This document shows, one piece after another, positions 1 to 29,680 of a stretch of 29,680 bases of DNA. Both the position numbers and the translations under genes were made by a program. Source of the DNA: a virus. Taxonomy: Duplodnaviria > Caudoviricetes. A model generated the notes under the pieces. It worked only from the letters and a program-made list of their open reading frames with translations. It made no database searches and had not been told where the DNA came from. The stretch is from positions 1 through 29,680 of the IMG/VR virus record IMGVR_UViG_3300047479_000092, one strand, 5' to 3'. Position 1 is the first letter of the stretch. Each line of letters starts with the position of its first letter.

Positions 1-310
1 GGAAGGACCCATCCGCCGGCATGGGGGGGGCGTTCACCCCCTGGTTCACCGCGCCGACGGCCTGCGCCGGCTCGGCCCCCTGGGGAGATGGGGCCGGCGC
101 GGCGTGCAGACGCCGCCACTCGGTCAGCACGTCCTGTCTCAGCCGCTGCCCGGCATCCAGGCCGCGGCGCTTGTCCACGCCATCGAGGTACTCGGCGCGC
201 TCGGGTCGCGTAGGCAACGCGCAGACGAAGCGCACCTCACAGGCATGGCGATGGGCCTCGGTGTAGTCGAAGCCGCGTGGGTCGTTGCCCCGGCGAATGT
301 CGTCAAGCAC
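1..310 (-). CDS. Phage hypothetical protein, runs off the window start
   Basis: GTG at 310 overlaps the upstream stop; translation VLDDIRRGNDPRGFDYTEAHRHACEVRFVCALPTRPERAEYLDGVDKRRG... resembles a small phage protein family; not in the ORF track because it has no stop in the window. Confidence 0.6.
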   Translation of the reverse strand, partial: MLDDIRRGNDPRGFDYTEAHRHACEVRFVCALPTRPERAEYLDGVDKRRGLDAGQRLRQDVLTEWRRLHAAPAPSPQGAEPAQAVGAVNQGVNAPPMPADGSF

Positions 311-476
311 AGTCGCCCCCTTCCGTATCGCCGCAGTCATCCACCAGGGCCACGCCTGGCAACGGCGCGTCCTGGTCGTCGTGCCCGCCATCGGCCCGGG
401 CGATCTCGCCCACGCACTGCTCGCAGCGCGCCCAGAGCATCAGCCCGCACACCGGGCATACATCCGGGCCGCTCAT
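303..476 (-). CDS. Small Cys-rich (zinc-ribbon-like) protein, 57 aa
   Basis: ATGA overlap with the upstream gene; MSGPDVCPVCGLMLWARCEQC has two CxxC motifs; overlaps the downstream GTG. Confidence 0.5.
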   Translation of the reverse strand: MSGPDVCPVCGLMLWARCEQCVGEIARADGGHDDQDAPLPGVALVDDCGDTEGGDCA

Positions 477-976
477 GCCAGCACCACCTGGCCAGGCAGG
501 GCCACACCCTGGCGCTGCTGCATGCGCAAGATCCGCTCATTGCGCACCAGCACCATCTGCTCGGCCTGGCGCAGCTTGCCCAGCGGCATACCGGCCGCCG
601 CGTCGGCCCAAGCCACAGCCAGGGCGCGCAGGTCTGCCAGCTCGGCGGCGTAGAGCGTGGCGGTGCCGCGGGCGGCCCGGCGCTCCAGCACGCCGGTCAG
701 CACCGTCATCAGGCGCAGCACCTCGTCACGGCCCTGCAGCTGGCCCAGCGTGGCCAGGGCGTCGAGCATGCTCACCACATCCGCCAGCGCGCCCCAATCA
801 GCAGCCTGGGCCTTGCCCTGGGCCACAGCCTCCACGGCGGCGATGCCCTGCTGGGCCATCCGCAGCGCCTCATCCACCGTGGCGATCCGCAGCCCGGCCA
901 TCACCTGGGCGTGCATGGTGGGCACAGCTTGGCGGTAGGTGCGCCCGGCCATCTTGTGGTTGCGCTTGCGGCTCAT
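473..976 (-). CDS. Phage hypothetical protein (helical, 167 aa)
   Basis: ATG at 976 in an ATGA overlap; MSRKRNHKMAGRTYRQAVPTM...; coupled to both neighbours. Confidence 0.7.
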   Translation of the reverse strand: MSRKRNHKMAGRTYRQAVPTMHAQVMAGLRIATVDEALRMAQQGIAAVEAVAQGKAQAADWGALADVVSMLDALATLGQLQGRDEVLRLMTVLTGVLERRAARGTATLYAAELADLRALAVAWADAAAGMPLGKLRQAEQMVLVRNERILRMQQRQGVALPGQVVLA

Positions 977-1224
977 GCCAAATCTCCCTGTGCAGCAGCA
1001 GGCCGGCGGTGCCGATCCCAGCGCACGATCGCTTTCAGGCCACTGCAGCCCAGCCGCGAGTACGCGCGCATGCAGTAGGTCTCCACGGTCTTGACCGACA
1101 GCCCCAGCTCGCGTGCCACCAGCTTGTGTGCGCCTTGCTCGGCAAACGCATCCAGACACGCCGCCTCGGCAGCGGTCACGCCCCAGGGGTTCGGCACCTC
1201 GGGCCAGTCGCGGTGGGCGGTCAT
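973..1224 (-). CDS. Stand-alone LuxR/GerE-type HTH regulator
   Basis: VTAAEAACL...HKLVARELGLSVKTVETYCMRAYSRLG matches the LuxR C-terminal HTH pattern; AAGAAGG upstream of ATG 1224. Confidence 0.75.
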   Translation of the reverse strand: MTAHRDWPEVPNPWGVTAAEAACLDAFAEQGAHKLVARELGLSVKTVETYCMRAYSRLGCSGLKAIVRWDRHRRPAAAQGDLA

Positions 1225-1343
1225 GCCTTCTTGCCCATGCCAGGCACCGGCGTGGGGGCGGGTGCGGGGGTGGTTCTCAATCCCATGATGTCCCTCGTGT
1301 TGAGGATGACCCCCGCAGATGCGGGGTACATGCTGCGCATATG

Positions 1344-1580
1344 TCACGCAGCAGCCTGTTGCGCACCTTCAGATGCAGTGGGCTGGGTCGATACAGCCAC
1401 TGCAGGGATCAACTGGCGCTCAAGCTCTGCGAGCTTCAGAACATCGTCTGCCCCCGTCGCCGTGAGACCGCTCTCCCACCGCGACAGTCGAGGCTGAGGA
1501 ATTCCGGTGCGGCGCGAGATTTCGGACTGGCTTAGGCCAGCCCGGCGAAGACGCTTGATCAACTCTGAGGTAGGGCTCAT
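1344..1580 (-). CDS. cro: Cro-like XRE HTH protein
   Basis: LRRAGLSQSEISRRTGIPQPRLSRWESG HTH; 78 aa; divergent from the repressor gene. Confidence 0.8.
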   Translation of the reverse strand: MSPTSELIKRLRRAGLSQSEISRRTGIPQPRLSRWESGLTATGADDVLKLAELERQLIPAVAVSTQPTASEGAQQAAA

Positions 1581-1653
1581 GCAATCAGTTTATGCGATAT
1601 CGCATAGAGCGTCTATGCCCCTTCGCATTATGCGAACGTGCATAGTTCGGGGT
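1581..1653. promoter_or_regulatory. OR-like operator region with divergent promoters
   Basis: Three TATGC-N6-GCATW sites (1591-1606 perfect palindrome, 1614-1629, 1629-1644); minus-strand TAGACG-17-TAAACT before cro; plus-strand CATAGT at 1641-1646 before cI. Confidence 0.75.
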
Positions 1654-2118
1654 ATGGAGCCCCATGAGCTGATTGACCGGCTGGTGAAGCGCGCCGGTGG
1701 CACTTACAAGGTGGCTGGCGCGATGGGTGCGCGCACGTTTCAGGGCACGCTGCACAAGATCTGCAGCGGCTTCGTGAAGAGCCCGAAACGCGACTCCGCG
1801 CAGAAGATCGCGGACTTCTTCAAGATTCCCGTCGAGGCCCTCTACGACGCTGAGACGGCAACTGAGGTCTGGCAGTCAATCAAGGATGCAGCGCCAGGCC
1901 CGGCTGTCATGGCATCCCCCCTGCCTGTTCTTTCGGCGAAGGAAGAGGCGGCTGCGCCGCTCGACCTTTCATGGCCGTTCCGGACGATCAGCCGGAGCGA
2001 TCTGGCAGGGTTAGCACCCCACATGTTGGCAGATCTAGAAGAGCTGATGCGCGTCCACATTGCGCAGATGCTGCGCGCTACAGCAGCCCAAACTGCCCGC
2101 GTCGCAAACGGCCACTGA
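1654..2118 (+). CDS. CI-like repressor (XRE HTH, no recognisable S24 peptidase domain)
   Basis: N-terminal HTH (QGTLHKICSGFVKSPKRDSAQKIADFFKIPVEALY); divergent from cro across the operators. Confidence 0.75.
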   Translation: MEPHELIDRLVKRAGGTYKVAGAMGARTFQGTLHKICSGFVKSPKRDSAQKIADFFKIPVEALYDAETATEVWQSIKDAAPGPAVMASPLPVLSAKEEAAAPLDLSWPFRTISRSDLAGLAPHMLADLEELMRVHIAQMLRATAAQTARVANGH

Positions 2119-2301
2119 CCCCCGACACGCACCCCGCGGGGCGAGTTTTGCACGTTGATTTCCGTCAACGACACCCCCAAAAGGCGGAGAACACCCATTC
2201 CGGGGGGTGTGAGGTCGAGAGCATCGATGGAAGCTGGGTCATCTGGGACCAGCATCAACACCGCACGTGAGCCGTCCGTGTGCAGTCCGTCTATCCAACA
2301 C

Positions 2302-2625
2302 ATGCCTAGAACCACGCCCTCCTGGATCGCACCGCTTTGCTTCGCGGTGTGCCTGCTCTGCGCGCCAGCCAGCCAGGCCCAACCCGTCGAGCTGAAGGTT
2401 TTCGGCTTGCCACTGGGCGGCAAGCCCGCGCCAGAGATCGACATCTGCCCGGCCGACGAAACGACGTCTGACGTCGCATGCTGGATCGGCGCTGCCCAGA
2501 TCGCAGAAGACACGTCGCTCTTCGGGCGCCTGTTCATGCCGGACGGTGGCAAGCTGCCGCTGTGGGCCCGCAACGGCGAGTTCGCCGTCGTGAGGGGCAT
2601 TGAGATATCCCAGGCCATTGAGTGA
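2302..2625 (+). pseudogene. Exported protein, probably interrupted at 2590 by the Mu-like end
   Basis: Signal peptide MPRTTPSWIAPLCFAVCLLCAPASQA; the last codons read into the TG end sequence. Confidence 0.5.
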
Positions 2626-2669
2626 GAAAAATGGCCCGGAAGAACCCGGAAGAGGCTGGAAGATCGCGG
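2591..2669 (+). repeat. Putative transposable-phage end with repeated motifs
   Basis: TGAGGGGCATTGAGATATCCC...CATTGAGTGAGAAAAA followed by the 10-bp-period repeat CCCGGAAGAA CCCGGAAGAG GCTGGAAGAT. Confidence 0.55.
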
Positions 2670-2741
2670 CCCCAGGGAAAACGGCTTGCAAAGAGTGAAA
2701 ACGGCAACCGCTTGCCGATTTGCCCCCCATGAAGCCCGAGA

Positions 2742-3242
2742 TCACCCCCTCGAAGCGTCGATCAGGTCCAGCGTGAAAGGCAGCAGGATGGACATGGCGG
2801 GCCGGTACAGTGGGTGCGAGGGATGTCCCGAGCGGGTCACTCCCAAGCAGAACGGATGCCGACCCGCGCCGCGGATGACGGGCAGCACCTCACCCGGGCG
2901 CGGCGACTCTCCAGCACTGGCGCCCCAGGCCACGCAGACGCGGTCAGACGCCTCCACAGCGGCCTGGATGTGCTGATCGTTGTCCGGGCCTACCGGCCAG
3001 GCATGGCGCCTCAGATCGGCGGGATCGGTGGCCCGCCAAGCGTAGAGGTTTACCACCTCGATCGCGCCGAACACATGGGACCGACCGAATCCGATGCATC
3101 GGCGTATGGTGGGGTCATCGATGTCCGCATCGGCCGTGCTCGGGTTGAGCATCACGAACAGCAGCGTCGGGCCATCGGACCAGCGCCGGCCCAGGCGGTA
3201 GCGGAACCGACCGCATTCGCTGATGGTGGCCTTCTTGTCCAT
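2742..3242 (-). CDS. DUF1643 family protein
   Basis: ATISECGRFRYRLGRRW, FVMLNPSTAD, DDPTIRRC, VVNLYAWRATDP, VAWG and HPSHPLY motifs; alternative GTG start at 3260. Confidence 0.9.
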   Translation of the reverse strand: MDKKATISECGRFRYRLGRRWSDGPTLLFVMLNPSTADADIDDPTIRRCIGFGRSHVFGAIEVVNLYAWRATDPADLRRHAWPVGPDNDQHIQAAVEASDRVCVAWGASAGESPRPGEVLPVIRGAGRHPFCLGVTRSGHPSHPLYRPAMSILLPFTLDLIDASRG

Positions 3243-3246
3243 GAGG

Positions 3247-3348
3247 TCAGAACAAGGCACGCCAGAGCGCCCGTCCCAGGGCGGACGTGAATGGGCATTC
3301 CCGCATGTGGCGGCGCAGCGCGGTGCGTCGATCGTTCGGATGTAGCAC
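3247..3348 (-). CDS. Possible 33-aa peptide
   Basis: GTG preceded by AAAGG; fills the gap between its neighbours (MLHPNDRRTALRRHMRECPF...). Confidence 0.3.
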   Translation of the reverse strand: MLHPNDRRTALRRHMRECPFTSALGRALWRALF

Positions 3349-3350
3349 GC

Positions 3351-3551
3351 TCAGCCTTTCTGCGCGTCCAGCGCCGCCCGCACGAAGCAATCCTTCGCCT
3401 CCAGCAGCTTGCGCATGCCGGCGCTCTTCTCGGGGCCATCGGGGAGCATGGCTTCGAGCTGCTCGGCCAGCTCGCCAATCGGCTTGCTCACCGTCTGCAG
3501 ATGTGCAGGCAGATGGGTATAGCCGAAATACTTGATGACAGTGCTCGGCAT
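3351..3551 (-). CDS. 66-aa helical-hairpin phage protein; candidate signalling-nucleotide sponge (Acb2/Tad1-hairpin or Sequestin-like)
   Basis: YFGYTHLPAHLQTVSKP...LPDGPEKSAGMRKLLEAKDCFVRAA; recognisable phage family; function inferred from recalled similarity. Confidence 0.6.
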   Translation of the reverse strand: MPSTVIKYFGYTHLPAHLQTVSKPIGELAEQLEAMLPDGPEKSAGMRKLLEAKDCFVRAALDAQKG

Positions 3552-3561
3552 GGCAGGCCGA

Positions 3562-3798
3562 TCAGCCTGCCGGCGTGAAATCGACGTAATACTCCTTGCC
3601 GATATCGAACTGATTGCCGACTTCAGGCGGAACCACGCTGAGACTGATTTCGCCACCCGGTGTGGCGGCATAAAACGCGCGGTTTTCTTCACTTCCTGAC
3701 GTCACAGGATTGAGCTTGATGGTTTGCATCTCGCCCGAGCCATTCCAGTTCGATTGGCGGGTAATTGACAGGACCTTGAACTTGGCACGAATCGGCAT
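3562..3798 (-). CDS. 78-aa beta-rich phage protein; candidate Lockin-like sponge
   Basis: IRAKFKV...SEENRAFYAATPGGEISL...GKEYYVDFTPA; GGAGA RBS; function inferred. Confidence 0.55.
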   Translation of the reverse strand: MPIRAKFKVLSITRQSNWNGSGEMQTIKLNPVTSGSEENRAFYAATPGGEISLSVVPPEVGNQFDIGKEYYVDFTPAG

Positions 3799-3896
3799 AT
3801 CGAATCTCCAGAATATCGGCTATTGAGGCCATGACGGGGAGGGAAAATTCGATGTTGCACAGGAAATCAGGGCCCTGGCAGGGGAACCAGTTCACT

Positions 3897-4154
3897 TCAC
3901 CCGCCCTCATCCGCCCCGGGCTCGCGCATCCAGAAGCCGCAGCCCGTCCCAGGGTCGGCCACCAGGTGGTGATTGCGTGGAATCTCGCACCAGACGTAGC
4001 GACGGCCTTCCAGATGGCCGAAATAGGCGCACGTGAAGCAGTTGCCCCGGCCCTCGTAACGGAAGCTCATCGGCGGCGCAGCCACTGGTGCAGGTGCAGG
4101 CTCGGGGCATGGCAAGGTCTTCATGCGCCGAGTCTGCACAGGGTGCCGGCTCAT
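3897..4154 (-). CDS. Small Cys-rich hypothetical protein
   Basis: NCFTCAYF...WC...GCGFWMREPGAD, probable metal-binding motif. Confidence 0.6.
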   Translation of the reverse strand: MSRHPVQTRRMKTLPCPEPAPAPVAAPPMSFRYEGRGNCFTCAYFGHLEGRRYVWCEIPRNHHLVADPGTGCGFWMREPGADEGG

Positions 4155-4171
4155 GGCGTGAGCCTGATGCG

Positions 4172-4204
4172 CAAAGCAAACAGGCCGGCAAATGCCGGCC
4201 TGTT
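4172..4204 (-). terminator. Intrinsic terminator after mor
   Basis: Perfect 12-bp inverted repeat AACAGGCCGGCA/TGCCGGCCTGTT (4179-4204) just past the stop, with a T-rich tail on the minus strand. Confidence 0.65.
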
Positions 4205-4206
4205 GT

Positions 4207-4569
4207 TCATTCGGGGGTATCCAGCCCGGGTAAATCGAGCTGATTGAGCGCCGCCGCGCGTTTTCGCATCACCGCGCAGATATACCTGATCTGCCGCTCC
4301 GTCAAACCGAACTCGGTCGCCAGCTGCCAGGTGTTCTGTCCGTTGAATCGCTCCCAGATCCTCAGGTCGCGCTTGTCCAGGGCCAGCTCGGTGTCCTTGG
4401 GCATATAGAACTCGTTGCCGCCGTACTCCTGGCACAGGGTATGGGCAATCTCGCGCATGATGAACCGGGCGCGGTCGGCATCCATGCCGGCATCCTCGGT
4501 CAGCCGCATCGTGCCGATATCGGCCAGGCGCTGCACGATCTCGCTCGTGCGGGGTTTTCCGCGCCTCAC
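4207..4569 (-). CDS. mor: Mor/C family transcription activator
   Basis: YGGNEFYMPK...RDLRIWERFNGQNTWQLATEFGLTERQIRYI is the Mor signature; GTGA overlap with gemA. Confidence 0.88.
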   Translation of the reverse strand: MRRGKPRTSEIVQRLADIGTMRLTEDAGMDADRARFIMREIAHTLCQEYGGNEFYMPKDTELALDKRDLRIWERFNGQNTWQLATEFGLTERQIRYICAVMRKRAAALNQLDLPGLDTPE

Positions 4570-5096
4570 GGCTGCACCTGCAGGGCCTGGTCGGCCGGCT
4601 GCTTGTCGCCGCGCTTGATCCAGCGCTTGAGGCTCTCCACGACCAGGTCCTGCTGCGCGCCGTTGAGCCACTCGATGCGCTCCACGCCGGTCTGGCGCTG
4701 CACCCAGGCGGTGATCGCGGCCATCTTGCGCTCGCGCACCAGGCCGGCGTCTGCGGCCTGCATCCACAGGCTCCACAGCTTGCGTTCCAGGGCCGTGAGC
4801 GGGCGGCGCACCGGCCGGGCCGCGGGCGCTGCAGCGGGCTTCCCAGCCTGGCTGTCTGCGCGCCCCTTGGCGGCCAGCATGTGCTCGATCAGCCGCTGCC
4901 GGCCGGTGATGTCCAGCTGCGCCGACGAGCGCACGCCCTGGCACACCGTGGCCATCACGTCGCGGTACAGGTCTTCGTCCCAGCCCAGCTCGGCCTTGAG
5001 CATGTGGATGCGCGCCAGGTCGCTCTTGCGGGCCTGCGCATTCACGACGGGGCGGCGGCTGGGTGCTGCGGCGGCGGTCTTGGCGGGGGCTGACAC
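4566..5096 (-). CDS. gemA: GemA / Mu gp16 (DUF1018) family protein
   Basis: RKSDLARIHMLKAELGWDEDLYRDVM...RKLWSLW...VVESLKRW; AGGAG RBS. Confidence 0.88.
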   Translation of the reverse strand: MSAPAKTAAAAPSRRPVVNAQARKSDLARIHMLKAELGWDEDLYRDVMATVCQGVRSSAQLDITGRQRLIEHMLAAKGRADSQAGKPAAAPAARPVRRPLTALERKLWSLWMQAADAGLVRERKMAAITAWVQRQTGVERIEWLNGAQQDLVVESLKRWIKRGDKQPADQALQVQP

Positions 5097-5304
5097 GGGT
5101 ACTGCTCCTGAAACGAAAGGAGCCGGGTGTCACACACACCCGGCGGAAGTGGTCATCGCGGTCGTCGGCTGCTCTCTCAGCCTCCCAGATCGGCCAGGTT
5201 CGCCGGCCTGGTGGGTCCCGATGACAGCGGCGGTTCTTTTGAGCCCACCCACCGCTGATGGCTGCCGGGCTACGCGCCCCCAGGGCCCGGCTGCGCGTGG
5301 TTCA

Positions 5305-5568
5305 TCAGGCCTGGTACCAGCCGCGCACGGGGTCGCGGTACTCCAGGGGCTCGGCCAGGCCGCCGGGCTGGGCGATGGCCAGGCGGAAGTTCGCCTTGCG
5401 CCCGGGCGTGTGGTCGGCCAGGCACAGCGTGTCGATCGCATCGCGGCAGCGCGCCATGTCGTTCAGGCCGACCTTGGCCAGCGTCTTCCAGGCGCCGGAG
5501 TTGTTCATCTGGACCAGGATCTCGGGCGTCGCGTTGATGCGCGGGGCGGGGGTGGTCGAGGTGTTCAT
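5305..5568 (-). CDS. Phage hypothetical protein (87 aa)
   Basis: GAGGGGA RBS; MNTSTTPAPRINATPEILVQMNNSGAWKTL... Confidence 0.6.
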   Translation of the reverse strand: MNTSTTPAPRINATPEILVQMNNSGAWKTLAKVGLNDMARCRDAIDTLCLADHTPGRKANFRLAIAQPGGLAEPLEYRDPVRGWYQA

Positions 5569-5579
5569 CTGGATTCCCC

Positions 5580-5882
5580 TCACGCCGACGCCAGATCCAG
5601 CGCGATCTGGCGGTATTCGTCCGTCTGGCCCACGCGCTCGTACACCCGCACATAGCTGCTGGAGCCGACCACCTGCAGGCTGTCGCCGATGGCCTCCATC
5701 GCACGCGTCCAGCGCGGATCCTTGAACGGGTGGCGGCGCAGGCCCAGCACGCGCGCGGTGTTCACCTGGCCCTGCTGGTCGACGCGGAAGGCGTCCTGAA
5801 TCAGCACCTTGATCTCGTCGCGGCCGTCCTCGGTCCAGTCGGTCAGGCACTCGTCGATCAGCGCCTTCGCAGCCTGCAACCG
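5580..5882 (-). pseudogene. DUF3164 family protein, C-terminal half only
   Basis: RLQAAKALIDECLTDW...AFRVDQQGQVNTARVLGLRR...WTRAMEAIGDS...YVRVYER...IALDLA; the N-terminal half is missing. Confidence 0.85.
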
Positions 5883-5986
5883 CCAGCCGCATCGGTACCC
5901 CCGCCGCCGCACCCCTGGATGACAGGCACAGCGGCAGTGCAAAGCAGCACAGACGCCGAAATCATCAGACGGATCAACACACGCAT
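5858..5986 (-). pseudogene. Lipoprotein N-terminus truncated at the deletion junction
   Basis: GGAG RBS; MRVLIRLMISASVLLCTAAVPVIQG-CGGGG lipobox, then runs out of frame into DUF3164 sequence. Confidence 0.6.
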
Positions 5987-6090
5987 ATCAAGGCTCCATG
6001 AAGTTGCGGGGGAAGAGACCGACGTTACGCGCGCACGGATCTGAATGCGCTCCACCGTTTGGGGGATGCGCAGCGAAACCACCTTCTGAC

Positions 6091-6133
6091 TATTCGATAT
6101 CGCATTGACACGTTCTATGCGTTGTCGCATAGT
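6091..6133 (+). promoter_or_regulatory. PL-like promoter with two operators
   Basis: TTGACA (6105-6110)-17-CATAGT (6128-6133), overlapped by TATTCGATATCGCATT (6091-6106) and TATGCGTTGTCGCATA (6116-6131), same consensus as OR. Confidence 0.8.
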
Positions 6134-6188
6134 CCGCCTCACGCCACCCCACAGGCCCACCGGGCCAGGTCGGCGCAGAGGATCCGCA

Positions 6189-6374
6189 GTGGACAGCATC
6201 ACGATCACGAAGGCAGCACTGGCCGCTGCACTCCTTGCCTGGGAACAGGCGCACCGTGCGGGCGAGACCCGCACCGCTGATGAAACGGCCGCACTACCCA
6301 TCAACCAGGTGGTCAGCGAGTCGACCGACTACCTGTGGAGCCTGCTCCAGGGCGCCACGCCGGTGGAGGGTTGA
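6189..6374 (+). CDS. First early-left protein (61 aa)
   Basis: AGAGGA RBS, GTG start; DSITITKAALAAALLAWEQAHRAG. Confidence 0.65.
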   Translation: MDSITITKAALAAALLAWEQAHRAGETRTADETAALPINQVVSESTDYLWSLLQGATPVEG

Positions 6375-6712
6375 GCTGTGCAGACGTCAGCAATCAGCGC
6401 CGAACAGCTCAAGCTGGCCCTCGTGGCGAGCCGCATCAACCGCCTGACCGGCAAGCGCACCCGCTGGGCTGCGATGTCGGCCACCACCCGTGTCTCGATG
6501 GGCTGTGCCCGCGGCGGGCGCCACTGGGTGCCGCCCCTGCCGGTGCCCTCGCTGCTCACGCCCATGGAGCGCGGCGACCTGTTCAAGGCCATCGAGCGCA
6601 CCCGCCTGCACGCCGGCACTGCCGCCGTGCGCCGCACGTTCGGCGCCGGCATCCGCGCCCTGCGCGCGGAAAACGCCCACATCTGCATGGAGGGCTGAGC
6701 CGTGCAGACGTC
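6364..6712 (+). repeat. 25-bp direct repeats at successive gene junctions (6364-6388, 6688-6712)
   Basis: TGGAGGGYTGAGCYGTGCAGACGTC, 23/25 identical; TGCAGACGTCCAGACACC also identical at 6703-6720 and 7608-7625. Confidence 0.85.
6378..6698 (+). CDS. Phage hypothetical protein (106 aa)
   Basis: GGAGGG RBS, GTG start, tight operon packing. Confidence 0.65.
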   Translation: MQTSAISAEQLKLALVASRINRLTGKRTRWAAMSATTRVSMGCARGGRHWVPPLPVPSLLTPMERGDLFKAIERTRLHAGTAAVRRTFGAGIRALRAENAHICMEG

Positions 6713-7080
6713 CAGACACCACCGCCACCCCCGCACCCTGGCCTGCCAGGCCCTGCGCGCCATCACCGCCCTGCTGTGCCTGCTGGCCGGCGCCGTGGTG
6801 CTGAGCTGCATCACCGCCACCCCGGCCCGCGCGGCCGACAGCTGGACCGGCGCCGACAAGGGCCGCCACCTGGCCGCCGGCGCCCTGGTGGCCGGCAGCA
6901 CCCTGCAGATCACCGGTGGCGACGCCCGCCTGGCCCTGGTAGCTGGCGGACCGCTTCCGCCCCGGCCATGTGCCCTCGTACCGCGATGCCGCCGTCACCC
7001 TGGCCGGCGCGCTCGTGGCCACCCAAACGCCCGGCTTGGTCATCACGCCGGTGTCCGTGTCCTACCGCATCACCTGGTGA
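6702..7080 (+). pseudogene. YfiM-like membrane/exported protein, frameshifted near 6940
   Basis: ADSWTGADKGRHLAAGA motif; the C-terminus LADRFRPGHVPSYRDAAVTLAGA...VSYRITW is in another frame and the expected KE segment is missing. Confidence 0.7.
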
Positions 7081-7085
7081 ACGCC

Positions 7086-7508
7086 ATGACCACATCAGCC
7101 ACCCACCCCAGCCACAGCGCCCCGAAGTGCACCGCGTGCGCACACGTTCGCCCCGACCGCCGCGGCCAGCCGGCGTTCTGCATGCACCCGGCAGCCCCGG
7201 TCGACCTGGTGACGGGCCAGGCGATCACTCTTTGCGAGCACATGCGCAACGACGATGAGATCGCATGGATCGACTTCAACCTCTGTACTTCCTGCGGCCC
7301 ACAGGGTGCGCTATTTGCGCCCCGAGATGGCAGCGGCCACGGCCCGGATGGGGTTGGCCAGCTCGGCGACGCCGTCGGCCGTGTCCTGCCCCACGCAGGC
7401 GGCGATGAAGGCGCTCAGCAGCTCGGGATGAGCGGTGGAGTAGCCGACCCCGAACAGCCCATCGATCGCGAACCGGCCGTCCTTCAGGTAGCCAGCCACG
7501 GTGTTTGA
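7086..7508 (+). CDS. Cys-rich phage protein
   Basis: CTACAH...FCMHP...VDLVTG...LCEHMR...CGPQGALF; the C-terminal tail overlaps an antisense gene. Confidence 0.65.
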   Translation: MTTSATHPSHSAPKCTACAHVRPDRRGQPAFCMHPAAPVDLVTGQAITLCEHMRNDDEIAWIDFNLCTSCGPQGALFAPRDGSGHGPDGVGQLGDAVGRVLPHAGGDEGAQQLGMSGGVADPEQPIDREPAVLQVASHGV

Positions 7509-7541
7509 AGCACCGCTCAGTGTGATCGTCGTTTCAGTCAT
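7311..7541 (-). CDS. Small antisense-oriented phage protein (76 aa)
   Basis: Strong AAGGAGAGG RBS; AIDGLFGVGYSTAHPELLSAFIAA resembles a recurrent phage family. Confidence 0.6.
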   Translation of the reverse strand: MTETTITLSGASNTVAGYLKDGRFAIDGLFGVGYSTAHPELLSAFIAACVGQDTADGVAELANPIRAVAAAISGRK

Positions 7542-7606
7542 GACCTCTCCTTGCCTGCCGGGCCACAGCGGCCCAAAGGCATCGTAGGTCGATACGGAGA
7601 ACCTTG

Positions 7607-8128
7607 ATGCAGACGTCCAGACACCTCTCTTGCGCAGGTCAACCGGCCCGCGTGATCCCCATGCACCGCGGCTTCGTGCCTCGCACCTATGCGCTCGACC
7701 TGGTGTGGGAGAGCGGCGCGCGCTTCGTCGGCCACATCCGCGCCCTGACCCGCGAGGAGGCCGAAGACCGCGCCAGTGCACGCATGGGCGAGACGGTCTA
7801 CACGCTGGTGCGCAGCAGCACCCGGCCACTGCCGCTGAATGACCACAGCGAATTCAGCGACACGTTGCCGGTGCTGGCCGCATCCAGCGCCCTGGCCGAA
7901 ATGGCCAATGCCCTGCGCCGCAGCGAGGCGATGGCCGATGACCTGCCCGGTGACCCACCCGCGCCGACCGCCACGCAGCCGCGCCGCACGCACACCGCCA
8001 GCCATCTGATGAACGAGATGCGCGTACCGCTGCGCCGGCGCGACCTGGTGCTGGCCACCCTGGCCGTGGCCCTGAGCGCCGCCGCCATCGTGTTGTGGTC
8101 GATGCCGGCCACCCCCTGGGCGAGCTGA
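7607..8128 (+). CDS. Hypothetical protein with C-terminal transmembrane helix
   Basis: GGAGA RBS; LVLATLAVALSAAAIVLW hydrophobic segment. Confidence 0.65.
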   Translation: MQTSRHLSCAGQPARVIPMHRGFVPRTYALDLVWESGARFVGHIRALTREEAEDRASARMGETVYTLVRSSTRPLPLNDHSEFSDTLPVLAASSALAEMANALRRSEAMADDLPGDPPAPTATQPRRTHTASHLMNEMRVPLRRRDLVLATLAVALSAAAIVLWSMPATPWAS

Positions 8129-8142
8129 GGCCGGTGGACACC

Positions 8143-8655
8143 ATGTCGCACGCCACCCCGTCACACCTACTCACCGCCATATCGGCGCCGCTTGCGGCCT
8201 GGGCTCACCCAGAGCAGCACACCGCGCAAGGCGAGCTGCTGGCCAACGCCCCCCAGCTGCCAAGCCGCGCTGAGCGCCGCCGTGCCCAGCAAGGCGCTAC
8301 GCCGGCCAGCCTTGACGTGATCCGCATCACCGGTGAACTCGTCGCCGATGCCGTGGTGCGCTACCAGGCCGGCACCAGCGACACCACTGCCGGCCGCCGC
8401 GCCTGGCTGCAGGTGCGCCTCATGCTGCCAGGCGCCTTGTTCGTGATGGCAGCCGAAGAGCTGGGGGCAGACCCCGTTGCCCACCACACCGCGCACCAGC
8501 GCACCCACCACCTGCGCCGCGGCGTGCCCTGCACCATCTACGGCAAGGGCGCCATCGTCGTCACCCAGCACGGCGAGCAGGTGCTGCAGGTGCTGCTGCC
8601 CAAGGTGTTCATCAACACGACGCCCAGCCTGAACACCGCTGCGGCTGGAGGCTGA
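8143..8655 (+). CDS. Hypothetical protein, possible OB-fold (SSB-like)
   Basis: IRITGELVADAVVRY...LRRGVPCTIYG echoes SSB beta-strand motifs. Confidence 0.5.
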   Translation: MSHATPSHLLTAISAPLAAWAHPEQHTAQGELLANAPQLPSRAERRRAQQGATPASLDVIRITGELVADAVVRYQAGTSDTTAGRRAWLQVRLMLPGALFVMAAEELGADPVAHHTAHQRTHHLRRGVPCTIYGKGAIVVTQHGEQVLQVLLPKVFINTTPSLNTAAAGG

Positions 8656-8659
8656 CCCC

Positions 8660-9277
8660 ATGAGCGCCACCATGAATCACGGCCTTCCCAACCCCTTCAT
8701 CATCGGCCTGACCGGCCTGGCCGGTGCCGGCAAGGACACCGCGGCCGATCGCCTCTGTGCGGCCCACGGCTTCGAGCGCCATGCCTTCGCCGAGCCCATC
8801 CGCGACATGCTCACCGCGCTGCTGGTGAGCTGCGGCATCGACTACGGCCACTTGTTCGACCGCACGAAGAAAGAGCGGCCGCTGCCGCACCTGGACGTGA
8901 GCCCGCGCCGGCTCATGCAGACCCTGGGCACCGAGTGGGGCCGCCAGCAGCTCGACCCGCAGTTCTGGGTGCGCTGCACGGCCATGGCCTTGGGCCTGCA
9001 CGACCTGCCGCGCAGCGCCCCAGTGCACGACCGCATCGTCATCACCGACGTGCGCTTTGCCGAAGAGGCCGCGTGGATCAAGTCCTTCGGCGGCGTGATC
9101 GCCCGCATCGAGCGCGACGGCGCCGGCATCCCCGGTCAGCACGTCAGTGAGCTGCAGGCCCAGCACATCAAGGCCACCTGGCGCATCCAGAACAACAGCA
9201 CAGTCGACGCGCTGCACCAGCGCATCGACGACATGGCCGCCTACCTCCTGCCACAGCACAACAGCACCGCATCATGA
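8660..9277 (+). CDS. Deoxynucleoside monophosphate kinase (T4 gp1-like)
   Basis: P-loop GLAGAGKDT, FAEPIR, PRRLMQTLGTEWGR, VITDVRF. Confidence 0.92.
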   Translation: MSATMNHGLPNPFIIGLTGLAGAGKDTAADRLCAAHGFERHAFAEPIRDMLTALLVSCGIDYGHLFDRTKKERPLPHLDVSPRRLMQTLGTEWGRQQLDPQFWVRCTAMALGLHDLPRSAPVHDRIVITDVRFAEEAAWIKSFGGVIARIERDGAGIPGQHVSELQAQHIKATWRIQNNSTVDALHQRIDDMAAYLLPQHNSTAS

Positions 9278-11034
9278 GCACCGACAGCACCCTGCGCATT
9301 CCGTTCGAACGGCTGCACGACAGCCCCACCCAGCCGCGCACCGTCTACAACCCGACCAAGATGGCCGAGCTGGTCGCCAGCATCAAGACCCTGGGCGTGA
9401 TGCAGGACATCGTGGTGCGCCCCATCATCAACCGGCCTGACATCGGCGAGCCCGGCGACCACTTCGAGATCGTGTTCGGCCACCGGCGTCGGCGCGCGGC
9501 GGAGCTGGCCGGCGAGGCCGACATGCCCTGCCGCGTGCGCTCCATGAGCGACCTCGAAGTGGCCATGGCACAGCTCACGGAGAACATCAGCCGGGAGGAC
9601 ATGAGCTTCCTGGACACGGCCGACGCCTTCGCCCGCCTGGTGCGCGACCACGGCTTGACCGTCGAGCAGCTCATGGCGCAGTTCGGCCTGTCGCGATCGG
9701 CCGTTTACAACCTGCTCAAGTTGCGCAGCCTCACCGAGGCCTCACGCCTGGCGGTGGCCGAGCACAACATCGGCGTCGAGATCGCCACCCTGATTGCGCG
9801 CGTGCCCGCGCAGTTTCAGCCCACGGCCGTGCGCCGCGTGCTGCACACGCCCTACGGCGAGGACAAGCCGCTGCTGCTGAGCTACCGCGAGGCGCGCAAG
9901 GTGCTGGCCGGCGCGTACACGGTCAAGCTCAACCAGGAGGACGACGGCTTCAGCCCCTACGACCAGGCCCTCACGACCTGCGGTGCCTGCATCGGCTGCG
10001 GCAAGTACAGCGACAACGACCCGGCCCTGATGGGCGAGCTCGGTCCGGGCGTCTGCACGGACGTGCCGTGCCACACAGCCAAGGTCAAGGCTGCCCACCA
10101 GCGCCTGGTCGACGAAGCGCGCCAGTTCGGGCGGGTGATCGAAGGCGCGCGGGCCCTGGAGCTGACCGGCGGCATGGCACACCGCGTGCCCGTCGGCTAC
10201 GTCTGGGCCGACACCACCACACACCGCGAGGACAAAGGCAAGTACTGGGTGATCATCAGCTACGAGCAGGCCTGCCAGCGCCTCATGGACGCGAACATCG
10301 GCGCGCCGTCACGCACATTCATCGAGACCAACCCCGATACGCTGCGCGCGGCCTACACCACAGCCGAAGCCGCAGAGATCAACGCCGCCCTACGCGAGCT
10401 GCTCGGCCTGCCACCGGCGGCCGCTCCCGTGGCGAACACGCCATCCGCCGCTGCGCGTGCGCCCGAGGGGGGAAGGGGCGAGGATGACGAGGACCACCCT
10501 GATCAGGATCTTGAGGATGACGCGCAGTTCTCGCAGCCCGTAGCGCGATCGCCCGAAGCAGCCGCTGTGACGTGGCAATGGCCCTCGATCCTGCGCGCGA
10601 TCATGCGCAAGGCCCTGGTGGCGGAACGCAGCACGGATGACCTGCGCCTGGTCGTGGCCACACTGGCAGACCTGGGCGATGAACTGCCCGAGGCGGTCAT
10701 CGACGTGATGGGCTGGCGCGAAACGATCGATGCTGCCTGCCTGAGCTGGGGCGAGGACATCGACTGGCTTGTGGAGCAGTTGCCCGCGATGTCTGCCGAT
10801 CAGCTCGGCGCGCTGGCGGTGCTGATGGCCCTGGCACACGCCCCCGTCATCAGCGGGATGGGCAGCTTCGATCAACGCAAGATCGACCTGGCCACACGCT
10901 ACGGCGTGGACGTACTCGACCCCGAGAGCATGGGGAAACAACAGACTGACGAGGCCGGCCCTGCCGGCCAGGCGCACGGCGACGAGCTGGAGCGTGACCC
11001 CAACACTGCAGACATGTTCGAGGTGTCCCGGTGA
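9274..11034 (+). CDS. ParB/RepB/Spo0J family protein with Cys cluster
   Basis: SPTQPR, ELVASIKTLGVMQDIVVRP, EIVFGHRRRRAA, ENISRED, HTH, CGACIGC...CTDVPC. Confidence 0.9.
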   Translation: MSTDSTLRIPFERLHDSPTQPRTVYNPTKMAELVASIKTLGVMQDIVVRPIINRPDIGEPGDHFEIVFGHRRRRAAELAGEADMPCRVRSMSDLEVAMAQLTENISREDMSFLDTADAFARLVRDHGLTVEQLMAQFGLSRSAVYNLLKLRSLTEASRLAVAEHNIGVEIATLIARVPAQFQPTAVRRVLHTPYGEDKPLLLSYREARKVLAGAYTVKLNQEDDGFSPYDQALTTCGACIGCGKYSDNDPALMGELGPGVCTDVPCHTAKVKAAHQRLVDEARQFGRVIEGARALELTGGMAHRVPVGYVWADTTTHREDKGKYWVIISYEQACQRLMDANIGAPSRTFIETNPDTLRAAYTTAEAAEINAALRELLGLPPAAAPVANTPSAAARAPEGGRGEDDEDHPDQDLEDDAQFSQPVARSPEAAAVTWQWPSILRAIMRKALVAERSTDDLRLVVATLADLGDELPEAVIDVMGWRETIDAACLSWGEDIDWLVEQLPAMSADQLGALAVLMALAHAPVISGMGSFDQRKIDLATRYGVDVLDPESMGKQQTDEAGPAGQAHGDELERDPNTADMFEVSR

Positions 11035-11279
11035 GCAGAACCGCTGCCCCCACGAGGCGCCTGGCCCACAAGCTGCGCATCGAGCCCATCAGCGTGGGCC
11101 GCGACCATGCGGCCGCCATGCTGGGCATCGGACTGAGCACCTTCGCTGCCCACGTCAGCCGCGGCACGCTGCCCAAGCCGCGCCAAATCGGTGGGCGGGC
11201 GGTGTGGCTGGTGGAAGAACTGCGCGCCGCAGCGAATGCGCTGCCGGTCAGTGAACTGCTGCCGCCTGCTGCGGCGTGA
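11031..11279 (+). CDS. AlpA-family regulator / probable excisionase
   Basis: AAAMLGIGLSTF...GTLPKPRQIGGRAVW winged-helix pattern; near the integrase. Confidence 0.85.
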   Translation: MSRTAAPTRRLAHKLRIEPISVGRDHAAAMLGIGLSTFAAHVSRGTLPKPRQIGGRAVWLVEELRAAANALPVSELLPPAAA

Positions 11280-11283
11280 CGCC

Positions 11284-11670
11284 ATGCTCATCAGACGATT
11301 CCAAGCGTGGCGCATCACACCCCTGCGAGCCGGAGAGTTCAAGCGCACGCAGCGCCTTCGTACGGGGCTGGTACCGATGTTGATGCACAGACTGATGAGC
11401 GATGGCTCGATGGGGTTGATCCATCTGTCGATGCCATCCCGCAAAGATCCCCTGTGTGTTGCCGGAGACAACCTGGTGCGGTTCCGCCCTCCCGCCAGGA
11501 CGGCACCGTATCTCGGACCTTTTCACAGCGGGCCACTGCGGTGCGCCAGGATAGCCGATAGCGTCCGTGTGTTCTTCGACAACTCCAGGCCGTACCCCAG
11601 GGGCCGCCCACCCTGCTCAATTGCTGTGCATAGGCTTGAGGCGATGGGGTACGCTGAGTTTCCATTCTGA
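11284..11670 (+). CDS. Hypothetical protein (128 aa)
   Basis: ATG 4 bp after the alpA stop; ends 5 bp before attC; no recognisable motif. Confidence 0.4.
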   Translation: MLIRRFQAWRITPLRAGEFKRTQRLRTGLVPMLMHRLMSDGSMGLIHLSMPSRKDPLCVAGDNLVRFRPPARTAPYLGPFHSGPLRCARIADSVRVFFDNSRPYPRGRPPCSIAVHRLEAMGYAEFPF

Positions 11671-11675
11671 GCAAA

Positions 11676-11775
11676 GCGTAACTGCTGACATGAGCCGCCT
11701 TTGACGGCGGCAGAGAGGTGAATGATGGAACAGCCAAGTACGCCGGCAAAGGTCGGCTCGATGGACGAGTTAGGC
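11676..11775 (-). other. Integron attC site (100 bp)
   Basis: Minus strand GCCTAAC-TCGTC-CAT(C)GAGCCG(A)CCTTTGCCGGCG...CGCCGTCAAAGGCGGCTCATG-TCAGCA-GTTACGC: R'', L'', L', R' and two extrahelical bases. Confidence 0.85.
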
Positions 11776-12147
11776 CCGCTGCCGAAAGCAGACGGGGCAG
11801 CAGAAACCAACAAAGAGCGACACCCGGAAGGCGGATACACATTTGATGAGGTGGACGCATGGTCGGAGCCACTTGTGCGCGCCTACGCTGCCGCAGAAGT
11901 GGCACGAGCCGTTGCCGCAGAGCGCGAGCGGTGTGCAGTATTGGCAGAAACGTCTTATGCCGAACACACAGACGCAGTCCCAATCGCGCGCTTCATTGCG
12001 GTCCGTATTCGTGAGGCCCATGTAACCGCAGATATGGACATCATTGCAGAGCACAGCGGTAAAACAAAAGACCGCGAATGGCACAGCGTCGGATGCTGGC
12101 TGCGACCCGGCGAAGTGCTGGCGCACACGAGCAAGCCTAAGGCCTAA
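11722..12147 (+). CDS. Cassette B gene, phage-type hypothetical protein
   Basis: GAGAGG RBS and ATG inside the attC loop; AAERERCA motif common in phage accessory proteins; TAA stop inside the next core site. Confidence 0.7.
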   Translation: MMEQPSTPAKVGSMDELGPLPKADGAAETNKERHPEGGYTFDEVDAWSEPLVRAYAAAEVARAVAAERERCAVLAETSYAEHTDAVPIARFIAVRIREAHVTADMDIIAEHSGKTKDREWHSVGCWLRPGEVLAHTSKPKA

Positions 12148-12243
12148 CTGCAAAGGTATGCGGACCGCTACGGCGCCGACGACCTGAGCAAAGCAAACAA
12201 CTGCCCGCCGCCGTGGCGGGTCCGCATGACCGATAAGTTAGGC
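12142..12243 (-). other. Integron attC site (102 bp)
   Basis: Minus strand GCCTAAC-TTATC-GGT(C)ATGCGG(A)CCCGCCACGGCG...CGCCGTAGCGGTCCGCATACC-TTTGCA-GTTAGGC. Confidence 0.88.
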
Positions 12244-12265
12244 CTGTGGGCCGGAGAGGATGACG

Positions 12266-12604
12266 ATGCGAGCAACCATTGCAACGCCAGTCGGGTACTG
12301 GCTGGAATTTCGACCGGGGCGCGTGCTGCTGATGAGCCCGGATGAATTTGCCCGCGAGACCAATCGCGACGGCGCGTGCATCTGGGGACTATTTCCCGAG
12401 CCTCAACCAGGATGCAACAGCGGCCCCGCCGCTTACCGTGGCAACTACTGGCACGAGGCAAAACATTACAAGTACAACCAACGGATTGACCCAGACGCAC
12501 GCCCGGTGTTCCGAGGCCAGATGCTGCAGCGGCCCGACTGGATGGACGAGGAAGGCGACCTTCGCGGCGTACCTGGCCCGCTGCCAGAGCATGGGTGGGA
12601 TTGA
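12266..12604 (+). CDS. Cassette A gene, hypothetical protein
   Basis: GGAGAGG RBS (ATG at 12260 or 12266); the ORF fills the cassette and stops just before the core site at 12606. Confidence 0.65.
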   Translation: MRATIATPVGYWLEFRPGRVLLMSPDEFARETNRDGACIWGLFPEPQPGCNSGPAAYRGNYWHEAKHYKYNQRIDPDARPVFRGQMLQRPDWMDEEGDLRGVPGPLPEHGWD

Positions 12605-12605
12605 G

Positions 12606-12645
12606 GCCTAACTGTTATATCGACAGCAAAATTGATGCGTAATGT
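12606..12645 (-). other. attI-like site heading the cassette array
   Basis: Minus strand ATTACGCATCAATTTTGCTGTCGATATAACA-GTTAGGC: GTTRRRY core with no attC hairpin upstream. Confidence 0.6.
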
Positions 12646-12733
12646 CGGGCGCTATCTGACGCTGCAATGTATGAACGGCGCAAGTGCTTGATTTCATTGA
12701 GCCCCACTGCATACGCAGCAGCAATGATGCATA

Positions 12734-14037
12734 TCACCGTGCAGCAGCATCCTCCCACACCCGATCTAGTCGCGTGAGCCACTCCAGCCGCTCGGTGTCA
12801 TAGCCGTGGCGGTTGTAGACCGCCTCAACACCTGGCTGGATGTGCCCCAGTACAGATTCGGCTACATCTCCTGGGCATCCCAACACAGCAAGCTGCGTGC
12901 GCACAGTGCGGCGCAGATCGTGCGGCGCCCAGCCTGACACCGGCCAGCGCGGCCGCTCCAGCTCCGGCCGGCTCAGGCAGCCCGGCATGTGGTGCCATAC
13001 CGCCACGCCGATGACCTTCTGATGCACGTGCAAGGCCTGGCCGCGCTGCGGCGGGAACAGATGGCCAGCGCCGTGCACATCCCGCCTGGACAGCACGATG
13101 TCGGCAGCACGGCCGATCAACGGCACGCGCAGGTCGACGGCCAGCGGATGACGCGACATCTTGAGTTTGGCCTTGGGGATGGTCCACCACCAGGCGGCCT
13201 GGCTGTCCTTCGCGATCTCGCGGCCCTCCATGGCTACGATCTCGGCGCCACGGCAGCCAGTCCAGAGGTAGAGCGTCAGCAAGTCCGAGATCATGCGCGA
13301 CACATGCGGCAGGTGGCGCAGGATGGCCCCCACCTCGTCCACGCTGAGCACACGCTTGACGACGCCCTGGTGCTGGCCGCCCACGATCTTGCCGGCGCTG
13401 GACAGCTTGCCGCGCAGGATCTGCCGCCACCAGTTCTGTACGTCATCCGCCAGGCGGCCTGAGTCGTGGGCCCACTCCCAGATCGCGCCCAGATCGCGCC
13501 GCAGTGCAGACGCCTGCACGGGGATGTGGTGGTAGCGCCAGACCAAGTCGTATGCAATGGAGCGGGTGACATCTGCGGGGTGCAAGTCGCCCACCGTGCC
13601 CAGCATCGTGTCGCCGATGCGGCGCAGTTCGGCCAGACCCTTGGGCTTGCGGCGGCCGCTGCGTGGAGCGAGGCGTAGTCCTGGAACAGCTGGCGCACCG
13701 TCAGGCGCTGCTGTGGCGCCTGGCTGCGGCCGCTGCTGCCGACTGCGGCCGCAACAGCGCGCTGCTGCTGGCGTAGGGCGCGCCGCTCCTGCGCCGGATC
13801 GCGGCCGCCGTCGCGCAGGCCGCGCAGGCGCCCCCACTCGGTCAGCGCCTGGCCGAACGGCATCGAGGGCCACGTGCCCAGCTTGATCTGCCGCATGCGC
13901 TCGTCGACCGGCGACTTGTAGCGGTACACCCAGGCCCGGCCCGCGGTCGAGGCCACCAGGCGCAGCCCCGGTGCGCCATCGACCGTAACATGCGCGCCCG
14001 GCTGGAGCAGCTTGGCTGCCCGTGCATCGAATTGCAT
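12734..14037 (-). pseudogene. int: Phage tyrosine integrase with arm-binding domain, frameshifted near 13661
   Basis: N-terminal PGLRL...WVYRYKSP...QIKLGTWP in one frame; catalytic TGCR, HDLRRT, LGH and VYNRH in another. Confidence 0.88.
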
Positions 14038-14047
14038 TCATCCCCCT

Positions 14048-14331
14048 AACCTACGCCATGGCGTAAGTTGCCAAGGCTCAGGGGGTCAAATCCTACGCCG
14101 GAAGCTCAAATGCAGGCACCACGCATCCGGATGAATATGGACAACGCACAAGGGCGCTCATAGTGAAAGAGGCAGAAAACGGCAGCTCCCTGGCGGAACA
14201 CACGCCGATGATGCAGCAGCACTCTCCCGAGTGAGCGCAGCACCAGCACGGGCAAACCTACGCCAGGAGCTACGCCGAGTCGTCCAGGGGCGCGAACCCT
14301 GTGGCACGCCGCACGATGTGCGACCTACGCC
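14048..14331. other. attP: core 14199-14219 flanked by arm-type repeats
   Basis: Core CACACGCCGATGATGCAGCAG (HTPMMQQ); CTACGCC-type repeats at about 14048-57, 14060-69 (inverted, imperfect), 14089-99, 14255-64, 14268-76 and 14323-31. Confidence 0.8.
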
Positions 14332-14566
14332 GCCCGACCACAAGCGCCCACACGGCCGCCACCGCCAGCACCACGACCACCGGCACTGCCCAGCCCGGCA
14401 GCAGGCCGCGCCATGTCAGCGCAGCACTGCCGGCGCCGGCCAGCTCCCAGACGATTCCCAGCAGCGCCGGCAGGCTTAGCTCGGGGCCCTGCGTGCGCGC
14501 CAGCACGACGACACCGGCACAGATCAGCGTGATGCCGGACATGCCGGCGAGAGAGTCAAGCAGCAT
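14270..14566 (-). CDS. Three-TM membrane protein, possible lysis accessory
   Basis: Hydrophobic segments with a basic C-terminus; overlaps the upstream gene. Confidence 0.55.
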   Translation of the reverse strand: MLLDSLAGMSGITLICAGVVVLARTQGPELSLPALLGIVWELAGAGSAALTWRGLLPGWAVPVVVVLAVAAVWALVVGRRRSHIVRRATGFAPLDDSA

Positions 14567-14915
14567 CAGATTTTCTCCGAGCGACGGCCGCGAGCAGCGG
14601 CAGGATGGTCTGCGCACTGCCAGCTAGGGCGAGCGAAAGCACCCATTCCGGGAGAGCAGCGAGGGGGGCGAGCAGCTCGTAACGCGGGCCGATCGTCTGC
14701 ACAGCCGCCGAGCCGGCCAGGCCTACCGCTACGCTGCTCAGGTATGTGCCGAGCAGGGCGAGCACAGCCCGGGCCGACATCTCGGTGCGTGCCGCCGCCG
14801 CCCACACACTGAGCGCCGCGCCGATTACGGCGGCCACTACACCCAGTTCGGTGGGGGCGTAGGCCACGGCTGCAGCTGTGGCGCTGGCGGCGACAGGCGA
14901 TACTGATATTGCCAT
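14556..14915 (-). CDS. Putative holin
   Basis: About three TM segments, basic C-terminus, GAGG RBS, located after the tail genes. Confidence 0.55.
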   Translation of the reverse strand: MAISVSPVAASATAAAVAYAPTELGVVAAVIGAALSVWAAAARTEMSARAVLALLGTYLSSVAVGLAGSAAVQTIGPRYELLAPLAALPEWVLSLALAGSAQTILPLLAAVARRKSDAA

Positions 14916-14919
14916 ACCC

Positions 14920-16725
14920 TCATTTCCACCGGCCAACTGCGATGATGTTGATGCCGTAAGTCTGCGATACATCTGTTTTCACACGGATAGTCCCGACCGT
15001 TGTGGTGGACGATGCTTGCAGCGTCTGCAACGTATATGTACCAGTTGAACTCGCAGATGCGATTGTCGCCGTGATGTTAGGTGCAGAAGCCCATAAAACA
15101 TTACTTGCATACGTGAGCGTCACCGTGCCGAGGCTTCCTGCAGTAAGCGCCGCCGACACGCCGTGAAAATAGATCGCCGTTCCGTCAGGGAATCTGTATT
15201 GATTGCCGACAGCACCGGAGAAATACCTCGCAGGGTCGATGACCGCACCCCCTGAAATCTCGCTGTACTGCACCGGGGTGTTGACGGTCGTCACCGTAGC
15301 AGTCGCGCCGCTCGTGCCGCCCGTCAGGGTTTGCGCAGTCGAGAATGTGCCGGTGACGCCGCTCAGGAAGAGCTTTCGATTCGCGCCTGTGAGGTCACCG
15401 ATGATGCGCCGGGCCGTCGCGCTGCCGGTCGCTGTGGTGACGGTTTCGCCCTCGGTGAACGTGCCTGATACCGTCGCGCACGTCAGCACTTTGTCATCGA
15501 GGTCGGCAGATTTGACGTTGTAGCAGTTGACTTCGGTCGACAGCGCATTGATATTGCCTGTCGTCGCGTTGCCGACGATCCCATTTGTGAATCGGCTGTT
15601 CGTCGAACTATCCGACGTATTAAGCCCCAGACCGCCGCAGTTGCGCACCTGAAAATTCGTCACCGTCACGTCTGCGCTTGTGGACTGGATGTTGATGCCG
15701 TTTCCGTAGCATCCATCAACCACGATATTGGAAGCACTCGATCCGGTCGCGGGCTTGCCGGGGTGGCCGAAGTTCAGCCCATGGTTTGCACGGGTGTTGC
15801 GTGCGACCACGTTTGCCACGGTGCCATACGATGTATCGAATCCGACAGCCGAGCCGCCCGCGCCGTCCACCGTCGCATACAAGATGTGGTTGTACATGCC
15901 GCCGACTTGAATGCCTGAATACTCCGTCGTGCCGGCTGCCAGCGCGTTTTTAACTCCAGCATCGCAGCACACGCAGTCGAGCAGATAGATTCCCTCGCGG
16001 CCCCATCCCTTAAGATACCCGATATGCACTACAGCGCGATATGCTGCTTGCAGGAAAATCGGGCCGCTGGAAGTATTTCGGACCCCGTCCACCGATGGCA
16101 TTGTGGCGCCTGACGCAGTGTAATGGTCATGCATGTAGTCCACATGGATTTGTGGTGCAGTGCAGCCCGTCATGTAAATCAGGTGTGTGCCGATATTGCC
16201 CGACTGGCCGGCAGCATTGCCGTCAATCTCATTGACGTGCATCCGGATATTGGACCTATTTACCGCGTAGAACATGCGGTCGAAGTCGGAACACCCAGAT
16301 GGGAGCTTGACCTTACCATCAATAACAACAATAGTGTCATCAAACAATTGGATGTTTTTACACTGGACAGTAAAGCCAGCCGGTATATACAAATAATTGT
16401 GATCGGCGATCATTGCAGCGACTGCAACGGATTCATCAGACAAACCTGTGCCACTTACGCCTTTATCAAAGATATTTAGCATGCCTTTTAGTTTGGCATC
16501 TACCGTAATATCTACAGAATGTGCGCCAGCTTGCTTGAATCCAATTAGCGACGGGCCTGAGCTGCTTGCCAGATTGGCAGCCAAGCCGAGCGCAGTTTCC
16601 CCGGCCATTGCCGCATTGAGCTGGGCCACCATTGGCGGAAGAGCCGCCAGCAATGCATCAGCCTCGCTTGAAAACGTGGCCGGCCGGGTGCGGCTGGGAG
16701 CAGTGGGCAGTGGGGTGAGCGTCAT
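14920..16725 (-). CDS. Tail spike/fibre with predicted parallel beta-helix
   Basis: Anchor MTLTPLPTAPSRTRPATFSSEADALLAAL; IDGN and GINI-type beta-helix repeats; C-terminal IIAVGRWK. Confidence 0.8.
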   Translation of the reverse strand: MTLTPLPTAPSRTRPATFSSEADALLAALPPMVAQLNAAMAGETALGLAANLASSSGPSLIGFKQAGAHSVDITVDAKLKGMLNIFDKGVSGTGLSDESVAVAAMIADHNYLYIPAGFTVQCKNIQLFDDTIVVIDGKVKLPSGCSDFDRMFYAVNRSNIRMHVNEIDGNAAGQSGNIGTHLIYMTGCTAPQIHVDYMHDHYTASGATMPSVDGVRNTSSGPIFLQAAYRAVVHIGYLKGWGREGIYLLDCVCCDAGVKNALAAGTTEYSGIQVGGMYNHILYATVDGAGGSAVGFDTSYGTVANVVARNTRANHGLNFGHPGKPATGSSASNIVVDGCYGNGINIQSTSADVTVTNFQVRNCGGLGLNTSDSSTNSRFTNGIVGNATTGNINALSTEVNCYNVKSADLDDKVLTCATVSGTFTEGETVTTATGSATARRIIGDLTGANRKLFLSGVTGTFSTAQTLTGGTSGATATVTTVNTPVQYSEISGGAVIDPARYFSGAVGNQYRFPDGTAIYFHGVSAALTAGSLGTVTLTYASNVLWASAPNITATIASASSTGTYTLQTLQASSTTTVGTIRVKTDVSQTYGINIIAVGRWK

Positions 16726-16770
16726 GATGGTTCGTGTTCTGAGTGAATCGGCAGACGGATGGGCCCTGGG

Positions 16771-17670
16771 CTACACCAGGCCCTCGACCGTGAGCGAGCA
16801 GTAATAGGTCTGGCGCAACTGCAGGTCGATACCCCAGTCCTTGAGCCAGCCATAGAAGACGGTGCTTTCGATGGCGTCTTCGCCAATGCACACGACGGGC
16901 ACGGCACGGACGGCCTTGAGCTTCGATGCGACTTGGCTGAGCGTATCGGCCGGGAATGAGGCGCGCACGGTCATGCGGTTGGCGTAGCCACGCTCGACGA
17001 CTGTGGTGGCACCGAAGTCGTCGGTGGACTTCTTGGAGTAGTCGACGATGCCCAGCTGGACGCCGAGCAGGGTGTCGCCGATCGTGTTGACGCGACCGAC
17101 GACGCAGGTGCCGCAGCTCACCGGGCCCGTGCTGGCCGCGATGGTGACGGTGATCTGCATGCCGACGTAGGGCGGCAGGTCGGTGAGGATGACGGTGCGG
17201 CGGCGGGCGATGCTCTCGAAAAAATACGAGTACCAGTCGATGATGGGCGTGGTGTCCAGCACCGGGTCCAGCGTGCGGCTGTAGACCGGAGTACCGCCGA
17301 CGCTGGCGGTGATCACCACGCTCTCGCAGTCCAGATCCAGCAGGGCGAGGCCCTCGCAGATCTGGCCCGGGTCGAGCACGACCGTGATGCTGCTGGAGGC
17401 GCTGGAGGTGAGCGTGCCGACGCTCTTGTCGAACATGGCCCAGCGCGCTGTGGGGCCGACGTCCAGCCAGTTGACCGGGTCGCTCTCGGGCGCCGTGGCC
17501 GTGGTGCCGGGCAGCAGCCGCTCGAAGATGCGGTGTACACCCGTCGTGCGGATCACCCGCTGGCCGGCGGTGTAGGCGGTGCCGGCGGACCAGGCGGCGT
17601 GGTCGGTCTCGGGCACGCTGCTGCTGATGAGCTGCGCGTCGCCGATGGCTGCGGGGTGGATGTACTTCAT
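16771..17670 (-). CDS. Minor tail protein
   Basis: SSSVPETDHAAW, WLDVGPTARWAMFD, GIVDYSKKSTDDFG; lies between tape measure and spike. Confidence 0.75.
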   Translation of the reverse strand: MKYIHPAAIGDAQLISSSVPETDHAAWSAGTAYTAGQRVIRTTGVHRIFERLLPGTTATAPESDPVNWLDVGPTARWAMFDKSVGTLTSSASSSITVVLDPGQICEGLALLDLDCESVVITASVGGTPVYSRTLDPVLDTTPIIDWYSYFFESIARRRTVILTDLPPYVGMQITVTIAASTGPVSCGTCVVGRVNTIGDTLLGVQLGIVDYSKKSTDDFGATTVVERGYANRMTVRASFPADTLSQVASKLKAVRAVPVVCIGEDAIESTVFYGWLKDWGIDLQLRQTYYCSLTVEGLV

Positions 17671-17688
17671 CGGGCGGCCTGCTGCGCG

Positions 17689-20600
17689 TCAGGTGGCCAG
17701 GGTGCGCACGGCGTCGTCGCCGTCGACCACGCGCTGCAGCACGTCCAGCGCCTTGCCGGTGGCGCTGGCGGTCTGGCGGGCGAAGCCGGCCAGCTGCAGG
17801 CCGATGTCGACCGTGTCGCCCTGGCCGGCGCTGACCTGGGCGCGCAGCGCGACCACCTCGGCGCGCAGCGCCTGGAGCTCGGCCAGCAGGTCCGGGCTCG
17901 CGGCCGCGGCGCCGCCGAGCATCTGCTCGGTCTGGCGCGCGCTGTAGATGCGCGCCGGGCCCAGGGCGGCCAGCTCGGGGCCCTGTTCGCCGACGATGGC
18001 CAGGCCGCCGGCGTGCAGGCCACCGGCTGCGAAGGCCGGCACTTCGACGCCCAGGGCCTTGAGAGTTTCGCTCAGGCTGCCGGCGAGCCAGGCGCGCAGG
18101 CGCACGCCATCGGCGGTGCTGGTGGCTGAGGCCTGGGCGGCGGATTCCAGGGCCTTGCTCAGCTCGGGCAGGCTCTGCAGCGCAGCAGCATCGCCGGCGC
18201 GGGCCTGGGCGGTGCTGACGGCAAACTTCGCGCGCAGCTCGGCGGCGCTGGTGGTGCTGGCGTCTGCAGCCGGGCCGCGCAGGCGCTTGATCTCGTCCTG
18301 CACGGACTTGGAGGCCTGCACCATAGACTGCGAGATCTGCGCCGCCTGGTCGGTGAGGGTGACGCTGGCCTGTTCGGCTGCATCGGTGATGGTGCCGAAG
18401 GCCTCGGACAGGCCGATCAGGGTGGCGTACATGCGCCGGCCGGTATCGGTGTTGAGGTTCTGGGCCTCGACGAGCTTGCGGTATTCGGCGCGCGTCTTGG
18501 GCAGGGCCACGCCCAGGGTGCCGAAGGTGTTGGCGAGCTGGCGGGCGGTGGTGGCGATGCGCTCTTGCTCGCTGTAGAACGTCTGGTAGTAGGCGGAGGT
18601 CTGCTGGCCGAAGGCGGCCGCGCCGCCGAACTGGTCGAGCAGCTTGCTGGCGGCATCGGCGCCTGAGGTGCTGGTGGCCAGCAGGGCCATGCCCAGCGTG
18701 TCCAACGTGCCGTTGACGGTGGTGATGCTGGTGGCCAGGCGGGCCAGCGTCTGCGCGGCCGTTTCGCCCTTGGCGCCCAGGGCCGCGATGGCCGAGCCGA
18801 GCGAGGTGGCCAGGCCGTCGCCGAACGTACCCAAGGCCTTGTTGATGGCGTCTTGCTGCGCCTGGGCGTCCAGGCCTTGCAGGCTCAGGCGGATGTCCTG
18901 GCTGTAGGTGTCGACCGATGCCGCGCTCAGGCCGATGGCCTGGGCATAGCCGCGGGTGCTGGTCTGCAGGGCCAGCACGGCGTCGGACAGCGTGCTGGCG
19001 GTGTCGGCGTCGAGCGCGCGTGTGTCGGTGCCGCTGCTGCCGCTGCGGAACCAGCCGCCCTTCTTGGACCAGGCCTCGAACGCGCTGAGCTGGGTGCCGC
19101 CGGCGCCGCCCAGGCGACCGGTGATGCCACCGTCTTTCACCTCGCGCGGGCCGGTGCCGAATGCGCGGTTGATGACGCCGGCCGCCGCGCCGCCGATAGC
19201 CGCGCCGATGGGGCCGCCCAGCACTGCGCCGGCCAGCATGCCGGCATTCACCAGGCCATTTCCCGAGCTGCCAAACAGGCCGCGGCCACCGCCGATGCTG
19301 CGGCCGATGGCTCCGCCCGCCATGAGCGCGCCAGCCCAAGGAGCCAGCGCGCCAGCGCCTGCCGACAGGCCGCCCAAGATGTTGCCGCCGGCCAGCATCT
19401 CGCCCGACCAGCCCAGGGCCTGGCCGGTGGCGCCGCCCATGGCCAGCGAGCTGCCGGCGCTGAAGATGCTGCCGGCGCCGCTGCTCAGGCTGGCCAGGCT
19501 GCCCAGCGCGCTGAGGCTGCCGCTGCCACCCGCTGCCCCGCCGAGACCCGCCGCCTGGGCCGGCATGCCGAACAGCCCCGCCGCGGCCGCGCCGGTGGAC
19601 GTGAGCAGGGGCTGGATGGCCAGGCGGATGACGGATGTCTTGAAGGTCGACTTGATGGTGTCGAGCAGCGAGCGGCCGAAGTCCTTGCCGGACTCGAAGG
19701 CGCGCTGCAGCGCATCGGTCACTGTCTGGCCGATCTGGTCCCAGGCCTTCCCCCAGGCTTCCTGTTCGGCCTTGAGCGCCTTGTCGCTGGCCTCGCGCCG
19801 GGCCTTGCCGTCGGTGAGGTCGGCGAGCTTCATGCGCGCATCGATCTCGCGCTGCAGCGCGGCCACGGCCTCTTCGTTGCCGAGCATGGCGACCTGGCGC
19901 TCACGCAGGCGGGCGATCTCGACGCGGGCGATAGCCTGGGCGAGCGTGATCTCTTGCGCTGCGGCGATGTAGGCGGCGGACTCTTCGTCCTGCAGCCGCT
20001 GCACCTGTTCGGCGATGCTGGCTGCGCTCTTATCCAGGCCGGCGATGAGCTTGAGGTGGGCGTCGTGCGCCTCTTTCACCGTCTGGGCGACGAGCTTGTG
20101 GCCAGCTGCCTCCTTCTCGGCTGCGATGGCCACGTAGGCCCCTTGAAGCACAAACTGGCGCTTGTCCTCAGTGGCCAGCGCGTAGGCCGGCGACTGCAGG
20201 TACTGGATGAGCCGGGCTTGGCCGTCCGATAGGCCCTCGGTCTGCGCCGTGGCCTTCTCGGTGATCTTGGTGAAATCGGCGATGGTGGCCGCAGTCACGC
20301 GCGCGGCGTCGGCCTGGCGCTCGGCTTCGATGGCATCGTAGGCACGCTGCAGGGCGAGCTGCCGCATGCTCTCAGTGCCCACCGAGTAGGCAGGCGACTT
20401 GAGGTACTCCACCAGGCGCGCCTGTGCCTTGCTCAAGCCATCGGTCTGGCTCGACGCTTCTTCGGCCAGCCGGCCGAAGTCCATCACCGCATCAGCCCAG
20501 CTCTTGGCGGCTTCGCGGTCGGACGCGAAGGGATCGGCAGTGGGCGTCTTGAACTTTGCGCGCAGGTCGGCGATGACGCGGGCCCGTTCGGCGGCCGATG

Positions 20601-21804
20601 CACCGCTGGCGTCCGCCAGGTTGTTGGCCTGGGCAATGGCCCGGGTGAGCTTTTCCTGGTTGGTGAGCGAGCCCTCGGCCAGCTTGTCCCACTCAACCCG
20701 GGCTGCGACCTTGCTGGCCACGGCAGCGGCCGCTGCGGCCGCACTGTTCTCCAGGCCGATGGCCGTGCGAAGAGCGTTGGCGCGCTGCGTCTCGGCAGCG
20801 ATCTCGGCATCGAAGGTCGAGCCGCGCTTGCCGGCGTTGCCGCGCAGGTTGGTCTCGCGCTGCTGCCGCAGGTCGGCAATGCGCTTGTCGGCGTCGGCGA
20901 GCTTTTCCTGCAGGGTCTTCTCGCGGCCGAGGTCCAGCATGGCATCCCAGGCACCCTTGGCGATGTCCTTGATGCCGCGCCAGCCCTTTTCAATGCTTCC
21001 CAGGCGCTGCTCCAGCGCCGCGCCGCGCTGCTCCAGCGCATCGGCCCAGGCGGTCTGGGCGACGCGGGCGGCATCGGCCGTGCGGCCGCTTTCCTCAAGC
21101 GCCTTGATCTGCTGGTAGACCGAGACGGTGAGGAAGTTGGTCTGCTTGTTGAGCTTGAGGGACGCGTCCAAGGGGGCGCCGCCAAGCTCACTGAACCGCT
21201 TGATGGTTTCGGCCGCTGCGATGCCGATGGAGCGTTCGGCCTTCACCGTGACGAGGGCGAAGCGCTCGATGTTGGCGCCGTCGATGTTGGAGGCGCCGGC
21301 CAGCTGCGCCAGGGCCTCGGCTGCCGTGCCGGTGGTGCCCACAACCGACGAGATGGCGCGTGCAGACGCCTGCAACTGGCCAGCCGTGGTGCCGGCGGCG
21401 TTGCCGCTCAGGATGAGGGCCTTGGCGTAGGCATCGGATTCCGCCGCGCCTTTGGCGTAGGCCAGGGCGGCCACGCCGGCAGCGGCCGCGGCCACCGTGA
21501 GTGGGTTGACCAGGCCGAGCACATAACCGCCCAGGGCGCGCGCCGCTGCACCCACGCCGCCGAACGAGTCCTTGATCTGCCCGCCCTGCTGCAGGATGAC
21601 GGTCGAGAGCGACTGACCGCCCTGCAAGGACGTCACGATGTCGGTGAACTGGGCGGGGAGCGTTCTGAGCGCCGCTGCAGTCTGCGCAGCACTGACCTCG
21701 CCCGCCTGGCCGATCTTCTTGAGCGCCTCGCTGACCTTCTGCGACTCAGGCACCACATTGCCAGGGTCAACAGCAAAGCGGAAGCGGATGTCGGGGGTGG
21801 TCAT
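17689..21804 (-). CDS. Tail tape measure protein (lambda family)
   Basis: LPAQFTDIVTSLQGGQ...LQQGGQIKDSFGG motif; Ala-rich, 1371 aa; FAAGGLHAGGLAIVGEQGPEL. Confidence 0.95.
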   Translation of the reverse strand: MTTPDIRFRFAVDPGNVVPESQKVSEALKKIGQAGEVSAAQTAAALRTLPAQFTDIVTSLQGGQSLSTVILQQGGQIKDSFGGVGAAARALGGYVLGLVNPLTVAAAAAGVAALAYAKGAAESDAYAKALILSGNAAGTTAGQLQASARAISSVVGTTGTAAEALAQLAGASNIDGANIERFALVTVKAERSIGIAAAETIKRFSELGGAPLDASLKLNKQTNFLTVSVYQQIKALEESGRTADAARVAQTAWADALEQRGAALEQRLGSIEKGWRGIKDIAKGAWDAMLDLGREKTLQEKLADADKRIADLRQQRETNLRGNAGKRGSTFDAEIAAETQRANALRTAIGLENSAAAAAAAVASKVAARVEWDKLAEGSLTNQEKLTRAIAQANNLADASGASAAERARVIADLRAKFKTPTADPFASDREAAKSWADAVMDFGRLAEEASSQTDGLSKAQARLVEYLKSPAYSVGTESMRQLALQRAYDAIEAERQADAARVTAATIADFTKITEKATAQTEGLSDGQARLIQYLQSPAYALATEDKRQFVLQGAYVAIAAEKEAAGHKLVAQTVKEAHDAHLKLIAGLDKSAASIAEQVQRLQDEESAAYIAAAQEITLAQAIARVEIARLRERQVAMLGNEEAVAALQREIDARMKLADLTDGKARREASDKALKAEQEAWGKAWDQIGQTVTDALQRAFESGKDFGRSLLDTIKSTFKTSVIRLAIQPLLTSTGAAAAGLFGMPAQAAGLGGAAGGSGSLSALGSLASLSSGAGSIFSAGSSLAMGGATGQALGWSGEMLAGGNILGGLSAGAGALAPWAGALMAGGAIGRSIGGGRGLFGSSGNGLVNAGMLAGAVLGGPIGAAIGGAAAGVINRAFGTGPREVKDGGITGRLGGAGGTQLSAFEAWSKKGGWFRSGSSGTDTRALDADTASTLSDAVLALQTSTRGYAQAIGLSAASVDTYSQDIRLSLQGLDAQAQQDAINKALGTFGDGLATSLGSAIAALGAKGETAAQTLARLATSITTVNGTLDTLGMALLATSTSGADAASKLLDQFGGAAAFGQQTSAYYQTFYSEQERIATTARQLANTFGTLGVALPKTRAEYRKLVEAQNLNTDTGRRMYATLIGLSEAFGTITDAAEQASVTLTDQAAQISQSMVQASKSVQDEIKRLRGPAADASTTSAAELRAKFAVSTAQARAGDAAALQSLPELSKALESAAQASATSTADGVRLRAWLAGSLSETLKALGVEVPAFAAGGLHAGGLAIVGEQGPELAALGPARIYSARQTEQMLGGAAAASPDLLAELQALRAEVVALRAQVSAGQGDTVDIGLQLAGFARQTASATGKALDVLQRVVDGDDAVRTLAT

Positions 21805-21825
21805 GCGCAGGTCCCCGTGCGGACG

Positions 21826-22248
21826 CTAGGTGCGCTGCGCGCGTTGCTCATCCCACGCATCCAGCGCGGCGCGTTCCATGGCCTGGATGTCATCGAAGAC
21901 GCGGCGCTGCAGGCGTGGGCGCAGGCCCAGGCCGGCGAGCGTGGACCACACGGCCTCATACCGCAGGCCGGTGGCGCCGGCCATGCCTGTGCGCCACTGC
22001 GTTTGCAGGCGCGCCCACAGGTTCCACGCTCGCAGGTTGCATGGCCACAGGTGGAACGGCTGGTCGACATCCGGCGCACGCAGGGGGCGATCGGGCCGCA
22101 GGCCGGCTTGCGCCAGCAGCGCTTCGATGCGCTGTTGATCGGCAGTGGCGAGGTCGGTGGCTGGGGCTGAGTCGTCGTCATCGGCTGCCCCATGCGGGGG
22201 GGTGGTCTTGAGCTGGCCGAGCGCCTGCAGGCGCGCGGCCTGGGTCAG
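21826..22248 (-). CDS. Tail chaperone T segment (DUF1799-like), expressed by -1 frameshift from G
   Basis: Open -1 frame LTQAARLQALG...FHLWPCNLRAWNLWARLQTQWRTGMAGATGLRYEAV...IQAMERAAL; missed by the ORF track. Confidence 0.85.
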   Translation of the reverse strand: MTQAARLQALGQLKTTPPHGAADDDDSAPATDLATADQQRIEALLAQAGLRPDRPLRAPDVDQPFHLWPCNLRAWNLWARLQTQWRTGMAGATGLRYEAVWSTLAGLGLRPRLQRRVFDDIQAMERAALDAWDEQRAQRT

Positions 22249-22607
22249 TTTTTTTGCCGGCCTTCAGTCGTATCGCTGGCAGCCAGGGCCTTGAGGTAGG
22301 CGCCGAAGCACGCGCCTTCCAGACCAACGACGCCGAGCAGGGCGCTGAAGGCCTCAGGGCTGAAGTCGGCCGGCTGGCTGGTGTCGTCGTCGATGACCAG
22401 GCGCTGGCCCTTCCAGCCGGTGACGTTGGCGACCAGGAACTCGCGCACCGTGGCGGTGGCGCCATCGCCCACCGCTGTGCGGTACTCGTCGACGCCCATG
22501 CGGCGGCCGACGAGCGTGAAGCTGAACGGCACGGCCTTGGGCCCGTCGTTGACGCTGACCTTGATGGGGAATTCGATGACGTCGGAGACGACGAGGCGGA
22601 AGCCCAT
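22245..22607 (-). CDS. Tail assembly chaperone G
   Basis: Follows the tail tube gene; ends CAA AAA AAC TGA slippery site. Confidence 0.85.
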   Translation of the reverse strand: MGFRLVVSDVIEFPIKVSVNDGPKAVPFSFTLVGRRMGVDEYRTAVGDGATATVREFLVANVTGWKGQRLVIDDDTSQPADFSPEAFSALLGVVGLEGACFGAYLKALAASDTTEGRQKN

Positions 22608-22630
22608 GATGTGGCGATGTCCTGGCTGGG

Positions 22631-23596
22631 TTACTGGGTGACGATGCGGATGTCGTCGTTGCCGGACACCGGCGTGGCGTTGAAGTCGAAGCCGACCGTG
22701 CGCACGCCGTTCGTGTTGCCCTTGGTGGGGTTGGTGCGCTGCATGGCCGGGGCGAACAGGATGATCTTGTTGCCCGCCGTCGTGCCGATGGTGAAGCCAA
22801 GGCCGGTGACGGTGTTCGCCACCACATCGGCCAGGGCCGTGGCTTCCTGGGCTGCGGTGAGTTCGAGGTCGAAGTGGCCGGTGAAGTCGTGATCGGTCAG
22901 GTCGACGCGCTCGCTGTTCAGGAAGGCCATGAACGCCACCTTGTTGCCCCAGTCCAGCTCGATGCCCTGGCTGGTGAACACGGTGCCGCCCGTGAGCGCC
23001 CCGAGGCTGTACGTGCAGCCGATGGTGATGTCGACAGTGTTGGCCTTGTTCATGGGCACCGGCGTCTTCCAGGCCGTGAGGGTGGCCGTCGGGTTGCCCG
23101 TGGCTGCCGCAACGTTGTAGACGCCGACGAAGTCGAACATCAGCTTGGGCGTCTCACCGATCTTGGCGCTGAGCTTGCAGTTGCCCATGGCGCCGGTGAA
23201 CTTGTGCAGCAGGCCGTCGTCGTGGCAGTACAGCGTGAGCGTCTTGAGCGCCGTGCTGGCCGGCGTGTACTCCACGCGGTTGGGCGTGGCGAGTAGGGCT
23301 TCGGACATGGCGCAGCCGATCATCAGATCGCCCCACTGCGGCGCGGTGGCGGCGGTGCCGGAGCCGGCCAGTTCGACGCTGAAGCTGATCTTGTGGCTGA
23401 AGGTGGAGATCAGCTTCTGGCTGCCGCCGAAGTAGGGCAGCAGCAGCGCGCGGTCGGCGTACTGTGCGTCCAGCGGCGTGATGGTCACATCGTTGGCGAT
23501 GAGCACGGCGTCGGTGCCGCCGACAGGTACGGCGTCGGTGCCGGCGGTGGTCTCGACCTTGGCGAGGATCACCATGTTGCGGGTGTAGCGTGGCAT
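22631..23596 (-). CDS. Major tail tube protein
   Basis: ILAKVETTAGTDAVP, VELAGSGTAATAPQWG, GNDDIRI; position in the tail module. Confidence 0.88.
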   Translation of the reverse strand: MPRYTRNMVILAKVETTAGTDAVPVGGTDAVLIANDVTITPLDAQYADRALLLPYFGGSQKLISTFSHKISFSVELAGSGTAATAPQWGDLMIGCAMSEALLATPNRVEYTPASTALKTLTLYCHDDGLLHKFTGAMGNCKLSAKIGETPKLMFDFVGVYNVAAATGNPTATLTAWKTPVPMNKANTVDITIGCTYSLGALTGGTVFTSQGIELDWGNKVAFMAFLNSERVDLTDHDFTGHFDLELTAAQEATALADVVANTVTGLGFTIGTTAGNKIILFAPAMQRTNPTKGNTNGVRTVGFDFNATPVSGNDDIRIVTQ

Positions 23597-23602
23597 GGCG
23601 GC

Positions 23603-23779
23603 TTACTCCTGGGTGGTGGCCGGGGTGTCGGTGGCCGGTGCGGCCGCGGGGATATCGTCCAGGCTGACCCAGGCCCGCGAGGCGGCATCCCAGGTCCAGG
23701 AGCCGCCACCAGGCGGCACGCCGACAGGGCCGGCATCGGCCGGCGTCGCGATGGGTTCGGGTGAAGTGGGCTGCTGCAT
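23603..23779 (-). CDS. Small Pro/Ala-rich protein
   Basis: PPGGGSWTWD motif typical of small genes preceding tail tube genes. Confidence 0.6.
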   Translation of the reverse strand: MQQPTSPEPIATPADAGPVGVPPGGGSWTWDAASRAWVSLDDIPAAAPATDTPATTQE

Positions 23780-23789
23780 GGCGTGTGGC

Positions 23790-24245
23790 TCAGACGGTGA
23801 GGCTGTTGTGGGCGGCGCGGTGGCGCAGGGTGTAGATGGCGCGCACGCTGCCGATGGATTCGTCGAGCTCGTCCTCGTCCCAGACCCAGTCGAAGGCGAA
23901 GTCGATCTCATAGCCGGCGGCCGGCAGCGTGGTGTCGCTCATGAGCCGCTCATGCATGGCGGCCACGATGGGATCCACGGCCTGCTGTGGCGATAGGCCC
24001 GAGCCGGCCGGCGCGCGGGCCACGCACTGCAGGTGCACCTGCGTGGCCACGTCGATCGGGGCCTGGGCGCCGATGACGATCTGCTGGCCGCTGCTGCTGG
24101 CAGCCCGCACCATGACGCGCGACGCCAGCTCGGACGGCAGGGGGTGCGTGGCATGCGCGTCGACCAGGTCGGCCACCGGGGGTGCAGAGCGGCCGAGGGC
24201 CACGATGAGCGCGACGATGTGGGTCTGGGCGAGCATGCCGGTCAA
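23790..24245 (-). CDS. Probable tail terminator / completion protein
   Basis: Size and position; AVDPIVAAMHERLMSDTTL motif. Confidence 0.65.
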   Translation of the reverse strand: MTGMLAQTHIVALIVALGRSAPPVADLVDAHATHPLPSELASRVMVRAASSSGQQIVIGAQAPIDVATQVHLQCVARAPAGSGLSPQQAVDPIVAAMHERLMSDTTLPAAGYEIDFAFDWVWDEDELDESIGSVRAIYTLRHRAAHNSLTV

Positions 24246-24511
24246 CCCTTCTGCAGCGTGAGCACGGAGATGCCGGTGCCGTCCGGCAGGTGCTCGCGCA
24301 CGATGAACGCGCCTTCACTCGGCACGACCAGTGTGGCGCCGTAGGCGGTGGCCGGCACGGAGGCGGTCGGCAGTTCGAAGGTCGGATCGGTAGCCGCCGC
24401 ACCGGCGCCCTCACGCCCCTGTGCGCGGTAGTAGCCACGCACCGGTGCACCCGCCAAGGTGGCATCCACACCGAAGTCGGCGTAGAAGATGCTGTGGTCT
24501 TGGGTGAGCAT
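24242..24511 (-). CDS. Head-tail joining protein (gpFII-like)
   Basis: FYADFGVDAT...FIVREHLPDGTGISVLTL. Confidence 0.75.
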   Translation of the reverse strand: MLTQDHSIFYADFGVDATLAGAPVRGYYRAQGREGAGAAATDPTFELPTASVPATAYGATLVVPSEGAFIVREHLPDGTGISVLTLQKG

Positions 24512-24547
24512 GGCAGGGGCGGCGTGCAGGCGTCTGCGCGGGGCGGC

Positions 24548-24748
24548 TTACTTGGTGGCCTTGGCAGCTGCCTTTTCAGCCGCAGCGATGTCTTCCGCCG
24601 TGGCCAGGCGGGTGCGGCCGGCGCCGGTGAGTTCGATCGCCAGGTCGGCCTCGACGTTGAGCAGAATTTCGCCGACGGCGACGTGTTCGCCATCGATCTT
24701 GCAGGCGTTGGTGACGATGAGGTTGACGGGCTTGGGTTCGGTGGCCAT
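24548..24748 (-). CDS. Small capsid-adjacent protein (66 aa)
   Basis: AGGAG RBS; IDGEHVAVGEIL...AIELTGAGR. Confidence 0.65.
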   Translation of the reverse strand: MATEPKPVNLIVTNACKIDGEHVAVGEILLNVEADLAIELTGAGRTRLATAEDIAAAEKAAAKATK

Positions 24749-24831
24749 GTGGGGCTCCTGGGTAGGGATGCGAATCGAGGTAACCGGATCGACCGGCCCG
24801 GCCGTGGACCGGGCGACCGATCCATCAGCCA

Positions 24832-26865
24832 TCACGGCGTCAGCGCGTCGTCCATCACCGAGAAGGCACCCGGCTGACGGCAGGCCCAGTCGATGAACTG
24901 GTTGAGCGTGATGCGGATCTGGCCGGTGCTGGCCAGGGTGTAGGGGTCGACCGTGATATCCAGGCCGCCGAACAGGCCGAGCACAAACATGGACCAGTCG
25001 CTGCTGAACACCACCGAAGAGCACACGCCCGAGCTGGTGCCCTTGGTCAGGTTGCTCGGCACGTTGTTGGTGACGCCCGCGCGGTAGCCGTTGAGCGGGG
25101 TGCCGGTGTTGTCCCAGATGAAAGGCAGGTTGGGGGCCTTCTGGGTGTTCTTGGCGGTGTTCACCGCCTTGGTGTTGACCAGGTAGCCGGCGCGGTCGGT
25201 CGACGCTGAGTTGGCGTTGGCCACCGCGGCCTCCAGGCCGGTGACGTGCGACCAGGCCAGGGCCAGGCCGTTGGTGCCGCCCACGACCGAGCCCACACCG
25301 CTGACGTTGCGGATGCCGCGGGCGTTGGGGCTGGTGCCCGAGCCGTTGATGCCCTGGTTCTCGATGAGCACCGCGGCGCCGCTGAGCAGGTCATCGCGGA
25401 TCATGGCTTCGATGCCGACCTCGCTCTGGATGATGGCCTGCTTGCTCGGCTCCACAAAGGCCGAGATGCGCTTGGGCGACATCGTGACCTGGGTGGTGTT
25501 GGGCTGGGTCTCGGCGGCAGCCGCCACTTCGGTCAGCATGGCCAGCGTGCCGGCCACGCTCTTGCGCGGGATGAGCAGGTTGCTGCGCAGGCCAGGCAGG
25601 ATGGTGATGCCCATGCGGCCCATGACCAGGGCCGGGCGCAGCACGTCGGTGAACAGCTGGCCCGCGACGTCGGTCTGCACCAGGTTGCCGGCTTCGGTCG
25701 AGGTGCCGACGGTGAAGTCGCGTCGGCCGGTGCCGTCGGCCTGGCCGGCGCTGATGGTGCGGCCGGCGAAGATGTCGCTGGGGATGAAGATGCCTTCGGC
25801 CTCGCGGCCGACCTGCTGGGCGATGGCGCGCGACAGTTCGCGCTCGATGCCGGCGTCGACGTTGGCACCGGGGATCATGGCCTGCAGGGCGCGCATGAAG
25901 CTGTACTTGGCGACTTCCTTGCGCGAGACGCCCAGGGCGGCCGTGGTGGTCACATCGGTGGCGCCGGACTGCATGCGCTGCAGGATCAGTTCCTGGAACT
26001 TGAACGCATCGGCGCCGTCGGCGATGGCCTTGGCCATGTCGGCAGGCTTGATGAAGGCCGAGTAGGCCTCGGCCAGGCGGCCGATGGTGGCGACGTTGTC
26101 GCGGTAGGTCTGGTCGCCGGTCTTTTCGGTGGTGGGGGTGGTCATCATGGGCTCCGGGGTTTTCGGGGTAGCGGGAGTGCGGCCTGTGGGCGCCGGGGCG
26201 CTGCGGCCAATGCCGACGGTCATGTCGGCAGGGATGGCGACCAGGCTGCACTCAAGCGGCATCCAGTCGGTGACGCGGTAGGTCTTGACATCGCCCTCTT
26301 GCTTCACAAGCTCAAGTTCGCGGATCTCGTACCCGACGCTGACGTTGACGCGCACGGCGTCCATGGCGTCCTGCATTTCCTGTTCGGCGTCGTCGCTCTT
26401 ACCAAAGCGCACGACAGCGCGGCCTTTCCGGCCCCGGTCGATCCAGGCGCGTGTGATGACGCCAATCTGCTCACACGCATCGTGGTCGCTCAGGAACGGA
26501 GCCCGCCCTGAAGCCATCCACGACATGTCCACTTCGCTGGCCGCGTGGCCCAGCACTTCGATGCCCCACCAGCGTTCATAGGGCGCTTCGCTGCTGAAGC
26601 TGAGTTCGCATTCGCGGGTCTCGGGGTCGACGCTGCCGGCGCGCAGGCCGATGCTGACGAAGTCGACCAGCGGCGGCAGCGCATCGGTACGCGAGCCGGC
26701 TGCAGCCTCGCTGCCCGCAGGCGCTGCACCCGGTGCGCGGCCGACGACATCGGCCACGCGCAGGCGCTGGCCCACGGTCATGCCGGCCAGGGCGGCGGCC
26801 AGTTCGGCGCGGCCGGCCGCATCGGCGCGCGACCAGTGGCGTTGGGCGTTGAGAAGGTGGCTCAT
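24832..26865 (-). CDS. Prohead protease-major capsid fusion (HK97 fold)
   Basis: FSSEAPYERWWGIEVLGH, FLSDHD, VSVGY and ECSLVAIPAD protease motifs, followed by a capsid domain. Confidence 0.93.
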   Translation of the reverse strand: MSHLLNAQRHWSRADAAGRAELAAALAGMTVGQRLRVADVVGRAPGAAPAGSEAAAGSRTDALPPLVDFVSIGLRAGSVDPETRECELSFSSEAPYERWWGIEVLGHAASEVDMSWMASGRAPFLSDHDACEQIGVITRAWIDRGRKGRAVVRFGKSDDAEQEMQDAMDAVRVNVSVGYEIRELELVKQEGDVKTYRVTDWMPLECSLVAIPADMTVGIGRSAPAPTGRTPATPKTPEPMMTTPTTEKTGDQTYRDNVATIGRLAEAYSAFIKPADMAKAIADGADAFKFQELILQRMQSGATDVTTTAALGVSRKEVAKYSFMRALQAMIPGANVDAGIERELSRAIAQQVGREAEGIFIPSDIFAGRTISAGQADGTGRRDFTVGTSTEAGNLVQTDVAGQLFTDVLRPALVMGRMGITILPGLRSNLLIPRKSVAGTLAMLTEVAAAAETQPNTTQVTMSPKRISAFVEPSKQAIIQSEVGIEAMIRDDLLSGAAVLIENQGINGSGTSPNARGIRNVSGVGSVVGGTNGLALAWSHVTGLEAAVANANSASTDRAGYLVNTKAVNTAKNTQKAPNLPFIWDNTGTPLNGYRAGVTNNVPSNLTKGTSSGVCSSVVFSSDWSMFVLGLFGGLDITVDPYTLASTGQIRITLNQFIDWACRQPGAFSVMDDALTP

Positions 26866-28565
26866 GCGGCGGCTTTCGGCGCAGGCGCTGCAGCATTAGG
26901 TGCAGGCGTCTGCAAGGCGTAGGGGTCGGGCAGGCCGAGTTCGAGGCAGCGGGCGCGGAAGCGCTGCTTGTCGAGCAGCACGTCATCGAGATCGATGCCT
27001 TGCTCGTCGGTGACCTGGCGCTCGCTGCGCAGGTTGCTGGCGATGGCCAGGGCGCTGGCCTTGATATCGGCCTCGGGGTCGACCCAGGCCCAGCCACGCG
27101 GCTGGAAGCTGGCGGCCTGGGCGAACTTGTCGAAGCGCTCGGCCGGCAGCGGCTTGCCGCTGGGCAGGGTGATGCTGCGGGTGAGCAGGGCCATGCGCAG
27201 CCATTCGAGAAAGACCGGGCGCACGAAGGCGTCGATGAACCAGGCCTGCAGGCCGCGCCAGTGCTCACGCTCGGCCAGTTCGGCGATGCGGGCGGAGCTG
27301 TAGTTCACGCCGGTCATGTCGCCGGTGAGGTTGTGGTGCGCCACGTTCAGGCCGGCGGCGATGCCGCGCAGGCAGGTGGTGACGAACTGGCCGAAGTTCT
27401 GGTGCGGGTAGTCGGGGTTGAAGCTCTCGAACGAGACGCCGGGCGGCAGGGCTTCGAGCATGCCGGCCTCGACGTCCTGCACGAGCTGGCCGGTGGCGTC
27501 TTCGTACTCATCGAACGTGGGGGACTCGCCGCCGGGCGCGTCCTTGTCGGTGAGGTAGAAGCCCATCTTGGACGCGCCGATCTTGGCGGCAACGACGGCA
27601 TAGCCTTCATAGCTGTCGAGCACGTTGGCGCGGCGCAGGATGGCGGCCGTCCAGGGGTAGCCGCGCACCTGCTCAGGCCGCTCGCCCACGAATTCGTGGA
27701 ACACATCGGCGATGTCGACCCGCTCGGCCATGGGCTTGGGGGCCAGGCCGATGGCGGCGTCGCCCGGGTGGGCGCTGTAGAGGTGCACGGCCTGCTTGCG
27801 GCCGAGCAGGTCGATCTCGACGCCCAGGCGCACGTGGTTGCCGGCGTTGACCGCGCCGAGCGCGCCGTTGCCGGTGTAGATGCGGTCGACGTCGAGCACC
27901 TGCAGGGCGTAGCCGTAGGGCAGGCTGGTGTTGCGGATGCGGCGCACCAGGAACTCGCCATCGCGGGCCGCGCCGGCCACCAGGGTGCGGCACAGCGCAG
28001 CGAAGCTGTACTGGCCGGTGATGTCGCAGCGGCCGCGCTCGCACCAGCGCATCCAGTGGTCTTCGATGGCCTGGTTGGCGATGGTGTCGAGCGAGGCATT
28101 GGCGTCGCTGAGGGTGGCGCGCACCTGCAGGCGGGGCGGCTTGCTGCCGATGATGTTGTCTTTCACCAGCTGGCCGTAGCGCCGGCCGATGTCGGTGTTG
28201 ACGAAGAAGTCGCGGCTGCGGGCGCGCAGTGTGGGCAGCGCGCGTTCCAGGTCGGCGTTGATACCGGTGTTGATGCTGGTCCAGCCGGCGGCGAAGCGGT
28301 CGGTATCGGCCGCGGTGAAGGCGCGGTCGCCGCTGACGACCTTGAAGGCCGGCTCGGGCAGCGCTGCGGCCATGGGCCTGGCCGGGCTGCGGCGCGGGCC
28401 CATGCGCCCGGCATGGCCACGCATGGCAGCCATGGCCTGGTGCAAGGCCTGCTGTTCGGCCGCGACGGCGCGCTGGCGTTCGCGCTCGGCCTTCCAGTGG
28501 GTGAGGATCGAGCTGCCGGCGACCAGGGGCTGGCCGTCGCGCTGCAGTTGGCTGGCGCGCTGCAT
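26862..28565 (-). CDS. Portal protein, lambda family
   Basis: LRARSRD, RDGEFLV, RPEQVRGYPW, GDMTGVNYSSAR, GWAWVDP. Confidence 0.95.
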   Translation of the reverse strand: MQRASQLQRDGQPLVAGSSILTHWKAERERQRAVAAEQQALHQAMAAMRGHAGRMGPRRSPARPMAAALPEPAFKVVSGDRAFTAADTDRFAAGWTSINTGINADLERALPTLRARSRDFFVNTDIGRRYGQLVKDNIIGSKPPRLQVRATLSDANASLDTIANQAIEDHWMRWCERGRCDITGQYSFAALCRTLVAGAARDGEFLVRRIRNTSLPYGYALQVLDVDRIYTGNGALGAVNAGNHVRLGVEIDLLGRKQAVHLYSAHPGDAAIGLAPKPMAERVDIADVFHEFVGERPEQVRGYPWTAAILRRANVLDSYEGYAVVAAKIGASKMGFYLTDKDAPGGESPTFDEYEDATGQLVQDVEAGMLEALPPGVSFESFNPDYPHQNFGQFVTTCLRGIAAGLNVAHHNLTGDMTGVNYSSARIAELAEREHWRGLQAWFIDAFVRPVFLEWLRMALLTRSITLPSGKPLPAERFDKFAQAASFQPRGWAWVDPEADIKASALAIASNLRSERQVTDEQGIDLDDVLLDKQRFRARCLELGLPDPYALQTPAPNAAAPAPKAAA

Positions 28566-29107
28566 CAGCGGATCCTCACGGCGATGAGGCGGCTGCTGCC
28601 GGTCTTGTCGGCGATGCCGGCGGCGCGGCGTTCCTGGCCCACCTGGGTGAGCAGCAGGCTGCGCAGCTTGACCAGTTCGGGGATGCTGTAGGAGCGCACC
28701 TCGCGGTCGTTGATGCGGTAGAGCATGACGGCGTTGGTGGCCTTGCCCTTGAGCATGGCGTTGACAGCGTCCAGGGCGGCTTCGGCCTCGCTGCGCGTAT
28801 CGGTGCCGGCAGCGAGCGTGCGCGGATCCGGGGCGATGGTGATCTGGCCGCTTTCGAGGGTGTAGACCTCGCCAGCCTTCTCGACCCAGCTGGACCAGCC
28901 GTATTGACCTGCAGCCCAGGCAGCCGTGGTGGTGGATGTGGCCTGGGTTCGGTGGTCATCGCCTTCGGCAGTACTGCTGAGCGTGACGGCTGTACCCGCT
29001 GTGCGCGGTACCAGGCGGAACTTCAGTACCCAGCCCGATGACGCGGGGTAGTCCGCCACCGTGGTGAGGAAGTTGAGGGTGTCGCCTGCGACGAGCCGGG
29101 TTTGCAT
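28565..29107 (-). CDS. Head-tail adaptor (gpW-like C-terminus)
   Basis: AGDTLNF...YPASSGWVL; YRINDREVRSYSIPELVKLR; immediately before the portal. Confidence 0.75.
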   Translation of the reverse strand: MQTRLVAGDTLNFLTTVADYPASSGWVLKFRLVPRTAGTAVTLSSTAEGDDHRTQATSTTTAAWAAGQYGWSSWVEKAGEVYTLESGQITIAPDPRTLAAGTDTRSEAEAALDAVNAMLKGKATNAVMLYRINDREVRSYSIPELVKLRSLLLTQVGQERRAAGIADKTGSSRLIAVRIR

Positions 29108-29134
29108 GGGGGCCGACTGTGGTCGGCACACACC

Positions 29135-29159
29135 GGACATTTCTAGGGGAAAAATGTCC
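29135..29159. promoter_or_regulatory. Inverted repeat upstream of head genes; putative late-activator site
   Basis: GGACATTT-N9-AAATGTCC, 27 bp upstream of ATG 29107. Confidence 0.5.
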
Positions 29160-29680
29160 TATGCAAACGGGCCGCCGATGCGCCGCAGTGGCGCCGATGT
29201 AACAGCCTGACCCAGGCGGCCCGCCGGGCCGGCCGGTAGCGGTTGGCCGACGCGCTCTTCGATGGCCGCCTGGTCGGACTGGCCCAGCTGCGCTGGCAGC
29301 GCTGCTTGCACCGACTGGCCGATGCGCGACTGCCCTGCAGCGGTGAAGGCACCTTCGACCACGATGCCGCCGGTGGCTACCGACAACACTGCGTTGATCG
29401 ATGCAGACGCCTGGCCGGCGATGTCGACATGCCCGGCAGCCGCTTGCGTGACCGCCCCGAGCGGCGCAGAGGCTGCCCCCTGAACCTTGACGGTTGCCGC
29501 GGCTGCAGAGGTGACGGCTGCCAGCGTGACACTGCTTTGGCCGATGACAGGCGGTGTGCCGACGACCCCGGTGGCCACCTGCTGCACGGCGCCCAGCGTG
29601 GTGCCGGCGCCAGCGCCGACGATGGCCACTGTGCCGGCTGCGGCCTGCGTGATGGCCGTGACAGTCGCTGCAGCCGGCAC
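29159..29680 (-). CDS. C-terminus of an Ala/Gly/Thr/Val-rich repetitive protein (partial)
   Basis: Repeats such as TLGAVQQVATG, TLAAVTSAAAA, PLGAVTQAAAG; open to the window end. Confidence 0.65.
   Translation of the reverse strand: MPAAATVTAITQAAAGTVAIVGAGAGTTLGAVQQVATGVVGTPPVIGQSSVTLAAVTSAAAATVKVQGAASAPLGAVTQAAAGHVDIAGQASASINAVLSVATGGIVVEGAFTAAGQSRIGQSVQAALPAQLGQSDQAAIEERVGQPLPAGPAGRLGQAVTSAPLRRIGGPFA

Follow-up and report, generated by a model that had tools for sequence, protein, structure and literature searches.

Two attC cassettes carrying bottom-strand genes at an attI-like site in a temperate freshwater phage

The window, that is, the whole stretch of 29,680 bases analysed here, is an entire linear virus record with a completeness estimate of 63%. 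Portal, head, tail, and tape-measure proteins are encoded in it, and a repressor/cro pair is located at about 1.3–2.1 kb. At least half of the window is present in five runs from four freshwater/aquatic studies, two of which runs may be where the record comes from; no RNA run was listed as containing it. The phage is a temperate, freshwater one. From about 6.1 kb, a run of genes on the plus strand continues through a dNMP kinase gene and a ParB-like gene (9274–11034; PF02195 at E 2.5e-18, TIGR00180 above its cut-off) to a likely excisionase gene, xis, of the HTH_17 type (11031–11279; PF12728 at E 1.4e-4, phrog_66 at E 0.0017), and the integrase gene is convergent to this run. An earlier note on this DNA had called the run the PL operon. 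Its plus orientation was borne out; the name PL is an assumption, as a minus-strand block of Mu-like genes separates the run from cI/cro. This block (4210–6044) contains phrog_532 (late transcriptional activator), phrog_286, and phrog_846, in a phage whose head is lambda-like and whose integrase is of the tyrosine type. No sigma-70 promoter was found in 11000–14300. The Rfam search of the 29,680 bases gave no match at the gathering score and a single chance match at E 0.08.

The integrase gene (12734–14037, minus strand) encodes an arm-binding phage integrase and is frameshifted near 13653, with PF13356 and PF00589 in two frames; its relatives are 420–435 residues in length. With the integron integrase model it scored 12.9 bits, the cut-off being 265. 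The arm-binding and phage-integrase domains, together with this score, agree with the earlier view that the neighbouring integrase is of the phage type and not an IntI. Neither an intI gene nor a remnant of one was found in the 29,680 bases, and the best tblastn match (E 0.3) lay inside the phage integrase. The array described below is, as had been supposed, without intI in the record; as the record is 63% complete, an intI may lie elsewhere in the phage genome. In runs X1 and X2 (depth 120 and 23) and X5, the two parts of the integrase are in different frames, as they are in the record. Runs X3, X4, and X6 have one more base near 13653, which by frame arithmetic joins both integrase parts. 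Populations with a broken and with a whole integrase thus exist side by side. A conserved non-coding word at 14198–14222 lies upstream of related integrases in many loci and is likely to belong to the attachment region of the phage or to a region controlling the integrase. The same word is seen upstream of integrases down to approximately 30% identity, in Beta- and Gammaproteobacteria.

Two attC sites are located between xis and the integrase gene, 366 bases apart: attC A (12142–12243; crossover 12148/12147) and attC B (11676–11775; crossover 11682/11681). In both, the top strand is the minus strand of the record and the recombining bottom strand is the plus strand. The G of the crossover on the minus strand is at 12612, 12148, and 11682, the first of these belonging to an attI-like site. 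Each attC contains R'' (GCCTAAC), a 5-nt spacer, an 8-nt L'', a 7-nt L', and R'; in other words, R''/R' cores with L''/L' boxes at 5–6 nt spacing are present in both. R' of attC B is GTTACGC, one base off GTTRRRY. L'' of both sites has an extra C at position 4, which corresponds to an extrahelical G on the bottom strand. The extrahelical bases on the bottom-strand hairpin are present in both sites and fix their polarity; they are given as a polarity feature of attC in the available part of a published account (PMC5027507). In both sites, the fold of the plus strand is much stronger than that of shuffled sequences (z −4.45 for A and −5.13 for B). The folding energies of the bottom and top strands were −24.9 vs −18.1 kcal/mol for attC B and −27.6 vs −30.3 kcal/mol for attC A. 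The slightly stronger top-strand fold of attC A is the sole discordant point on the strand call. Despite this point, the plus strand is taken as the bottom strand of both sites, on the basis of the bulge position and the covariance model.

This covariance model, R1, was built from 37 attC beside intI genes of Burkholderiales-type genomes and has strong covariation. The 37 sites were chosen with the rule-based finder, which means that the rules of the finder are common to both; window sequence was absent from the model. On the plus strand, R1 gave 50.8 bits for attC A and 48.2 bits for attC B, the next best score being 11.7 bits for attC A on the other strand. The finder itself called exactly two sites in the 29,680 bases and none in six shuffled windows. 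Canonical attC having R''/L''/L'/R' and extrahelical bases had been described at this locus, with a covariance model as the proposed check. Boxes, folds, finder calls, and R1 scores bear out the description, and the sites passed the check at 50.8 and 48.2 bits with our own model of 37 bacterial sites. At least two attC in a cluster is the threshold for a CALIN, as given in the available part of the source (PMC9024848). The locus, having two clustered attC and no intI in 29,680 bases, is a real CALIN in a phage. Both sites resemble viral attC more than bacterial attC, and the best bacterial matches to them are much weaker than the viral ones and so point to no particular host integron. The exact pattern of attC A had no match in the scan of viral contigs. 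The arm of attC A at 12175–12243 (plus strand) reads like the N-terminal peptide of genes starting inside such sites, and a stop interrupts it.

The first site of the array (12606–12648, minus strand; crossover 12612/12611) is attI-like; words resembling an L box and a direct repeat lie approximately 30 bases upstream, within 12618–12642. The site has no fold (z 0.26). Its 36 upstream bases were compared with 24 attI sites, namely 23 hand-picked from intI loci after the list had been seen and attI1 from L585. By the mean of the three best matches, the site outscored each of the 458 other GTT sites and each of 2000 shuffles, and the best single match was reached by one of the 2000 shuffles. A 13-base matrix made from 12 attI sites, which had been fixed by complementarity to their first cassette, gave −8.7 bits unshifted and 10.0 bits with a one-base shift. 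The shifted score was reached by none of the 458 other GTT sites and none of the 2000 shuffles, and the spacer of attI1 (L585) is likewise one base longer. The attI-like first core proposed earlier seems to hold as a likeness of sequence, with a spacer longer by one base. The 122 bases up to the integrase stop had no match to attI regions beyond chance (24 of 300 shuffles). A 26-base match to the attI-like region of the phage was seen in the bacterial genome G053, with no integron context there. The palindrome at 12612–12626 was considered as a LexA box and dropped, being one base shorter than a LexA box.

Direct reading confirmed the coordinates and lengths given in the earlier note for the two cassettes on the minus strand: cassette A occupies 12148–12611 (464 bp) and cassette B occupies 11682–12147 (466 bp). 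It had also been claimed that each R'' is complementary to the 5' core of its own cassette. This complementarity is full for cassette B (GTTAGGC), of which the linear R' (GTTACGC) mismatches; the cores of cassette A are identical and do not discriminate. ORF A (12260–12604, 114 residues) and ORF B (11722–12147, 141 residues; second ATG at 11725) are both on the plus strand, which is the attC bottom strand; in other words, the genes are opposite to the attC orientation, as had been noted. The loop of attC B contains the ribosome-binding site and the start of ORF B (the test for a Shine–Dalgarno sequence, SD, plus start was positive), and the core of attC A shares bases with the ORF B stop codon. 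For ORF A, a separate ribosome-binding site follows attC A; this ORF starts beyond attC A, in a frame differing from that of the interrupted peptide.

ORF A had one relative, at 55% identity, and no protein family was matched in the family searches; its predicted structure, at a pLDDT of 42, was not usable. ORF B is a mosaic phage-type protein. Its 28 relatives each match either the N-half or the C-half; the majority match the first half only, and four match the last 30 residues only. The nearest Atlas clusters of ORF B are 100% viral at a score below 0.9, which is a lead only. Its alignment led to three viral loci, and the finder calls attC in none of the three. The strict attC-encoded pattern was fitted by 8 of the 28 relatives at the N-terminus and by 6 of the 28 at the C-terminus. 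With so few relatives fitting, the ORF B family is considered to live outside cassettes too. ORF C (11284–11670, plus strand, 128 residues, basic) lies between xis and the array and ends five bases before the last core. It belongs to a genuine family, having 12 relatives of 41–57% identity, mostly 129–133 residues long; family searches gave no match, and there is no attC in front of ORF C. At position 11407 in ORF C, the same loose end of 10–12 bases was seen in runs X4 and X6, from two studies. This word is absent from the rest of the record and possibly represents a variant or an insertion.

Contigs of eight of the ten runs listed were aligned to the record at 85% likeness. The variant contigs are of 151–1,854 bases and depth 2–12, and are from other, related phages. 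In X1 record 2 (151 bases, depth 2), the 3' end of an xis relative is joined to a relative of attC A at a common TAAC, without ORF C and cassette B. X8 record 22 matches cassette A with 7 differences in 383 (98%), and its alignment ends two bases beyond the crossover. X8 record 20 contains attC B with three differences and has foreign DNA on both sides. Loose ends were observed at 12142 in three contigs and at 12243 in one contig of X7, and at 12141 in one contig of X4. Cassette-unit variation at G/TT in related phages was another check that had been proposed, and the neighbours of the attC types and of cassette A do change at the crossover. In run X3, from an independent study, a single contig of 2,672 bases spans the array completely, with four differences; the array is stable in X3 and is not visibly shuffling. 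Joints skipping 464, 466, or 930 bases were not found among the contigs of the eight runs, a form of data that drops rare variants, so that their absence carries no weight. No DNA relative of the array was found in 50,697 phage records or in 201 Burkholderiales-type genomes, and scans of viral contigs with the integrase or ParB protein gave no relative.

In 89 of 105 related integrase loci, a xis homologue faces the integrase. The two genes are within 150 bases of each other in 64 of these 89 loci, and other inserts of more than 500 bases are present in 22. In the closest integrase relatives, xis is 2–235 bases from the integrase end. None of the 105 loci has an attC between integrase and xis; therefore, the array is considered to be an acquisition into this slot. 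The slot is like the KS9-type moron slot of Burkholderiales temperate phages in having ParB, xis, extra genes, and a convergent arm-binding integrase. However, the morons in the 22 large-gap relatives are without attC, and the KS9 morons are on the integrase strand, whereas the genes here are on the xis strand. The named relatives of the integrase, at 60–68% identity, are from Ideonella, Aquabacterium, and Sphaerotilus. The taxonomy of these relatives suggests a host in Burkholderiales, of the Ideonella/Aquabacterium/Sphaerotilus kind. An intI gene is present in three of the five genomes with the closest prophage integrases and in 67 of 121 relatives of the Ideonella genome having a related prophage integrase (66 of 120 without G102). 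A search for intI in the host had been proposed as well, and the gene proved common in what is probably the host group.

The layout at this locus was then compared with viral attC at large. Two degenerate attC patterns matched at least 122 and at least 131 IMG/VR stretches, and full flanks were obtained for 80 each. Together with L001 and L002, 255 loci were collected among the matches listed; 204 of them have a site by the rule-based finder, giving 367 sites (318 distinct), and only exact duplicates were removed, so that related contigs are counted more than once. As the bacterial control, 41 regions beside intI were used, of which 21 had sites (61 sites, 30 intervals). By an amino-acid composition score, which is crude, the 126 viral intervals between same-strand sites among the matches listed were 64 inverted, 6 canonical, and 56 ambiguous, whereas the 30 bacterial intervals were 0 inverted, 11 canonical, and 19 ambiguous. 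The best ORF was on the bottom strand in 113 of the 126 viral intervals (matches listed), compared with 8 of the 30 bacterial ones (Fisher p 1e-11). Counted by locus, the ratio was 65:9 in the listed viral matches and 2:8 in bacteria (p 2e-5). An SD and start inside a long attC, with the ORF running out on the bottom strand, was seen in 87 of 178 viral cases among the matches listed and in 1 of 16 bacterial cases; on the viral top strand the number was 0 of 174, again among the matches listed. Genes upstream of the viral arrays listed were on the bottom strand in 55 loci and on the top strand in 5, with 125 unscored. The bottom-strand gene layout is general among the viral attC loci listed. 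R'' fully matches the 5' core of its own cassette in 83 of 105 viral intervals and the R' of the linear neighbour in 37 of 105 (matches listed); the corresponding bacterial values are 23 of 26 and 5 of 26. Such matching of R'' to its own core is expected if circles insert at G/TT.

Three of the 255 viral loci listed, with flanks of up to 2.5 kb, carry a true intI: L023, L079, and L143. In these loci the intI is over the TIGR02249 cut-off and is located 100–160 bases from an attI-like core, with the genes on the intI strand. L023 (1–3400), L079 (1130–3100), and L143 (451–2600) are complete phage integrons with inverted genes. In many of the viral arrays listed, an attI-like word stands at the start, and the flank of up to 2.5 kb contains no intI. 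In L001 (305–3867), at least seven attC are present in a phage early region with non-cassette genes between them, and one site is closely like attC B. Other cassettes of the class contain methyltransferase-like and RNA-ligase-like genes, as judged by reading translations. In Virus Rctr41k (KX853513; L584, 4680–10101), an IntI-like gene of 45% identity is followed downstream by attC-like hairpins of approximately 130 bases. On the polarity of Virus Rctr41k the rule-based finder and the covariance model disagree.

We consider that the two-cassette array, with its genes on the attC bottom strand, was likely built by IntI-type recombination at the attI-like site with the enzyme acting in trans, and give this reading a probability of roughly 0.6. 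IntI acts on the bottom strand in its folded form and joins it to attI; this fixes the polarity and normally brings the genes under Pc, according to the available part of the source (PMC5027507). In the phage, IntI-type recombination would insert cassettes between xis and the integrase gene, with the attI-like site there as the target, and the enzyme would probably be supplied by a host chromosomal integron or a co-resident phage. Cassette B, the presumed older insertion, would have entered first and cassette A, the presumed newer one, second; newly gained cassettes would be added to the plus-strand run (ParB, xis, ORF C, B, A) at its distal end. Relative to the attI-like site, the attC are in their usual orientation; the inversion therefore seems to lie within the cassette, not to arise at insertion. 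The genes would likely be read from an upstream plus-strand phage promoter and not from Pc. The cassettes may come from a phage-adapted pool, in which long attC loops often bear a ribosome-binding site and a start codon. A wider proposal, to which we give a little less than an even chance, is that Burkholderiales temperate phages have attI sites of their own and maintain a pool of mirror-image cassettes, exclusive to phages, whose translation starts lie in the attC hairpin, and that they hijack the SOS-induced IntI of the host to load genes onto the end of the early transcript at prophage induction. In this proposal, the intI of the host would be under SOS control.

The main rival is that the block of ORF C, cassettes, and attI was built in a phage having intI, came here by mosaicism or lost its intI, and is now frozen. 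The viral loci L023, L079, and L143, which carry intI at the matching place, are consistent with such a relic, as are the filling of the slot with morons lacking attC in relatives (22 of 89 gaps above 500 bases; KS9) and the unchanged array in X3. However, the window contains no intI remnant (best tblastn E 0.3), and the different cassette boundary right behind xis in a close xis relative argues that insertion has occurred more than once in this lineage. Among the matches listed, moreover, many viral arrays begin at an attI-like word and have no intI in the flank of up to 2.5 kb. A relic is on balance rather unlikely. It is not exclusive of action in trans, because an IntI from elsewhere may still use the attI of a relic.

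Opportunistic insertion by a host IntI at a secondary, attG-type site, with no dedicated attI and with the second cassette entering either there or at attC B, would be in keeping with the fit of the attI matrix only under a one-base shift. According to the available part of a preprint (bioRxiv 10.1101/2022.09.11.507474), numerous non-att sites receive cassettes through IntI, and such insertion may give rise to small CALINs. This origin is improbable: the site has a full GTTRRRY-type core and a likeness to attI above the 458 other GTT sites and 2000 shuffles, the longer spacer is found in attI1 itself (L585), and a single cassette at an attI-unlike site would be expected instead of two cassettes at an attI-like one. 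Recombination of the sites by the neighbouring phage integrase, the sole recombinase in the record, which ends 122 bases from the first core, is very improbable in view of its arm-binding type, its 12.9 bits (cut-off 265), and the 0 of 105 related loci with attC in the slot. Tyrosine recombinases near attC without the IntI domain were likewise judged not to be IntI in the available part of an earlier study (PMC4889954). That the hairpins are terminators or chance structures is hardly credible; one terminator-like match is inside attC A on the minus strand, but the sites score approximately 50 bits on the bacterial attC model, none were called in six shuffles, and boundaries lie at the crossover in other contigs.

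Recombination at the attI-like site by an IntI in trans can be placed beside known systems. Seventeen phage CALINs have been reported (Qi et al. 2023, PMC9892861), and IntI1 recombined five of the six phage attC tested; the authors suggest that phages gain useful genes in this way (PMC9892861). The present locus is like these in having at least two attC in a phage and no intI. Bottom-strand ORFs, starts inside attC, and active phages with an attI-like site but no intI are not described in the available part of that account, where the orientation of genes relative to attC is not discussed beyond the divergent sites in P12002L (PMC9892861). In TJE1, both attC tested in that study are co-oriented with their genes. 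In the Polaribacter phage P12002L (L010, 30005), attC1 as printed has its top strand on the plus strand and lies between two minus-strand methyltransferase genes. This is the inverted layout in a cultured phage, at the site that failed the IntI1 assay (PMC9892861).

Bacterial integrons (class 1 and Burkholderiales chromosomal) share with this locus the attC anatomy, the G/TT crossover, the polarity of the array relative to the first site, and an attI-like first site. Unlike them, the phage locus has no intI in the record, no Pc that could be found, genes on the bottom strand, attC of approximately 100 nt, and a translation start in the loop. SALINs or attG insertions, as described in the available part of the preprint by Loot et al. 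(bioRxiv 10.1101/2022.09.11.507474), similarly have cassettes away from intI and an integrase in trans, which here is presumed; in contrast, the target here is attI-like and took two cassettes in succession, and the genes carried are inverted and of phage type. The literature searched yielded no account of inverted phage cassettes; it took in few subscription papers and included the available parts of 10.64898/2026.03.17.712381, PMC13366799, PMC13323075, and PMC11551772. The suggestion in the earlier note of an undescribed system thus stands for the inverted, phage-specific layout, which was not found in print; it does not stand for phage CALINs and their recombination by IntI1, which are published (PMC9892861).

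What is new here is the pairing of mirror-image cassettes with an attI-like site in a record that lacks intI. The locus is compact and directly testable, with one candidate attI, two attC, and predicted circles of 464 and 466 bp. Integrons have been treated as bacterial devices, and lately as stores of anti-phage genes. If a phage cassette pool of reversed polarity is indeed served by the same enzyme, phage cassettes are predicted to be silent from Pc on entering a host integron. Through such a pool, phages would also take up small accessory genes into their early regions by a site-specific route; the gain of such genes is a long-standing puzzle of phage mosaicism.
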